From Candidatus Woesearchaeota archaeon (GTDB lineage Archaea; Nanobdellota; Nanobdellia; SCGC-AAA011-G17; UBA489): a DNA stretch of 64,000 bases. The notes beneath the pieces are model-generated. The model had not been told where the DNA came from and made no database searches. It saw only the letters and a program-made list of their open reading frames with translations. A program made the translations under genes and the position numbers. The stretch covers positions 81,345 to 145,344 of the forward strand of contig CAYFJW010000001.1 in the NCBI GenBank assembly GCA_964343875.1, read 5' to 3'. This document shows, piece after piece, positions 1 to 64,000 of this stretch; position 1 is the stretch's first letter, and every line of letters begins with the position of its first letter.

Positions 1-19
1 CAGTTGAGGTTGTTAAAAA

Positions 20-421
20 ATGAAAGCCCTAAATGCAAACATTCCAAAGTCATTGCCCCATAGAGCAAAGGTTATGGCATGTGACAATTCAGGAGCAAAG
101 ATAATTAGGATAATCTCTGTTAAAGGTTCAAAGACTGTGAAGGGCCGTAAACCTACTGCAAGGGTAGGAGACCTAGTGCTAGCATCAGTAATCAAAGGAA
201 CACCGGCGATGAGGAAACAAGTTGTTCCAGCAATAATCGTTAGACAAAAAATGCCTTACAAAAGACCAGACGGAACAAGAGTTTGTTTCGAAAGTAATGC
301 GGCAGTAATACTCAAGGATGAAAAAGGAACTCCAAAAGGAACAATATTCAAGGGACCTATCGCAAAGGAGGCAGCTACAAGATGGACAAGAATCTCAAAA
401 GTAGCTAGCATTGTGCTATAA
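20..421 (+). CDS. rpl14: 50S ribosomal protein uL14
   Basis: Translation MKALNANIPKSLPHRAKVMACDNSGAK... matches the uL14 family. It is the first gene of the spc-like ribosomal cluster. Confidence 0.9.
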   Translation: MKALNANIPKSLPHRAKVMACDNSGAKIIRIISVKGSKTVKGRKPTARVGDLVLASVIKGTPAMRKQVVPAIIVRQKMPYKRPDGTRVCFESNAAVILKDEKGTPKGTIFKGPIAKEAATRWTRISKVASIVL

Positions 422-422
422 G

Positions 423-830
423 ATGAAACAAGATTTTTCAACTGAATGGAGAGCAAGTAAAAACAGAAGAAAACAGAGAAAATTCATAGCTAATGCCCCA
501 TTACATCTTAGAGGAAGTTTCCTCAATACACAGTTATCAAAAACACTTTCAAAAAAACATGGGATCAGATCTATAAGGATAAGAAAAGGAGACAAAGTAA
601 AAATAACAACCGGACAACACAAGGGAAAGTCAGGCGCAATTGCAAAAGTTGATGTAAAAAATACAAAGGTCAACATTGAAACACTATTCACACTAAAAAG
701 AGACGGTTCAAAATCGTTTTATCCCATCCACCCATCAAATCTTCAAATACAAGAATTGAATATGGATGATAGAAGGAGAAACAAGAAAATAGAACCAACA
801 AAAACTAAGGAAGTTAAAGATAAAAAATGA
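423..830 (+). CDS. rpl24: 50S ribosomal protein uL24 (KOW domain)
   Basis: KOW-type motif GDKVKITTGQHKGKSGAIAKV. It sits between uL14 and eS4. The ATG at 423 is preferred over the TTG at 411 given in the ORF track. Confidence 0.85.
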   Translation: MKQDFSTEWRASKNRRKQRKFIANAPLHLRGSFLNTQLSKTLSKKHGIRSIRIRKGDKVKITTGQHKGKSGAIAKVDVKNTKVNIETLFTLKRDGSKSFYPIHPSNLQIQELNMDDRRRNKKIEPTKTKEVKDKK

Positions 831-1504
831 GTCATCAAAAACGAATAAGTTCATCAAAGAGAACACTTTTGGCTAGAAAGGGAACCACATTTGTCTCTTG
901 CCAGTCACCAGGACCTCATAGAAAGGCCGAATCCATGCCCCTGAACGTCGTAATCAGAGATATACTAAATTTAGTAGAAACCGGAAGAGAAGTAAAGAAA
1001 TCACTTAACGCGGGATTAATATTAGTAAACGGTGTTGCAAGAACAGACCACAGGTTCCCAATTGGTTTCCTTGATGAAATATCATTCACAACCTCAAAAG
1101 ATAGATACATCGTTGTATACAACACACTGGGCAAACTAGAATTAAAGAAACAAGAAAAAGACCATCCAAAGGCAATGAAGGTCATTGGTAAAAAAACATT
1201 GCAAAAAGGAAAAACCCAAGTTAACCTTCACACCGGGAAGAACATTTTGCTAGACAAAACAAAAGACTACACTGTTGGCGATAGTCTCATTGTTGATAAG
1301 AACAAAGTTGTAAAACATTTGAAATTTGAAAAAGGAGCAAAGGTATTTCTAACTTCAGGCAAACACGTTGGACACAATGGAGTTATTGAAGAAATAAAGA
1401 AAAACGAATCATGGTCGCAACCTAAAACAATTTTGGTTAAAACAAAGAAAGGTACATTTGAAACACTAAGAGAATGTGCATACGTTGTTGACGGAGAATT
1501 ATAA
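827..1504 (+). CDS. rps4e: 30S ribosomal protein eS4
   Basis: Length (225 aa), S4-like N-terminal region plus KOW region, and conserved operon position. Confidence 0.85.
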   Translation: MSHQKRISSSKRTLLARKGTTFVSCQSPGPHRKAESMPLNVVIRDILNLVETGREVKKSLNAGLILVNGVARTDHRFPIGFLDEISFTTSKDRYIVVYNTLGKLELKKQEKDHPKAMKVIGKKTLQKGKTQVNLHTGKNILLDKTKDYTVGDSLIVDKNKVVKHLKFEKGAKVFLTSGKHVGHNGVIEEIKKNESWSQPKTILVKTKKGTFETLRECAYVVDGEL

Positions 1505-2034
1505 TGCAAAAAACAGTTCAAGAAAACAAAATGAGAGAAATCTTCATAGAGAAGGTGACTCTTAACTGTGGAACAGGGGGACCTGGAGACAAACTAGAGA
1601 AATCTCTAAAACTTTTAGAGAAACTATCGGGCATGAAACCAATCAGCACAAAAGCAGGTCCAAACACAAGAATTCCGACATGGGGTGTTCGTCCTGGTCT
1701 TGAACTTGGTTGCAGAGTAACTACCCGTGGAAAGAAAGCAGGAGAGCTGTTAAAGCTGTTTATGAGTGCTAAGAAAAATAAGCTAAAAGAATCATCTTTT
1801 GATAACAATGGTAACTTTGCATTTGGAATTCATGAATATTTAGACATTCCATCCATCGAATATGATGCAGACATTGGGATCATTGGTTTTGAATTAGCAA
1901 TCACTCTCGCAAGGAAAGGCTTCAGAATAAGAAGAAGATCGCTTAGGAAAAGAAGTATTCCTGCAAAACACAAAATAAGCAAGGAAGATGCAATAAACTT
2001 TATGAAAAAGAATTATGGAGCCGAGATAGTATAA
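1504..2034 (+). CDS. rpl5: 50S ribosomal protein uL5
   Basis: MREIFIEKVTLNCGTGG... is typical of the uL5 N-terminus. Operon position fits. Confidence 0.88.
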   Translation: MQKTVQENKMREIFIEKVTLNCGTGGPGDKLEKSLKLLEKLSGMKPISTKAGPNTRIPTWGVRPGLELGCRVTTRGKKAGELLKLFMSAKKNKLKESSFDNNGNFAFGIHEYLDIPSIEYDADIGIIGFELAITLARKGFRIRRRSLRKRSIPAKHKISKEDAINFMKKNYGAEIV

Positions 2035-2035
2035 A

Positions 2036-2266
2036 ATGACAAAAAGTAGTTTCACAAAGATGTTCAAACAATTGAAGAGTAAGCCTGCTAAGTTGGCTAA
2101 ATACAAAAAGCACAACTCACCCAAGTTACGTTCATGCGGACACAACTTGAAGAAATGTAGGCGTTGCGGTTCAACTGCAGGACACATTCAGAAGTATAAC
2201 CTAAAACTTTGCAGGAGATGCTTCAGAGACATTGCAAAATCAATCGGATTCAAAAAATATAGCTGA
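2036..2266 (+). CDS. rps14: 30S ribosomal protein uS14 (zinc-binding type)
   Basis: A 76-aa basic protein with a CGHNLKKCRRCGS...CRRCFR C4 zinc motif. Confidence 0.88.
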   Translation: MTKSSFTKMFKQLKSKPAKLAKYKKHNSPKLRSCGHNLKKCRRCGSTAGHIQKYNLKLCRRCFRDIAKSIGFKKYS

Positions 2267-2275
2267 GGAAATAAA

Positions 2276-2665
2276 ATGTTAAACGACCCACTAGCAAACG
2301 TACTGAACGACATGAACATGGCTTCAATAGCTGGAAAGCCAGAGTGCATAGTTAAACCCGTATCAAAAATAATCACAAAAGTACTACAAATACTTCAAGA
2401 CCAAAAATACATTGGAAGTTTTGAGGTTGCAGATGACAAGAAAGCCGGTTTAATCAAAATAAACTTGATCGGTGCACTAAACAAATGCGGCGTAATCAAG
2501 CCACGTTTCCCAGTAAAACTAGATGACTACGAGAAATTTGAGAAGAGATACCTCCCGGCAAAGGATTTCGGCTTTATCATAGTTTCAACCTCACAAGGCA
2601 TAATGACCCACAATGAGGCTAAGGACAAAAAACTAGGAGGGAAGCTCCTCGCATATATTTACTAA
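2276..2665 (+). CDS. rps8: 30S ribosomal protein uS8
   Basis: MLNDPLANVLNDMNMA... N-terminus is typical of uS8. The C-terminal GGKLLAYIY fits the family. Confidence 0.88.
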   Translation: MLNDPLANVLNDMNMASIAGKPECIVKPVSKIITKVLQILQDQKYIGSFEVADDKKAGLIKINLIGALNKCGVIKPRFPVKLDDYEKFEKRYLPAKDFGFIIVSTSQGIMTHNEAKDKKLGGKLLAYIY

Positions 2666-2667
2666 AG

Positions 2668-3219
2668 ATGGAAAACAAAAAAGACAAAGGAATGAGTATC
2701 AAGATCGCCTTACCCGAAGGTACAACAGGAAACCTAGACGGAACAACCTTGACCATCAAAGGTTCTAACGGGGAAACAACCAGGGACTTCCTTAATCCAT
2801 TAGTAAACACCAAACTAAACAACAACGAAGTAGAGGTTTCAACCAAGTCTTCAAAAAGAAAGTTCACAAGAGAACTACACACTACTGAAGCCCACATTAA
2901 TAACATGATTCAAGGAGTCAAAGAAGGATTCACTTATGAATTAAAAATCTGTTCTGGACACTTCCCGATGACAGTTAAAAAAGAAGGAAACGAAGTTGTA
3001 ATTTCAAACTTCCTTGGAGAAAAAATCCCAAGGAGATCAAAAATAATTGAAGGCGTTGACCTTGAAATAAAAGGAGACGCAATCACAGTTAAATCACCAT
3101 GCATAGAGAAGGCAGGACAAACTGCAGCAAACCTAGAACATGCAACATTCATCAAGAAAAGAGATAGACGTGTTTTCCAGGATGGTTGTTACATAATCTC
3201 AAAACCACAACAAAAATGA
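2668..3219 (+). CDS. rpl6: 50S ribosomal protein uL6
   Basis: Two-domain uL6-like sequence of 183 aa in the expected operon position. Confidence 0.85.
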   Translation: MENKKDKGMSIKIALPEGTTGNLDGTTLTIKGSNGETTRDFLNPLVNTKLNNNEVEVSTKSSKRKFTRELHTTEAHINNMIQGVKEGFTYELKICSGHFPMTVKKEGNEVVISNFLGEKIPRRSKIIEGVDLEIKGDAITVKSPCIEKAGQTAANLEHATFIKKRDRRVFQDGCYIISKPQQK

Positions 3220-3788
3220 AAGAATTACTAAAAATAAGGAACACTGCAAAGGCAAAGAAGCCGACTTTCCTTAAACAGGATGCTCACCGCCTAGCAAAAC
3301 TAAGTGAAAACTGGAGACAACCAAAAGGGCAACATTCCAAACTAAGAAAGAAACTTAGAAGCTACAGAAGGCATCCTTCAATGGGATTTTCATCCCCTAA
3401 GGCTGTAAGGGGCCTAACCAGAGAAGGTCATGAATTAATCATAATCAACAATATTTCAGAACTAGAGGGAGTAAAAACTCCAATTGTGATTGGAGGATCT
3501 GTTGGCGACAGAAAAAGACTTGAAATCATAAAGAAATGTAATGAAAACAAAATTGAAGTCCTCAACATAAAGGATGTTAATGCCTACGTAAAAAATATTG
3601 AAGATGCAATGAAGAAAAAGAAAGAAGAAATAAAGAAAAGACATGATAAGAGAGCAAAGAAAGAAGCAGAAAAGAAGAAAGAAAATGAATCCAAAGAGAA
3701 AAAAGATGATAAAAAAGAAGTAGACACAGAAAAAGAAAAGAAGAAAACAGAAGAAGAAAAGAAGAAAATATTGGAGAAGAAGAATTAG
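3216..3788 (+). CDS. rpl32e: 50S ribosomal protein eL32 with a ~70-aa Lys/Glu-rich C-terminal extension
   Basis: Core KLRKKLRSYRRHPSMGFSSPKAVRGL is eL32-like. The tail KKKKEEIKKRHDKRAKKEAEKKKENESKEKKDD... is low-complexity. The ATG at 3216 overlaps the uL6 stop. Confidence 0.8.
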   Translation: MKELLKIRNTAKAKKPTFLKQDAHRLAKLSENWRQPKGQHSKLRKKLRSYRRHPSMGFSSPKAVRGLTREGHELIIINNISELEGVKTPIVIGGSVGDRKRLEIIKKCNENKIEVLNIKDVNAYVKNIEDAMKKKKEEIKKRHDKRAKKEAEKKKENESKEKKDDKKEVDTEKEKKKTEEEKKKILEKKN

Positions 3789-3794
3789 TAAAAA

Positions 3795-4244
3795 ATGAAC
3801 TTATCAAATAAGAAAAGAATTGCATCAAATGTTATGAAGTGTGGTGCAAACAAAGTAAAGTTCGACATTACTAGCCTGCAATCCATAAAAGAAGCAATCA
3901 CAAAGTCAGATATTCGTGCTTTAGTAAAAGACAAAGTAATAAAGAAAAAACCGGACACTGGCGTTTCACGTTCAAGAGCAAGACAAATACTAAAACAAAA
4001 AAGGAAAGGAAGAAGGACCGGACCAGGAAGAAAGAGCGGAACTCACAAAGCAAGATTGCCACAAAAGAAAGAATGGATGAACAAAATAAGAGCAATCAGA
4101 GACCTACTAAAAACATTAAGACAAAAAGAAGTAATCGACGCAAGGGTTTACAGGCTACTCTATAGAAAGGCAAAAGGTGGATACTTCAGAAGCAGAAGAC
4201 ACATCAAATTATACATCGAGGAGCACAATCTAGCTAAAAAATGA
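3795..4244 (+). CDS. rpl19e: 50S ribosomal protein eL19
   Basis: MNLSNKKRIASNVMKCGANKVKFD... is typical of eL19. Confidence 0.88.
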   Translation: MNLSNKKRIASNVMKCGANKVKFDITSLQSIKEAITKSDIRALVKDKVIKKKPDTGVSRSRARQILKQKRKGRRTGPGRKSGTHKARLPQKKEWMNKIRAIRDLLKTLRQKEVIDARVYRLLYRKAKGGYFRSRRHIKLYIEEHNLAKK

Positions 4245-4750
4245 AAAAATTAGTCAAGAGAGGACTTCCCTACAAAAGGAAGCTTGAAGGAAGAACGGAC
4301 TACTTAGCAAGGCTAAACCTACTAAAATCAGGTAAACCAAGACTAGTTGTAAGAAGATCATTAAGAAACATAATAATACAGTTTGTAGAATTCAAACCAG
4401 ATGGAGATAAAATAGTTTCTTCAACATCCTCCAAAGAATTAACAAAAACATACAACTTAAAGGGATCCCTAAAGAATATCCCAGCTACATACCTGACAGG
4501 TCTACTTGCAGGTAAGAAAGCGGCGAAATTAAAGATCACAGAAGTTGTTCCGGATTTAGGAATTAGAAAACCTCACACTGGCGGAGCAGTTTTTGCAGCA
4601 TTAAAAGGAATAATTGATTCAGGAATAAAGATTTCACACAAAGCAGACTCAGATGAAAAATCTGTGTTCCCTTCCGAAGAAAGATTAAAGGGGGATCATG
4701 TTAAAGTAAAAAACGATTATGAGGGAATAAAAGCCAAGATAACAAAATGA
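4241..4750 (+). CDS. rpl18: 50S ribosomal protein uL18
   Basis: KRKLEGRTDYLARLNLLKSGKPRLVVRRSLRNI motif of uL18. Confidence 0.88.
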   Translation: MKKLVKRGLPYKRKLEGRTDYLARLNLLKSGKPRLVVRRSLRNIIIQFVEFKPDGDKIVSSTSSKELTKTYNLKGSLKNIPATYLTGLLAGKKAAKLKITEVVPDLGIRKPHTGGAVFAALKGIIDSGIKISHKADSDEKSVFPSEERLKGDHVKVKNDYEGIKAKITK

Positions 4751-5547
4751 CAGAAACAAAACCAACGGAAGAAGTAAAAGAAGCACCGGTAGCAGCACCG
4801 GTAGCCGATAAAACAGAATCAAATATGCCTCGTGGTGTCTCAAGAGAGAGAGCATTTGATATTGAGAGTTGGAAACCCGTTACAAGAATCGGTAAGCTTG
4901 TCAAGGCAGGAAAGATAACAGACATAGATGAAATATTAGATCAAGGTCAAACAATCTTGGAAGCAGAGATTGTTGATGCACTATTGCCCACACTAAAATC
5001 CGATTTACTTTCAATTGGTCAATCAAAAGGTAAGTTTGGTGGTGGTAAAAGAAGCATCTGGAGACAAACGCAAAAGAAAACAAGAGAGGGAAACAAACCA
5101 AGCTTTTCAGCACTCGCAGTTGTTGGTAACAATGATGGCTATGTTGGGATCGGTATGGGCAAGGCTAGAGAGACCGTTCCAGCAAGAGAAAAAGCAACCC
5201 GGCAAGCTAAGCTAAACATAATCAAAATCAGAAGGGGTTCAGGCTCTTGGGAGTCCGCAGAACCTAAACCCACCTCAATCCCATTTGCAGTTGAAGGTAA
5301 ATGCGGTTCAGTTAAGATGAAATTAATGCCTGCACCACAAGGAAAGGGATTAGTTGTTGAGAAAGAGTGTAAAAGAATCTTAACTATGGCAGGGATACAA
5401 GATGTTTATTCAAAAACAACAGGTCACGTAGGTACAAAAATTAACTTACTTCATGCATGTTTTGAAGCACTTAAACAATTATCAAAGGTTAAAATTCAAA
5501 CCCAACACAAAACACAATTAGGTATTGTAGAGGGATCAAAACTTTAA
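4747..5547 (+). CDS. rps5: 30S ribosomal protein uS5
   Basis: S5 dsRBD and C-terminal domain (GKFGGGKRS...VVGNNDGYVGIGMGKA) with an alanine/proline-rich N-terminal extension. Confidence 0.88.
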   Translation: MTETKPTEEVKEAPVAAPVADKTESNMPRGVSRERAFDIESWKPVTRIGKLVKAGKITDIDEILDQGQTILEAEIVDALLPTLKSDLLSIGQSKGKFGGGKRSIWRQTQKKTREGNKPSFSALAVVGNNDGYVGIGMGKARETVPAREKATRQAKLNIIKIRRGSGSWESAEPKPTSIPFAVEGKCGSVKMKLMPAPQGKGLVVEKECKRILTMAGIQDVYSKTTGHVGTKINLLHACFEALKQLSKVKIQTQHKTQLGIVEGSKL

Positions 5548-5548
5548 G

Positions 5549-6028
5549 ATGGCAGAAACCAAAAGAATAGCAGTAATCAGGGTTAAAGGTAAGCCTGGAA
5601 TGAAACATGACGTTAAGTCTACTTTCGAAAAGTTAAGACTATACAACAAAAACACCTGTGTTATTATTTCAAACACACCTGCATTCATTGGTATGCTGGA
5701 AAAAATAAAGAATGATGCAACTTGGGGAGAAATTGATGAAAAAACTTGCACAGAATTACTATCAAAAAGAGGAAAACTTCCAGGGAATAAACCACTAACC
5801 AACGAATACATAAAAACAAAAGTAAAATCCGATATCGCAACATTCTCAAAAGACTTTATGGCTTTCAAAAAAGAAATAAAAGATGTGCCAGGACTAAAAA
5901 ACTTCTTCAGATTAAATCCTCCAAGGAAAGGGTTTGAAAGGAAAGGAATAAAGGTTCCTTTTGCACAAGGCGGAGTTCTTGGCTACAGAATGAATAAAAT
6001 TAATGATTTACTAACGAGGATGCTCTGA
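5549..6028 (+). CDS. rpl30: 50S ribosomal protein uL30
   Basis: IAVIRVKGKPGMKHDVKSTFEKLRLYNKNTCVI is uL30-like. Operon position fits. Confidence 0.85.
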   Translation: MAETKRIAVIRVKGKPGMKHDVKSTFEKLRLYNKNTCVIISNTPAFIGMLEKIKNDATWGEIDEKTCTELLSKRGKLPGNKPLTNEYIKTKVKSDIATFSKDFMAFKKEIKDVPGLKNFFRLNPPRKGFERKGIKVPFAQGGVLGYRMNKINDLLTRML

Positions 6029-6453
6029 TGACAGTTAAAAGACAAAAGAAGGACAAGAAGTATCGAGGAAGCAACACTCACGGGGGAGGATCACATAAGA
6101 AAAGACGTGGTTCCGGTAACCGTGGAGGTTATGGTAACGCAGGTACTGGTAAAAGAGCAGACCACAGAAAATTCACAATTCTAAAAAAATTCGGACTTTC
6201 TTATTTGGGTAAAACCGGATTCCACAGAAAAACTTCAATAAAGGTCAAAACAATAAACATTTGCGACTTACCAGAAACACCAAAAATAAACCTAAAAGAA
6301 CTAGGATATAATAAACTATTAGGAAAAGGAACTCCGAAAGTAAAATACGAAATAACAGTTGATACTTGCTCAGAAAAGGCTAAATTAAAAATAGAAAAGA
6401 GTGGAGGAAAGGTTAACATCTTGTCTCCCGTAGAAGAGCCAAAAGAGCAATAG
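6028..6453 (+). CDS. rpl15: 50S ribosomal protein uL15
   Basis: Gly-rich RGSGNRGGYGNAGTGKRADHRK motif of uL15. Confidence 0.88.
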   Translation: MTVKRQKKDKKYRGSNTHGGGSHKKRRGSGNRGGYGNAGTGKRADHRKFTILKKFGLSYLGKTGFHRKTSIKVKTINICDLPETPKINLKELGYNKLLGKGTPKVKYEITVDTCSEKAKLKIEKSGGKVNILSPVEEPKEQ

Positions 6454-6487
6454 AATATATTAAAAATAAAAACATCAGTGAATCACT

Positions 6488-7894
6488 ATGGGTTTTTTTG
6501 AAAAAGTAGCGAATATCTTCCCCGAAGTTAGAGGTCCTTCTGAAAAGAGGCTTGGGTTTAAGACTAAACTTAAGTGGACACTCCTAATTTTGGTCGCATT
6601 CTTTGTTTTATCGGTTATACCATTATATGGTCTAGGACAAAATGCTCTTTCTCAATTCGAATCACTATCTATTATCTTGGGAGCTAGTTTTGGTTCAATT
6701 ATGTCCCTTGGTATTGGACCAATCGTAACAGCATCCATCGTACTTCAATTATTAACAGGTTCAGGTATTCTAAAAATAGATACAACGACCCCAGAAGGTA
6801 AATCCTTTTTCCAAGGTTTACAAAAAGTAATGACAATTTTCTTCATTGTATTTGAAGCCTTTATCTACGTATTTCTGGGTGGTTTAGCACCGGCTGCAGA
6901 ACTACTAGGAACTTCAGCCTATCCTTTAATGCAATTAATGTTAGTATTCCAATTAATTTTAGGTGGAATGATGGTACTATATATGGACCAAGTTATCAAC
7001 AAATATGGGTTCGGTTCAGGTGTATCGCTCTTCATCGCAGCAGGTGTATCCAGCTCAATATTTGTAAGGGCCTTCTCTCCATTAAATAGTGTTGGAGCCT
7101 GGGCATTTGGTTCAGGACAAGCTCCGATTGGACAAGTATGGGTATTCTTCCAGTCATTAATGAATAGGAACCCACTAGGAGCAGGACTTGCATTAGCCGC
7201 AATACTTGCAACAATATTTGTATTTGCGTTCTCAGTTTACGCACAAGCAATGAAAATAGAGATACCTCTATCTTTCGGACGTGTTAGAGGACATGGAATA
7301 CGTTGGCCACTAAAATTCCTATACACTTCCAACATTCCAGTTATTTTGACAGCAGCATTGCTAGCAAATATCCAATTGTGGGCGAGATTGTTAGAAAGCT
7401 GGGGTAAGCCTATATTAGGCACCTTTGTTGGTAACACTCCTGCATCAGGGTTTGTATTATGGGTATTCCCACCAAATATTGTACAGGGGATTATTACAAG
7501 TTCAATTGCCCCGATTGATTTTGCACACGCAGCGGTTTACATGTTATTAATGATAGGCGGAGCAGTATTATTTTCCATTTTCTGGGTTCAAACTTCAGGG
7601 ATGGATGCTGCAGCACAAGCAAAGCAGATGATGTCTTCAGGACTACAAATCCCTGGATTTAGAAGAGACCCAAGAGTACTTGAGGCAATCTTAAATAGGT
7701 ATATTCCTTCCTTAACAATACTTGGAGGTATTGCAATTGGTGTCCTTGCCGCATCGGCAGACTTAATGGGCGCACTTGCAAACGGTACAGGTATATTGCT
7801 GGCAGTTATGATCATCTACAAGTTGTATGAAGAAGTTGCACAACAACACATGATGGACATGCATCCTGCATTAAGAAAGATGATGGAAAAATAA
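6488..7894 (+). CDS. secY: Protein translocase subunit SecY
   Basis: A 468-aa polytopic membrane protein immediately after uL15. SecY-like plug and TM2 region. Confidence 0.9.
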   Translation: MGFFEKVANIFPEVRGPSEKRLGFKTKLKWTLLILVAFFVLSVIPLYGLGQNALSQFESLSIILGASFGSIMSLGIGPIVTASIVLQLLTGSGILKIDTTTPEGKSFFQGLQKVMTIFFIVFEAFIYVFLGGLAPAAELLGTSAYPLMQLMLVFQLILGGMMVLYMDQVINKYGFGSGVSLFIAAGVSSSIFVRAFSPLNSVGAWAFGSGQAPIGQVWVFFQSLMNRNPLGAGLALAAILATIFVFAFSVYAQAMKIEIPLSFGRVRGHGIRWPLKFLYTSNIPVILTAALLANIQLWARLLESWGKPILGTFVGNTPASGFVLWVFPPNIVQGIITSSIAPIDFAHAAVYMLLMIGGAVLFSIFWVQTSGMDAAAQAKQMMSSGLQIPGFRRDPRVLEAILNRYIPSLTILGGIAIGVLAASADLMGALANGTGILLAVMIIYKLYEEVAQQHMMDMHPALRKMMEK

Positions 7895-7895
7895 G

Positions 7896-8363
7896 ATGGT
7901 GTTAGAGAGTTTATTCGATTGGATGTTTGCTCCACTAATGAGGTTTGGTCCTGGTTGGGGCGTTATTTTAATTTCATTAATACTAACAGTTTTCATCAAT
8001 ATATTCTATAAATTATTCACAGATCAAGAAGTAATGAAAGAACTAAAGACTGAATTAAAATCCTTACAAAAAGAGCTGAAGACTCTCAAAGACCAACCAG
8101 ACAAATTCTTAAAAGTTCAGAAAGAGGCAATGTCCAAGAACTTAATCTACATGAAGCATAGCATGAAGCCAACACTAATTACTTTTGTTCCATTGATTAT
8201 TATCTTTGGATGGTTAAGATCCACATTCCATGAAGCAGGAGATATTGTTTCTTGGGGCTTCCACTTTCCTTTATTTGGAACAGGCTTAGGTTGGTTAGGA
8301 ACGTATTTCTTCTCAGCAATAATCTTTAGCATAGTTATCAGAAGAGTTATGAAAATCCATTAA
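7896..8363 (+). CDS. DUF106/EMC3-TMCO1-like membrane protein (archaeal Oxa1/YidC-like insertase)
   Basis: 155 aa with three TM segments and a central coiled coil (KELKTELKSLQKELKTLKDQ). It has the conserved archaeal position downstream of secY. Confidence 0.6.
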   Translation: MVLESLFDWMFAPLMRFGPGWGVILISLILTVFINIFYKLFTDQEVMKELKTELKSLQKELKTLKDQPDKFLKVQKEAMSKNLIYMKHSMKPTLITFVPLIIIFGWLRSTFHEAGDIVSWGFHFPLFGTGLGWLGTYFFSAIIFSIVIRRVMKIH

Positions 8364-8422
8364 AATGCCCCTCTAGAACACCCAAAAACCTTTTAAATTA
8401 AATTCTAGGAATAGACCTTACA

Positions 8423-8698
8423 ATGACGAGAAAATCTCTAAAATCTAACTCCTTAAGAAAGAACGTCCAGAGGCTTCCTGGCGGAAGATTAAAGACAGCA
8501 AGTTCAAGAAAAAAGAGATCTAGGTTAAAATGCGCTGTAACAGGAAAACCACTTAGCGGTGTTCCAAGGGTTAAAAGTTCAGCAGCAAGAAGGATAGAAA
8601 AATCAAAAAGAGCGCCAAATAGGCCATACGGGGGAGTTCTAAATCCAAGCGTAACAAAAAGAATGTTCATAAAAAGAGCGAGGGGAGAAAATGCTTGA
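8423..8698 (+). CDS. rpl34e: 50S ribosomal protein eL34
   Basis: RSRLKCAVTGKPLSGVPRV is the eL34 zinc-ribbon-like motif. The protein is basic and 91 aa long. Confidence 0.8.
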   Translation: MTRKSLKSNSLRKNVQRLPGGRLKTASSRKKRSRLKCAVTGKPLSGVPRVKSSAARRIEKSKRAPNRPYGGVLNPSVTKRMFIKRARGENA

Positions 8699-9092
8699 AG
8701 TTGGAAGATTATGCTATAAAACATCTGGAAGAGATGCAGGTCAAAGAGCAGTTGTAGTTGAAAACATAGATGCTAAATTTGTATTAATTGATGGGCAAAC
8801 AAGAAGAAGAAAGTGTTCTGTTTCACATCTAGAACCTACAGAAGTTGTATTAGCAATAAAGAAGGGGGCATCACATAAAGATGTTGTTTCAGCATTCAAG
8901 AAAATAAAAATAACTCTAAAAGAGACCAAACCAAAGAAACCAAAAGATAGATTAAAAAAAGTAAGAAAATCATCCTTAAAAGAAAAGAAACCAAAAGAAG
9001 TCAAGCCCAAGGAAATCAAAAAAGAGAAGAAAGTAAAACCAAAAAAAGAAGCCAAAAAAGTAAAAAAGGTTGTAAAGAAAACAAAAAAATAA
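8691..9092 (+). CDS. rpl14e: 50S ribosomal protein eL14 (KOW) with a Lys-rich tail
   Basis: GRLCYKTSGRDAGQRAVVV KOW motif, followed by a Lys-rich tail (KPKKPKDRLKK...). Follows eL34 as in many archaea, but no cmk lies between them. Confidence 0.75.
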   Translation: MLEVGRLCYKTSGRDAGQRAVVVENIDAKFVLIDGQTRRRKCSVSHLEPTEVVLAIKKGASHKDVVSAFKKIKITLKETKPKKPKDRLKKVRKSSLKEKKPKEVKPKEIKKEKKVKPKKEAKKVKKVVKKTKK

Positions 9093-9099
9093 TTCTAAG

Positions 9100-9537
9100 A
9101 TGTCAGAAGAAAAACTAAAAGAAAAATACATGGAATTCCAAATGCTAGAACAATCCCTAGCACAACTAAATCAAAGAAAGGCTACAATTGAAAACCAAAT
9201 AAACGAATTCTCAGCACTTCAAGAAAGTTTAGACAATCTAAAGAACTCAGAAAACAACAGCCCAATGTATTCTCCACTAGGTTCAGGAGTATTCATCAAA
9301 TCCGAATTAAAAGATACCAAAAATGTCCTAGTTAACATTGGATCAAATATAGCAGTAGAACGTTCAATTGAAGAGTCAAAGAAACTAGTAGACAAACAAA
9401 TGTCCGAGCTAAAGGAGATCATATCAAAACTAGAAAAAGAAATTAATGACGGCCTTAAAAAAGGAAATGAACTAAACACAGAGCTAGCTAAACTGGCTCC
9501 AAAAGACCATGTTCACGGTCCAAACTGCAAGCATTAA
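9100..9537 (+). CDS. pfdA: Prefoldin alpha subunit
   Basis: Coiled coil, beta hairpins (PLGSGVFIKSEL...VLVNIGSNIAVERSIEES), coiled coil. Confidence 0.65.
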   Translation: MSEEKLKEKYMEFQMLEQSLAQLNQRKATIENQINEFSALQESLDNLKNSENNSPMYSPLGSGVFIKSELKDTKNVLVNIGSNIAVERSIEESKKLVDKQMSELKEIISKLEKEINDGLKKGNELNTELAKLAPKDHVHGPNCKH

Positions 9538-9593
9538 AAGCACATACCTTCTAAACGCATAATCTATTTAAACCGCCCTAGGATCCATATCCC

Positions 9594-10976
9594 ATGGCAC
9601 AAGACTTCGATGCACTTCTACAATTCTATGCAAGAAAAGATATCCAAGAAGCAATATTAGAACTAGCAGAAAACAGGGAAGTCACTGGTTCTTTCAATAT
9701 GCAAGCATTCGGTAAGCGACCAGATGTTCTCCAATACAAATCAGACATCTTCGAACTAGCAAGGAAGGGGATTACCTCGTTCCATGTTTCAGAAGAAAGG
9801 TGGTCCAACCCACTAGAAATCAGAACAGGCATGTCAAAAAAAGAATTAGACCAAATAAGAATCGGATGGGATTGTGTCTTAGACATTGATTCAACATATG
9901 TTGAATACTCCCAAATAACTACATATTTACTCATTGAGGCATTAAAATTATACGGCCTAAAATCGTTCGGAGTTAAATTCTCCGGAAGAAAAGGATTCCA
10001 CATAATAATCCCCTTTGAAGCATTCCCAAAAGAAGTTGATGGAAAACCAATTGAAACAATGTTCCCCGAAGGTCCAAGAATGATTGCAGACTTCTTGGGA
10101 GAAAAAATATACGAAAAACTATCAGAGATGATTCTAAAAGACCAAAAGATAGAGGACATTGTGAAACTAACAAACAAACCAATTGAAGAACTAACAGATA
10201 AAAATGGCAACTTCAACCCATTCTCAATAGTTGATATCGACACCATCCTAATCTCCTCAAGACACTTATTCCGTTCAGTTTATTCAATCAACGAGAAATC
10301 CTGGTTAGTGAGTGTTCCAATAGATCCCAATAAAATAATGGAATTCAAACTAAGGGATGCAAAGTTTGAAAATGTCAAAACAGATATTAAATTCTTAAAA
10401 AAACCAGAAAAAGATGAGGCTAGAACCTTAATACTGCAGGCCTTTGACGAATCAAGAGAGCAATTCATACAGGGAAAGAAATCAACAATAGTAATAGAAG
10501 GAAAAGATTACTTCGAAGAAGATTCAACAAAGAGAGAATTCAAACCAGAAGACATAGACAACAAATTAGTAAAAGAAGAATACTTCCCTCCCTGCATTAA
10601 AGCCCTTCTAAACGGCACAGAAGAAGACGGGAGAAAGCGTTCCTTATTCATATTAATGAACTTCTTCAAAGGACTCAACTTCTCACAAGCAGCAATCAAA
10701 GAAAAAATAGACGAATGGAATAAGAAAAACTATGAGCCATTAAGAGAGGGCTATGTCATAGCCCAATTAAACTCCTTGATGAGAAGCTCCACTTTAATGC
10801 CTCCAAATTGTAAGAACGATGCATATTACACCTCTTTAAGAGTCTGCAAACCCGACAACTTCTGCCAGAAAATAAAGAACCCTCTAAATTACACTACAAA
10901 AAAGATGTGGATAGAAAAACAAAACAAGAAGAAAAGAAGAACTTCAAAAAAAGTATCAAAAAAACAAAAGAAATAA
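9594..10976 (+). CDS. priS: DNA primase small catalytic subunit PriS fused to a Cys-rich PriL-CTD-like C-terminal domain
   Basis: Catalytic motifs WDCVLDIDSTY (DxD) and FSGRKGFHIIIPFEA (SGxRGxH). The C-terminal ~150 aa carries four Cys (FPPC, PPNC, RVC, NFC) and a Lys-rich tail. Confidence 0.75.
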   Translation: MAQDFDALLQFYARKDIQEAILELAENREVTGSFNMQAFGKRPDVLQYKSDIFELARKGITSFHVSEERWSNPLEIRTGMSKKELDQIRIGWDCVLDIDSTYVEYSQITTYLLIEALKLYGLKSFGVKFSGRKGFHIIIPFEAFPKEVDGKPIETMFPEGPRMIADFLGEKIYEKLSEMILKDQKIEDIVKLTNKPIEELTDKNGNFNPFSIVDIDTILISSRHLFRSVYSINEKSWLVSVPIDPNKIMEFKLRDAKFENVKTDIKFLKKPEKDEARTLILQAFDESREQFIQGKKSTIVIEGKDYFEEDSTKREFKPEDIDNKLVKEEYFPPCIKALLNGTEEDGRKRSLFILMNFFKGLNFSQAAIKEKIDEWNKKNYEPLREGYVIAQLNSLMRSSTLMPPNCKNDAYYTSLRVCKPDNFCQKIKNPLNYTTKKMWIEKQNKKKRRTSKKVSKKQKK

Positions 10977-11525
10977 CCTCTCATAATTACTATCGCTTAA
11001 ATCCTTCTTATAATCTTGCAAAGCCTTAACCAACTTAGCACTATCTTTACACAGGCCCCGCTTAAATAAAAACTGACAAAATTGAGTAACATTCTTCGGA
11101 ACCAAAACCCTTTTACATCTCTCAAAATCAATTAAAACAGGCTTACCATTAACAACAATAACATTCTTAGTAATCCTATGCATCTCAAACTTGTTAACTT
11201 TCAACTTATCCATAACTCTACACTGTCTTAATATCTCTTTCAAAACAGAATCCTCATCAGAACAACCAACTAAATAGTCAGATAAATGAACACCATCTAA
11301 ATATTCCATAAAAAGAGACTTTTCATCAGAAAAATACAACTTAGGACCAATTCCCTTTTTGTTTAACTCCTTTAACCAGTAACTTTCAGTCTCCAATCTA
11401 TTAACTGCATCACTCTTAGGGTTAGGAATCTTAACAGCACAAACCTTTCCCCTGTACCTCCCGAGTTTAACTATGCCTCGCTTACCCTTCCCAATTATTT
11501 TTCCAAAAGACTTATTTTCCGCCAT
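10956..11525 (-). CDS. Atypical small protein kinase-like protein (Bud32/RIO-sized)
   Basis: Gly-rich loop GKIIGKGKRGIV and VAIK-like CAVKIP motif. The catalytic loop is unusual (EMHRITKNVIV), and LIDFERC occupies the DFG-like position. Confidence 0.4.
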   Translation of the reverse strand: MAENKSFGKIIGKGKRGIVKLGRYRGKVCAVKIPNPKSDAVNRLETESYWLKELNKKGIGPKLYFSDEKSLFMEYLDGVHLSDYLVGCSDEDSVLKEILRQCRVMDKLKVNKFEMHRITKNVIVVNGKPVLIDFERCKRVLVPKNVTQFCQFLFKRGLCKDSAKLVKALQDYKKDLSDSNYERLFLLFF

Positions 11526-11598
11526 TTAAGAGCCTATAGACCCATCCTATAGAAAGTTATTTAAATACTCTTCCCATCGGATAAAGAATAAAGGGGTC

Positions 11599-13335
11599 GT
11601 GTTAATGAGGTTAAGATTAATTCCAAAAGTTCTAATATTCATCTCAATTGTATTAGTCCTATCTTTGACAGTTAGCGCAGATAATCACACTTCTTCAGGA
11701 GAATTTGACCCAACAGACAGCTACTTATGGCTATCTGAGCAATGTGAAGCAGGTAATTGTGATGATGATCTAACTGCAACAGCATTCTATGCAGTGGCAA
11801 TGAAACGTTCTGGATATGGAAACACATACGGGATGCAAGCAATAAAGCACATTCAAGCAGAAAAGAAAGAATCAGATTCATGTTTCCCTTCAGGTAGCTG
11901 TAACATCAAAGAAACTGCCATGGCTTATTGGGCATTATCAGAATATGGAGAAGATACTGCAGGAATTGAAGATTACATCAGAGACGAATTAGACGTTGGT
12001 TTAACAGATAACTGGTGGTTAGAAATAGTTACAACTGCCCAGAACCAATACTGTACAATTGGCTATCCAAAAGAAGGTGTGCAAGAACAAATTGACATCC
12101 TAGTTGACCAAGGAACTTTCCCCGAATGTAACGCTGGCCAGCCAGAAACTTTTTTCGATCTAAATGAATGTATTGAAAACAACCCAGTAAATTCAAATCC
12201 AGCGTTAGAATTAACAATTGACTGTTCAGCAATAGGACAAGGAACAATAATCTCAATATTATACAACTCTGGGCCTTCATTCTACTTGACGGAGCAAGCA
12301 ACAACATCCAAGTACCAGACACAAGTAAAGAATGCCTGTCATTCAAGATCTGGAACCTGCGACAAAGACACCTCACTTTGGGCCAATTGGGTATTAGATA
12401 GCAGAAACTCAGACATTGACACAGGATTATTCTTACTAACACTGCACGACTCCTTAGACCCAATAGACACAGCACTATTATACTTAACAACCTCGGACAC
12501 AAATAGAAAGGATACACTACTAACGGAACTAATTGATTTGCAAAGACTTGACGGAAGTTTTAACAAAAACAACTTAGAAACAGCAACAGCAATCTTAGCA
12601 TTATCTGCTTCAGGTTCAACAGATGAATTAAACGCGGCAATTGGATACTTAGAAGGCTCAGTAAGATCAGAAGGTTCATGGGACGGAGATGAACTAACAA
12701 CTGCATTAGCACTTTATTCAGCATTCACAGGTGCATCGATAGATTTGCCCCCTCTAGGTCCGGCACCACCAGGATCACAACCACCTCCAGCAGTTTGTGG
12801 AGACAACTATTGCGACCCACAATTTGAAGATTATAACACATGTCCTAAAGACTGCCCGGCATTAGGTAACCCCGATTGCGTAGAAAACAATAAATGCGAA
12901 GTTCAATTTAATGAAAACTCAAACAACTGTCCAATTGATTGTTTCTGCGGGGACGGAATATGCGACTCAACAGAAAGCGGCCTTTGTGAACTAGATTGTG
13001 GCGCGATAGCAACACCCCCGCCAGGAGTTCCACAACCACCAATACAAATTGAAGAAGAAGGCGGACTCCCTTGGATAATTATGTTAATAATTTTAATATT
13101 GCTAATCTTGGCAGTATATCTTGCATACAACCATTACTTCTCAAAGAAGAAGAAACCGAAGAGCACATATTCAAACAGACCAACTTTCAATCCTTCGGCG
13201 GGAGGATTTAGTGAACCAAAACAAAGACCAAGGGCTCCACCAAGGCAAGCAAGACCCACAAGAGGAAAGAAATCCAAAGCAGAGTTAGAATTAGAAAAAT
13301 CATTAGGTGAAGCCAAGAGATTGCTTGGTAAATAG
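11599..13335 (+). CDS. Secreted type-I membrane protein with prenyltransferase/terpene-cyclase-like alpha/alpha-toroid repeats and a Cys-rich stalk
   Basis: Signal peptide, then repeats (WALSEYGEDTAG, LWANWVLDSRNSD). A Pro-rich linker leads to a Cys-rich module (CGDNYCDPQFEDYNTCPKDCP...). A TM helix (LPWIIMLIILILLILAVYL) and a basic tail follow. Confidence 0.5.
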   Translation: MLMRLRLIPKVLIFISIVLVLSLTVSADNHTSSGEFDPTDSYLWLSEQCEAGNCDDDLTATAFYAVAMKRSGYGNTYGMQAIKHIQAEKKESDSCFPSGSCNIKETAMAYWALSEYGEDTAGIEDYIRDELDVGLTDNWWLEIVTTAQNQYCTIGYPKEGVQEQIDILVDQGTFPECNAGQPETFFDLNECIENNPVNSNPALELTIDCSAIGQGTIISILYNSGPSFYLTEQATTSKYQTQVKNACHSRSGTCDKDTSLWANWVLDSRNSDIDTGLFLLTLHDSLDPIDTALLYLTTSDTNRKDTLLTELIDLQRLDGSFNKNNLETATAILALSASGSTDELNAAIGYLEGSVRSEGSWDGDELTTALALYSAFTGASIDLPPLGPAPPGSQPPPAVCGDNYCDPQFEDYNTCPKDCPALGNPDCVENNKCEVQFNENSNNCPIDCFCGDGICDSTESGLCELDCGAIATPPPGVPQPPIQIEEEGGLPWIIMLIILILLILAVYLAYNHYFSKKKKPKSTYSNRPTFNPSAGGFSEPKQRPRAPPRQARPTRGKKSKAELELEKSLGEAKRLLGK

Positions 13336-13341
13336 GGGGTT

Positions 13342-14622
13342 ATGATGGCCTTCAAAACAAAATATTTTTTATTCCTACTTCTTATTCCCATAGCACTTGC
13401 ACAATTAGACCTAATTGAAATAAATTCTCAAAGAACAGAACTATCACAAGGAGAGGTCTATCAAGCAGAAATAACACTAAACAACCCAATAACTGAATTA
13501 AAGAAAACAAACATTAAACTATATTCCTCAGAGAACGCAATAATTCCTGTGTCACCTTTCTTGAACGAACCAGGAAACAACCACTATTATCTCTACTTTG
13601 AAGTCCCTTACAGCATAGAAGACGGGACATATCAATTAAGAATACAAGACCAATCATTCCTGGTAAATGGCGTTCTTCAGCAATTTGAAGGCATAGAAGA
13701 AATAACAATCACAAAGTCACAACCATCTGTTGCAGTAACTCCCGGTTATTTCTTATTGCCTGAGGGAGAAACAGGACAGATTAGCATAACAACTACTTCA
13801 AAAGACATTCAAACAAACATATTTTTCCTAACTCCAAAATACATAACACACCCCTACATCACAGAACAATCAATTAACCCAAATGTACCAAGAACATTCA
13901 CTTTCGACTATAGCACTTTAAATGCAACATCCTCAGAGCTAGTAGTTAACTCTGGAACAAAACAATACAAAATTCCAGTATTAATCGAAGGTCAAATTGA
14001 AAACAATCAAGAAAACATCACCCAAAACCAACAAACAAGCCCAATTACATTCTTTGTAGATAACAACCACCTAGAAAAAACAATAAAATCAGACCAGGCA
14101 ATTGAAGGCAATCTCTACATGGCCAACACCCTAAACTCCTCAATAACCGACATAACCTCAGAACTAACAGGAAACCTAAAAGAAATAATAACAATGGGTT
14201 CTATCCAACCAATACCTGCTTCATCAAACTTCACAACATTCATGAGCATAAATCAAGCAAAGGATGCAAAAGAAGGCATTTACTCGGGAGATTTCATTCT
14301 TTCTAGCGAACTTTACAGCTCATCATTAGAAATAACAATAACTGTAGAAGAAACAGAAACAACAAGAGAAATCTTAGAACCTCCAGAAGTAACCGAAACA
14401 ACAGAGACCGCAGAACCAGAAGCAAAAGCTCCAATTGAGGAATTCATCCCTTGGGACCTTTCAGACGGATACGAAGAAGAATCAAAAGTGGCAGCAAATC
14501 CCTTCATATATCTAATCATTATTTTTGTAGTAATCGCAGTTGTAATTTTCCTATTATCGGGTAAAAAATCAACTAAGAAGAAAACATTCAAAGATTTAAT
14601 GAAAGAAAGTCAAAAGAAATAA
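13342..14622 (+). CDS. Secreted membrane-anchored surface protein (Thr/Glu-rich stalk)
   Basis: Signal peptide MMAFKTKYFLFLLLIPIALAQ, many NxS/T sequons, an ETETTREILEPPEVTETTETAEPE linker, and a C-terminal TM plus KKSTKKK tail. Confidence 0.5.
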   Translation: MMAFKTKYFLFLLLIPIALAQLDLIEINSQRTELSQGEVYQAEITLNNPITELKKTNIKLYSSENAIIPVSPFLNEPGNNHYYLYFEVPYSIEDGTYQLRIQDQSFLVNGVLQQFEGIEEITITKSQPSVAVTPGYFLLPEGETGQISITTTSKDIQTNIFFLTPKYITHPYITEQSINPNVPRTFTFDYSTLNATSSELVVNSGTKQYKIPVLIEGQIENNQENITQNQQTSPITFFVDNNHLEKTIKSDQAIEGNLYMANTLNSSITDITSELTGNLKEIITMGSIQPIPASSNFTTFMSINQAKDAKEGIYSGDFILSSELYSSSLEITITVEETETTREILEPPEVTETTETAEPEAKAPIEEFIPWDLSDGYEEESKVAANPFIYLIIIFVVIAVVIFLLSGKKSTKKKTFKDLMKESQKK

Positions 14623-15048
14623 TTATTTTTTAGCCTCTTCAACAACACCCAACTTCTTCTTCATAACTTTATTCTCTGCATGCATATTCTTTAACAACAT
14701 ATCATACTGGTGTAACCTAGCAATTAGGTCATTCCACATATTGTCCATAATCTCTTTCTTAAAATTAAAACTTCCTGGATCAATAACTTCTATTGAACTA
14801 GGCATAAAATCAAAACAGAAACCAGTCACATCATCCATATTCTTAAAACCTAACTCAACTTCGACAAATTTACTCCAAAAAGGCCTACCTTCAATACTAG
14901 TAGTTTCAGAAACCTTCTCAGAAAGCACTTCTATATCTTTAGCTTCTTTAAGCTTCCCAAGTATCATATCCATGGTCTTGTTAACATGCTCTTCTGGGGA
15001 ACCCATTAACTCCATGATTGCCTTGATCGTTACAGCTGGTTTTTCCAT
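14623..15048 (-). CDS. Hypothetical protein
   Basis: 141-aa ORF with gene-like codon usage. I recognise no family. Confidence 0.35.
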   Translation of the reverse strand: MEKPAVTIKAIMELMGSPEEHVNKTMDMILGKLKEAKDIEVLSEKVSETTSIEGRPFWSKFVEVELGFKNMDDVTGFCFDFMPSSIEVIDPGSFNFKKEIMDNMWNDLIARLHQYDMLLKNMHAENKVMKKKLGVVEEAKK

Positions 15049-15050
15049 TT

Positions 15051-16076
15051 TTACATCCTAAACAACACATAATAAACGCCCAATCCACCAATGAGATATA
15101 TGAGATAAAATGCCATTCCATCCCACCATTTCCTCTCTTTAACAGCGATTTTGGCGTCTTCATTAACCTCATTTACAGCATTTATATCCCTTTCTATTGC
15201 TCCACCCTTCAACAAAGTCCTGTCTTCTTTCTCAAAAACCCTCTGCCCCTCGACCCATATCAAACGCATATCTTTCTCCCTGAAACCCTCAACAACAAGT
15301 ACATATTCTCCTTCCTCGGGATAAGCAGAATTATTACAAACAGCAACAGGAAACTCAACAACCTGGCCATCATGGGCCTCGACCCTAAAGCTGCTAACAA
15401 CATCAACGCCCATTAAATAAGCCTTAATCTTCTCAGTTCCATCTCTATTATTCCAAATGGCAACCCTAACCTTTACATTACCACAGATATTGGGAGAATT
15501 ACTATCGACACCTTCGATATGAATATAACCATTTTCATCATTAACCTCTTCAATTTCTTTATTCTCTTCACTAGTTTCATTGCCTTCGCTCTCATTACTT
15601 GGCCCGTCATTAATCTCACCAGGACTAGGCACACAAGAGTATTCTTCTTCACCGTAACAAACAGCATTGCCGTCACCATTGCCAATTGATCCATCGTAAC
15701 TTTTACTATCGACTAAGTCCATATTCAAGTTGTACAATGAAACAACATCTTCCGCATTACTTAGTCCATTCCCGATAGTTTTCCCGGCCGAATAAATACT
15801 AACAAATTCCAAGTCAACATCGAAATAAGGAGGGTAACCCTCTTCAACAATTAAATTAATCTTACTATTCCCGCTTCCATTCACTAAAAGTATTATATCT
15901 TGGCTTGTTGAATCTTCAATTGTCCAACCATCAATCAATGTCCCCTCACTAAATATAACCTCCACGTATTCCTTGTTATTATCGCTCCCAGAAGGATTAT
16001 ACATGATCTCAGTTATCTCAGCATTTACAAAAGTAGAACAAAGAACAAACACCAAAACATAAATCCATCTAAACAT
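15051..16076 (-). CDS. Secreted membrane-anchored protein with an N-terminal lamin-tail-domain (LTD)-like module
   Basis: Signal peptide MFRWIYVLVFVLCSTFVNA, then EITEIMYNPSGSDNNKEYVEVIF (LTD signature INEI..NP....EfvEL). Acidic stalk and C-terminal TM. Confidence 0.5.
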   Translation of the reverse strand: MFRWIYVLVFVLCSTFVNAEITEIMYNPSGSDNNKEYVEVIFSEGTLIDGWTIEDSTSQDIILLVNGSGNSKINLIVEEGYPPYFDVDLEFVSIYSAGKTIGNGLSNAEDVVSLYNLNMDLVDSKSYDGSIGNGDGNAVCYGEEEYSCVPSPGEINDGPSNESEGNETSEENKEIEEVNDENGYIHIEGVDSNSPNICGNVKVRVAIWNNRDGTEKIKAYLMGVDVVSSFRVEAHDGQVVEFPVAVCNNSAYPEEGEYVLVVEGFREKDMRLIWVEGQRVFEKEDRTLLKGGAIERDINAVNEVNEDAKIAVKERKWWDGMAFYLIYLIGGLGVYYVLFRM

Positions 16077-16128
16077 AAATTCTTCAAAAAGATTAAATTA
16101 AATAAACAAACTAAGAATTAATTGCAAA

Positions 16129-16521
16129 CTATCCGATAACTTTCTCAAAACTTCGACCTTTCTTACTAACTAAATCTTTATCAAAGTAATAATTACCCTT
16201 ACCATTACTTTTGCCTAACTGATTAGGTTTCAAAAACATCCACTTCATTCCATCAAACCTAACAGCAACCCATGATTCAGCACCAAAGCCTTTAGAAAAA
16301 GTTGTCAACTCATTTATTTGTTCTTTAGTGATGTATCTTCTTTGTTTTCCTTTTCCGCTTTTACATTCAATTGCTAAACTCTTTCCGTTTTTACCCGCAA
16401 TTAAATCCGGACAAGGTAGAGGCATACTTCCACTTCCAGCCATACGAATACAAAACCAATTCTCTTTCCAAAACAAATGAAGAAGTTCCCTTTCTGTCCT
16501 AGACCCCTTTTTCTTGCTCAT
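16129..16521 (-). CDS. hjc: Holliday junction resolvase Hjc
   Basis: ERELLHLFWKENWFCIRMAGSG...DLIAGKNGKSLAIECK matches the Hjc nuclease motifs (E...SG...D...E.K) in a 130-aa protein. Confidence 0.75.
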   Translation of the reverse strand: MSKKKGSRTERELLHLFWKENWFCIRMAGSGSMPLPCPDLIAGKNGKSLAIECKSGKGKQRRYITKEQINELTTFSKGFGAESWVAVRFDGMKWMFLKPNQLGKSNGKGNYYFDKDLVSKKGRSFEKVIG

Positions 16522-16591
16522 AAAATAAAAAAGAAGTTACGCCTTTAATAAGTTTTGTAAAAAAATAGAATAAAAAAAGAAAAGAAGAGAC

Positions 16592-16763
16592 TTAAAGGTC
16601 TCTTGCTTTAACTGTGGATCTTCCGTTCTCTTTAGCTCTTCTACAAGCGTCTTTAACTAGACCTTGAACTTGTACGCTAAGAGCATCAGCGAAATCACCA
16701 GCAACATTCATGCCTTTTGCAGCATCTTTAACTTTGCTTCTTACTACTAATATTTCTGCCATT
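16592..16763 (-). pseudogene. DUF1931-like histone-fold protein, interrupted by an apparent +1 frameshift near the N-terminus as given
   Basis: The frame from 16592 encodes ...SKVKDAAKGMNVAGDFADALSVQVQGLVKDACRRAKENGRSTVKARDL*. The ATG at 16763 (MAEILVVR) is out of frame by 1 nt at the CC near 16740-16741. Removing one base gives MAEILVVRSKVKDAAKG... Confidence 0.45.
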
Positions 16764-16912
16764 TTTATCATGCACCCCGTTTGTTTTTATTTTGATATCC
16801 ATGAAAAGGCCTTACAGACCTTCTATCTCATGTTTTCATTAGAATGATGCCCAAGTAGTATTTAAACATTTCGTTAATACAGCCTCTATTTGCTGTTTAA
16901 CAAGGTTTTAGA

Positions 16913-19900
16913 CTAAATTCCTGTCTTAGCAACAGGTCCAGCTAGATCCTCAGAAATCACATCTACAACGCTCTCAATGACTCCTGAGCCTCCAGAACCG
17001 CCGTCTAAGCCCATTCCCTCAGTCTTCTCCAAGCAAATGACTCTAACTTCTTCATAGTCAAGAGTAATCTGGGTCGATAGTTCGGCTTTATTTCCTACAA
17101 CAACTTTTTCAGTCTTTGTAGGTCTAACACTTTCCCAAGAATTTATTTCAGTGATTATTGGCCAAGCCTGATTAATATAGTCGTTCCATGTTGCTCCAGG
17201 TGTGCTGTGGATATTATCAATCATTGGTTGCAATAAAGCCTGAATCTCTGGTTCAACATCGTCATGGTAAGGGTTTCCGTCTTCATGCCCAATCTTATAA
17301 GTTGTATACAACCAAGCACTTACATCTGTTGGTAAATTCTTTGCAGTTAGTTTTATTGTTGCACTTTTACCTGCCCTGTCAAAGTTAACACCATACCAAC
17401 AATAACTAGTTCCTTCCTGATTCCTAACAGTAAATGCACGAACAGTATCTTCTTCATTTAAGTCATCATCAACCATCAACGTTCCAGGCGCATCATGTAA
17501 TAGCTTAGATAACCAGAACACTGGTTTGTATACTCCACTTCTATCAATCATGTTTTCATCCCATCCAAGAAATCTTCCCTGTATTGTTCCGGGTTCATGA
17601 ACATTACTATAGAGTTGGAACCAACCCGCACGGTCTATATCATAATTAGCACTATTTGCAAGCAAAGCCATTGTACTTGAAACAGCATGTATGCCATCGC
17701 CATTGATCATTGGCTTACCGGGCAGACCATCACTAAACTCGTCCATATTTGTTCCTAAAAATGCACCATTATTTGCCCGCCAATGCTCAAGCGCCTGCTC
17801 CGGATCCCCCCCAGGAGTCATTGTATAGGGGTCAGGGTTGTAGTGGTGGTAGTGATGTGTTGCCTTTAGACCCTTAGCATCAAGAGCTTCAAAGACCTCA
17901 ATCGGTACATAGACTTTAGTTCCATTCTCTGAATTTAAAGTACCAAAGAATGCAGAAGTCCCATCAACTCCGACCTCATTACTCGGATCAACCTCATAAA
18001 CCGCCTCAACACCTGCAACCGTTAAATCAACAAATTCTTCCATTGTTGGCCACCAACAATCTCCAGGCGCCTTACAAACTTCCTTCCAATTCTCAACGAC
18101 AAAGTTTGGCTCATTCCATATTATGAAGTACTTGATCCCCTTTGAATTGTAATGTCTTACTACATCCTTAACATAATCTTTCCATGCTTGCATGTCCTTT
18201 GCAGGACCACTTGATTCATAAGTAACACATTCTGTACCAACAAAATCCGAACAATAAGCAATACCTTCTTCTGAAGGAATCCCTTTTATAACAACCATTA
18301 CTTTTGCGCCATTCTTCTGGAGTTTAGTGTGCACTCTGGTGGGAGGGAAACCTCTCTCATACCTATCAAATCTGTGCCCAGTCCTTACATGTATTCCCTC
18401 AACCCCAACCTCATTAATATAAGCATCTAAAAACTTAGGATGCATAAATGGCCCAATAACATTTCCAAAACCTTTAGTTAATCCATGAACATCCTTAACA
18501 ACTTGATCGGTATAAACATTCATCTCAAACTCTTTATCTCCCCCAGGTTCTACCTCAATAAACTCCCTCTCTTCTCCACCAATAATGCCTACACTCCCAG
18601 GCCCGCCCTCGCAAGGCTCGTAACCTGTCTCAAATCCATAGGACTGGAATTCCTCCAAACTCATCTCTTTTGTGTAATAGATAGTGGGGTTATCCACACA
18701 ATAAGTATTGCCACTTATGACAAGCCCATCTTTTGAATCTTCATGTAAATTAAGAAGTCTTTCAGTATTAATATTATCCTCGAAATTGTTTCTTATCAAA
18801 ATATTCTTAGCACCAACCCTATTGTTTCCATCAATCGTAGCATGCACACCAATTGCAACATCCACATCACTGATTGTATTCTCCTCAATACTACAATCAT
18901 GACACCCTTCAACACCTATTGAGCCCTTGTATCTATAAGTTCCATCCAAGGTTATCCTTTCAAAAACGTTTCTAATTGCATGAACGTTAGTTGCAACGGG
19001 ATCAACTCCAGCAGTTCCAGCCCAATTATTCCAACAACAACCGCCAAGTATCAATGCATGATTTCTCACAATCAAATCATGGAAATAGTTGTCAATATAA
19101 TAAACACCGCTAGCACCACCCTTCGCCCAAGAAACAGCACCGGGATCACGTACACTTAAAGAGTCATCATGGAACTCATTCTGTATTATCCATGCACCAT
19201 TAACACCAAATGCATCAACACTTTCACCTTCACCAGCAATGTTAAAAAATTCATTCCTATAAATTAAAACATTTGCAGATTCAGTTGTAGTTTTAATTCC
19301 ATCTTCGTATGCCTCACTTATCTTATTATTATAAACAACCAGATGGTCAGCAATATCTCTATCCCAGATAGTCATACAAACTCTGATGTAGCATCTAATA
19401 TCAAAGCCTTCAAGAGTTGTATACTTTCCGCCAAAATGGATCTTTCCGTCATTATGTCTGGCCTCCATAATCACATCCTCGCCCTCGTAAGCAAAGATCC
19501 TGATAGGCTTATCAGAAGTCCCTTGGAACTTTGCAGTAACACCTCCTTCATCTAGGATATAAGTTCCAGCCCCAACTGCAATAGCCTCACCGGCAACAAC
19601 GTCATACTTCTTCATTGCCTTCAATGTCGCACATGGACCATCAGCACCACTAATATACCGTGGGTACAAACAATTATTATCATCACTTGCCCCTTGTTCG
19701 TTCTGAGCAATGTAATATATTTTTTCAGGCTCAAAATTAAGCATATCTAAAAACTCTTGCGGAACATCGGAAGAATGTCCTCCGCCAACATCCAACATCC
19801 AACCTTCTCCATCACCACTTACCTCTTCTCCTTCAACAGTTTCAGGATCATCAACTAAACCAAAGAACCTAAAGGGAAAACTAAAGAAATTATCTACTCT

Positions 19901-20344
19901 TTTTGCAATAACCTCAATAAATGTTGTTCCTTCATTCCTTTCAATCTTTTTAGGGGTTATTTTCACCGGCTGAACTTTCTTAATGAGTGTATCATCTTTT
20001 AGAATCTTTTTTTCCTTTGGAACAATACCAAAACCACTTTCTACCTCATCAAATATTTCCTCAACAACAGTGTTTGGTGCATCGTCAACAGTTACATCAT
20101 CAACTACAGGAGGAACAGTCTTTACTTCAGGAACCTTGCTCCTTTGATAATCATCGATTTTAGCAATATCATCACCACAAAGAGTCACCCACTTACTCTC
20201 TTCTTCATACCAAACGGTTTTACATTCAACAAAGGAATCATCCGAGGCACCGCCAACACTACTAAAATCAGAGACAGCTCCAACCACGAACACGCTAGAT
20301 AAAAAAACTAAGCACAAAAGTAGTATGTTCTTCAGTCGGATCAC
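16913..20344 (-). CDS. Large secreted multidomain protein: right-handed parallel beta-helix domain plus clan GH-A (TIM-barrel) glycoside-hydrolase-like domain
   Basis: 1143 aa with signal peptide MIRLKNILLLCLVFLSSVFVVGAVS. Beta-helix repeats (NNKISEAYEDGIK...IYRNEFFNIAGEGESVDAFGVNGAWIIQNEFHDD). A YFIIWNEPNF motif is typical of GH-A acid/base glutamate. Confidence 0.55.
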   Translation of the reverse strand: MIRLKNILLLCLVFLSSVFVVGAVSDFSSVGGASDDSFVECKTVWYEEESKWVTLCGDDIAKIDDYQRSKVPEVKTVPPVVDDVTVDDAPNTVVEEIFDEVESGFGIVPKEKKILKDDTLIKKVQPVKITPKKIERNEGTTFIEVIAKRVDNFFSFPFRFFGLVDDPETVEGEEVSGDGEGWMLDVGGGHSSDVPQEFLDMLNFEPEKIYYIAQNEQGASDDNNCLYPRYISGADGPCATLKAMKKYDVVAGEAIAVGAGTYILDEGGVTAKFQGTSDKPIRIFAYEGEDVIMEARHNDGKIHFGGKYTTLEGFDIRCYIRVCMTIWDRDIADHLVVYNNKISEAYEDGIKTTTESANVLIYRNEFFNIAGEGESVDAFGVNGAWIIQNEFHDDSLSVRDPGAVSWAKGGASGVYYIDNYFHDLIVRNHALILGGCCWNNWAGTAGVDPVATNVHAIRNVFERITLDGTYRYKGSIGVEGCHDCSIEENTISDVDVAIGVHATIDGNNRVGAKNILIRNNFEDNINTERLLNLHEDSKDGLVISGNTYCVDNPTIYYTKEMSLEEFQSYGFETGYEPCEGGPGSVGIIGGEEREFIEVEPGGDKEFEMNVYTDQVVKDVHGLTKGFGNVIGPFMHPKFLDAYINEVGVEGIHVRTGHRFDRYERGFPPTRVHTKLQKNGAKVMVVIKGIPSEEGIAYCSDFVGTECVTYESSGPAKDMQAWKDYVKDVVRHYNSKGIKYFIIWNEPNFVVENWKEVCKAPGDCWWPTMEEFVDLTVAGVEAVYEVDPSNEVGVDGTSAFFGTLNSENGTKVYVPIEVFEALDAKGLKATHHYHHYNPDPYTMTPGGDPEQALEHWRANNGAFLGTNMDEFSDGLPGKPMINGDGIHAVSSTMALLANSANYDIDRAGWFQLYSNVHEPGTIQGRFLGWDENMIDRSGVYKPVFWLSKLLHDAPGTLMVDDDLNEEDTVRAFTVRNQEGTSYCWYGVNFDRAGKSATIKLTAKNLPTDVSAWLYTTYKIGHEDGNPYHDDVEPEIQALLQPMIDNIHSTPGATWNDYINQAWPIITEINSWESVRPTKTEKVVVGNKAELSTQITLDYEEVRVICLEKTEGMGLDGGSGGSGVIESVVDVISEDLAGPVAKTGI

Positions 20345-20370
20345 CTCTGTTTATAAATGAACTAATCTTT

Positions 20371-20378
20371 TTTATAAA
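20371..20378. promoter_or_regulatory. TTTATAAA TATA-box in a divergent promoter region (second copy at ~20350-20357)
   Basis: Palindromic archaeal TATA consensus about 27-30 nt upstream of the minus-strand ATG at 20344. This suggests a leaderless transcript. Confidence 0.4.
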
Positions 20379-20502
20379 CGTTTTGATACCTCGAGATGTA
20401 TAATTATTCGGATTCTAGGATTAAAAAGCCCAGTCATCGAGCCAGGAAACGCATTTTAAAAAGAATAACGTTTATAACTTAAGGAAGAAGCCTAATTTTA
20501 AA

Positions 20503-22050
20503 ATGGATAACAATGGAATCTTCAATTGGGCAGATAACGCGGGAAAGAAGGTTATTAAGGAAAAAGGAGACAAAAAACTATACGTCTGCGCTTCAGGAAT
20601 AAGTCCTTCTGGGCACATCCACATAGGCAACTTTAGGGAAATAATCACTACTGCCTTGGTAGTTAAGTCTCTAAAAGCCCAAGGAAAGAAGGTACGATTT
20701 ATTTATTCATGGGACGATTTTGATGCTTTTAGAAAAGTTCCAAGGGACTTTCCAGAGGAGTTCTCAAAATACATTGGAATGCCCCTTTGCAAAGTACCAG
20801 ACCCAAAAGGCTGCCACAAAAGTTATTCTGAACATTTTAAAAAAGAATTAGAAGAATCAATCGAACATCTTGATCTTGGAATCGAATACATTCATCAAGG
20901 AGAAATGTACCAATCATGCAAATATGCAGAAAAAATAAAAGAAGCTCTCAACAAAAAAGACCAAATAAGGGACATTCTAAATAAATTTAGAAAAGAACCA
21001 TTCCCAGAAGAGTGGACCCCTCTTGAAGTGTTCTGTGAAAAGTGTTGGAAAAATAAAACAACTATCTTAGAGTATGATGGCGATTATGAAGTTCACTATG
21101 AATGCACATGCGGTCATTCAAATAAAATAGACTTCAGAAAAGTTGGAAATGTTAAACTTTTGTGGCGTGCAGACTGGCCAATGCGGTGGGTGTATGAGAA
21201 AGTTGATTTTGAACCAGGAGGGAGAGACCACTCCACTAACGGAGGGTCTTTCGAAACTGGAAAGGAGATTATTAACAAACTATGGGGCAGAGATGCACCT
21301 TCCTACGTAGCATATGAATGGATATCTGCAAAGGGCGGAGCGGACTTTTCTAGCTCAGCAGGGGTTGTAACACTTCCAAAAGAAGTTCTTGAGATATACG
21401 AACCAGACGTTATGATTTATCTTTTCACAGGCACACAACCAAATAAACCGTTCGATATCAGTTTTGATTTAGACGTACTAAAGGTTTACGAAGATTTTGA
21501 TAAGGTTGAGAGAATTTATTTTGATAAGGAAGAAGCATCTGAAAAAGAAAAGCAAAAAATGAGAAGAATCTATGAGTTATCTTGTAAAAACATTCCTAAA
21601 AAAATTGGAGACCAACCTACATTCAGACACCTGACAACTCTTTTACAAATCTATGAGGGAGATATCAAAAAAGCAACTGAAGGAATAGTTTCTTCAAGAA
21701 TAAATGAAAGAGCAAAATGTGCCCTCAACTGGTTGGAAAAGTATGCTCCAGAAGACTTCAAATTTAAGGTTCATGAAAAAATAACAGATGAAATAAATGA
21801 ACATTTAACGGATAAACAAAAATCTTCCTTAAGGGACCTTAAAGAGGCACTTAACAAAAAAAGTTTCGATGAAATGGGTCTCTTTGAAGAATTTTATAGT
21901 ATTTCTGAAAAAAACGGGTTGAAGAATACTGAATTTTTTGAAGGAGCCTATTTAGCGATTATTGGAAAGAAAAAGGGTCCAAGATTAGCTAATTTCATCT
22001 TAGTATTGGGTCAAAAAAGAATTTCAGAGCTTTTGAACGGTGTGAAATGA
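20503..22050 (+). CDS. lysS: Lysyl-tRNA synthetase, class I (archaeal type)
   Basis: SGISPSGHIHIGNFREI (class-I LysRS HIGH variant), Cys-rich zinc region, and a 515-aa length. Confidence 0.8.
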   Translation: MDNNGIFNWADNAGKKVIKEKGDKKLYVCASGISPSGHIHIGNFREIITTALVVKSLKAQGKKVRFIYSWDDFDAFRKVPRDFPEEFSKYIGMPLCKVPDPKGCHKSYSEHFKKELEESIEHLDLGIEYIHQGEMYQSCKYAEKIKEALNKKDQIRDILNKFRKEPFPEEWTPLEVFCEKCWKNKTTILEYDGDYEVHYECTCGHSNKIDFRKVGNVKLLWRADWPMRWVYEKVDFEPGGRDHSTNGGSFETGKEIINKLWGRDAPSYVAYEWISAKGGADFSSSAGVVTLPKEVLEIYEPDVMIYLFTGTQPNKPFDISFDLDVLKVYEDFDKVERIYFDKEEASEKEKQKMRRIYELSCKNIPKKIGDQPTFRHLTTLLQIYEGDIKKATEGIVSSRINERAKCALNWLEKYAPEDFKFKVHEKITDEINEHLTDKQKSSLRDLKEALNKKSFDEMGLFEEFYSISEKNGLKNTEFFEGAYLAIIGKKKGPRLANFILVLGQKRISELLNGVK

Positions 22051-23165
22051 ACTACATATTTCACCTTGGAAGAGACGCAGAACTGAGCACCTTAGAAGTA
22101 GTCTCTTACGTAGAGAGGGCCCAAAAAAAATACAAAATTCTCAAAATAACCAAGAAAGCATTACTAATAGACATCCCCGCATTAGACCATAACGAAACAA
22201 TGAAATGTCTAGGGGGGACAATTAAGATATCCTTAGAGTTAAAAGATCCGGAAAAAGCAATACAAAAGAAAATATATTCACTAACTTCAAAAAAAATAAA
22301 CTATGGGATTAACTCCCTAGAATCATCAACAAGGAGTTCGCAGCAATTAGTCGGTTTAATCAAGACATTCTGCAAAAAAGAAAAAATAAAGGCTCTTCAA
22401 AAACATTCAAAAGAAAGGGAAATCCCGCCATCTAAATCACAAAACTTGGATTTAGAGCTAACTTTATTCAAAAATAAGATCTACGCAGTGGTTGCAGCCT
22501 CGGATCCAAAGTCGTATGCAAAAAGAGATGAAAAAAGACCTTATTTTGATCCACTAAAAGTAATCTCTGTAAGACTATCAAAGATCTTAATTAATTTAGC
22601 ACAACCAAAGAGCAATGACGTATTGCTAGATCCTTTTGCAGGACTTGGAACGATACTACAAGAAGCATCATTAATGAACATTAATTCAATTGGCTCAGAC
22701 AACAATCCACAAACAGTAAAAAAATGTAAGGCAAACCTACAATGGATTAAAAAACAATTCAAAATAAAGAAACTACCGAGAGTAATAACCTCGGACATAT
22801 CACAAATATCAAAGAAAATAAAATTAGCTAACTGCATTGCAACCGAACCTTATCTAGGACCATATCTAAAAAAACTCCCAACAGAAATAGAAGCGAGAAA
22901 CATAGCAAAAGACCTTTCAAGACTTTACAACAACTTCCTAAAGGAAGCATCAAAGATACTAAGAACTGGATCAAAAATAGCAATAATTGTCCCAACATTC
23001 AAAACAAAGGACTCAAAAACAATAAGAATCGGCTTCCAAAACCTACTAAAAAACCACCGTTTCAAAATCCATCAACCACTAAAAAACAGCCTCATACCCC
23101 TAGATTATGTTCTCAACGGCAGTAAAATAAGGCGTAAAATATACATATTAGAAAAGCTTAAATAA
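22047..23165 (+). CDS. trm11: tRNA (guanine10-N2)-methyltransferase Trm11-like (THUMP plus class-I methyltransferase)
   Basis: N-terminus FHLGRDAELSTLEV resembles the Trm11 N-terminal domain. The methyltransferase motif is DPFAGLGTILQEA. Confidence 0.55.
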   Translation: MNYIFHLGRDAELSTLEVVSYVERAQKKYKILKITKKALLIDIPALDHNETMKCLGGTIKISLELKDPEKAIQKKIYSLTSKKINYGINSLESSTRSSQQLVGLIKTFCKKEKIKALQKHSKEREIPPSKSQNLDLELTLFKNKIYAVVAASDPKSYAKRDEKRPYFDPLKVISVRLSKILINLAQPKSNDVLLDPFAGLGTILQEASLMNINSIGSDNNPQTVKKCKANLQWIKKQFKIKKLPRVITSDISQISKKIKLANCIATEPYLGPYLKKLPTEIEARNIAKDLSRLYNNFLKEASKILRTGSKIAIIVPTFKTKDSKTIRIGFQNLLKNHRFKIHQPLKNSLIPLDYVLNGSKIRRKIYILEKLK

Positions 23166-23186
23166 GCAATCACCAAGGACACTATC

Positions 23187-23381
23187 ATGGGAAGAATCAA
23201 AACACAACTAATCAAAAGGACCACAATGAAGCTATTAGGCGCTCATAGAGAGTCTTTTACAAAGAACTTTGACGAAAACAAAAAGGTTGTACAAGACATG
23301 TTATCTGGTCCAAGTAAAAAGCTTAGGAATGTTATAGCTGGATACGCTACAAGACTTGTTAAGAACGAAAAAGAGCTTTAG
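23187..23381 (+). CDS. rps17e: 30S ribosomal protein eS17
   Basis: MGRIKTQLIKRTTMKLL...FDENKKVVQDMLSGPSKKLRNVIAGYATRL matches the eS17 family. Confidence 0.85.
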   Translation: MGRIKTQLIKRTTMKLLGAHRESFTKNFDENKKVVQDMLSGPSKKLRNVIAGYATRLVKNEKEL

Positions 23382-23413
23382 TTCTGATCACAACGGAAAG
23401 GGGTTGACCGTCG

Positions 23414-23737
23414 ATGACAAAGGAAAAACCAGAAAAGAAGACTGAAACAAGCGAGGCTCAAGACGACCATGTTGTTTTTGTTGGTGATAAGCCTTTTATG
23501 AACTATGTAACTGGGGTAGTGATGCAATTTACAACTCAGAGTGCAAAAGAATCAGTAATAAAGGCCAGAGGAAAATTCATTAGTAAGGCAGTAGATATTG
23601 CAGAAGTAGCAACAAAGAGATTTCTAGATGGAGAGGTTAACGTAAAAAACATATCCATAAACAGTGAAGAATTCAAAAATAAGGAAGGCAAAGAAGTAAG
23701 AGTATCTACTATTGAATTAACACTTGCAAAAAAGTAG
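23414..23737 (+). CDS. albA: DNA/RNA-binding protein Alba
   Basis: NYVTGVVMQF...VIKARGKFISKAVDIAE...RVSTIELTL fits the Alba fold signature. Confidence 0.85.
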   Translation: MTKEKPEKKTETSEAQDDHVVFVGDKPFMNYVTGVVMQFTTQSAKESVIKARGKFISKAVDIAEVATKRFLDGEVNVKNISINSEEFKNKEGKEVRVSTIELTLAKK

Positions 23738-23791
23738 TTTCGAAGATTTAATAAATAAATAGGCACAGGAGTAATTAAAAGAGGTACATAA

Positions 23792-25516
23792 ATGGCATTA
23801 GAGCTATTCTCAAACTTACAGGTAAACTTACTATTTGACTTGGCAGTAATTATAGTGTTTGCCACAATAATTGCATTCATTGTAAGGCTCTTTAAACAGC
23901 CATTAATTCTTGGTTATATCCTGGCCGGTGTTGTTCTTGGTCCAAACTTACTACAATTAATTCAAAACCAAGAAATTATCTTCGCTTTATCCGAGATTGG
24001 AATAGCATTCTTACTATTTTTCGTAGGTCTAGAAATGGATCTCAAAAAATTAAAAGAAGTGGGATTCTTCTCCTCATTGGGGACAATTATACAAATAGCA
24101 ATCACCTTCTTCCTAGCCTTATTTATAGCACTACAATTCGGGATAGATAACACCACAGCAACAATCATAGGTTTCATTGTAGCATTTAGTAGTACGTCCG
24201 TTGTTGTAAAAATATTCTCAGATAAAGACCAGATAGATACATTACATGGCCGTCTAGCACTAGGGTTATTATTGATGCAAGATATTGTTGTTATCTTTTT
24301 ACTCTCAGCATTGTCTAATTCAGGAGGAATAACCGCCGCAAGCCTAGTAACTTCATTCTTCAAAGGTATAGCTTTATTCGTTCTAGCATTAGTTCTATCA
24401 GCAAAAGTATTCCCTCGTTTATTTACAGCAGCAGCAAAATACCAAGAACTAACACTGCTAATGGCATTAACAACCTGTTTCTTATTCTCAACCATAGCCG
24501 CTTATTTCGGGTTCTCCATAGCTGTAGGAGCATTCATCGCAGGAATTAGCATAGCTCCATTAAAATACAGCTTAAACATCCAGGGAATGATCGGTCCATT
24601 AAAAGATTTTTTTGCAACAATTTTCTTCGTCTCATTGGGACTCCAATTACAGTTTACATCCCTTGGAGAGCTAACCAACCTATTCATTGCACTATTACTT
24701 CTAGTTATTTTAGTAAAACCATTACTAATCGCAATAATTGCACTAATCTTTGGATATGAAAAAAGATCTGCATCAATAACAGGATTCTCTTTAGGACAGG
24801 TAAGCGAGTTCTCATTAATTGTCGCAGCAGTAGCATTGAGTAATGGCTTCATCGGACAAGAAATATTCTCAATTACAGTTCTTTTAGTCGCAGGTTCAAT
24901 TGTAGCAACAACATATATCATGAATATAGAAAACAAAATCTACTCCTTCCTCTCTGGATTCTTCACATTCGTTGCAAGGTTTGTCCCAAGAATGAAAACT
25001 CAAAAGAAAGTGGTTGCTAGAAAAAAAGACATTGTTCTATTTGGGTGTCACAGAATGGGAACAATATTCTTAAATGCATTCAAAAAAGCAAGAAAAAAAG
25101 TTTTAGTTGTGGACCATAACCCCGTTACAATAAAGAACTTAGAAAGAATAAAGGTTAACTGCCTGTACGGAGATATTGCAAATGAAGAAGTCCTAAAGGG
25201 CGCAGGATTAAGCAATACGGAGTTTGTAGTCTCAACAATAAGGATAGTAGAAGACAACCTATATCTAATTAATTACTTAAAAGAACATAAATACCAAGCA
25301 AAAATAATAGTAGTCGCAGAACATGTCCATCAAGCATTGGATTTATACGATGCAGGTGCGGATTACGTAATCATTCCTCACATTGTCTCAGGAGAAAAAG
25401 CCTCAACAATGATAAGGGATTTATTGAGGGGAAGAAAGAACATAGAAAAAATAAAAAATGAAAGTATTGATCACATACTTTTCATGGAGAGGTTCGGACA
25501 AAAGATAAAGGATTAA
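23792..25516 (+). CDS. Kef-type monovalent cation:proton antiporter (CPA2) with a C-terminal RCK/TrkA-N domain
   Basis: 12-13 TM Na+/H+-exchanger domain, then a Rossmann motif IVLFGCHRMGTIFLNAFKKARKKVLVVDHNP. Confidence 0.8.
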   Translation: MALELFSNLQVNLLFDLAVIIVFATIIAFIVRLFKQPLILGYILAGVVLGPNLLQLIQNQEIIFALSEIGIAFLLFFVGLEMDLKKLKEVGFFSSLGTIIQIAITFFLALFIALQFGIDNTTATIIGFIVAFSSTSVVVKIFSDKDQIDTLHGRLALGLLLMQDIVVIFLLSALSNSGGITAASLVTSFFKGIALFVLALVLSAKVFPRLFTAAAKYQELTLLMALTTCFLFSTIAAYFGFSIAVGAFIAGISIAPLKYSLNIQGMIGPLKDFFATIFFVSLGLQLQFTSLGELTNLFIALLLLVILVKPLLIAIIALIFGYEKRSASITGFSLGQVSEFSLIVAAVALSNGFIGQEIFSITVLLVAGSIVATTYIMNIENKIYSFLSGFFTFVARFVPRMKTQKKVVARKKDIVLFGCHRMGTIFLNAFKKARKKVLVVDHNPVTIKNLERIKVNCLYGDIANEEVLKGAGLSNTEFVVSTIRIVEDNLYLINYLKEHKYQAKIIVVAEHVHQALDLYDAGADYVIIPHIVSGEKASTMIRDLLRGRKNIEKIKNESIDHILFMERFGQKIKD

Positions 25517-25517
25517 A

Positions 25518-25949
25518 ATGAACCTTAAGAACCATTTTTTTACATCAATAATTTTAACAGTTATAATGTACTTCTTTGTAAGTTGGTATGCAATCTGGGC
25601 TTTTGTTGGAGGCTACCTAATTGACTTTGACCATTACCTCTGGTCCCTTTACACAACAAGAAGTTTTTCTATAAAAAAATCCTATAATGCCCATTACGGT
25701 AGACATAAAAAAGACGATTATGAAAGAGACCTACTCCACATCTTCCACACATGGGAATTCTGGTTAGTAATGGTTGCAGGAGCAATTGGTTCATACTTGG
25801 CAGGATTAAAATTCTTCTATTACATGTTCGCAATAACATTCTTGGGGATGGCAATGCATCTAGCAATGGACTTCAAAGACCTACACAAAATGAAACATTT
25901 TGATGCCAGAGCAATTTCCTTCTTCGCATGGCTTAATAGAAGAAAATAA
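25518..25949 (+). CDS. Hypothetical small membrane protein (His-rich)
   Basis: Three predicted TM segments. I recognise no family. Confidence 0.4.
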   Translation: MNLKNHFFTSIILTVIMYFFVSWYAIWAFVGGYLIDFDHYLWSLYTTRSFSIKKSYNAHYGRHKKDDYERDLLHIFHTWEFWLVMVAGAIGSYLAGLKFFYYMFAITFLGMAMHLAMDFKDLHKMKHFDARAISFFAWLNRRK

Positions 25950-26023
25950 TGCCCCCAGAGGGACTTGAACCCGCGATCTCCAGCTTATGAGACTGGCGAT
26001 TTAGCCAACTAATCTACAGGGGC
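25950..26023 (-). tRNA. tRNA-Met (anticodon CAT; could be elongator Met or Ile2)
   Basis: Cloverleaf GCCCCTG / D-arm / anticodon loop CTCATAA / T-arm GTTCAAGTCC / TGGGGGC plus A73. No encoded CCA. Coordinates may be off by 1 nt. Confidence 0.8.
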
Positions 26024-26069
26024 ATCCTTGATATAAGATCCAGAGATGTAATTTAAAAGACTTATGGTG

Positions 26070-26525
26070 CTATTCCCTTATTTTCTTGGCAAGAGCAGCC
26101 AGATCCTCATCACTTGCCCTCTTATAATCATGTGAAGATATATAGCCTTCATATTTGTCAAAATATTTATCCACGCTGGAAGCAATTTCTTTCCAGGATC
26201 CCATGCCCTCTGTCCCATGCATTGGGAATAATTTAGAGTGTACATGGTCTACACCGAAACCCTCAAAGAACATTCCAGTTCTTCCAACACCTTCCAACTT
26301 AGAATCTAAAAGTTTAGCAACTTTCTTTGTAGCTAGAACTAATGAACTAAGAACCTCATTCGGTAAGTCAAAGGCGTAACTTGAGTAATGTTTCTTTGGA
26401 ACAACAACAGAAAATCCCTTAGTATTTGGGAAAATAGATAAAAATGCAAGATGTTTCTCATCTTCCCAGATCTTATGGCATGGAACTTCACCAGAAATTA
26501 TCTTACAAAAAATGCAATCACTCAT
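26070..26525 (-). CDS. HIT-family hydrolase
   Basis: N-terminal CIFCKIISGEVPCHKIWEDEKHLAFLSIFPNTKGFSVVVPKKH. The histidine-triad region is variant (DHVHSKLFP). Confidence 0.75.
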   Translation of the reverse strand: MSDCIFCKIISGEVPCHKIWEDEKHLAFLSIFPNTKGFSVVVPKKHYSSYAFDLPNEVLSSLVLATKKVAKLLDSKLEGVGRTGMFFEGFGVDHVHSKLFPMHGTEGMGSWKEIASSVDKYFDKYEGYISSHDYKRASDEDLAALAKKIRE

Positions 26526-26754
26526 CTTCCTTTTCCCATGATTTAGCTAACTCTCTTAAATTCTTTATCAAACTTCTTTTCTTCGTTCTATTCACTTTTG
26601 GTTTTGTTAACTTAACTTTCTTCTTACTAACTTTCTTGGTTACCTTCTTCTTAATAGAACTATATTTTTTAGCTTCCCTAAACTTTCCTTTAACATTCTT
26701 CATCCGCCTCTTACCGGACTTCAAAGTTCTTCTACTCTTAGCTTTTCTCCCCAT
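26518..26754 (-). CDS. Small highly basic Lys/Arg-rich protein (nucleic-acid binding?)
   Basis: 78 aa, about 45 percent K+R. It overlaps the HIT gene start by 8 nt, which suggests an operon. Confidence 0.4.
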   Translation of the reverse strand: MGRKAKSRRTLKSGKRRMKNVKGKFREAKKYSSIKKKVTKKVSKKKVKLTKPKVNRTKKRSLIKNLRELAKSWEKEDE

Positions 26755-26802
26755 GCCTGTTCACAATACGGTGAACTATAAGAACTTAACTATAGTGAAA
26801 GA

Positions 26803-26876
26803 TGGACCGGACGGGATTTGAACCCGCCGCATTACGGCTGCCAGCCGTACATTCTACCAGACTGAATTACCGGCCC
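26803..26876 (-). tRNA. tRNA-Ala (anticodon GGC)
   Basis: GGGCCGG acceptor with G3:U70, anticodon loop CTGGCAG, T-arm GGTTCAAATCC, discriminator A. Its 5' end overlaps the last codons of the upstream LAGLIDADG ORF. Confidence 0.8.
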
Positions 26877-27631
26877 AGTTTTCTTACCTTGTAGGGTCTA
26901 ACTAGGCTTAAAAACTTGTTGACTTCCCTTTCCCTTATTCTCAAAACAAAGAGGTCTTTCCATTCAGGATTTTTTCTTTTTTTACACCAAACTATCGAGG
27001 AAATGCCCAGCTCTTCTAAAATGACTTTCATCTGATAGACTAATTCTTTTGAGGTAGTATAATAAAATGCCCTTAATCTATTGTTTGAGGTGCTCAAGCA
27101 ACCATCTGTATCAAAAAACCCCCTTAAAAAACCAATCTTAAACATTCTATTAAGTGATACTCCTCTAAGTTGGCATGTATTATGTTTATTTCTACAATCA
27201 TACTTAAGATAATTATTGAAAAAATAAAATAACTCTTTATTAATTGCCCTAATCCTATACTTCACCTGGCCTTTTCTGTTTGTTTCCTTCCAGATTCTCC
27301 ACGACCTTCCAAAATAATTCTCGAATAATTTTTTCACGTAAATTACATAATTTTCCACATTCCCAAAATGTATAGTCGTGAGGTATTGTCCATTGGGTCG
27401 ATAATGATATTGACTTCCATCTCCTGCAAAAATGCCCACTATCTCCCCCTCAATCTCGGAGAAACTTATTTTATGTGTTGGTTTTTTGTATTTTTTACCG
27501 TTAACTTTTCGATAATAATAGTAGATTGTAGACTTTGCAAGTCCCGTTTTGGCCACTATCTTGCTTATTGAGAGATTGTTTTTTAAATCAAGAATCAAGC
27601 CTACTCTGATGGATGAGTCTAATCTTTTCAT
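26867..27631 (-). CDS. Free-standing double-motif LAGLIDADG homing-endonuclease-like protein with an N-terminal HTH
   Basis: Two LAGLIDADG motifs (IVGIFAGDGS and GFLRGFFDTDGC). N-terminal HTH LSISKIVAKTGLAKSTIYYYY. Not inside an intron or intein. Confidence 0.75.
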   Translation of the reverse strand: MKRLDSSIRVGLILDLKNNLSISKIVAKTGLAKSTIYYYYRKVNGKKYKKPTHKISFSEIEGEIVGIFAGDGSQYHYRPNGQYLTTIHFGNVENYVIYVKKLFENYFGRSWRIWKETNRKGQVKYRIRAINKELFYFFNNYLKYDCRNKHNTCQLRGVSLNRMFKIGFLRGFFDTDGCLSTSNNRLRAFYYTTSKELVYQMKVILEELGISSIVWCKKRKNPEWKDLFVLRIREREVNKFLSLVRPYKVRKLGR

Positions 27632-27689
27632 AAAAAATTAATATTCTATGGGTTAAAAAAGAAATACATCCAATGCAGTAAGTGAGAAA

Positions 27690-29225
27690 CTATAACTTTC
27701 CAAAACTAAGTTTACCACTAATAAGGCTTTTTATTTTAGTATTTAGCTCGTCTATAGCAACTCTTTTCTGTTTCTCTGAATCTCTATCCCTCAATGTAAC
27801 AGTATTATCTTTCAACGTCTGATGATCAACAGTAACACAATATGCAGTCCCAGATTCAGCAGCACGCAAATACCTTTTACCAATACTCCCCGACTGATCA
27901 TATTCAACTATAAATTCATCCTCTAACAACTTCTTAATTTCTTTAGACTTCTCAGGCATCCCCTCTTTCTTCATCAAAGGGAATATGGCAACATCAACCG
28001 GAGCCAACTGATAAGGCAACCTAAACATGGTCTTTCCCTCTTCCTTACCAACCTTAGTATAAAATATATCCAACAAAGCAAACACAGGCCTATCTATGCC
28101 AAATGCTATCTCCAAAACATGGGGAGTAATATCTTTATTATTTGCATCTTTTGCGGTCAAGTTCTGTTTTGAAAACTTAGAGTGCTGTAACAAATCATAA
28201 TCAGTTCTATCATGTATTCCACAAACTTCGGTCCATCCAAAACTATTCAAATTAATCTCAATATCCCATGCATCATCTGCATAGAATGCCTTTTCATCAT
28301 GATGGTGTTGTCTTATCCTAATTCTATCCTCAGGCACACCCAGATTAACAAACTGCTTATATGCCAACCAAACACACCACGCATAAGCTTTGGACTTAAA
28401 GAATTTCTTTTTAATACAGTCTACAACACTAACCATGGAATGTTTCTTGTCGTCTTTCTGACTCTTATAATCCCATATGGGCAACCTATCTTTCTTAACT
28501 TCATCAAACTTATCCCAATTATCTTTTTCACTTGGATCAATGAACAATTGCCCTTCGGCCTGCGTAAACTCTCTACTTCTCAACAAACCCTGCCTTGGGC
28601 TTATCTCGTCCCTAAATGCCTTCCCAATTTGAAAAACGCCTAACGGCAACCTTCTCCTAAAGAACTCATAATATCTCTTAAATGGAATATATGTAACAGT
28701 CGCAGTCTCAGGTCTTAATGAAGATTCAATACCACCTGCAACAGTCTTCATCATCAAACTTTGACTTTTGATCTTTTTCTTCAATTCTCCCTTGCAAGAG
28801 GGGCATCTTATCTTATTCCCACTAATAAAGTCTAACAACTCTGGATCAGAAAAAGCATCGGCACAAACATCATGACTTTCCTCGATTAACTTATCAGCCC
28901 TAAAAACAGATTTACACTTACTACACTCTATAGTCTTATCATTAAAAGTATCTAAATGACCTGAAGCCTTCCAAACAACATCAGGTAAAACGATCGGACA
29001 TTCAACTTCCCAGAAACCATTGCTCTGAAAAGTTCTTTTTACAATCTTCTCAACTTTCTCCTTCAACAACTTACCAAGCGGCCCATAAGAATAGAATCCG
29101 GCCACGCCCCCATAAATCTCTGGAAAAGGACCCCAAACAAAGCCCTTGCTCTGCATAAATGAAGTCAGATCCATTAAGAACTTCTCTCTCTTTTTGACAT
29201 CTACCTTAACTGGTTTGCTAGGCAT
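27690..29225 (-). CDS. glyS: Glycyl-tRNA synthetase (archaeal/eukaryotic class-II type)
   Basis: GFVWGPFPEIYGGVAGFYSYGPLGKLLK N-terminal signature. Class-II motifs and a C-terminal anticodon-binding domain (SIGKRYLRAAESGTAYCVTVDHQTLKDNTVTLRDRD). Confidence 0.8.
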   Translation of the reverse strand: MPSKPVKVDVKKREKFLMDLTSFMQSKGFVWGPFPEIYGGVAGFYSYGPLGKLLKEKVEKIVKRTFQSNGFWEVECPIVLPDVVWKASGHLDTFNDKTIECSKCKSVFRADKLIEESHDVCADAFSDPELLDFISGNKIRCPSCKGELKKKIKSQSLMMKTVAGGIESSLRPETATVTYIPFKRYYEFFRRRLPLGVFQIGKAFRDEISPRQGLLRSREFTQAEGQLFIDPSEKDNWDKFDEVKKDRLPIWDYKSQKDDKKHSMVSVVDCIKKKFFKSKAYAWCVWLAYKQFVNLGVPEDRIRIRQHHHDEKAFYADDAWDIEINLNSFGWTEVCGIHDRTDYDLLQHSKFSKQNLTAKDANNKDITPHVLEIAFGIDRPVFALLDIFYTKVGKEEGKTMFRLPYQLAPVDVAIFPLMKKEGMPEKSKEIKKLLEDEFIVEYDQSGSIGKRYLRAAESGTAYCVTVDHQTLKDNTVTLRDRDSEKQKRVAIDELNTKIKSLISGKLSFGKL

Positions 29226-29278
29226 GGTTAAGCCATATTGGTAAGCTTTATAATGTTTTCCTATAGAATTAGCTTAAA

Positions 29279-30265
29279 ATGTACAAATTCGAAGAAGAGA
29301 AGCTAATCAAGGACATTGAAGAGAAACAACCAAAGAGGATTCTATTACAGCTACCCGAGGGTCTGAAGAAAGAAGGTCTGAGGATCTCCGACTTAATCGC
29401 ATCTAAAACTAAATCTGAAGTAATAATCTCGGGAGAACCATTATGGGGGGCCTGTGACGTAGCAATAAACGAGGCCAAAACACTTGGTTGCGACATGATC
29501 ATAATCTATGGCCACGCACCATTCACAACAGTTGATTTCCCAGTTTTATACCTAGAAGCAAGATATGAAAAAGACATATCTAACTTATTAGAAAAATCAT
29601 ATGAATCACTAAAGAACTTTAAAAAAATAGCAATTGCAACTTCGGTCCAACATATCCACCAAGTAAAAAAAGTAAAAGAATTCTTCGAATCAAAAGGTTT
29701 AGAAGTTACCGTTCCAGAAGCAAAGGGCCATGCATTCTACGACGGCCAAGTTCTTGGATGCGAATATAATTCCTTTAAATTAATTGCAAAAGATGTAGAT
29801 GCGGTATTTATCATAGCAAATAAATTCCATTCATTGGGCGTATCTATGAGCATATCCAAACCGGTTATTTTGCTGGACCCATTCAACGAAAATATTTCAA
29901 ACATGGAAGACTTCAAAAAAGACATCATCAAACAAAGAGCAACAGCTATTGAAACTGCAAGAGAAGCAAATAAAATAGGCGTTATAATTGGAACAAAGGT
30001 CGGACAAAAGTTTGGCTCATTTGACCATATTAAAGAAAAACTAAAAAAGATGGAAAAACAATTTGCATTAATCTCCATGAGCGAAATAACCGAAGATAAG
30101 TTAGTAAACTTGCATGACATTGATGCTTTTGTTGAATTAGCCTGTCCAAGGATAGCAATTGATGCAGCAAGCATGTTCTCAAAACCAATTCTAACAGCAA
30201 GAGAGTTTGCAGTCCTCACAGGAGAACTGACCTGGAAAGATTTACTAGAAAAAGGATTTCTTTAG
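29279..30265 (+). CDS. dph2: Diphthamide biosynthesis protein Dph2 (2-(3-amino-3-carboxypropyl)histidine synthase)
   Basis: ILLQLPEGLKKEGLRISDLI and a three-domain, ~330-aa architecture typical of archaeal Dph2. Confidence 0.7.
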   Translation: MYKFEEEKLIKDIEEKQPKRILLQLPEGLKKEGLRISDLIASKTKSEVIISGEPLWGACDVAINEAKTLGCDMIIIYGHAPFTTVDFPVLYLEARYEKDISNLLEKSYESLKNFKKIAIATSVQHIHQVKKVKEFFESKGLEVTVPEAKGHAFYDGQVLGCEYNSFKLIAKDVDAVFIIANKFHSLGVSMSISKPVILLDPFNENISNMEDFKKDIIKQRATAIETAREANKIGVIIGTKVGQKFGSFDHIKEKLKKMEKQFALISMSEITEDKLVNLHDIDAFVELACPRIAIDAASMFSKPILTAREFAVLTGELTWKDLLEKGFL

Positions 30266-31407
30266 AATATCAACAATAGCAAAGAAGAAACTCCTCCAAG
30301 ATAATAAGCCAAATCCAGTCTACTCCCTAAGAGAATAACAACTATCAAAAACAAAGCCCTTCCAATAAAGAATGAGAACTCTTTGAAAGCTAAAAACTCC
30401 AGTATAGACTTGTTCTTTCTAGAAACATTGTACAAATGGGTCTCAAAGGGGACACCTCTAAATGGCGCAAAGAATCCACTTAAAATCGCCAGACCAACAA
30501 ACAACATAGAACCTAAGTAATAGCCCATCAAACAAAGAACAGCACCAACGCCAAAAACACCAATTCTAAACACCCTCCTAAGACCGACTTTATCAGAAAG
30601 CCTACCAACAAACATAATCAACAAAGCACTAACCAATGAAAACAACCCAAACAAGAAACCTAAGCTACTAATATCTCCGACTGTTAAATAAATTGCAATG
30701 GGTAAAATCCCCATAAAAACAAAACCCGAGAACCCTATAAAAATAACCATAAGCATCTCTTTCAAATACCTCTTTAGCTTATGAAATACCAAGAAATTAA
30801 AGCTCGGGTGATCAACATTCTCCTTAAAGAACAATATTGGGATCAATGAAACAAGCAACATTATGCTAACCAAAAAGAACAAAGCACCAAAACCTAATAC
30901 GCCTGCAATTAAACCTCCAATAACAGGAGCAAAAATTGAAAACAACCTAGGCAATGCAGCGAGTTTTGCCGTCTTACTTCCATGTTTCTTAGCACCCATG
31001 TGCTTTCCAAATAACGATTGTATGGACATAGTATGGAGAGCTGCAGTAAGAGCAAGAGGGATAACGATCAAATAAACATATTTCTGCAATAATGCACTGT
31101 ACTTAAGAAGATGCAATAAAAGTAACATTACAGGCAAAAGAACAGTTCTTACAACAATTACCTCTTTCAATCCAACCTTAGAAATAATGAGTGCATAGAA
31201 CGGGGCAAACAAACCAAAAACAGTCCATTCAACTAAAAACAGAACAAGAACTTGAGTCAAACTAAAACCTATTGTCAACAAATAAATCGGAATAAATATC
31301 CCGACCATAGACAAGGCAAAAACCTGCAGAATTAGGTGTTTATAGATCAATCCAAGCCTATCCTTCAAATGAACAATTTTATCAATATGAAAATTAAAAT
31401 GATGCAT
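30262..31407 (-). CDS. MFS-type transporter
   Basis: About 12 TM helices with MFS-like loops, 381 aa. Confidence 0.55.
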   Translation of the reverse strand: MHHFNFHIDKIVHLKDRLGLIYKHLILQVFALSMVGIFIPIYLLTIGFSLTQVLVLFLVEWTVFGLFAPFYALIISKVGLKEVIVVRTVLLPVMLLLLHLLKYSALLQKYVYLIVIPLALTAALHTMSIQSLFGKHMGAKKHGSKTAKLAALPRLFSIFAPVIGGLIAGVLGFGALFFLVSIMLLVSLIPILFFKENVDHPSFNFLVFHKLKRYLKEMLMVIFIGFSGFVFMGILPIAIYLTVGDISSLGFLFGLFSLVSALLIMFVGRLSDKVGLRRVFRIGVFGVGAVLCLMGYYLGSMLFVGLAILSGFFAPFRGVPFETHLYNVSRKNKSILEFLAFKEFSFFIGRALFLIVVILLGSRLDLAYYLGGVSSLLLLIF

Positions 31408-31441
31408 GAAAAAAAGATAATCAGCCAGTATTTAAAACTCA

Positions 31442-32020
31442 CTAAGAACTAAGCTCTAAAACAGCCTCAAGTGCAGAAGGAACTTCGCTAATGTTAGACT
31501 CAGGATCAAAATGGCCCTGCCCGTGCTCAATTATAATCTTGGCACCTAATTTTTCCTTAAAAATTTCAGAGTCTTCTACAGCCACACAAGGATCGTTATC
31601 AGAAAAGATAGCTACTAGCCTGCCTTCAAGCATCGCCCTTAGTTTCTCAAAATTTATAGGCGTCTCTAACCAGGGCTTCGCAATTACTTTCTCTTCTTCA
31701 GGATCTTCGTAACCTTCTTCTTTCAAATTAAAGAATCCTGCAACAAATACAACGCCCCCCGCAGGCCCATCAACGGTTTCTAAATATCTCATTATAGTTT
31801 GACAACCAATGGAGTGACCTACAAAATAAGTGTTCTCATCTACATTTCCAACTTGCTCTCTAAGAAAATTAACCCATGAATTTATTTCAGGATTATCTGC
31901 ATTTGGCATTGCCGGAACATTAACTTCGTAACCCTTCTCTCCTAACTCACCTTTAATCCAATTTAACCATGGCTCACTAGGACTTCCACTCCATCCATGA
32001 ATTACAAAAACCCTTTTCAT
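31442..32020 (-). CDS. Alpha/beta serine hydrolase of the RBBP9/YdeN family
   Basis: VFVIHGWSGSPSEPW N-terminus. Nucleophile elbow GHSIGC. 192 aa. Confidence 0.65.
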   Translation of the reverse strand: MKRVFVIHGWSGSPSEPWLNWIKGELGEKGYEVNVPAMPNADNPEINSWVNFLREQVGNVDENTYFVGHSIGCQTIMRYLETVDGPAGGVVFVAGFFNLKEEGYEDPEEEKVIAKPWLETPINFEKLRAMLEGRLVAIFSDNDPCVAVEDSEIFKEKLGAKIIIEHGQGHFDPESNISEVPSALEAVLELSS

Positions 32021-32562
32021 TTTTTAACCTTCAACTTCTCAACAACTGCTTTATCAGATATAATCCCGCTATTTCCCGTAGGATCCTCAATTATAATCTT
32101 TATTGGAATGTCTCCACATTGAACTTTCCATAATTTCTTCAACAAATTCTTAACAGACTTCCTTTCACTTTCATCGTCAGTCGTATCTCTACGTGTCTCT
32201 AAAACTTTCTTAAACCTGTTTAAAACCCCTTCAACATTAGAAACATAACCTTCTGCAGCCGGACCAGGTCTTAAATCCAATTTCAAAGCAGGAACCTTAA
32301 CGCTTGCAGTGGAACTTCTTATAACCCTCGCAGAAAGATCTTTTTTATCCTTAACTTCAAACGTAACTTTGCAAGGATCCTTCACTTCAGCAGCCTCAAC
32401 ATCCGATTTAACATAATTACATTTGGTATTATCACATTTCATAGAAAAAACAAACACTTTCCCAAAATAAGGGATATCTAACTCATCTTGCATCAAGGTA
32501 AGAGTCTTCTTCCCACAAAAAATACACTTCTGACCCTTCAGTTCTTCCATAGAATTAGTCAA
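32017..32562 (-). CDS. ZPR1-type zinc-finger protein
   Basis: CIFCGKKTLTLMQDELDIPYFGKVFVFSMKCDNTKCNY zinc ribbon, and C-terminal EDPTGNSGII (ZPR1 DP.GNS motif). Confidence 0.65.
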   Translation of the reverse strand: MTNSMEELKGQKCIFCGKKTLTLMQDELDIPYFGKVFVFSMKCDNTKCNYVKSDVEAAEVKDPCKVTFEVKDKKDLSARVIRSSTASVKVPALKLDLRPGPAAEGYVSNVEGVLNRFKKVLETRRDTTDDESERKSVKNLLKKLWKVQCGDIPIKIIIEDPTGNSGIISDKAVVEKLKVKK

Positions 32563-32581
32563 ATATTACAACTTAAAAAGA

Positions 32582-32980
32582 TTATCCTTTAACTTCTTCA
32601 GTTGCTCTATCCCTGTGAACTCTTGCGAATGAAGGAGTAACAACAATCCAATCTTCAGATATTCCTGCAATATCCCCTTCGATTGCATCACATGTCTTCT
32701 TCAATTTATTAATAGTCCTTTTCAGTTCTACAATGTCCTTGTCCTTCAAGGGCCGGATATTAATCAATGCAATTGTATAACCTTCCCTAAGAACATTCAA
32801 GGTCTCTTTAATATCATCAAAGCTTCGTACTACAAAAGATTTAACCATTATCTTAGAACGACTTCCAACATGTTTTGTAGAATCAATTTCAACAAATTCA
32901 TCTTCGCCATACATATCATCAAATTCGTCTGCCTTGCTTCCGATGCCCAAAGAGCTTCTTATTCTTGAGATTATTGCCAT
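32582..32980 (-). CDS. sepF: SepF-like cell-division protein (DUF552)
   Basis: The C-terminal domain pattern (VVRSFDDIKETLNVLREGYTIALINIRPL...) resembles SepF. FtsZ is 2.7 kb away. Confidence 0.55.
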   Translation of the reverse strand: MAIISRIRSSLGIGSKADEFDDMYGEDEFVEIDSTKHVGSRSKIMVKSFVVRSFDDIKETLNVLREGYTIALINIRPLKDKDIVELKRTINKLKKTCDAIEGDIAGISEDWIVVTPSFARVHRDRATEEVKG

Positions 32981-33039
32981 TTTTCTATCCGTTCATTGAT
33001 TACTAGTCTGGAGTGGTATATAAAAATTTCTGTGAATCA

Positions 33040-33327
33040 CTACTTACTTTCCAGTGCACTTATAATACTCCACAGCTGAGTCCGGGTAAACATAGGAATA
33101 TTCGGATCATTTGACAATTCATCAAGGCATTGGATTGCCCTATCAATAATGACTTCAACTGAAGAGTCACCATTGTCTTTTAAACAAGAAATTGTCTCAG
33201 TAACCTTGAATCTAACATTCCTTGGAACAGTATTGTCTTCTTGAATTGAAGATAATAACTCCAGAACGTTACCCATATTTTCCATTTTTATTTCTCCGCG
33301 AATATCTCTAATTAATCCTACAGGCAA
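33040..33327 (-). CDS. UPF0147-family protein
   Basis: LSSIQEDNTVPRNVRFKVTETI...LDELSNDPNIPMFTRTQLWSIISALE matches the archaeal UPF0147 pattern. Confidence 0.65.
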   Translation of the reverse strand: MPVGLIRDIRGEIKMENMGNVLELLSSIQEDNTVPRNVRFKVTETISCLKDNGDSSVEVIIDRAIQCLDELSNDPNIPMFTRTQLWSIISALESK

Positions 33328-33340
33328 CCAGTTTAAAAAA

Positions 33341-33688
33341 TTAATTGTTCTTCTGACTCTGGTTTATATTTTCCATAATTTTAGCCTGTATCTCTTCAAA
33401 CTGTTTTTTCAAGCTACTTTCCTGCTTGTTCATGCTTTCAGCCCTTACTTTCAACAGCTCAATCTTCTCTTTTAAGCTATTAACCAAATCATTCTTGTTT
33501 GACTCAATCATTACCGGCCCCACAATCTTGAAGGGTCTTCCATCATAACCTTCTAACTCCTTCAATGAATTCTCAGATTCAAATAATTGCAATTGGACAT
33601 TCTGCTTTTGCATCTCCATGCCCTTCAAACTTTGTTCAAGAACCTGAAGTCTTGAGATTTCCGCCTCGATATTTACTTTTTCAGTCAT
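33341..33688 (-). CDS. pfdB: Prefoldin beta subunit
   Basis: Coiled coil, a single hairpin (GRPFKIVGPVMIE), coiled coil. 115 aa. Confidence 0.75.
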   Translation of the reverse strand: MTEKVNIEAEISRLQVLEQSLKGMEMQKQNVQLQLFESENSLKELEGYDGRPFKIVGPVMIESNKNDLVNSLKEKIELLKVRAESMNKQESSLKKQFEEIQAKIMENINQSQKNN

Positions 33689-33689
33689 T

Positions 33690-33827
33690 TTAAACCGCCT
33701 TAACTTTTACAGAAGTAACCCTTTCTTTGTAAAGAACTTTGTAACCACAATAAGGGCACCTTATTTTTTTCTTAACATAGTCTTGCTTTACTTGCTTACT
33801 ACAATTAAAACATTTGTACGAAGTCAT
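33690..33827 (-). CDS. rpoP: DNA-directed RNA polymerase subunit P (Rpo12/RpoP) zinc ribbon
   Basis: Hand translation gives MTSYKCFNCSKQVKQDYVKKKIRCPYCGYKVLYKERVTSVKVKAV (45 aa, CxxC...CxxC). Its ATGA overlaps the eL43 gene stop, the classic L37ae-rpoP pair. Too short to appear in the ORF track. Confidence 0.7.
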   Translation of the reverse strand: MTSYKCFNCSKQVKQDYVKKKIRCPYCGYKVLYKERVTSVKVKAV

Positions 33828-34030
33828 GGTGTGTACGCTCCTCCAGTAAACTTGCTATCACATTTCTTGCACTGATAGATTCCCAATGAAACTCTCTTAA
33901 CTTTAATTTCATCACAATAAGGGCATTTATGCATAGCCTTCTGTTTAGATTCAATACGATTTACCTTTCTTCTAATCTTAATTCCATATCTTGCACCAAA
34001 CCTACCGGCCGGTCCTTTTGTATTTGCCAT
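33824..34030 (-). CDS. rpl37ae: 50S ribosomal protein eL43 (L37ae)
   Basis: MANTKGPAGRFGARYG...CPYCDEIKVKRVSLGIYQCKKCDSKF zinc ribbon. Confidence 0.88.
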   Translation of the reverse strand: MANTKGPAGRFGARYGIKIRRKVNRIESKQKAMHKCPYCDEIKVKRVSLGIYQCKKCDSKFTGGAYTP

Positions 34031-34040
34031 TTTAAATCAA

Positions 34041-34114
34041 TGAGGCTGCACGGATTTGAACCGTGATCCCCAGGTCCCAAACCTGGAAGGCTAACCAAGT
34101 TACCCCACAGCCTC
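34041..34114 (-). tRNA. tRNA-Pro (anticodon TGG)
   Basis: GAGGCTG acceptor fully paired with CAGCCTC, anticodon stem CCAGG/CCTGG, loop TTTGGGA, T-arm GGTTCAAATCC, discriminator A. Confidence 0.8.
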
Positions 34115-34129
34115 TTTGGGAGCACCAGG

Positions 34130-34831
34130 TTATTTCTTTGATTCCTCCTTCTTATCTTCTTTTTTCTCTTCAGCTTTGTCTTCTGTCTTAGCTTCAGTAG
34201 CCTCTCCTTCCGTAGTCGGAGCAGCTTCTCCAGGAGGTTTCTCTTCCTTAGCGCCCTTTGCTTTCTTCTTAGCGAAAGCCTTATCCATCTCTAATTGAAC
34301 AGCATCCAACTGCTCCTTTAAAGCTTTGGCTTTTTCAGGGCCCAATTCAGTATTTCCTGACTTAATAGTATCATCAAACTTCCCTTTTTCTAGCAACTCA
34401 TTGAATGCATGTGAATTAACACCTTCAACCAACACACCCAAACTATTGCATGTGCCTGCAACAGCTTTTATTGCGGCCTTAATATCTGTTGTAAACAAAC
34501 TTTCAGATTTCATTTTAGCAACCTTCAACAACTGCTCAATTGAAATGTTTCCAACTTTCTTCTTCTCGGGTTCGCCACTGCCTTTCTGTATTTTCAACTC
34601 ACTCTTAATTAGTTCAGCGGCAGGCGGACTTTTTACAGTAATCTCATAAGTCTTGTCCTTCTCATTTACATCTAATTCAACAGGAACTTTTAATCCCTTA
34701 TAAGTTTCAGTCTTATCATTAATATCTTTAAGGATGCCCTGCATATCCATCTTCAATGGACCCAAAGTCTGTGCCATCGCAGGAGATGTACTAGCTTTCC
34801 CGCCCTCAACCATCAATTTTATTTTTACCAT
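34130..34831 (-). CDS. rpl11: 50S ribosomal protein uL11 with a long Lys/Glu/Ala-rich C-terminal extension
   Basis: N-terminal VEGGKASTSPAMAQTLGPLKMDMQGILKDIN is uL11-like. A ~70-aa tail carries EKAKALKEQ...KKEDKKEESKK. Confidence 0.8.
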   Translation of the reverse strand: MVKIKLMVEGGKASTSPAMAQTLGPLKMDMQGILKDINDKTETYKGLKVPVELDVNEKDKTYEITVKSPPAAELIKSELKIQKGSGEPEKKKVGNISIEQLLKVAKMKSESLFTTDIKAAIKAVAGTCNSLGVLVEGVNSHAFNELLEKGKFDDTIKSGNTELGPEKAKALKEQLDAVQLEMDKAFAKKKAKGAKEEKPPGEAAPTTEGEATEAKTEDKAEEKKEDKKEESKK

Positions 34832-34833
34832 TT

Positions 34834-35478
34834 TTACAAGTTAATATTAAAGTCATCATCATCCATGGTCATATCCACATCGTCAACAACTCTCTTATCC
34901 TTCTTCTTTTTCTTCTTTTTATCTTCCCCTTCTTTCTCTTCTCCACCTTCTTCTTTCATAACCTCTTCAACGGACTCCTTAACTTCAACCTTTTCTTCAG
35001 GAACACTTTCCCTATTCATTATTTTTTCAGCTTCAGTTTCATCTCTTCGAATTACCTTCACGGAATCCATCTTAACTGTTATTGGAATTGGAACAGCTGC
35101 TTCCAACAACTCAACAACAACTTCATCTTTAGCATGATCAATTCTTGTAACTTTAGCTTCCTCCCTCTTGAAAGGACCACTAATAATTTCTACAACATCG
35201 CCTTGTATAATGTTAACCTGAACCTTAACTTGTTCAAGCATATGTTCAATTTCTTTGTAATCGATTGGAGCAGGTAAAAGCCCTCTCGCATAGGGAACTT
35301 TTTGATAAGACTCTTCAGCATCTTCCCTATTCTCTGCTTCTAGAAAGATGTAACCTCTAAGTCCATGAGCCTTTATCACACTATAAACGCCGAGACCTTT
35401 CTTCTCTACATTTACCTTGACAAAGTCAAATACTTGATCTTCCCTGTTTGATGTTGTTCTTAATGCAAAAATTGGCAT
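34834..35478 (-). CDS. spt5: Transcription elongation factor Spt5 (archaeal NusG) with an acidic C-terminal extension
   Basis: NGN domain (IFALRTTSNREDQV...GYIFLEA) and a KOW (GDVVEIISGPFKREEAKV). The tail is ...KKKKKKDKRVVDDVDMTMDDDDFNINL. Confidence 0.8.
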   Translation of the reverse strand: MPIFALRTTSNREDQVFDFVKVNVEKKGLGVYSVIKAHGLRGYIFLEAENREDAEESYQKVPYARGLLPAPIDYKEIEHMLEQVKVQVNIIQGDVVEIISGPFKREEAKVTRIDHAKDEVVVELLEAAVPIPITVKMDSVKVIRRDETEAEKIMNRESVPEEKVEVKESVEEVMKEEGGEEKEGEDKKKKKKKDKRVVDDVDMTMDDDDFNINL

Positions 35479-35487
35479 ATTTTCTCC

Positions 35488-35673
35488 TCAACTAAACATT
35501 TGCCACACAATTTGGATAAAAAATCCAATTATGCCTATTATAAGTATTCCTATACCACTTACTTTCACTATAACCTTAAACTCTTCCATGGAAGGCTTCT
35601 TGGTCACTTTAAAGACCCTTATAATCTCCCTGAAGAAAGTTTTTACCTTTGATACCACGGGCTTTTCACTCAA
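35488..35673 (-). CDS. secE: Protein translocase subunit SecE (Sec61 gamma)
   Basis: 61 aa with a single C-terminal TM helix, immediately upstream of spt5. Confidence 0.75.
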   Translation of the reverse strand: MSEKPVVSKVKTFFREIIRVFKVTKKPSMEEFKVIVKVSGIGILIIGIIGFFIQIVWQMFS

Positions 35674-35717
35674 TCTTGCTTTTTAAAGTTTTTGATAATA
35701 CCCTACAGAGAGCCTCT

Positions 35718-36839
35718 CTACTGCATATCATCAAGAAAATCTATACCTAGTTCCTGCTCAATAGCTTGCTTTGCCTTCTTTGAAGCATCACTAGTTCTTC
35801 CACTTATTTGAGTACTATCTACTCCTGTAACGATCAGCATTGTCCTTATAGTCTTAGACAAATCATCAGATACTTGAGCGCCCCATATGATCTTGGCATC
35901 ATCACTTAGCTGCTTAGAAACAGATTCTACAACAGTCTTAGCTTCATCTAATGTCATATCTGGACCACCAGAAACGTTAACCAGTGCCCCATTTGCACCA
36001 CTAATGTCAATGTCTAACAATGGATTTGTTAAAGCCTTCCCAACACTTTCAATAGCCCTATTCTCAGAATCACTTTCACCAACACCGATCATAGCAACTC
36101 CGCCCTGACCCATTACTGTTTTAATATCGGCAAAGTCCAAGTTAACTAATCCAGTCCTTGTAATTAATTCGGCTATACCCTTTACCGAATTTGTTAATAT
36201 TTCATCTGCAACTCTAAAGGCAGTTTGTAATGGCAAGTCTGGAGCCAACTCCAACAACTTATCATTGGGAATAACAATTAAAGTATCAACATTTTTCTCT
36301 AACTTTTCCAAACCAAGCATAGCATTCTCATATCTATTCTGCCCTTCCATCTGAAATGGAATTGTCACAATTGCAATTGTTAATGCGCCAACCTTTCTTG
36401 CTTGCTCAGCAACAACAGGGGCACTTCCAGTTCCAGTTCCACCGCCAAGTCCACAAGTAATAAACACCATATCTGCACCCTGCAATTTATTTTTTATCTC
36501 ATGTTCACTTTCTTTTGCAGCTTCTTCACCAATTGTAGGCTTACCGCCTGCACCTAAACCAAGGGTACTCTCCCTTCCCAATAAAATCTTAGAATCTGCA
36601 GCAGCATAAAGTAGATCTTGAGCATCAGTATTTGCCGCAATTATCTCTGTTCCAGCAATGCCGACCTCTTTAATCCTGTTGATAGTATTGTTCCCAGCAC
36701 CGCCCAGTCCAATAACTTTAATCCTAGCGGACTGACTTTTTACCAAACTCTCAAGCTCTTCATCGAACGAAGTACGAGAATTTTGTAGGTGCTCAGGATT
36801 CGCTCCTGCCATTTTTGCGCTCTGAATCATACTTTCCAT
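35718..36839 (-). CDS. ftsZ: Cell division GTPase FtsZ
   Basis: [16 protein letters not shown] and the [13 protein letters not shown] tubulin signature. Confidence 0.92.
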
Positions 36840-36913
36840 GATAGTTCACTTCTTTTAGAACCTTGACTAAATCATAAAGAAATCGGTATATAAACTTAAT
36901 TATCTTTTAGTAG

Positions 36914-37582
36914 TTACTTCTTCTTTTTAACCTCTTTTTTCTCAGAAGCCTTACCAAACTTAACTTTTTTAACGCCCTTAACTATGCTACAAATCTTCTC
37001 TTCCAAAACTTTCTGGAATTGCTCGGGCATATCCAAGTCTACATTAGCAACATCTTTAGTTACGGAACATTCAACATCCCTCGAGAGCAGCCCCTTAAGA
37101 ATGCTCTTAACCTTCATAGCATCATCTTTAATTTCTCTTTTAACATCCACATCATAGTGGACTTCCTTCCCAGCTACTGGGTGATTAAAATCAACTAAAA
37201 CTCTGCCACCAGAAACAGTCCTTATTATTCCAAACATTCCATCAATATTAACTTGCAATCCTGGAAAAGGTTTCATATCCTGCTTCTTAAACGTACTTAA
37301 CGGCAACATCTTAATCAGTTTTGCATCCTTCTTGCCAAAAGCATCTCCAACGCTCAAATCAAGATCATAACTCTTCCCAACAGCCTTTCCAACTAAGAAA
37401 TCATCCAACCCCCTTACAACATCTCCATTACCAACACAGATTATTCTTGGAGAATAGTCTGCACTCTTGTTAGCAACCTTCTCTTTTTCAGCAACATCTC
37501 TTTTAGTCAAATCAAAAATAGCTCCACTATCTTTAATTCTTCCAACGAAATCAATCTCAATAAAATCGCCTTTCTTAATCAT
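36914..37582 (-). CDS. FKBP-type peptidyl-prolyl cis-trans isomerase (SlyD-like, with IF insert and Lys-rich tail)
   Basis: GDFIEIDFVGRIKDSGAIFD...VDFNHPVAGKEVHYDVDV are classic FKBP/SlyD motifs. Confidence 0.85.
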   Translation of the reverse strand: MIKKGDFIEIDFVGRIKDSGAIFDLTKRDVAEKEKVANKSADYSPRIICVGNGDVVRGLDDFLVGKAVGKSYDLDLSVGDAFGKKDAKLIKMLPLSTFKKQDMKPFPGLQVNIDGMFGIIRTVSGGRVLVDFNHPVAGKEVHYDVDVKREIKDDAMKVKSILKGLLSRDVECSVTKDVANVDLDMPEQFQKVLEEKICSIVKGVKKVKFGKASEKKEVKKKK

Positions 37583-37625
37583 TTTAAAAAATCTAGATTT
37601 TCAATATTTAAGCTTTCTTCTTTTA

Positions 37626-38030
37626 CTACACAGCTCTATGGAATGGAACCTTTCTATAAACTTTACTAGGGCGCATTTCCCTTTTTGGTCTAGGTCCTTT
37701 AGTAATGGACCCCCTTAATCCTAAACCACTAACAAATCTATCTATCGGATCTCTTTCCCTATAGGCATTCTCCTCTAAGACCAATCTTTCATCTTCTCGT
37801 GGAATTGGAACCCTGTTAGGCAATGAGACGTCTCCGAGAACAAGGGATGTTTCCAATCCAGAAGGAGGTATCATTTCTCCAAGAGGTCGGATAGTCTCCC
37901 TTTTTGTTCCATCATAATCACTAACAAAAACAAATAGTGCCGCACTAGCCACAACAGAAGAAAAACTTGTTGCAGCCTCATAAAATGAATTAAGAGATAT
38001 ATTCATAACAAATCCCACACCAACCCTCAT
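37626..38030 (-). CDS. Hypothetical protein (compositionally atypical, Arg/Pro-rich)
   Basis: It is the only long ORF in a 510-nt gap. GC is higher than in neighbours. No family recognised. Confidence 0.3.
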   Translation of the reverse strand: MRVGVGFVMNISLNSFYEAATSFSSVVASAALFVFVSDYDGTKRETIRPLGEMIPPSGLETSLVLGDVSLPNRVPIPREDERLVLEENAYRERDPIDRFVSGLGLRGSITKGPRPKREMRPSKVYRKVPFHRAV

Positions 38031-38094
38031 TTATAAAAATTATGATCTAATTTCAAGCAAAATACTTATAAATGTCCCCAGAGACATCTCCAGA

Positions 38095-38490
38095 ATGAGT
38101 ACAAAACCAGTTGATGTTGGAAGTTTAAAGGTTGGCAGTTATGTTGTTGTTGATGGTATAGCTTGCACTGTAAAAAGCATCCAAATATCCCGGCCAGGAA
38201 AACACGGCCATGCTAAATCAAGAATTGAAGCCATAGGTATAATTGATGGACAAAAGAAAATCTTCATCAAACCTAGCCATGATAAAATGGATAGCCCAAT
38301 AATTGAAAAAGAAACGGCACAAGTTATCTCTGTTTCAGGCGACTCAGCAAGTGTTATGGATTTAAAGTCATATGAAACATTTGATATTAAAATTCCAGAT
38401 GACCTAAAAGCCGACGTTGTTGAGGGCGTAAATATTATTTATTGGATCATATTAAACGACAAAGTTATGAAGCAAATAAAGAAGGACTAA
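38095..38490 (+). CDS. eif5a: Translation initiation factor 5A (aIF5A)
   Basis: The hypusine loop SRPGKHGHAKSRIEA and an SH3-like plus OB-fold architecture. Confidence 0.9.
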   Translation: MSTKPVDVGSLKVGSYVVVDGIACTVKSIQISRPGKHGHAKSRIEAIGIIDGQKKIFIKPSHDKMDSPIIEKETAQVISVSGDSASVMDLKSYETFDIKIPDDLKADVVEGVNIIYWIILNDKVMKQIKKD

Positions 38491-38491
38491 G

Positions 38492-38668
38492 ATGGCAAAA
38501 TTCAAAGAAGCTGAACAAAGAAAAATAAAGGGAGTATTTGTTTGTAAGAGGTGTAAATCAAAACAAAGAACGTCCCCATTAAAAGTTGTATTAAAGTCTG
38601 TTAAGTGCAGATCATGCGGCGGTAAAAGCTTCAGAGCACTAAGAAAAATTAAAGTGTCGGGTAAATAA
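38492..38668 (+). CDS. rpl40e: 50S ribosomal protein eL40
   Basis: Hand translation gives MAKFKEAEQRKIKGVFVCKRCKSKQRTSPLKVVLKSVKCRSCGGKSFRALRKIKVSGK (58 aa, C4 zinc ribbon). Too short to appear in the ORF track. Confidence 0.7.
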   Translation: MAKFKEAEQRKIKGVFVCKRCKSKQRTSPLKVVLKSVKCRSCGGKSFRALRKIKVSGK

Positions 38669-38693
38669 TCACACTCATTAAAGGAGGTAAAAT

Positions 38694-39890
38694 ATGAATT
38701 TAGATTTAACTTTAGCACTAGTATTCTACGCACTCCTTGTTCTATACATTATGAAAAACAAGTCCAAATTTGAATTTCATGGCAAGATTATTGCATTATA
38801 CAAAACAAAATTGGGCTTAAAATTAATGGATAGAATAGCAAAGTTTTGTCCAAGAATCCTCAAACTATTAGGATACCTCAGCATTATAACAGGGTTTATT
38901 GGAATGGCCCTAATATTTTACTGGCTATTCAAGGGCACATTTGACTTATTGTTTGTATCAGGGGCCCCGCCAGCAGTAGCACCCGTACTCCCTGGAATCG
39001 AAGTGATGCCCGGACTTCCAGTCCTTTCATTCATGCACTGGATAATTGCAATCTTAATTATCGCAACAATTCATGAGTTCTCACACGGAATTTACGCAAG
39101 ATTATACAATGTTAAAGTAAAAAGTTCAGGATTTGCATTGTTTGGTCCAATACTTGCAGCATTTGTCGAACCAGATGAAAAGCAATTAGCAAAGAAGAAA
39201 AAGAAAGTACAACTTGCAGTCTTTTCAGCCGGACCATTCTCAAACATCTTAACCGGATTCTTATTCATAGCAGCAATGACGTTCATAACGCTCCCATTAC
39301 AGGCAGCGGTATTTGATTCAGATGGAATCACAGTAAATGGAATACTTGATGGGTATCCAATGCAAGAAACGAATATAGATATCCCCTTCATAATTAATGA
39401 ATTTAACGAACAAGAAATAAATGATTACAATGACTTTGCAAAAGCAACAATTGACTTAAAACCCGGTGATGAAGCGACGATTGGAACAGACAAAGGAGAC
39501 TTTAGTATCATCGCCGCACAAAATCCAGAGAATTCAAGTAAGGGTTTCATCGGAGTATCTAATTTTGGAATAAATAGGGCTCCAAACCAAGAGATAGTTG
39601 CAAAATACGGGCCATCAATCCCGCCATTGGTTGATTGGACACATATGTTGTTCTTCTGGTTATGGGTTGTCAGTTGGGGTGTAGGATTATTCAATCTCCT
39701 TCCTTTAGGACTTGTAGATGGGGGAAGAATGTTGCTCTCAGGTTTAACGGCCGTAATGAAAAACGAGAAAAAAGCAAAGAAATACTGGTCAATAATAAGT
39801 TTAGTATCAGTCTTACTAATACTCATAAACTTGGCACCATACCTATGGCAATTACTCTTATTCATTCTAAAACCATTCTTCTCATTCTAA
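38694..39890 (+). CDS. Site-2 protease (M50 family intramembrane zinc metalloprotease) with a PDZ-like insert
   Basis: HEFSHG (HExxH) in a TM segment and LPLGLVDGGRM (the LDG motif). Confidence 0.8.
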   Translation: MNLDLTLALVFYALLVLYIMKNKSKFEFHGKIIALYKTKLGLKLMDRIAKFCPRILKLLGYLSIITGFIGMALIFYWLFKGTFDLLFVSGAPPAVAPVLPGIEVMPGLPVLSFMHWIIAILIIATIHEFSHGIYARLYNVKVKSSGFALFGPILAAFVEPDEKQLAKKKKKVQLAVFSAGPFSNILTGFLFIAAMTFITLPLQAAVFDSDGITVNGILDGYPMQETNIDIPFIINEFNEQEINDYNDFAKATIDLKPGDEATIGTDKGDFSIIAAQNPENSSKGFIGVSNFGINRAPNQEIVAKYGPSIPPLVDWTHMLFFWLWVVSWGVGLFNLLPLGLVDGGRMLLSGLTAVMKNEKKAKKYWSIISLVSVLLILINLAPYLWQLLLFILKPFFSF

Positions 39891-39924
39891 GAAATCTTTT
39901 AAATGAGCCAACATTAATCATAAT

Positions 39925-40680
39925 ATGATAGTTGATGTTCACTGCCATCTCTACTTCCCACAATTTGGGGAAGATATGGAAGAGGTAATAAAGAGAGCAG
40001 AATCAAATGGACTAGTCGCACTGGTCAATGCAGGTACGGACCACAAGTCAAATCTCAAGGTCCTAGAACTTTCTAAAAAGCACAAGATAGTCCAAGCAAC
40101 CCTAGGACTCTACCCAACAGAAGCATTAAAGATATCAGATAAAGAATTAGAAAAAGAAATTGGATTTATTAAAGAAAACAAAGACAACATTGTTGGAATT
40201 GGGGAAATTGGATTAGACTTTCAATTGACAAAAGAACCAAAACAACAACAAAGACAGATAGAAGTGTTCAAAAAACTAATTACTTCCTTGAGAGATATTA
40301 ACAAAACCTTCGTTATACACTCAAGAAAAGCAGAAAGGGAATGTGTAGAAATATTAGAAGAATTAAAGATAAAGAATGTTAACTTCCATTGTTTCTCTGG
40401 CAGTTTTAAGTTAGCAAAAAGGATAGAGTCCAATAATTGGACAATGTCAATACCCGCAAACATAGACAAAAGCCAACATTTTCAAGGAATTGTTGAACAA
40501 ACATCAATAAACAACTTATTAACAGAGACAGATGCACCATTTTTATCTCCATCGGGAAAGTCAAGATGTGAACCAAGCTTCGTCAAACAAACATTAAACA
40601 AGATAGCAGAAATAAAGAAGATGGATGTCAAGGAAGTTACAAATAATATCTATCTTAATTACCAAAAATTATTCTCATGA
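39925..40680 (+). CDS. tatD: TatD-family metal-dependent hydrolase/DNase
   Basis: MIVDVHCHLYFPQF...GIGEIGLDF...VIHSR...FHCFSG... are TatD motifs. Confidence 0.8.
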   Translation: MIVDVHCHLYFPQFGEDMEEVIKRAESNGLVALVNAGTDHKSNLKVLELSKKHKIVQATLGLYPTEALKISDKELEKEIGFIKENKDNIVGIGEIGLDFQLTKEPKQQQRQIEVFKKLITSLRDINKTFVIHSRKAERECVEILEELKIKNVNFHCFSGSFKLAKRIESNNWTMSIPANIDKSQHFQGIVEQTSINNLLTETDAPFLSPSGKSRCEPSFVKQTLNKIAEIKKMDVKEVTNNIYLNYQKLFS

Positions 40681-40833
40681 CACAAAAACCTTTAACTTTT
40701 TCTTAATGTTTTAGTGATAACTCATAAAATATGATCTAACATATAAACAGAAAACTATTTAAGGAAAAATACATCTAAAAATTGCAGGACACCCAATTCA
40801 TTGTCCTTATCATATACGAATGAACGAATAAAA

Positions 40834-40840
40834 GAGGTGA
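40834..40840 (+). promoter_or_regulatory. Shine-Dalgarno-like GAGGTGA, 7 nt upstream of the ATG at 40848
   Basis: It is complementary to the 16S 3' end CCUCC. This supports frame B of the overlapping repeat ORFs. Confidence 0.5.
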
Positions 40841-40847
40841 AAAAGAA

Positions 40848-41090
40848 ATGGTTGCAAGAAGAAGAACAGCAAGAAAAACTACTAGAAGAAGAAAAACTAC
40901 TGCTAGGAAAACTACTAGAAGAAGAAAAACTACTGCTAGGAAAACTACTAGAAGAAGAAAAACTACTGCTAGGAAAACTACTAGAAGAAGAAAGACAGCT
41001 GCAAAGACAACAACTCGAAGAAGAACTAGAAGAAGGAAAACCGCTGCAAAGACAACAACTAGAAGAAGAGTTAGAAGAAGGAGACGTTAA
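40848..41090 (+). CDS. Tandem-repeat-encoded ultra-basic Arg/Thr/Lys-rich protein (80 aa)
   Basis: Encoded by three perfect 33-bp repeats (TTARKTTRRRK) and two ~45-bp repeats. Strong SD and ATG. A second frame (TTG at 40801) stays open through the same repeats. Confidence 0.5.
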   Translation: MVARRRTARKTTRRRKTTARKTTRRRKTTARKTTRRRKTTARKTTRRRKTAAKTTTRRRTRRRKTAAKTTTRRRVRRRRR

Positions 41091-41114
41091 GTCTCTTTCA
41101 ACTTTTTTTAATTT

Positions 41115-41762
41115 CTAAATATTTATTACAATTCCGCTATCACCTGGGTTAATTAATTTACTCCCATTAATACTATCTCTCTTAAGGAAAGTTTCATGAA
41201 AATGCCCAGAAGCAAAAACTTTCGGTTTTAAAGTCTCAATGGCCTTCCTAACACTTTTAGACCCCCTGTGCCCCAAAAGAGGCAATTCATCTAGCTTGGT
41301 TTCATAAGGAGGGGCATGTGTAAATAAAACCAGTTTACCTTTTATTTTTGGTTTCAAATTACTAACCCATACATCAAACTGTTTGTTTGTTTCATCAAAA
41401 CCGCCACCACCATAACCTGCAAATGTTACACCATCAATTGTTAAACACTTCTTGTGTAGAAAAACAACTTGTTCACCATCACACAACTTCTTCAATTCAG
41501 AACCACTTTCGTGATTCCCATGTATAACCAATAACTTTTTACCAGCCTTTTTAATCATATCAATTGCTTCTTCCAATCCGGAACCAAAGAAACTCAAATC
41601 ACCGCAACAAACCATCAAATCACATTCCTTACTCTTCTCAACAATAACACTAACTTTCTTTTCTAGTTCTTCAACATCTGTGACATAATACTCATCAGAA
41701 CTCTCCCCAGAGTGTACATCGGTGAAAAATAATACCTTCATCCAATGCAGACTACAAAACAC
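41115..41762 (-). CDS. Calcineurin-like metallophosphoesterase
   Basis: Motifs FFTDVHSG, CCGDL, GNHE and SGHFHE. Confidence 0.8.
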   Translation of the reverse strand: MFCSLHWMKVLFFTDVHSGESSDEYYVTDVEELEKKVSVIVEKSKECDLMVCCGDLSFFGSGLEEAIDMIKKAGKKLLVIHGNHESGSELKKLCDGEQVVFLHKKCLTIDGVTFAGYGGGGFDETNKQFDVWVSNLKPKIKGKLVLFTHAPPYETKLDELPLLGHRGSKSVRKAIETLKPKVFASGHFHETFLKRDSINGSKLINPGDSGIVINI

Positions 41763-41784
41763 CCTTTTATAACTTTCTCAGATC

Positions 41785-41979
41785 CTAAGCACCTAGATAT
41801 CCACTCATGAATCCACTCTCAAGCGGACTAATCTCATCATTCTCTTCCAAACATTCCAGCGAATCTCTATCGTAGAAATCAGCATCAAAATTATCCGTAT
41901 TAAGACTTCTCAACCTCTCACCCGTTATTTTCTCAATATTCTCATGACTTAAATCTATTTTAATGATCACTTGGATCAC
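41785..41979 (-). CDS. Hypothetical small acidic protein
   Basis: 64 aa, downstream of orc1 in the same orientation. No family recognised. Confidence 0.3.
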   Translation of the reverse strand: MIQVIIKIDLSHENIEKITGERLRSLNTDNFDADFYDRDSLECLEENDEISPLESGFMSGYLGA

Positions 41980-42057
41980 CTCCTCTAATAAACAACCAAA
42001 AGAAACTCTATTTTAAAAGAAAAATCAACCAAACAAGTAACTGCAGTAAGTGCAATA

Positions 42058-43137
42058 TTAGCTAAAATCGGCTAGTTTTTTCTCGCTTTCAGGGGCTCCA
42101 TGAGTGACTCTTGTAGATCTACCCCTGCCCTCATTAACCTCTCTTAGAGTAATAAATCCATTATCTCCAAGACCTTTCAACTTTCTTTGAAAAGTGGTAT
42201 ACGCTTGTTTTCCTCCAGCCTTTTGATAAGCAACATGCATCTTGCTACTTGTCAACCCAGAATTAAGTTTAACAACATTAAGAATAAACTCTTCCTCTTC
42301 GCCTAACTGAGAAGAACTCTTTCTTTGGAACTCATCCAACCTACTTATCGCTTTTTCAGCATCAATTAATTCAACTTTTCTTTTAGATTTACCTTCCGCT
42401 TCTTCCCCGGCATTCTTTAACAAAAACAATCCAGATCTTATATCTCCCATCTCAAAAGTTTTACCAACTATTTTCTCAAAAGCGTCATCAATTAACACAT
42501 TGGGAACAAAGGCATACTTAACTCTCTCCTGTAATATATCCCTAACCTCATCGTAATTATATGGTTTAAAATCAACAACTTCAGCAAGCATCCTACTCCT
42601 AACTCTGTCATCTAACTTACTCAACCAATCTTTCTCATTAGTAATACAAATTATAGATTTAGTAAACAAATCCTCAAATAATGTATAAAATATCTGTTGC
42701 TCATCAATCTTATCGGCTTCATCCAATATAACAACACAAGGACTTCTATTCAGTATCTTTGTAATCTCCTTCATCAACTCATCAGTATTCCTTCCAGCCG
42801 TAAACCTAAATCCTAATTGACTGCACATCTCCAAAACAACTTTATACGGCGTATCCTTCTTCCAGCAATTGATATACACAGATTTAATATATCCACTTTG
42901 TTCCTTCAACTCATCAATTAAATGCTTTGTAGCAACAGTCTTACCGATCCCAGGAACCCCAGTTAGAACAACATTCTTCCCACTTCTTTTGCTAAACAAG
43001 GGCTTCAAACACTCAGCAATATATTTCTGTTCCCCTTCCCGATGCTTAACCACAGGAGGCATATAATCCACATCAAGGGCAATGCTATCTAAGAAAAGGC
43101 TCTCATCCCCCTTCAACATATCATCAAAGATCCCCAT
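42058..43137 (-). CDS. orc1: Orc1/Cdc6 replication initiator (AAA+ plus winged helix)
   Basis: Walker A VLTGVPGIGKT, Walker B VVILDEADK, and a C-terminal winged helix. Confidence 0.85.
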   Translation of the reverse strand: MGIFDDMLKGDESLFLDSIALDVDYMPPVVKHREGEQKYIAECLKPLFSKRSGKNVVLTGVPGIGKTVATKHLIDELKEQSGYIKSVYINCWKKDTPYKVVLEMCSQLGFRFTAGRNTDELMKEITKILNRSPCVVILDEADKIDEQQIFYTLFEDLFTKSIICITNEKDWLSKLDDRVRSRMLAEVVDFKPYNYDEVRDILQERVKYAFVPNVLIDDAFEKIVGKTFEMGDIRSGLFLLKNAGEEAEGKSKRKVELIDAEKAISRLDEFQRKSSSQLGEEEEFILNVVKLNSGLTSSKMHVAYQKAGGKQAYTTFQRKLKGLGDNGFITLREVNEGRGRSTRVTHGAPESEKKLADFS

Positions 43138-43219
43138 AATCTCAATATATCAGAACTCATTATTAATCTTATGCCCTCTTTACCAGATACTTTATAATAA
43201 ATAATGATTATTTCAGCCT

Positions 43220-44134
43220 ATGGAAGATCTTAGATTCGGGGGAAAGAGTATGCGTTTGGATAAGTTTCTAATGCAGGAATTCCCTTCTGCAACACTGTCC
43301 GAGATCTATAAGTGGATTAGAACGGGTAAAATAAAAGTAGATAGGAAGAAACAGAAACCGAGATATCGCTTAAATCCTAAAGAAGTTGTGAATATATTTC
43401 TAACCAAAACACAAATTGAAGGTTATCAAACAAAGGGCGTTGTACATAAAGTTTCTTTCAAAGTCTTATTTGAAGACGAAGACATACTAATTTTAGATAA
43501 GCCTCCTTTTTTAGCATCCCAAGGAGGAATCGGTGTTAATGAAAATAATTTAGTTAATCAGGTTATTTATTATCTTAAGAAAAATGTTAAGATTTCCCTA
43601 GGAAATAGGTTAGACAAAGATACTTCTGGGATCATACTTCTTGGTAAAAATCCAAAAGCAAATGCCTTAATTTACAACATAACAAAGAGTAGAAGTATCG
43701 AGAAGAAATACTATGCATTGACAGTTGGAAGAATAAGAAAGAAAACTGGAACATTTAAGGATTACTTAGCAAAAGGAACGCGGGATTTCCAACCGGTTAT
43801 GAAAGTTTCAAACAAAAATGATTCCCGTGCCAAATACTGTGAAACAACCTACAAAGTAGTAAAACATATCAAAAACCATTCACTACTAGAACTAACACTA
43901 AAGACGGGCAGAATGCATCAGATAAGGGTTCAATTAGCATCAAGAGGTTTTCCAGTCTTAGGCGATAAACTATATGGAAACGAAAATGAAAACAAAAAAA
44001 CTAAACTAAAAAGACAGTTCTTACATGCTTCCCAAGTAACATTAAACCACCCAATTACAAATAAAAAACTAAAAATCACTTCAGAACTGCCAAAGGATCT
44101 TAAAAAAGCCCTAGAAAAAATCAAAGCTCGATAA
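43220..44134 (+). CDS. RluA-family pseudouridine synthase with an S4 domain
   Basis: S4 start MRLDKFL. Catalytic NRLDKDTSGIILLGK. GRMHQIRVQLASRGFPVLGDKLYG. The true start may be the internal Met at about 43250. Confidence 0.8.
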   Translation: MEDLRFGGKSMRLDKFLMQEFPSATLSEIYKWIRTGKIKVDRKKQKPRYRLNPKEVVNIFLTKTQIEGYQTKGVVHKVSFKVLFEDEDILILDKPPFLASQGGIGVNENNLVNQVIYYLKKNVKISLGNRLDKDTSGIILLGKNPKANALIYNITKSRSIEKKYYALTVGRIRKKTGTFKDYLAKGTRDFQPVMKVSNKNDSRAKYCETTYKVVKHIKNHSLLELTLKTGRMHQIRVQLASRGFPVLGDKLYGNENENKKTKLKRQFLHASQVTLNHPITNKKLKITSELPKDLKKALEKIKAR

Positions 44135-44486
44135 CTTTACTTTCTTTATCAAGTCCAACTAACCTAAAGCCAATACCCATTTTCATTAAAGCACTAATTA
44201 AGGCCATATGTTCTCTTCCATCACCAGAAACAAAATTAACGGCAATCTCCATCCCCTTTATTTTCTCTTTCAACTTAGTCTGAATTTCAGTAACCATCTC
44301 ATCAAGATTCTTACTAGTTAGCTCAACCAATTCAACACCTTCTTCAGCCTTAAAGTTTTGAACACCGAAATCATTTGTTAACAAAATTACCTTCTCCCAT
44401 TTATCTCCATTAATCCCTGGAAGAAGCCTATTAACATGGCCCCACGTGCCTTTTCCAGTACTCAAGAATGCAACTAATTCTGTCAT
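44121..44486 (-). CDS. Stand-alone Rossmann-like domain protein resembling the CARF domain of Csa3
   Basis: VAFLSTGKG...KVILLTND...VNFVSGDGREHMALISALMKMGIGFRLV parallels the N-terminal half of the Csa3-like protein at 45057. No HTH. Confidence 0.3.
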   Translation of the reverse strand: MTELVAFLSTGKGTWGHVNRLLPGINGDKWEKVILLTNDFGVQNFKAEEGVELVELTSKNLDEMVTEIQTKLKEKIKGMEIAVNFVSGDGREHMALISALMKMGIGFRLVGLDKESKVIEL

Positions 44487-44578
44487 AACACTTAGATTAT
44501 TAGGTTGTTTTTAAGTTTTCCCAACATCTCCGATAATATCCCAAAACCCCTTTTAAACAAACAAAAAACAACAACTAA

Positions 44579-45025
44579 ATGAAACACTATCTCATAATTC
44601 TACTTCTATTAACTTCCTGCACCCCCTCCTCAAACTTAGAGGGCCCATTCAAAGTAATTGACGTAATAGATGGAGACACACTAAAACTAAACACTACAGA
44701 AAAAGTAAGACTTTCAGGGATAAACACTCCTGAAAAAAAGGAATGCCACTACCAAGAATCTAAAGATAAACTAAAAGAACTAACATTAAAAAAAGAAATC
44801 TTCTTAGAAAAAGACTACACAAATAAGGGAAAATACGGAAGACTCCTAAGATATGTGCACACAAAGGACCAAGACATAAACAAAAACCTAGTTCTTAATG
44901 GATACGCAAGAGTATATGACAAGTACGCTTACGACACTAAAAAATACAAGGAGTTAAAGGAGTTAGAACACAAAGCAAGACTCCAGAACCTAGGCGTATG
45001 GGCTTGTAAAGAATTAACACAATAA
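44579..45025 (+). CDS. Staphylococcal-nuclease (SNase/thermonuclease)-like secreted lipoprotein
   Basis: Lipobox LLLTSC. SNase core IDGDTLKLNT...VRLSGINTPEK...GRLLRYVH...NGYARVY. Confidence 0.8.
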   Translation: MKHYLIILLLLTSCTPSSNLEGPFKVIDVIDGDTLKLNTTEKVRLSGINTPEKKECHYQESKDKLKELTLKKEIFLEKDYTNKGKYGRLLRYVHTKDQDINKNLVLNGYARVYDKYAYDTKKYKELKELEHKARLQNLGVWACKELTQ

Positions 45026-45056
45026 AAGTTATAAACCCCTCACCCATATAACAAAT

Positions 45057-45704
45057 ATGCAAAAGAGCGTAGTTCTTGCTCCTGTAGGGGATAACATGGA
45101 AGCCTTGTACGTCGGACTTAGAGACTTTCCTGCAAGCAAAATAATTCTCTTATCTTCTGAAGATCAAATTGAAGAAGCAGAAAAAGCAAGGAAGGAACTA
45201 GAAAAGTTCAGCATACCTGTCAAAATAGTGCCAATTGATGGAAACCCCTGGGAAGGAATCTTTGAAAAAGTCTCAAAACTATCTTCGGAAGAAAAAGAAC
45301 ATGAAGTTGTAGTCAATACTTCGTCAGGCGATAGAAATTCACAATGTGCCATGACCTCAGCAGCATTCGTCAACGGACTAAAAGCATTTGCAGTAATGGG
45401 CGACGAAACAATGCTCCTTCCAATCTTAAAATTCTCATACTACAAAACACTAACAGATAAAAAACTAGATATCTTAAAAGTTCTACACGAAGATAAAACC
45501 TGTTGTAAATCTTTGGAAGAACTAAGTCAAAAAATTAACATGAGTCCTCCATTAGTTTCTTACCATATTAATGGAACACTAAAATCTGAAGGATTAAAAA
45601 CACTTGGCCTAGTTGAAGTAAGTGAGAAAAACGGAAAAATAGCATTGAATATTTCAACCCTGGGTAGACTCCTGATGAAAGGCTACGTTAAGCAAGCCTT
45701 ATAA
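45057..45704 (+). CDS. Csa3-like regulator (N-terminal CARF-like Rossmann domain plus C-terminal winged HTH)
   Basis: VVLAPVGDNMEALYVGLRDFPASKIILLSSE...VVVNTSSGDRNSQCAMTSAAFVNGLKAFAVMGDE parallels the Csa3 CARF domain. The C-terminal wHTH is LDILKVLHEDKTCCKSLEELSQKINMSPPLVSYHINGTLKSEGL. Confidence 0.45.
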   Translation: MQKSVVLAPVGDNMEALYVGLRDFPASKIILLSSEDQIEEAEKARKELEKFSIPVKIVPIDGNPWEGIFEKVSKLSSEEKEHEVVVNTSSGDRNSQCAMTSAAFVNGLKAFAVMGDETMLLPILKFSYYKTLTDKKLDILKVLHEDKTCCKSLEELSQKINMSPPLVSYHINGTLKSEGLKTLGLVEVSEKNGKIALNISTLGRLLMKGYVKQAL

Positions 45705-45862
45705 ACAATTTATTGATCAATTTGTGTGCAGGTGGTGGAATATATAGTGAATAAAGTTGAATTTAATAATAGATGCAAAAAGTGTGGCTGTCCTGCCTGC
45801 GACAATGTATTTGTTTATGGCTTTATGTGGCTGTTCTGCTCTAAATGCCTTGCAATACAGAC

Positions 45863-46687
45863 TTAACCCTTATTGACAATATAAAAACACTCATTCCCTA
45901 TTTCAAAATAACTAAACTTATACTTTAACCTTTTAACCATCAGCTCAAACCACTTTCTTCGAGGATTATTCATCTTCCTATTTGAAATGGTCTTTGTTGG
46001 GAAACTAACAACCACGCTCTTAGAGTTAACTTTTTTCAAGAACTCTTCACTATTCTTATGGTCCCCTTTATAATCCAAAACATCGGCCATCTTAAACAAA
46101 AAACAAACATCAAATTTGCCTTTTGGAACCTTTTTCAAATAGTCTCTATCAAAAACATTAACTTCCAACCCCTTTCCAGAGAAATAATAAAGTTTCTTTG
46201 AAAGTTTCAAATAAGAATTAATCAATCTTATATCCTCTTTTCCAACGTCAACGCCCACATACTCAAAGTCATCGAACCCAATAAAAGGCAATGAAAATGC
46301 ATTCAAACCGCAACCAACATCAAGAATCCTTTTAGGTTTCTTAACTTTACTAAAAATCCCTTCATAAACTTCTTCATAAAACTCCTTTCTCTCCCTAGTT
46401 GAAGAATGGCAGTGAAGCATTTCTAAATGTAGTTTGACCAACTCTGCACCACCCCTAGATTTAAGCATGTCATAAAATATTTTGTCCTTTTTACCTTGGT
46501 TACTAATCTGATAAACAGAATAAGTCTTATGTAAAAACTCCTTAACTTTCTTCAAAAAGGACTTGTACACCTTCTTATTTCCCAAATCTTCAGAACCATA
46601 AAGCCCATGGACAATACTCTTAACGTAGGGCCTTCCCAATCTAGAAAATTTCTTAGACCTTAACACATCCTCAACAATTCCTTGCAT
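45863..46687 (-). CDS. FmrO-family (ArmA/RmtB/Sgm-like) putative 16S rRNA (guanine1405-N7)-methyltransferase
   Basis: Hallmark HSSTRER motif, then SAM motif I ILDVGCGLNAFSLPF. Compare ArmA IFDIGCGFNPLAL and Sgm LHASTAERL...VLDLACGLNPLAVPW. Confidence 0.55.
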   Translation of the reverse strand: MQGIVEDVLRSKKFSRLGRPYVKSIVHGLYGSEDLGNKKVYKSFLKKVKEFLHKTYSVYQISNQGKKDKIFYDMLKSRGGAELVKLHLEMLHCHSSTRERKEFYEEVYEGIFSKVKKPKRILDVGCGLNAFSLPFIGFDDFEYVGVDVGKEDIRLINSYLKLSKKLYYFSGKGLEVNVFDRDYLKKVPKGKFDVCFLFKMADVLDYKGDHKNSEEFLKKVNSKSVVVSFPTKTISNRKMNNPRRKWFELMVKRLKYKFSYFEIGNECFYIVNKG

Positions 46688-46780
46688 ACATCTTATTTAA
46701 CAAGCACATTAATATAACTATCTCCTTCAACTTCAAAGTAAATACAAAAACTTTTAAACATCTTTAACAAACAAGTAGCT

Positions 46781-47236
46781 ATGCCTAAAAAGATCTCAAG
46801 AGACATTCCATTAAGTGAAATAACTCTCCGTAGATACGAAAAACCTTACAAAATGCCAAAAAGAGAGGCAACTAGAAAATTATGCCTGTCTCTAGGACTT
46901 TTGCAACCAGGTGATTCTCGTGATGTTGTAGTTGATGTTCTTCAAACAATAGTAGACACAAGCAAAAGAAAGAAAATGATAACTTCTGAAGAAGTCCAGA
47001 AGAAAGTAATTGCGTACAGAAAGAAAAACAGACTAGGCGTTAACGGTGTAGCGGCATCAAACATAAGAAGGCAAATGAAACGTCTAAAAGACTTACAAAT
47101 AATTGAAAAGATAAAAAACGAATATCGTGTAGTCGAATATGAAAACCTAGATACAGTATTTGAAGAAAGAATAAAGAAATATTACTTACCACAAATTCTT
47201 AGTAGGGTTAAAGATTATTGTAAATCGGTCAAATGA
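46781..47236 (+). CDS. Hypothetical protein, possible winged-helix DNA-binding protein
   Basis: 151 aa. An HTH-like segment GVNGVAASNIRRQMKRLKDLQIIEK. No family assigned. Confidence 0.35.
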   Translation: MPKKISRDIPLSEITLRRYEKPYKMPKREATRKLCLSLGLLQPGDSRDVVVDVLQTIVDTSKRKKMITSEEVQKKVIAYRKKNRLGVNGVAASNIRRQMKRLKDLQIIEKIKNEYRVVEYENLDTVFEERIKKYYLPQILSRVKDYCKSVK

Positions 47237-47757
47237 TATACGAACCAAGAGAAGATTCCTTCCTTCTACAAAGAATTGTAAAACAAGAAGTTAACCCCAA
47301 TGATAAAGTTCTAGACATGGGGACCGGATCAGGAATCCAAGCAATCACGGCAGCAGAAATCTCTAAAGATGTAACGGCGTCAGACATCAATCCAGAATGC
47401 ATCAACCAATTAGACAATCCAAAAATAAAAGCAATTCAATCAGACCTATTCAAAAACATCAAGGATAAATTTGACTTAATCATTTTCAATCCACCCTATC
47501 TCCCAAAAGATCCAAATGAGCCAGAAGACTCGGCATTAACAACAACCGGCGGAGAAAAAGGTTCAGAAATAATTGAAGAATTTCTAAAACAAGCAAAGAA
47601 CTATTTAACAAATAACGGAAGAATATTGCTATTGTTCTCTTCTTTATCAGGTAACATAGAAAATATTGCAAAAAGAGAAAATTACAACATAAAAATAATC
47701 ACCAGGCAGAAGTTCTCTTTCGAGGAAATATATGTGGCCTTTTTAAATAACGCCTAA
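47233..47757 (+). CDS. HemK/Mtq2-like N5-glutamine methyltransferase (release-factor methyltransferase)
   Basis: YEPREDSFLL N-terminus, motif I VLDMGTGSGIQAI, catalytic NPPY. Confidence 0.8.
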   Translation: MIYEPREDSFLLQRIVKQEVNPNDKVLDMGTGSGIQAITAAEISKDVTASDINPECINQLDNPKIKAIQSDLFKNIKDKFDLIIFNPPYLPKDPNEPEDSALTTTGGEKGSEIIEEFLKQAKNYLTNNGRILLLFSSLSGNIENIAKRENYNIKIITRQKFSFEEIYVAFLNNA

Positions 47758-47806
47758 AACATAGGTATGGAAAGCTATTTATTCTAAAAAGCGTCAATAT
47801 TTATCT

Positions 47807-48310
47807 ATGGGGGGAGCACGAAAAGGATTGGTAGCACTGACAGCAGCACTATTTGGAAGCCTGCCATTAGCTTGCCAAAGAGATGCAGATTACAATCTTC
47901 AAAATTTTCTTTCAAAAAGACCAACCGGCACTGCAATTGTAGCATATCCCACAGGAACACAGTTAGTAGGTGAAACGCCAGTTCCACCAACACACGCAAC
48001 AAATCTTAGAAATAGGTTAAAAGAAAGCGGAATGACTACTCACCTAAGGGCCGTTCCAAATGGTCAGTTCAAAAGAGGCCTATTGCTTGACCATAACACA
48101 GAACCAGCAGGACCAAATCTTAGCATATTCTATGTTGATTCAGATAGGATTACTGAGACTCATGAACTAAATGGATTAGAAAGCGTAGCCAATACTTACT
48201 CAGGTGTTGGAACAAGCACAACAGTTTACACACTCGCACCAGCAGAAGATGGAGGGTTTTCTAGATTTGAAAATCTGCTAGAAAGAAAAGGTTACATAGG
48301 GGGAAACTAA
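47807..48310 (+). CDS. Hypothetical protein (GC-richer, Gly/Thr/Arg-rich; possibly foreign)
   Basis: 167-aa ORF with atypical composition. The TATA-like ctatttatt ends about 24 nt upstream of the ATG, suggesting a leaderless transcript. Confidence 0.35.
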   Translation: MGGARKGLVALTAALFGSLPLACQRDADYNLQNFLSKRPTGTAIVAYPTGTQLVGETPVPPTHATNLRNRLKESGMTTHLRAVPNGQFKRGLLLDHNTEPAGPNLSIFYVDSDRITETHELNGLESVANTYSGVGTSTTVYTLAPAEDGGFSRFENLLERKGYIGGN

Positions 48311-48536
48311 AATTAAAACAAAAATACTAACACTGCTAGCCACAATTGTTTTTTTATCTTTTTTTGTACAAGAAGTAAACGCACAATATGACATAACAGA
48401 TGAATCATTCGTACCATTAAGTTCTGAAGATTGCGGTAACAAAAGAGAAGATTGCGCATATGCGACATTCACCGGGGCATTAATCTCTCTAAATGACACT
48501 GAGGTCGGAACTAATGTTACGGAGATCGTAGACAGA

Positions 48537-49121
48537 ATGAAGAATCTGAGTACATATCCGCTAGCCCCCACCTTTAATGGAACAATCAATATTACAGCCT
48601 TCATATGGAATGAAAGTGGGACCAATAACACGCTCGTTGTAACCAACTTCACAATTGGAAATGCGTCCAACCCCTCCCCAAATAGACCAAACACAACAAC
48701 AATCAGAGACGCCTTAACAGACGGACAACCCACATTAGTTGGTGCTGTAGTCTACAACGAAACCACAGGAGTAGCTATCACAGGCCACATGGTTAGGATT
48801 GTAGCAATCAACATAACTCCGAGATTAGTGAATGATTCAAGGGGAGTTACTCATGCAATGACGCCAGTCTTAGTTTATGATCCATACTACAATGTAACCT
48901 GGCCAACAGAAATTGATGAACCTATAACTCCAGGAACCCCTGCTGTTCCATTCATCCCGATATTTGGTAAGTGGGGTGTATTAGAGGACCAAGCATCCTT
49001 CAAGGCAATTACGCCACCAAGTCCCCCCTTTACAAAATTCCCAAAACCACCTGAACCACCTCCGCCAAAGAAGGAACCCAATATTGCAATAACGCCTAAT
49101 GGTGACCCACCAAGGATCTAA
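48537..49121 (+). CDS. Hypothetical secreted, sequon-rich and Pro-rich protein. The frame is open from 48300, and a signal peptide is encoded upstream of the first ATG.
   Basis: About 11 NxS/T sequons and a Pro-rich tail PPSPPFTKFPKPPEPPPPKK. The in-frame upstream segment IKTKILTLLATIVFLSFFVQEVNA-QY (from ATT at 48312) looks like a signal peptide but lacks ATG, GTG or TTG. Confidence 0.4.
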   Translation: MKNLSTYPLAPTFNGTINITAFIWNESGTNNTLVVTNFTIGNASNPSPNRPNTTTIRDALTDGQPTLVGAVVYNETTGVAITGHMVRIVAINITPRLVNDSRGVTHAMTPVLVYDPYYNVTWPTEIDEPITPGTPAVPFIPIFGKWGVLEDQASFKAITPPSPPFTKFPKPPEPPPPKKEPNIAITPNGDPPRI

Positions 49122-49136
49122 TTTAATTCTTTTTTA

Positions 49137-49165
49137 GGGCAGAAATTGCCCCTTAGCATTTTTTA
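49137..49165 (+). terminator. GC hairpin (GGGCAGAAATTGCCCC) followed by a T-run
   Basis: Stem-loop plus TTTTTT, 3' of the 48537 gene and 5' of rpl1. It may be a terminator or part of an rpl1 leader. Confidence 0.3.
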
Positions 49166-49276
49166 CCATAAACCTTATAAATCTAAATCTCAGAACAATC
49201 CTACTCAGAAACTACTCAGACACTGTCTGCGTTCCGAAATGGACGGATTAAAAAAATCCAGTAGTAGAGATTCAAA

Positions 49277-49945
49277 ATGGATAAGAAAGACATAATCCAA
49301 GCCATCAAAGCTGCTAGAGAGAACTCTAAACAAAGAAAGTTTGCAGAATCAATTGATGTAATCATCAATCTAAAGGGATTAAATCTAAAGAAAGAAGATG
49401 AAAAAATCCTTGCATTCATCCCCCTACCCCACCAAAGAGGGAAGAGGGTAAAAATCACAGCATTGGTTGATCAAGCATTATCAACAAAAGCAAAAGCAGA
49501 CTGCGACAATCACGTTCTATTTGAAAATTTCAAAAAACAAGACAAAAAAAAGATTAGAAAACTAGCAAAACAAACAGATTACTTTATTGCTCAAGCTAAC
49601 ATTATGCCAAAGGTTGCACAAACCTTCGGTAGAGTTCTTGGTCCAAGAGGAATGATGCCAAATCCAAAGGCAGGATGTGTTGTTCCACCTACAGCAGACC
49701 TAAAACCATTAGTAGAAAGACTACAGAAACTAGCAAGGATTGAAACAAAGAACGAACCAACAATTAAAACAAGTTTAGGAAGTTCAAAACTAAAAGACGA
49801 TGAACTAGCAGACAACGCATTAGCAATTTACAACTACGTTGTGCATCATGTTCCACAAGAAACAAATAACATCAAAAATGTCCTGATTAAAACATCCATG
49901 GGCCAACCAATGGTAGTTGGTGAAAAGATGGAGGCTAAAAAATGA
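49277..49945 (+). CDS. rpl1: 50S ribosomal protein uL1
   Basis: MDKKDIIQAIKAARENSKQRKFAESIDVIINLKG is a typical uL1 N-terminus. It precedes P0. Confidence 0.88.
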   Translation: MDKKDIIQAIKAARENSKQRKFAESIDVIINLKGLNLKKEDEKILAFIPLPHQRGKRVKITALVDQALSTKAKADCDNHVLFENFKKQDKKKIRKLAKQTDYFIAQANIMPKVAQTFGRVLGPRGMMPNPKAGCVVPPTADLKPLVERLQKLARIETKNEPTIKTSLGSSKLKDDELADNALAIYNYVVHHVPQETNNIKNVLIKTSMGQPMVVGEKMEAKK

Positions 49946-51189
49946 CATACAAGCCTCACGTATCAAAAGAAAAAAAGGATGAAATAGCAGAAATAAAGAG
50001 ATTGTTCAAAGAGTACAAGGTGGCCGGTATTGTTAACCTAGAAGGCTTACCGACACTAATGCTTCAAAGAATCAAATTCTCACTAGGAGATTCAATCTAC
50101 CTAAAACCAACTAAAAAAAGATTAATAAAAATTGCATTCGATGATATGAAAGATCAAAAAAACATAGATCAACTTAAGGAAAAACTAAGAGGGATTCCAG
50201 CATTACTATTTACAAACGAAGATCCATTCATTCTTTACAAAAAACTAGAAAAAAGTAAAGCCTCAGCAGCAGCAAAACCAGGACAAACCGCTCCAAATGA
50301 TTTGGGTGTTGAAGCAGGTGAAACTCCTTTCGCACCAGGTCCAATGATTGGAGAACTTGGAATGCTTGGACTAAAAACAGAAGTTAAAGATGGAAAGATT
50401 CACATAAAAGATGACAAGGTCCTAGTCAGGGAAGGGGATGAAATTTCTGAACAAGTTGCAGGATTACTTGCAAAGATGGGCGTTGAACCAATGAAGATTG
50501 GTTTGAATTTACTATTAACATATGAAAACGGAGAAATCCTAGAAAAATCAGTATTATCTATTGATGAGGAAGAATACATCAACAACCTAAAGGCAGCACA
50601 CTCCGAATCATTAGCACTAGCAATGCACTTAGGAATATTAAACTCAGAAACAATTAAACCATTAATCAGCAAAGCACAAAGCGAATCTCTAGCATTGGCA
50701 GATTCAGCAGATATAATTACATCTGGGAACGTTGGGAAGATTTTAGCTAAAGCTGAAGCAGCAGCTTCGGCCCTAGAATCAAAAGTTCCGGAAGCTCCCA
50801 AAGAAGAAGTTAAAGAGCAACCAAAGGAACCAGTAAAAGAAGAACCAAAAGAGACTCCTGCTGAAGCTCCCAAAGAAGAAGTTAAGGAAGAACCAAGGGA
50901 GCAACCAAAAGAAGAAGTTAAGGAGACTCCCAAGGAAGAACCAGTAAAAGAAGAAAAACAACCAGAATCAGAAGAAAAAAAGCCCGTAGAAGAGCCAGAG
51001 AAGGCCCCAGAAGACAAACCTAAAGAAATAAAAAAGGATATGGAAGAACTTACAGATATTGCAAACAAGGTGCTTGGCACAGGAATAAAAGGGGATTCAG
51101 AGGCTTCAAAAGAGCCAAAAGCTGAAGAACAAGACGTAAACAAACTTATTAATACTCTCAAAGATAAGAAAAGCAAAGGAGAGACTTAA
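49942..51189 (+). CDS. rplP0: 50S ribosomal protein uL10 (acidic protein P0) with an extended PKEE-repeat C-terminal region
   Basis: The N-terminal P0 domain, then about 100 aa of EVKEQPKEPVKEEPKETPAEAPKEEVKEEP... repeats. Confidence 0.85.
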   Translation: MTYKPHVSKEKKDEIAEIKRLFKEYKVAGIVNLEGLPTLMLQRIKFSLGDSIYLKPTKKRLIKIAFDDMKDQKNIDQLKEKLRGIPALLFTNEDPFILYKKLEKSKASAAAKPGQTAPNDLGVEAGETPFAPGPMIGELGMLGLKTEVKDGKIHIKDDKVLVREGDEISEQVAGLLAKMGVEPMKIGLNLLLTYENGEILEKSVLSIDEEEYINNLKAAHSESLALAMHLGILNSETIKPLISKAQSESLALADSADIITSGNVGKILAKAEAAASALESKVPEAPKEEVKEQPKEPVKEEPKETPAEAPKEEVKEEPREQPKEEVKETPKEEPVKEEKQPESEEKKPVEEPEKAPEDKPKEIKKDMEELTDIANKVLGTGIKGDSEASKEPKAEEQDVNKLINTLKDKKSKGET

Positions 51190-51216
51190 TATTCACTTGG
51201 AGGAAAAACCCAGAAA

Positions 51217-51525
51217 ATGGAATACGTATATGCCGCAATGTTGATCCACAAACTAAGCGGAAAAATAGAAGAAGACACAGTTAAGAAAGTCATCCAGGCA
51301 GCCGGAGGCTCACCAGATGATGGTCGAGCTAAAGCACTAGTTGCCGCATTAAGTGATGTTGACATAGATGCAGCTATTAAGGAAGCCGCTGTTGCACCAG
51401 TAGCCGCAGCTCCTGCAGCACCTGCAGGTGGCGCAGCTCCCGCAGCAGAAGAAAAGAAAGAAGAACAAGAAGACAAGAAGTCTGCTGAAGAAGCAGCTGC
51501 TGGTCTAGGGTCTCTATTCGGATAG
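51217..51525 (+). CDS. rpl12: 50S ribosomal stalk protein P1 (aL12)
   Basis: MEYVYAAMLIHKLSGKIEEDTVKKVIQAAG..., an Ala/Pro hinge, and an acidic tail ending GLGSLFG. Confidence 0.9.
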   Translation: MEYVYAAMLIHKLSGKIEEDTVKKVIQAAGGSPDDGRAKALVAALSDVDIDAAIKEAAVAPVAAAPAAPAGGAAPAAEEKKEEQEDKKSAEEAAAGLGSLFG

Positions 51526-51577
51526 ACCCAACCTTTTTCTTTTTTTGTTTCCTCATTTAGTTGTATAAAGAGCTAAA

Positions 51578-52486
51578 ATGACGGAAGAAATAAATAAGGA
51601 TAATGTACAAAAATCCAAAGAACAAAAAAAGCATGATCTTGCTAATTTGAAAACCAAACTAAACGAACTTAATTCTAAAAAAGAAGAATGGTTTAACAAA
51701 AAAGAAGACCTAAACAAAGAGATCTCTAAACTAGTTACAGTTCTAAAGGCAACCAACCCAGAAATTGAAGCTGAAAAAAAGAAAGAAAAAGAACTAATAG
51801 AAAAGAGAAACGAGCTAAACAAACAATTCAGAGAACAATTAACATTATCAAAAGATCTAGTAAAAGAAAGAAACACATTCAAAGATAAATTTGGAAGGGG
51901 TTCAAGTCCCGGCGCATTAAAAAGCAAATTAGAAAAATTAGAATACTCAATTGAAACAGAAGCTCTGCCCATTGAAAAAGAGAAAAAAATAATGAGGCAA
52001 ATAAAAGAGCTTAGAAAGGCAGTTATGGAATCTGAAGTGGTTACAGACTTCAAATCCCAAATGGGTGAGATATCGCAGACCCTCACAGACGCTAAGGAAA
52101 AAGCCGATAAATATCATTTAGAATTAAAGGAATTACTAAAGGAAAACAAAAAGAAATTCAAGGATTATTTAATTAATTCAAGGAAAGTAAATGAATTGAA
52201 GAAAGAACAAAGACAGGCTTTCAAGAAGTTTATAGAATATAAAACTCAATTCTCTAAGGTAAACTCAGAATTAAAGAAGGCATTGAAAGAAGCAGGCGAA
52301 GTTCCTAAAAAGAAGAAATTCAAGAAGAAAAAAGAAAAAACTAAGGAAGTAAAGAAAATACAAACAACCTTCATCGATAGCGCTAAAATCATAGAAGAAA
52401 AAGTAAAAGAAGTAGAAGATAAGATCAAACAAAAGAAAAAACTAACTACAAAGGACCTTATAGCGATGCAAGGATCAAAGAAGTGA
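51578..52486 (+). CDS. Archaeal coiled-coil protein (COG1340-like)
   Basis: 302 aa, almost entirely heptad-rich K/E coiled coil. Placed immediately after the P0-P1 genes. Confidence 0.4.
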   Translation: MTEEINKDNVQKSKEQKKHDLANLKTKLNELNSKKEEWFNKKEDLNKEISKLVTVLKATNPEIEAEKKKEKELIEKRNELNKQFREQLTLSKDLVKERNTFKDKFGRGSSPGALKSKLEKLEYSIETEALPIEKEKKIMRQIKELRKAVMESEVVTDFKSQMGEISQTLTDAKEKADKYHLELKELLKENKKKFKDYLINSRKVNELKKEQRQAFKKFIEYKTQFSKVNSELKKALKEAGEVPKKKKFKKKKEKTKEVKKIQTTFIDSAKIIEEKVKEVEDKIKQKKKLTTKDLIAMQGSKK

Positions 52487-52987
52487 TCTCTTTCTCAAAT
52501 GCTTAAAATCACTAACTATCGGAATTTCTTTAACATTAAACCTCTTAACTAAAAATATCCAAACCAGTGCAACATACAATCCAGATAACAACTTCCATGT
52601 AACCATGTGCAACGTCAAAAACAAATTAACGTTATTCTGCACCAGTAAATATGCCAAAACGTCAATTCTAATTATATTTGCAACAAGTATCAATAAGGCC
52701 CCAAGTAAAAACATCTTAACGCCTTTCTTAAGATCAATTCCCTTAGTCAGCAATATCAACAATGCCAAGAACACATATGCTCCAACAGCAGCACATGCCT
52801 CAACATAGTTTATCGCTTTAGTCCCAATAGATATAACGTTCCCATTCAAATCAGCACCAAGGGGAATCAAAGACAAATGGGATAGATATGCTGAAAAAGA
52901 AACAATCAGGGGTGAAAAAACATCTCTAAAAAGAACTACAACCAAAGCCAACACAGCCCTAAAAACCGCAGACAAATAACCACCCAT
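52475..52987 (-). CDS. Polytopic membrane protein (possible exosortase/archaeosortase-like; weak)
   Basis: Five or six TM helices. Conserved-looking EACAAVG and IIRID segments. Assignment is speculative. Confidence 0.25.
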   Translation of the reverse strand: MGGYLSAVFRAVLALVVVLFRDVFSPLIVSFSAYLSHLSLIPLGADLNGNVISIGTKAINYVEACAAVGAYVFLALLILLTKGIDLKKGVKMFLLGALLILVANIIRIDVLAYLLVQNNVNLFLTLHMVTWKLLSGLYVALVWIFLVKRFNVKEIPIVSDFKHLRKRSLL

Positions 52988-53060
52988 ACAACACCCAATC
53001 TAGATTTTTATTTAAACCTTCCCAAGAAAATCATATAAACCCAACTATATACTCAATCCT

Positions 53061-54632
53061 ATGAAGATCGGAAAGAAGCTATTGGTCAGCTTTTCAATTA
53101 TTGTAGCATTCCTCATAATATCCGCTCTAGTAACTACTGTTTACACTCTAAGAATCAATAGCAAACTACACAAAATCACAGAGGGAGTAAACCCCTTGGA
53201 AACAGATGTTCAAGACATGATCAGCATCCTCTGGAGAAGCAATTACATAGTTCAAAGATACTCGACAGAAGATGATCTAGAAACTCTAAGAGACTTAGAA
53301 TTTGAATTTGAATACATCAACGGACTATTCACTAAAAAATCAAATAGATTAACTGAACTTGGATCGGAAGAAATACAAGAAAAAGTATTACAGGCAACAA
53401 ATAAACACAATACATTCTACCAATTATCTAAAAGGCTAATGGATAAAAGGGCAGAGGATGTAGCAAATGGAGTTATTTATGCAGAGTCCTCAATTTTAGT
53501 ACAATACAGCATTGCAAAGCAACTAGAAAGAGATGTAGTTGATGCAGTTGAGTTCCTACAAGAGGCAATTGAAGAATTCTCCATAATCAAACAAACAGCC
53601 AAACAAGACTCCAGTGCAGCGGTTAAGATAGCAATAACTATGATTATCTTGATAGCATTCATTGGAATAGTTACAACCTTCGCAGTTTGGTCTTCACTAA
53701 CAACCACAATCACAAAAAGAATTAATGCCTTATCAGAAGCATCTTCGAAGCTATCTAAGGGTAAATTTGACATTGAGGTAGAATCGGATGAAAGGGATGA
53801 TGAAATATCAGAACTGGCATTCACATTCAATCAAATGGTTCTAAGCCTAAGGAAGATTATACAAGAAAGCCCGAGACTAAAGAAATTCATCACATTGAAA
53901 GGTAAAAAAGAAAAGTTAATGCAAAAGTACATAATTGAATCAGGAACAAGCTATTTAATCAAAGAACCAACGTCTCAAGAAGCATATGAAATTTTAATAG
54001 AAAAAACAGAAGAATACACACCTCTACTGATTACAAGAGATAATCTAGATGTAATAGAACAGAAATATGGCATAGCCAAAAAGAACATGATCCGGCTATC
54101 TGATGAAAAAGAAAAAGGAATTACTTCAACATCAGACTTAAACCAATTGCAAAAGAGCACAATAGAATTCTTATCAAAGAATGAAAAAGCAATTGTCTTG
54201 CTAGACCGCTCAGACTACATCCTAAATAAATACGGATTTGAAAACTTCCTAAAATTCATCACAAATATCAATGATAAAATAATGGGAAAGAAGGCAATAT
54301 TCCTCCTACCGGTTGATCCGCAAATATTCACCAATAAACAACTATCCTTGCTAGAAAAAGAGGTCCACGCCCCACCACAGCAAACTGTAACAGAAACAAT
54401 ATCGGAAGAATTAAAGGGCATATTGAAGTTTATCTCTGATAGAAGTGCAATAAACAAACCAGCTACTTACAAGGACGTAGGAACAGAGTTTTCAATCACA
54501 GCCCCAACAACCAAAAAGAAGCTAGAGGAGCTCCATTCCCTTGGTTTAATTAGAGTAACAAAGATAGGCAGGAACAAGGTTCTGAAGACAACCAGAGACG
54601 GGGACAGAGTAGTATCTAGCTCAAACCTTTAA
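53061..54632 (+). CDS. Membrane sensor: two TM helices flanking an extracytoplasmic domain, a HAMP-like linker, and a cytoplasmic domain ending in a winged HTH
   Basis: HAMP-like ITKRINALSEASSKLSKGKFDIEVESDERDDEISELAFTFNQMVLSL. C-terminal wHTH KPATYKDVGTEFSITAPTTKKKLEELHSLGLIRV. Confidence 0.4.
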   Translation: MKIGKKLLVSFSIIVAFLIISALVTTVYTLRINSKLHKITEGVNPLETDVQDMISILWRSNYIVQRYSTEDDLETLRDLEFEFEYINGLFTKKSNRLTELGSEEIQEKVLQATNKHNTFYQLSKRLMDKRAEDVANGVIYAESSILVQYSIAKQLERDVVDAVEFLQEAIEEFSIIKQTAKQDSSAAVKIAITMIILIAFIGIVTTFAVWSSLTTTITKRINALSEASSKLSKGKFDIEVESDERDDEISELAFTFNQMVLSLRKIIQESPRLKKFITLKGKKEKLMQKYIIESGTSYLIKEPTSQEAYEILIEKTEEYTPLLITRDNLDVIEQKYGIAKKNMIRLSDEKEKGITSTSDLNQLQKSTIEFLSKNEKAIVLLDRSDYILNKYGFENFLKFITNINDKIMGKKAIFLLPVDPQIFTNKQLSLLEKEVHAPPQQTVTETISEELKGILKFISDRSAINKPATYKDVGTEFSITAPTTKKKLEELHSLGLIRVTKIGRNKVLKTTRDGDRVVSSSNL

Positions 54633-54806
54633 CTATTTTTAACTATTTTTAACAGTTTAACTATCAAAAATTGCATTATCTTTATAAAGAAATTCTCCTT
54701 CAAAAATAACAAGTCAAGATAGCTCTCGACTTGCATTTGAAACCTCCGTTCATTCGGTTTGTCTTTGCGAGATCCCTGGGAAGCCACCCCCGGGGAAATC
54801 ATTTTA

Positions 54807-55598
54807 TTACGCAATAGATAGTAGTATAGTCACTATTCCTGCGGCAAAAGCATAGTACGCAAAGTAGTGGAATTTCCCGCTTTCTATCAGCTTCATCAAC
54901 CACCTCAAACAGACATACCCAGTTACGGCCGAAGCCAATACCCCAAAGATTACGGCAGATAAATTCTCCACCAAGAAAGGAAAAGCCAACTGACTCATTC
55001 CAAAACTCTCCACAATGGATGCCCCGATTATAGCTGGCATTGAAAGTAAGAAAGAAAACTTAGCAACCTTTATTCTGTCAACACCTCTAAACAACCCGAT
55101 CCCAATAGTAGCCCCACTTCTTGAAACTCCGGGAATTAAAGATATCCCTTGAAATAATCCAATCAATACGGAATCTAAGAAATTAACTTTCCTATAGCCC
55201 CTCTTAACCATTCCACTCAAAGCCAATATAACCCCTGTAAACAAGAAGGCAATTCCCACATACAGTAAATTACCAAACATGGCACTGAACTGATCGTGGA
55301 AAACTAACCCAATAACGGAAGTTACAGCCAATCCAATTACAATAAGCCCAGCAAGCTTTGAATTCTCGCTCTTAAAATCCAACCTCAACAAATCCGCAAA
55401 TATATCCTTAATCTCCTTCCAAAAGAACGCAAGAAGAACTATCAAAGTTCCAAGATGTAAATAGATATCATACAAAACAGGAACTTCTAAACCCATCAAA
55501 TTCTGAAACAAAGCTAGATGTCCCGAACTAGATACAGGGAACCATTCAGTCAATCCCTGAATAAAGCCTAAAAAAACAGCCTCTAAAATTCCTATCAT
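54807..55598 (-). CDS. uppP: Undecaprenyl-diphosphatase UppP (BacA)
   Basis: FIQGLTEWFPVSSSGHLAL and the PGVSRSGATI motif. Confidence 0.9.
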   Translation of the reverse strand: MIGILEAVFLGFIQGLTEWFPVSSSGHLALFQNLMGLEVPVLYDIYLHLGTLIVLLAFFWKEIKDIFADLLRLDFKSENSKLAGLIVIGLAVTSVIGLVFHDQFSAMFGNLLYVGIAFLFTGVILALSGMVKRGYRKVNFLDSVLIGLFQGISLIPGVSRSGATIGIGLFRGVDRIKVAKFSFLLSMPAIIGASIVESFGMSQLAFPFLVENLSAVIFGVLASAVTGYVCLRWLMKLIESGKFHYFAYYAFAAGIVTILLSIA

Positions 55599-55681
55599 AC
55601 TTCAACCCCCCAATCGGTGGATTTAAAGCTTTCTTTCTTTTAAATAGCAACATTTTTAACCAAATAACCAATCCTCAAACT

Positions 55682-56224
55682 ATGGCAGTTGAGGTGACAG
55701 GGTTTTCTATATTTGCCCTAAAGGATCGTTTCATAGAGCTTCTAGCAGCACCAGTAAACTATTCAGAAATGTTGTGGATCGCAGTACCTCTAATCCTAGC
55801 ACTATTCCTAACAGAAATCTACTTCTCAAGATACAAACAGGAACAACTAGGCTGGAACTCGGCATACGGAAACGCCTTGGTTCTGTTATTCGTATCAGTA
55901 GATATCTTCAGATACCTATTCAATAACAACATGCTTGAAAACATGACAACAAAACTAGCAATTGCATTGGCAGTAACAATAATGGCAATACTCCTAACAT
56001 TAATTAATTTCCTACACATCCTACCAGAAAACCTAGCATATGGTCTGAGCTCAAAACTACCAATTAACTTCCTAGCATACATTGCATTAATCTTAGTTTA
56101 CTCAGACATACCAGCAGATTTCTTAACCTTCGTAGCATCAGCAGGAATACTAGTACTTTTTGCAGTAGTAATAATATTAATAAGAAAACTAATCCCTGTA
56201 TCTGTAGAAGAAGTAGACTATTGA
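55682..56224 (+). CDS. Hypothetical membrane protein
   Basis: Four or five TM helices. No family recognised. Confidence 0.35.
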   Translation: MAVEVTGFSIFALKDRFIELLAAPVNYSEMLWIAVPLILALFLTEIYFSRYKQEQLGWNSAYGNALVLLFVSVDIFRYLFNNNMLENMTTKLAIALAVTIMAILLTLINFLHILPENLAYGLSSKLPINFLAYIALILVYSDIPADFLTFVASAGILVLFAVVIILIRKLIPVSVEEVDY

Positions 56225-56268
56225 CTTTTAGAAAATCTTATAATTAGCTCCTAAATAGAAGTTAGACT

Positions 56269-57156
56269 ATGATCGAGCTTGTGGAAAGAAGCAACCTGGA
56301 GTTATTCATAGATGGCAATCTAGGGGTCCTTGAAGACGCATTGGATCAAAGGGCAGAGGATTTTTTCGAGACCAGGAAAGGCAGAAAAAAACACAATTTT
56401 GGTCCCAAGATACGTAGGAGAAATTTAATGGGGCTCGCTACAAAGATTGTTAACGAGACTAAAGGTTTCTTAGATGTCTCTGAAAACCATTATGCGAGGT
56501 TAGATATTTTTTCCACGCCAGAAGAGGTTTTTTACGGGTCAAAGATTGCCCTTCTTACTGGTGGAATTGCAACGTTAGTCCATCTTCCAGGAGGGTTAAC
56601 CGTTGAAGATCTTGCAGCAATTGGTTTTACCGGATTTGTATTTGGGTCTGGAGTAGTGTTAAAAAGGAGAAAGATGAATAGTGGGGTGACAGAAACAAAA
56701 AATAATACAATTAGGCTTTCAGGCGGGAGAGAAACCCGGGTTGTGGGGGAGCTTGCACATGAATACACTCATCACCTTCAACACCATCTTGTTGAATTAC
56801 CTTTTGAACCCAGAACCATTGCCGTTCTGGAGGGTCACGCTAGGGGTGTAGGTGGAGAAGTTTCTAGGGTTTTCGCTGAAAGGCATGACAACCCGGCATA
56901 CTTAGATACCTTTTTAGAGACAAGTGCAAGTGAATTAAAGGCTGCATATCTTCAGGCTTGTAAAAGAAGAGGGGTTTCTCCAAAGGATTCTCTTCAGAGA
57001 TTACCAATCCCAAAAGTTAAACGGTTGTTTCATAGCACTGGAAGAAATTATGCCACTGGAACTGCCGCAATGTCAATAGCAGAGACCCTGCGTGGAAAAA
57101 GAGTTTATAGAGACGTCATAAAAAGTGATTTCTCATTTTTGAGGACGCAACAATAG
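56269..57156 (+). CDS. Hypothetical protein with HExxH motif (AHEYTHHLQHH); compositionally atypical (GC-richer, Arg over Lys)
   Basis: 295 aa. Arg-rich, unlike its Lys-rich neighbours. Possible zincin-like metallopeptidase. Confidence 0.35.
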   Translation: MIELVERSNLELFIDGNLGVLEDALDQRAEDFFETRKGRKKHNFGPKIRRRNLMGLATKIVNETKGFLDVSENHYARLDIFSTPEEVFYGSKIALLTGGIATLVHLPGGLTVEDLAAIGFTGFVFGSGVVLKRRKMNSGVTETKNNTIRLSGGRETRVVGELAHEYTHHLQHHLVELPFEPRTIAVLEGHARGVGGEVSRVFAERHDNPAYLDTFLETSASELKAAYLQACKRRGVSPKDSLQRLPIPKVKRLFHSTGRNYATGTAAMSIAETLRGKRVYRDVIKSDFSFLRTQQ

Positions 57157-57162
57157 ATTTTA

Positions 57163-57816
57163 CTAAACTTCAATTAACTTCCTAGAGGCCTTACTCAACA
57201 CTTCAACCTTCTTACCAACATAAAGAGTATCTTCAACCCTTATCGCTAAATTCTTACTCTTAATATAAATCCCTGGTTCAATTGTGATAAATCCTTCAGA
57301 AATAACTTCATCAGACTTAATGCTTATTCTAGGCTTCCTATGAACCTTACTTCCCACCCCGTGTCCTAAAGCATGTGGAAAATACTTAACATAGCCTTTC
57401 AACAACTTCCGAGAGTATGTGTGTAAACTCTTACAACTTACACCTAACTTAACTTTCCCTACACACTTCCATTGACAATCTTTAACCAACTTGTACAAAT
57501 CTCTTTCTTTCTTGTTAGCCTTCCCAATAAACAAAGTTCTTGTCATATCGGAACACATTCCTCCGCACTTAGCCCCAAAATCCAACACTAAAAATCCCCT
57601 AGATAACTTCCTCTTTCTAGGCTTCGCATGTATTACAGAATTATTATTGGCAACTATCGGAGGATATGAACTTCCCATCCCCTGGTCCCTAAATCTCATC
57701 AAAATATAAACTTCGATATCCTTCTCCGTTTTAAAAGAATCAAACTTATCAATTATCTCTCTAAAAATAGTATCATTCACCTTACAGGCTCTAATCGCTC
57801 TCTTCTTCTGATCCAT
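57163..57816 (-). CDS. M24-family metallopeptidase catalytic (pita-bread) domain protein (truncated Xaa-Pro/methionine aminopeptidase-like)
   Basis: VLDFGAKCGGMCSDMTRTLFIG, HALGHGVGSKVH, ITIEPGIYI and AIRVEDTLYV motifs. At 217 aa it lacks the usual N-terminal domain. Confidence 0.7.
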   Translation of the reverse strand: MDQKKRAIRACKVNDTIFREIIDKFDSFKTEKDIEVYILMRFRDQGMGSSYPPIVANNNSVIHAKPRKRKLSRGFLVLDFGAKCGGMCSDMTRTLFIGKANKKERDLYKLVKDCQWKCVGKVKLGVSCKSLHTYSRKLLKGYVKYFPHALGHGVGSKVHRKPRISIKSDEVISEGFITIEPGIYIKSKNLAIRVEDTLYVGKKVEVLSKASRKLIEV

Positions 57817-57906
57817 ACCTAAAACTCCACCAAAACCTTTAAATACTTTTATTATGACTTAGTGATGACAAAAAGGGGTAAGGGATAGATAGGGAATTAC
57901 CTCAAA

Positions 57907-59484
57907 ATGTTCAAAAAAATAATTTTTACTCTGGCATTATTTGTACCAATGTTAGTTCCAACAGTTAGCGCAGGAATAACAGACATTTCATTCGACCCAG
58001 ACCCAGTAGCTCTAGAATTACTTCAAGGAGACTCAAGGGATTTTGACATTTTAATCACAAATTCCCACTTGACAGACAATATTACTCTTAGTTTTGACTA
58101 CACTACAATGGATGACAATGATGGAGACGAATTAATCCTTGATTTTCCATCTGAAATAACAATCCTTGCAAACAGCAATGAAACATTAACAGTTAATGCA
58201 GACGTAGACAGTAGGTTAGACGTAGACACATACACAAGCACAATCACTTTCAAAGACACATTAACAAACGACACTAAAACTCTAGACTTCTCAGCAAAAG
58301 TTACAATTGGAATTTGTGACTTTGGTCCTGTAGGAACATCACTTCAAGTAAAAATAAAGGAACCAGATAGTGGAGACGATTTCAAGCCAGGAGATGTAAT
58401 AGACATTGAAGTTGACGTAGACAATGTTGGAACTGAAAAAGTAAGAACCCAAGTTGAAGCATACCTATACGACGAAGACGAGGTAATCGAAAGTACCTCT
58501 TCAACTACAGAAAGTATAGAGGAAGGAGAAGATGAAACATTCTACCTATCAATCAAGATACCTACAGATAGCAGAAACATCAACGAAAACGAAGACTACA
58601 CCATCTATGTAAAGGCTTTTGATGATGATCACGAAGAGGAAGAATGTACCCAAGAAAGCCTATCAATAGACATTAAACTAGATAAGCACGACATAATCAT
58701 AGAAGATACAACAAGATTACTTCCATCAACAGCATTCTGTGGAGAAACAATCACAGCGGTGGTGGACGTAACTAACATAGGAGAGAAAGACGAAGATATT
58801 ACAATAACAGTGGACAATAGTGAATTAAAGGTTCATGAAACTTCAGACACTTTTGAAGTAGAGAATTTCGACTCAAACAGCGACAATGAAGGATCAAGAT
58901 CTTTCAGAATCAGCATCCCAGTAGATGCAAGGGAAGGAACCTATGACTTCAAAGTAAAAGCTTCATTCTCTGGAGATTATGTTACAACCACATTACCACT
59001 ATCAGTTGTTTCATGTGGAACAGCAACAGCCCCAGCAGGAAGATTTGATTTTGAAACTTCAAATTTGATATTCAAAAGCTCACCATCAATAGAGTTAGAG
59101 CAAGGAGAAACATCAACAATCCATCTACTAATCGAAAACAATGCTCCAGAAAGGAGAGTATTCTTCATCAATATAGAAGCGGACTTTGCAGATACAATAT
59201 CCTCAACAGCAACAATAGATGCTTTCAAATCAACAAATGTGTTCTTACCACTAACCATATTCCCTGAAGTAGAAGAGGGAACTTATTCAGCCACAGTTGA
59301 GCTATCAGATGGTTTAAATACTCTGACTTCAGAGACTCTAACAGTCCAAATTGGAGCTTCAGATCAAACTGAAGAGACCTCAGAATCACTATTCTCGGGC
59401 ACCTCTAATGCTGGATTAATGATTGCAATACTCATTTTACTATTGTTAATCATAGGAGTAATTTTGCTTATAAAGCAAATATGA
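57907..59484 (+). CDS. Acidic secreted surface protein with Ig/CARDB-like repeats and a C-terminal TM anchor (paralog 1)
   Basis: Signal peptide MFKKIIFTLALFVPMLVPTVSA. It is Asp/Glu/Thr-rich with repeated D.TNIGEKDEDITITV modules. C-terminal LMIAILILLLLIIGVILLIKQI. Confidence 0.5.
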   Translation: MFKKIIFTLALFVPMLVPTVSAGITDISFDPDPVALELLQGDSRDFDILITNSHLTDNITLSFDYTTMDDNDGDELILDFPSEITILANSNETLTVNADVDSRLDVDTYTSTITFKDTLTNDTKTLDFSAKVTIGICDFGPVGTSLQVKIKEPDSGDDFKPGDVIDIEVDVDNVGTEKVRTQVEAYLYDEDEVIESTSSTTESIEEGEDETFYLSIKIPTDSRNINENEDYTIYVKAFDDDHEEEECTQESLSIDIKLDKHDIIIEDTTRLLPSTAFCGETITAVVDVTNIGEKDEDITITVDNSELKVHETSDTFEVENFDSNSDNEGSRSFRISIPVDAREGTYDFKVKASFSGDYVTTTLPLSVVSCGTATAPAGRFDFETSNLIFKSSPSIELEQGETSTIHLLIENNAPERRVFFINIEADFADTISSTATIDAFKSTNVFLPLTIFPEVEEGTYSATVELSDGLNTLTSETLTVQIGASDQTEETSESLFSGTSNAGLMIAILILLLLIIGVILLIKQI

Positions 59485-59588
59485 CACCATAAATTTTATA
59501 AACAGTTACAACTCGACAATCGTAACATATATATCATAATAAACACAAGATCGTACGAGCTCAAAAGGTTCGTCGGGGGTTTAAACAA

Positions 59589-61373
59589 ATGAAAATAAAC
59601 AAATTTATTGCAATGGCACTATTTATGCTAATAGCAATAAGCTTGACACCTTTCGTTGTTTCTGCTGCAGGTGAACTGTTAGTTGACAATGTTTATTCAG
59701 CAAGCAATCCAACTTTTGGTGACTCAAATCAGGAGGCATCAAATCCTGAGCACGACGATGAAGAAGATGAGATAATCAATGTTACCAGTAGTATTTCTTT
59801 AACAAACAATCAAACAACTGGCGACCTAACAATCTCAGACATAACATTTACAGATGGTAAATTCGGCTTAACACAAACAGATTTTGAACTATTGAGCTCA
59901 GGAGATGTTATTGCGCCTGGTACATCTGCAGGAATAGACATTCTTGCCAATATTCCAGAAAGCCTAGATGGTATTAATTCTGACTTCGAAGAAGTGGCAC
60001 TTTACGTTGGAATAGTTACTATTAAAACAAATGAAGGCCCAGAAGCCGAATTTGATGTTTACATGCAAAGAGAAAACAAATTAGTAATTGATGATTTCGA
60101 TGCATTAATCAATAACAAAGACACAGAAAGCAACATCGGCGATGGAGATGACATCCAAGACCTTAAACCAGGTGATTTAGTTGAGCTTACTATCGTTGTA
60201 GAGAGCAACTATGCTAACAAAGCAAACATTGACATCGAAGACGTTGAAATCGACGTAACATGTGATGATGACGAAGATCTAAACTTTGATGATGACAATG
60301 TAGATGTTGGTAATATTGGTACTAAAGATAGTTCTGAAGAGAACATCAACTTCGACGTAGAAGACGACGCTGTACAGAACACAATAAACTGTGATCTAAC
60401 AACCAGCGGTGTTGATGAGAACGGAGCTACTCACGGTGAAATAATCCGAAGCTTTGGTATTGAAATCAAGAGAGAAAGTCACGATATTGTTATCAAGGAT
60501 GTAAGAGTAAGTCCTTCACCTGTATCATGTGAAGATGACTCAATTCAAGTATCCGTTGATATGATGAACCTAGGTAAGAGGGACGAGGACGAAGTAGGAG
60601 TTCAAATACAAAGCATTGCTTTGGGAATCAATGAGAAGATTTCAAATCTTGTTCTTGATGAGGACGACTCTTCAACTGAAACCTTTATTGCTTCAATAGA
60701 ACAGAACCTAGCTGATGACAAGTATGCAATACTAGTCTCAACTTTCTATGACAACAACAAGCAGACAGACAGTCAAGTTGTACAAATTGACAACCTATGT
60801 ACTGAAGCTGCACCAGAAGAAGATGACGAAGACGAGTTCACAGGGACTTTCACAAGCATGCTAGGACTAACTGAAACTGAAATTTCAGCACCAATGGATA
60901 AGTTGGTTAGTGTTAAGGTTGAGTTAACAAATAGCGAGAACAGCCCGGTAGATTACATGGTATCCTTAGAAGATCTAGGAGACTTTGCAACATCTACAAC
61001 AAGTAAGACTGTTCACCTAAATCCTGGTCAGACTTCCACTGTCTTCCTAAACTTGAAGACAACTGAGAATGCTGAAGAAGGAGCTGCTTACACAGCAAAT
61101 GTTGTTTTGAAAGATGCGAACACAGGTTCAATCCTAGAGACTGAAACATTTACTGTTAACGTAGAAGGCGCACCCGAAGGAACTGGATTTACATTCGGTA
61201 ATTTCGGTGGAGAGGATTCAAAGGTTTTCCTATTGGTCTTGAACATTGTATTAATCATAATTGCAATATTCTTGATTAAGCTAATCTTTAGCTCAGGAAA
61301 AAAGAAATCCAAGCCTAAGAAAGTAGCTGACTTCGAACCAAGAGGTTCAGTCATTATCAAAAAGAAGAAGTAA
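59589..61373 (+). CDS. Acidic secreted surface protein with Ig/CARDB-like repeats and a C-terminal TM anchor (paralog 2)
   Basis: Signal peptide plus SHDIVIKDVRVSPSPVSCEDDSIQVSVDMMNLGKRDEDEV, paralogous to KHDIIIEDTTRLLPSTAFCGETITAVVDVTNIGEKDEDI in the 57907 gene. TM and a Lys-rich tail. Confidence 0.5.
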   Translation: MKINKFIAMALFMLIAISLTPFVVSAAGELLVDNVYSASNPTFGDSNQEASNPEHDDEEDEIINVTSSISLTNNQTTGDLTISDITFTDGKFGLTQTDFELLSSGDVIAPGTSAGIDILANIPESLDGINSDFEEVALYVGIVTIKTNEGPEAEFDVYMQRENKLVIDDFDALINNKDTESNIGDGDDIQDLKPGDLVELTIVVESNYANKANIDIEDVEIDVTCDDDEDLNFDDDNVDVGNIGTKDSSEENINFDVEDDAVQNTINCDLTTSGVDENGATHGEIIRSFGIEIKRESHDIVIKDVRVSPSPVSCEDDSIQVSVDMMNLGKRDEDEVGVQIQSIALGINEKISNLVLDEDDSSTETFIASIEQNLADDKYAILVSTFYDNNKQTDSQVVQIDNLCTEAAPEEDDEDEFTGTFTSMLGLTETEISAPMDKLVSVKVELTNSENSPVDYMVSLEDLGDFATSTTSKTVHLNPGQTSTVFLNLKTTENAEEGAAYTANVVLKDANTGSILETETFTVNVEGAPEGTGFTFGNFGGEDSKVFLLVLNIVLIIIAIFLIKLIFSSGKKKSKPKKVADFEPRGSVIIKKKK

Positions 61374-61430
61374 GCTAAAAGCTTATTTCTCTTTTCTTAT
61401 TTTTTATTTAATTCTAGTTAGAACTCTAAG

Positions 61431-61504
61431 AGGCACTGGCAGGATTCGAACCTGCGAAATAACCGCTCTGCAGGCGGTCCCCTTAACCACTTGGGCACAG
61501 TGCC
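61431..61504 (-). tRNA. tRNA-Cys (anticodon GCA)
   Basis: GGCACTG/CAGTGCC acceptor, anticodon stem ACCGC/GCGGT with loop CTGCAGA, T-arm GGTTCGAATCC, discriminator U73 (Cys identity element). Confidence 0.8.
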
Positions 61505-61506
61505 AG

Positions 61507-61604
61507 CGGACCCGATAGGATTTGAACCTACGACCTTCTGCTCACTTCTGAGTCCGAAGACTTAATAGAAGGCAGACGCTCTATCCAAACTGAGCTACGG
61601 GCCC
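61507..61604 (-). tRNA. tRNA-Arg (anticodon TCT) with a ~23-nt canonical-position intron
   Basis: GGGCCCG acceptor (G3:U70), D-arm GCTCAGTTTGGATAGAGC, anticodon stem TCTGC...GCAGA. The mature loop is CTTCTAA after removal of TTAAGTCTTCGGACTCAGAAGTG. The intron pairs with the anticodon in a BHB-like arrangement. The gene lies 2 nt from tRNA-Cys. Confidence 0.65.
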
Positions 61605-61634
61605 ATACACTTTAAACCCCCCAATTTTCTTTAT

Positions 61635-61642
61635 AAAATTAT
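61635..61642 (-). promoter_or_regulatory. TTTATAAA TATA-box about 30 nt upstream of the tandem tRNA-Arg/tRNA-Cys genes
   Basis: Archaeal TATA consensus at the expected distance from the tRNA 5' end at 61604. Confidence 0.4.
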
Positions 61643-61739
61643 CTACAAGCCATTTTTTAGAAGACCAAAGAACCCACGAGTTATTTGCTTTATCATAATA
61701 AGGCCTATTGAATTCCAATCCAACACCATAAAAAAGTTC

Positions 61740-62297
61740 CTAAAGACCAATTAAAAACTTAAATGATTTTTGTCTTAACTGAACAGCCTTCCTTCCGCGG
61801 TGTTTGTAGATATTTCCATCACTATCAAAGACGCCCTTCAAGAAAGCAATTTTTACAGATCTCCCTGCCCTAGATATCTCTGCAGGTACAACAATTTTTA
61901 CATATTTCTTCCCAATAGGGATTTGATACTTAAAATGGAGGAGTAAAGATAATGGCTTAGAGTAGGTAACTAGCGAGTAACATCCAGACCCATCATAGAT
62001 CTTTGCATCTAAATCAAACAAGCCCCTTACTAGTGCTCTACATTTCTTAGCGTCCTCCAAAGAACAAAAGGCAATTCTAACTGAGTAGATCAACCTACTT
62101 TCTTTTTTCCTAGCGACAATGCACCCATCTCCAAGTATTAGTCCAATAAAGTAGCCAACCTTTACAGGATCTAGAGCATCTAAAGAAACACTATTTCCCC
62201 CATTCACACAAATTTTCACTAAATTTAGTCCATCAAAAGAGAATGTTAAGTTCTTATACGACTTTAATTTCTCAAGAATGTTCTTTTCAACAATCAT
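61740..62297 (-). CDS. Free-standing double-motif LAGLIDADG homing-endonuclease-like protein
   Basis: Two LAGLIDADG motifs (YFIGLILGDGC and FLKGVFDSDGN). 185 aa. About 135 nt upstream of the tRNA pair, same strand. Confidence 0.75.
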   Translation of the reverse strand: MIVEKNILEKLKSYKNLTFSFDGLNLVKICVNGGNSVSLDALDPVKVGYFIGLILGDGCIVARKKESRLIYSVRIAFCSLEDAKKCRALVRGLFDLDAKIYDGSGCYSLVTYSKPLSLLLHFKYQIPIGKKYVKIVVPAEISRAGRSVKIAFLKGVFDSDGNIYKHRGRKAVQLRQKSFKFLIGL

Positions 62298-62355
62298 GAA
62301 CTTCTTTTTAGAGCCATTAATAAAAATAGTCTGCTCGTGGGTGGTAAATGCCGTT

Positions 62356-63075
62356 TTAATCAGAAACCTTTCGAATCTTAATCTTCTTCTTAAGAATTAA
62401 TACCAGCCCCAAAATAACCAACAAACCAATATAATAAAGAGCAACACCTCTGTCCTCTTCAACTTCCACTGGTTCCTCTACAATCTCCAACTCAACAATC
62501 CCTTCTTCAACAATTTCCTCAACAACAGGCCTTTCAGCTATCGCATAATATTGGACCCAATGCAAATCCGAAACAAAGTAATAATTTTTATCATCCTCAT
62601 CTATTGGCAAAATAGATTCTTCAACCATCCATTCTTCATCAAGATACATCAAAACTACATCCTCGACATTGATATCATTCTCTTCCAACCAAGCTTTCTT
62701 AACAACAAACTTTATTTCGGAGAATCTGACTTGACTACGGTTAATCTTAGAAACAACTTCGAAGTAAGTATGCACATTAGAAGCATTATAAGAAGTAACA
62801 TTTTCAGCCAAATCTCCAACACGCCCAATCAAAGGCATCCCGGTATAGACAGTTTCACTTAATTCCAACTTAATATAAGAAACGGGTTCACCAAAGAACG
62901 GTCTCTTCATAGTTACATTTGCCTGTATTCTTGCAAGACTTCCACCAGAAATTGTTGTTCCACCACTAGTACTGCTTCCCGAACCAGAAGAAGATCCAGA
63001 ATTAGACAAAGCTGAAACAGGAAATAAAATAAGTCCAACCATAAGAAACAACATGACTAACTGCCTAACTCTCAT
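62356..63075 (-). CDS. Secreted membrane-anchored protein (Ser/Gly-rich linker, beta-rich domain, acidic stalk, C-terminal TM)
   Basis: Signal peptide MRVRQLVMLFLMVGLILFPVSA, SGSSSGSGSSTSGG linker, EEIVEEGIVELEIVEEPVEVEE stalk, and TM plus KKKIKIRK tail. Confidence 0.45.
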   Translation of the reverse strand: MRVRQLVMLFLMVGLILFPVSALSNSGSSSGSGSSTSGGTTISGGSLARIQANVTMKRPFFGEPVSYIKLELSETVYTGMPLIGRVGDLAENVTSYNASNVHTYFEVVSKINRSQVRFSEIKFVVKKAWLEENDINVEDVVLMYLDEEWMVEESILPIDEDDKNYYFVSDLHWVQYYAIAERPVVEEIVEEGIVELEIVEEPVEVEEDRGVALYYIGLLVILGLVLILKKKIKIRKVSD

Positions 63076-63153
63076 AATATAGCTCTCATTCAGACAAATT
63101 TAACCCTTTCGATATCCACAAATATTTTAAACCACTAACCTCCCTAGCCACCC

Positions 63154-64000
63154 ATGGATATGCATAAAATTTCAAAGAAATGGCAGGAAAAATGGGAAAA
63201 AGCCAAGGTCTTTGAAGTAAAAGAGGATTCTAAGAAGAAATGCTATGTTTTGGAGATGTTCCCCTATCCTTCTGGGTCTGGGCTCCACATAGGACATACA
63301 TTCAATTATGCAATAGGGGATATCTTTGCAAGATTCAAAAGAATGCAAGGCCTTAACGTATTACATCCAATGGGTTACGACGCACTAGGCCTACCTGCTG
63401 AAAACGCAGCGATCCAAGCCAAAGAACATCCAAAGGAATACACAGAAAGATCCATAAAAAACTTCATCAAACAACAAAAAGAATTAGGTTTTAGTTATGA
63501 TTGGGACAGAATAATAAAAACTTGCGACCCAAACTATTACAAGTGGAATCAGTTCATCTTCCTAGAATTTCTAAAGAAAGGCTTAGTCTACAGAAAGAAG
63601 GCACCAGTTAATTGGTGTTCTGAATGTAAAACCGTGCTAGCAAATGAACAAGTTCACAGCGGTAAGTGCTGGAGACATGAAAAAGTAGATGTTGAAATAA
63701 AACAACTAGAGCAATGGTTCATCAAAACAACAGAATATTCCGACGAATTGCTAGACAAAGTTGATGACCTAGAATGGCCAAACAGAATCAAAAGCATGCA
63801 AAAGCACTGGATTGGTAAAAGCTATGGAACAGAAATTGACTTTGAGATAAACAAAAAGAAATGGAAAATATTCACAACAAGACCAGACACAATCTTCGGA
63901 GTAACTTTCATGGTCGTTTCTGCCCAACATCCAGAATTAGATTCATTAGTAACGCCAAAACAAAAGAAAGAAGTAGATAAGTTCCTAAAAAAAGTAAAAT
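63154..64000 (+). CDS. leuS: Leucyl-tRNA synthetase (N-terminal part; continues beyond the window)
   Basis: KWQEKWEKAKVFEV...EMFPYPSGSGLHIGHTFNYAIGDIFARFKRMQGLNVLHPMGYDALGLPAEN is the class-I HIGH region of LeuRS. No stop occurs before the window end. Confidence 0.85.
   Translation, partial: MDMHKISKKWQEKWEKAKVFEVKEDSKKKCYVLEMFPYPSGSGLHIGHTFNYAIGDIFARFKRMQGLNVLHPMGYDALGLPAENAAIQAKEHPKEYTERSIKNFIKQQKELGFSYDWDRIIKTCDPNYYKWNQFIFLEFLKKGLVYRKKAPVNWCSECKTVLANEQVHSGKCWRHEKVDVEIKQLEQWFIKTTEYSDELLDKVDDLEWPNRIKSMQKHWIGKSYGTEIDFEINKKKWKIFTTRPDTIFGVTFMVVSAQHPELDSLVTPKQKKEVDKFLKKVK

Follow-up and report, generated by a model that had tools for sequence, protein, structure and literature searches.

A decaying LAGLIDADG gene that runs into tRNA-Arg(TCT) in a DPANN archaeon, probably a free-standing homing endonuclease gene bearing the apparent promoter of its tRNA neighbour

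I-DmoI and the endonucleases of archaeal inteins and rRNA introns (LAGLIDADG_3) are monomeric double-motif proteins which keep an aspartate in each motif. The family described here, linked to tRNA-Arg(TCT) and called the Arg family below, shares this fold and these residues, but its gene is free-standing and has its own promoter, the protein has an extra N-terminal HTH-like domain of about 90 residues, and the ORF ends in a tRNA gene and bears the apparent promoter of that gene. The combination of a LAGLIDADG scaffold with an HTH-like domain recalls WhiA and the LAGLIDADG maturases. The HTH-like domain of WhiA is C-terminal, whereas that of the Arg family is N-terminal. The family also departs from a WhiA-like regulator in that the catalytic Asp is kept, its gene occurs sporadically and is not universal, and the copy studied here is decayed.

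The free-standing endonucleases of T-even phages are encoded by optional genes beside a conserved gene, and the neighbour is the presumed target; SegB, for example, is linked to the tRNA gene cluster of T4. The T-even enzymes belong to the GIY-YIG or HNH type, are phage-borne, and their genes terminate at stop codons of their own, clear of the adjacent genes. The present enzyme, in contrast, is a LAGLIDADG protein whose ORF lies on a cellular archaeal chromosome and is superimposed on a tRNA gene, covering its promoter and 5' end. In general, a free-standing homing endonuclease is the product of an optional gene located between conserved genes, and it targets the neighbour in genomes that lack the nuclease (PMC6083498). 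The gene of F-CphI is a free-standing endonuclease gene beside the psbA group I intron, and this intron blocks self-cleavage (PMC6083498). Like F-CphI, the homing-endonuclease gene (HEG) of the Arg family adjoins a gene with an endonuclease-free intron (9 of 10 loci), but the intron is here an archaeal bulge-helix-bulge (BHB) intron of 13–40 nt which is not self-splicing, and the tRNA genes of a sister family linked to tRNA-Ala are often intronless. Archaeal BHB introns are removed by the tRNA splicing endonuclease. Searches of open-access full texts, including PMC6125680, found no account of LAGLIDADG genes beside the tRNA genes of archaea.

The window is a stretch of 64,000 nucleotides from contig CAYFJW010000001.1 of a Candidatus Woesearchaeota archaeon. 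Its tRNA-Arg locus has the following features:

61740 to 62297, minus strand: truncated LAGLIDADG ORF, 185 codons and a TAG
61740 to 61742, minus strand: in-frame TAG nonsense codon, which splits the second LAGLIDADG domain
61581 to 61739, minus strand: continuation of the frame after this TAG, 52 sense codons (ELFYGVGLEFNRPYYDKANNSWVLWSSKKWLVDNFIKKIGGFKVYGPVAQFG) and a second TAG, coding for the end of domain 2
61629 to 61646, minus strand: BRE/TATA-like element GTAGATAATTTTATAAAG over the codons V-D-N-F-I-K, whose TTTA begins 33 nt before tRNA-Arg +1
61507 to 61604, minus strand: tRNA-Arg(TCT), complete, 98 nt with its intron (Rfam, 58.8 bits)
61543 to 61565, minus strand: intron of tRNA-Arg, 23 nt, at the canonical position 37/38, after A37
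61431 to 61504, minus strand: tRNA-Cys(GCA), separated from tRNA-Arg by a 2-nt spacer

The tRNA-Arg gene was detected by Rfam and missed by ARAGORN. Its intron folds with CUUCU paired to AGAAG; the flanking nucleotides are unpaired, with a bulge of 3 nt on the 3' side, and a hairpin forms in the intron. This corresponds to a BHB motif of the relaxed rather than the strict type. An earlier note, made from the letters of this DNA, had placed an intron-bearing tRNA-Arg(TCT) here with tRNA-Cys 2 nt further on, and the coordinates confirm both. tRNA-Cys is presumably co-transcribed with tRNA-Arg; it is a lineage-specific neighbour which lies outside the endonuclease cassette. An HEG inserted in the intron of a tRNA, or in a split tRNA, was considered and rejected, as the downstream tRNA is complete (Rfam model positions 1–71).

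The window ORF encodes domain 1, with the motif GLILGDGC, and the beginning of domain 2, with GVFDSDGN, and matches Pfam LAGLIDADG_3 with E = 1.5e-10. The length of 185 aa, the two motifs and the 135 nt between the stop codon and tRNA-Arg +1 were given correctly in the earlier note, but the nonsense interruption and an N-terminal deletion had been overlooked. Indeed, since the frame continues for 52 codons into tRNA-Arg, the "135-nt gap" is a coding remnant. The final 24 nt of the continuation (61581–61604) are shared with the tRNA, and its terminal TAG (61581–61583) lies 22 nt within it. The Pfam match spans the in-frame TAG (residues 148–226 of the read-through product). This TAG, at codon 186, truncates domain 2 by its final 52 residues, so that the two alpha-beta-beta-alpha-beta-beta-alpha domains are not both complete in one uninterrupted polypeptide; this makes the window copy pseudogene-like within its family. 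About 50 N-terminal residues, which form part of the HTH-like domain of the 280–297-aa homologues, are missing as well, and together with the in-frame TAG this indicates a decaying gene. The sequence, TAG included, is identical in four independent assemblies, which excludes a sequencing error. Recoding of TAG was also rejected, because TAG terminates 15 of 67 long ORFs; low-level read-through of the in-frame TAG may occur.

The Arg family comprises 55 homologues, with 42–56% identity, from DPANN MAGs. Many of their C-termini are the translated 5' end of a tRNA (e.g., GPVAQLDRALAF or APVAQPG), and the ORF stops inside tRNA-Arg(TCT) in all ten loci that were read at the DNA level (the window, L001–L008 and L040). 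The linkage is based on these DNA-verified loci, regular-expression counts of tRNA-like C-terminal tails being too crude for statistics. The intact ORFs measure 280–295 codons and have no stop codon before the tRNA, and their terminal TAA or TAG begins at nucleotide 8, 22, 30 or 37 of the tRNA gene. They encode the N-terminal HTH-like domain and a double LAGLIDADG core similar to that of I-DmoI. The genes lie neither in an intron nor in an intein, they are not in frame with a host protein, and the intact copies have a TATA box of their own, 23–24 nt ahead of the ATG. The DNA block CCCTCTTATA, between this TATA box and the ATG, is conserved and could be an operator. The interpretation favored here, in which we place moderate confidence as a whole, is that the Arg family is confined in DPANN archaea to the region 5' of tRNA-Arg(TCT) genes and that positions 61581–62297 (minus strand) of the window represent a free-standing LAGLIDADG homing-endonuclease gene in decay.

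Both motifs of the protein have kept an acidic catalytic residue. In the window copy these are D57 (GLILGDGC) and D160 (GVFDSDGN), and the motif-ending Asp positions are invariant in an alignment of 53 sequences of the family. Regular-expression counts of the motif Asp in three families (50/54, 92/96 and 11/11) show that it is near-universal. The AF2 model of an intact Arg-family member has a pLDDT of 92, with a disordered tRNA-encoded tail, and its best fold match is I-DmoI (target TM 0.81–0.84, rmsd about 3 Å). Among proteins of solved structure, the closest in sequence are homing endonucleases of archaeal inteins and introns: 7qsu, I-DmoI, I-Tsp061I and PI-PfuI. WhiA ranks 44th in the fold search, and the bI3 maturase is also a weaker match. 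The dN/dS ratio between intact copies is 0.05–0.14, with dS saturated. As judged from their sequences, the intact members look like functional nucleases on which purifying selection acts.

The last helix of the Arg-family protein is encoded by the codons V-D-N-F-I-K, whose synonymous sites are fixed to give GTAGATAATTTTATAAA. Over the ten genes, Val is GTA in 9/10 (gene-wide frequency 0.28) and Ile is ATA in 10/10 (gene-wide 0.36), and the other positions are GAT in 9/9, AAT in 8/8, TTT in 10/10 and AAA in 9/9. At the remaining conserved columns of the alignment the synonymous sites are free to vary. The TATA-like box GTAGATAATTTTATAAA begins 31–33 nt upstream of tRNA +1 in 9 of the 10 loci with an HEG, and a TATA-like box starts at 30–34 nt in 29 of 36 tRNA-Arg loci that have none. 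The position of the element at 61629–61646 and its frozen codons suggest that it would serve as the promoter of tRNA-Arg and tRNA-Cys. The genome has 36% G+C, and Phe, Ile, Lys and Asn codons readily yield TATA-like strings; the test on synonymous sites answers this objection of composition for the Arg family only. In another locus, L037, the promoter resembles the 3' end of an HEG and a protein remnant is absent.

The window contains a second LAGLIDADG gene next to a tRNA:

26867 to 27631, minus strand: LAGLIDADG gene of the tRNA-Ala-linked family, 254 aa, HTH and double LAGLIDADG (GIFAGDGS and GFFDTDGC), apparently intact
26907 to 26914, minus strand: TATA-like box TTTTTAAG over the codons K-F-L-S of this ORF, 38 nt before tRNA-Ala +1
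26803 to 26876, minus strand: tRNA-Ala(GGC), intronless, with G3:U70

This gene overlaps tRNA-Ala(GGC) by 10 nt, its TAA stop being nucleotides 8–10 of the tRNA, and it belongs, as an intact copy, to a sister family that has the same design on tRNA-Ala. The two genes had appeared divergent in the earlier note, and a pairwise BLASTP agrees: they have only the motifs in common and belong to different families. The Ala family has 110 homologues, and tRNA-Ala is overlapped by 10–51 nt in 8 of 8 loci read at the DNA level (the window and seven fetched loci). Its TATA-like box is more loosely spaced (33–42 nt), and the motif is absent from one member (L143). In a third family, the ORF of L010 enters a tRNA read as Thr(CGT), and VAQ or its first residues are present in 9 of 11 homologue tails. 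Other LAGLIDADG ORFs precede tRNA-Leu(GAG) and tRNA-Cys. Over 504 kb with 125 tRNAs, 5 of 8 LAGLIDADG ORFs enter a tRNA on the same strand at its 5' end or directly adjoin that end, for a chance rate of about 1% per ORF by rough estimate. The adjacency of such genes to tRNAs, which had been called unlikely to be a coincidence, is recovered at tRNA-Arg(TCT) (10/10) and tRNA-Ala (8/8) across many DPANN genomes; as each family is bound to its own tRNA in these genomes, it is not a coincidence.

The gene is rare: it is present at 1 of 70 metagenomic tRNA-Arg(TCT) loci, and when the DNA upstream of tRNA-Arg genes without an HEG was translated in three frames and scanned by a sensitive hmmsearch, it showed no HEG remnants. 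The slot between the GlyRS gene and tRNA-Arg, which is occupied by the cassette in L002, L004 and L008, is empty in L090, where 78 nt separate the GlyRS start from the tRNA. Presence is thus optional at a syntenic position, L090 being an outgroup whose GlyRS is only about 50% identical. The tRNA of L090 is that of L002 exon for exon. This identity was counted against the homing reading, as regards the escape of HEG-bearing alleles from self-cleavage. Within the clade of L002, L004, L005, L006 and L008, HEG identity follows GlyRS identity, and the comparison of the two shows no sign of recent horizontal transfer; the one discordant pair, L007/L008, seems to be explained by another type of GlyRS rather than by transfer of the HEG. 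These comparisons of sequences show one event of insertion or deletion, and recent homing is not seen in them. Long vertical persistence and purifying selection are unusual for a purely selfish endonuclease gene, which speaks against the favored reading and leaves room for a host function. That reading, of a family of tRNA-associated mobile endonuclease genes, had been raised in the earlier note as one of two possibilities, there as tRNA-targeting mobile elements, and it remains the best one in view of the sporadic occurrence, the one empty site and the preserved catalytic Asp.

A variant of this explanation gives the enzyme a specific target. According to it, the endonuclease and the short BHB intron form a collaborative homing unit: the enzyme cuts intronless tRNA genes in the anticodon loop, at the site of the intron, the short intron protects the allele that carries it although it contains no endonuclease gene, and the intron and the upstream HEG, about 37 bp apart, are copied together. 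The canonical 37/38 intron is present in 9 of 10 Arg-family loci versus 33 of 79 HEG-less ones, but the associated Fisher test (p = 0.005) ignores kinship, and the majority of the HEG-bearing loci form a single clade. The empty locus L090 is intronless, whereas L002, with identical exons, has both the HEG and a 17-nt intron; L001, on the contrary, has an HEG and an intronless tRNA, and L031 has an intron and no HEG, introns being common in the tRNAs of these archaea. The DNA of the anticodon stem-loop is nearly palindromic, a property common among LAGLIDADG targets, and a decayed HEG beside a retained intron, as in the window, is the end state that this scheme would predict. F-CphI and the psbA intron provide a phage precedent (PMC6083498). 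Of the 7 distinct HEG-bearing loci of the Ala family, 3 have an intron and 4 are intronless, including that of the intact copy in the window. On balance, the collaborative unit is a tentative and rather doubtful proposal. The idea of degenerate nucleases co-opted for tRNA intron biology, also raised earlier, fares badly with the same intronless partners, and with intact members that look functional.

It is distinctly unlikely, in our judgment, that homing has ceased to drive the spread of the family and that the HTH-LAGLIDADG protein is domesticated or otherwise beneficial to the host, for example by regulating transcription of the tRNA or its own, or by maintaining the locus. The low dN/dS (dS saturated), HEG divergence that follows host GlyRS divergence in one clade, the additional HTH-like domain and the possible operator CCCTCTTATA would fit such a role, and LAGLIDADG folds have been domesticated before, WhiA being among the fold-search matches. 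I-DmoI-type nucleases are, however, far better matches, and the catalytic Asp is kept in both motifs. WhiA and the maturases have degenerate LAGLIDADG motifs. The gene is also restricted to few tRNA-Arg(TCT) loci, is missing from the syntenic relative L090, and is dispensable in the organism of the window, whose copy is deleted and nonsense-interrupted in all four assemblies; separate paralogous families, one per tRNA, fit site-specific parasites better than a regulator. Chance adjacency, with tRNA-like tails produced by run-on ORF calling in a compact, AT-rich genome, is very improbable. The genome is gene-dense, and a tRNA-Pro follows a protein gene by 15 nt, but the comparative data already contradict this explanation: proteins which are only 40–55% identical enter the same isoacceptor on the same strand at every locus examined in both families, the excess of LAGLIDADG ORFs at tRNA 5' ends is large relative to the rough chance rate, and synonymous change is arrested precisely where the TATA box lies. 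Archaeal viruses and plasmids classically integrate at tRNA genes, so that the remnant of an integrase-type element or virus, with the tRNA gene as its attachment site, could also be envisaged. This too is already contradicted, and it is given hardly any weight: the insert consists of one gene, placed at the 5' rather than the 3' end of the tRNA, an integrase is absent, no att-like duplication of the tRNA was found around the gene, the absence of flanking tRNA-derived repeats having led to its rejection, and a search of 2.9 million viral contigs returned no relatives.

The reading preferred here is thus that of free-standing homing endonucleases which are specific to the 5' flank of tRNA genes and exchange the promoter of the tRNA for their own; we regard it as probable, and we infer cleavage, the target site and ongoing mobility. 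The mRNA of the HEG would be leaderless. The enzyme would cut HEG-less tRNA-Arg loci, either at the junction between the promoter and the 5' end of the tRNA or in the anticodon loop, and double-strand-break repair would then copy the cassette in. If the V-D-N-F-I-K motif is the BRE/TATA promoter of the tRNA, the element brings in a promoter that takes the place of the resident one. After decay of the nuclease, as in the window, the 3' end of the cassette could not be lost because the tRNA would depend on it.

The 'hypothetical' or 'LAGLIDADG' genes that overlap tRNAs in DPANN genomes correspond to a conserved design and not to an annotation error. They provide a clear natural case of dual coding: one stretch of DNA encodes the final helix of a protein and apparently serves as the BRE/TATA box of a tRNA gene that is essential. 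They also point to several natural families of meganucleases, each presumably with a tRNA gene of its own as target (Ala, Arg, Thr, Leu and Cys), which makes them useful scaffolds and a testable system. If the collaborative homing unit were real, it would be a DNA-level route for the spread of archaeal tRNA introns, which would become directly testable. A selfish gene could through such dual coding seize the expression of a host gene and render its own 3' end indispensable; if so, this 'promoter-capture' would leave even a dead endonuclease gene undeletable.

The earlier note had described a 185-aa ORF with both LAGLIDADG motifs in front of an intron-containing tRNA-Arg(TCT), with tRNA-Cys(GCA) 2 nt further on, and a second tRNA-adjacent LAGLIDADG gene in the window. 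All of these features are confirmed, and the Rfam search gives five tRNAs for the window. The relevant positions are:

61740..62297 (-), LAGLIDADG ORF of 185 aa with motifs GLILGDGC and GVFDSDGN, matching Pfam LAGLIDADG_3
61581-61583 (-), TAG ending the read-through frame of this ORF (the window copy of the Arg family), inside tRNA-Arg
61507-61604 (-), intron-containing tRNA-Arg, anticodon TCT (Rfam)
61543-61565 (-), intron of this tRNA-Arg(TCT), a 23-nt insert after A37 which folds as a relaxed bulge-helix-bulge
2 nt past tRNA-Arg(TCT), tRNA-Cys(GCA)
26867..27631 (-), second LAGLIDADG gene, 254 aa, whose TAA stop lies 10 nt inside tRNA-Ala(GGC)
26803-26876 (-), tRNA-Ala(GGC)

The two proteins are divergent, as expected: in a BLASTP comparison of the pair, similarity is confined to the motifs. 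The 135-nt spacer proposed before tRNA-Arg(TCT) is correct as a distance, but the stretch is the remainder of the endonuclease gene, since the same frame continues through it.

The intron-bearing tRNA-Arg at 61507-61604 (-) is missed by the bundled ARAGORN, which also labels the intron-containing tRNA-Arg of comparison locus L004 (3994-4081) 'Pyl(CTA)' and the tRNA-Ala of L143 (1999-2090) 'Leu(CAA)'. Such errors would conceal the overlap between homing-endonuclease genes (HEGs) and tRNAs in routine annotation. Elsewhere in the window, tRNA-Pro(TGG) (34041-34130) starts 15 nt past the stop of a 233-aa ORF which resembles ribosomal protein L11 by eye. No TATA-like box is found in these 15 nt, so this tRNA may be co-transcribed with ribosomal-protein genes.

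Homologues of the ORF in front of tRNA-Arg (42–56% identity) occur in DPANN MAGs labelled Pacearchaeota, Nanoarchaeota and Woesearchaeota, and many of them end in GPVAQLDRALAF, APVAQPG or ALVAQSG, which is the translated 5' end of the tRNA. At the DNA level, the ten loci of this Arg family (the window, L001–L008 and L040) all lack a stop codon ahead of the tRNA; the ORF ends at a TAA or TAG starting at nucleotide 8, 22, 30 or 37 of tRNA-Arg(TCT). The Ala family, to which the second gene belongs, has at least 110 members in Woesearchaeota, Diapherotrites and Nanoarchaeota, with tRNA-derived tails (KLGR, RAGSSAR, KGPVVQW). The ORF overlaps the tRNA by 10–51 nt in 8/8 loci (seven fetched and the window), and the partner is always a tRNA-Ala with G3:U70, with anticodon GGC except for one CGC. 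In a third family, the ORF of L010 (306 aa, or 300 aa from the first ATG) enters a tRNA read as Thr(CGT), and 9 of 11 homologue tails contain VAQ or its first residues.

A survey for similar tRNA neighbours, which the earlier note had suggested for the full genome, was run on 504 kb (80 metagenomic loci and the window), with 125 tRNAs and 8 LAGLIDADG ORFs. Five of the eight reach or run into a tRNA on their own strand from its 5' side (Ala, Arg in two cases, Leu-GAG and Cys), when about 1% per ORF is expected by chance (a rough estimate). The others are convergent over a tRNA 3' end, cut at a contig end, and divergent from a tRNA. Together with the 10/10 Arg-family and 8/8 Ala-family loci, this supports the earlier view that the adjacency is no coincidence. 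The tRNA link is a property of the family, with one tRNA per family.

Other arrangements were also met. In L095, a distant LAGLIDADG ORF (28-837, -) lies between tRNA-Arg(TCT) (908-983, -) and tRNA-Cys(GCA) (38-112, -) and reads through the entire tRNA-Cys; as the two tRNAs are 2 nt apart in the window, their spacer appears to be a further site that can be occupied or empty. The LAGLIDADG ORF of L070 (645-1406, +) is convergent with tRNA-Arg (1388-1462, -), their 3' ends overlapping, and a further one in L007 (6937-7686, +) is convergent with tRNA-Met (7688-7759, -), abutting its 3' end, a geometry unlike that of the 5'-flank families. In L009, a 336-aa LAGLIDADG ORF (205-1215, +) precedes an apparent tRNA (~1220-1332) whose D-loop is split: GGGGCCATAGCTCAGCCTGA is followed by ~30 inserted nt, which may be a non-canonical intron, and then by the remainder; Rfam matches model positions 6–65 only. 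L067 has a partial copy of a tRNA 5' half (GCCCCGGTAGCTCAGCCTGGATAAAAGTGC) about 65 nt upstream of an intact tRNA-Arg(TCT).

The DNA encoding the last helix is unusually conserved. The sequence GTAGATAATTTTATAAAG (codons V-D-N-F-I-K) is almost invariant across 10/10 Arg-family loci. In the codon alignment of these loci, the motif uses GTA for Val in 9/10 cases (gene-wide frequency 0.28), GAT for Asp in 9/9 (0.81), AAT for Asn in 8/8 (0.80), TTT for Phe in 10/10 (0.82), ATA for Ile in 10/10 (0.36) and AAA for Lys in 9/9 (0.72). Synonymous codons vary freely in equally conserved amino-acid columns elsewhere; this alignment thus shows that the constraint on V-D-N-F-I-K is on the DNA. The TTTA of the embedded box starts 31–33 nt upstream of tRNA-Arg +1 in 9/10 loci with the HEG, while HEG-less tRNA-Arg genes have a TATA-like box at 30–34 nt in 29/36 cases and other tRNAs of the same genomes have such boxes at similar distances. 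We infer two roles for this stretch, which encodes the final protein helix and would also serve the tRNA as its BRE/TATA box. The Ala-family counterpart is TTTATAAA or TTTTTAAA at K-F-(I/L)-(N/K), with looser spacing (33–42 nt) and one exception. The tRNA-encoded tail residues are disordered in the AF2 model (pLDDT <50), which fits a run-on without structural role. The tRNA-Arg promoter region of L037, GATAATTTTATAAACAAAAC, is near-identical to the 3' end of the L007 and L008 HEGs, and no HEG protein remnant is detectable upstream of this tRNA; it is either what a lost HEG left behind or a product of convergence.

The window copy is a decaying, dying member of its kind. Its 185-aa ORF stops at an in-frame TAG, after which 52 more codons (…PYYDKANNSWVLWSSKKWLVDNFIKKIGGFKVYGPVAQFG) lead in frame into tRNA-Arg, and the Pfam match (residues 148–226 of the read-through product) therefore spans this TAG. 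TAG serves as a regular stop in this genome (15/67 long ORFs) and the sequence is the same in four independent assemblies; the TAG is therefore a real nonsense mutation. About 50 residues of the N-terminal region conserved in its homologues (280–297 aa) are also missing from the copy, and the 5' end of the cassette (own TATA box, CCCTCTTATA block) is gone. As the nuclease decays, the 3' end would be kept because the tRNA would depend on the embedded box. This promoter constraint explains only about the last 40 nt of the surviving frame; upstream of these, a recent nonsense mutation is the more likely reason why the frame is intact. In L003 (3698-4658), neither a start nor the first 25 residues of the Arg-family copy can be recognised in frame; this may be another copy in decay, through a frameshift or 5' deletion.

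A metagenome scan with the tRNA-Arg(TCT) 5' half gave 80 loci, 70 of them with at least 300 nt upstream. The gene is present in one of these 70 (L040), and a sensitive profile search found no HEG remnants in the other 69. In L090 the syntenic site is empty: tRNA-Arg and the start codon of a divergent glycyl-tRNA synthetase (GlyRS) gene are 78 nt apart, and this spacer contains an ordinary TATA box, 23 nt ahead of tRNA +1. The cassette fills this slot in L002, L004 and L008, and the tRNA-Arg exons of L090 and L002 are identical. Within the clade sharing the GlyRS synteny, HEG identity follows GlyRS identity, and L090 is an outgroup (GlyRS ~50% identical); the comparison therefore shows one insertion or deletion event, not recent homing. 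GlyRS adjoins the endonuclease gene in both families: it lies directly before the Ala-family gene in the window (26867-29225) and is divergent from the Arg-family gene in L002, L004, L005, L008 and L144. The GlyRS of L007 and of the window are of a different type, ~40% identical to the others.

The cassette has its own TATA box 23–24 nt ahead of the HEG ATG, which suggests a leaderless mRNA, and the CCCTCTTATA block is conserved between the two. The upstream consensus, from L001, L002, L004 (3097-3160), L005, L007, L008 and L040, is TTTATA(A/T)AG, 3–5 nt, (T)CCCTCTTATA, 5–7 nt, TGT|ATGAAGTTCAC. HEG codons two and three are also fixed at the DNA level (TTC 7/8, against 0.18 gene-wide). This conserved DNA could be an autoregulatory operator or the left end of a mobile cassette. 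An integrase-type element was considered for the window gene and rejected, as no att-like repeats surround it, and no viral relatives of the gene were found in 2.9 million viral contigs.

The earlier suggestion of degenerate nucleases is not supported for the intact members. The Asp ending both motifs is invariant in a 53-sequence family alignment and near-universal in all three families. The AF2 model (pLDDT 92, pTM 0.88) superposes on I-DmoI with a target TM of 0.81–0.84, fold matches to WhiA and maturases are far weaker, and among solved structures, the closest in sequence are homing endonucleases from archaeal inteins and introns. Among intact copies dN/dS is 0.05–0.14, with dS saturated. 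Together, the retained Asp, the predicted fold and the low dN/dS indicate working site-specific nucleases. Having persisted vertically and under selection for long, the gene could also have some host function.

The architecture consists of a promoter, the ORF, a TATA-like box held at the DNA level at normal promoter distance, and the tRNA, within which the ORF stops; occurrence is sporadic, with one empty site and a decayed window copy. The embedded box would act as the promoter of the tRNA, and the enzyme would cut HEG-less alleles of its own tRNA locus; repair would then copy the cassette in, and the embedded promoter would take the place of the resident one. The cut could lie at the promoter/tRNA junction, which would suit all families, or, in a collaborative-homing variant, at the intron insertion site in the anticodon loop. 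The latter is suggested by the distribution of introns, present in 9/10 tRNA-Arg loci with the HEG against 33/79 without (p = 0.005, uncorrected), and by the lack of an intron at the empty site L090. However, L001 combines a HEG with an intronless tRNA, and about half of the Ala-family alleles with a HEG, including that of the window, are intronless.

No published account of this LAGLIDADG–tRNA arrangement was found in open-access full texts, PMC6125680 included. Fold and motifs place the proteins among the I-DmoI and intein-type LAGLIDADG homing endonucleases; in the way they live in the genome, they come close to the free-standing endonucleases of T-even phages and, perhaps, to the collaborative F-CphI/psbA system (PMC6083498). 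What sets them apart is the cellular archaeal host, the LAGLIDADG class, the strict confinement of each family to the 5' flank of a single tRNA isoacceptor, and an ORF that overprints the apparent promoter and first nucleotides of the tRNA.
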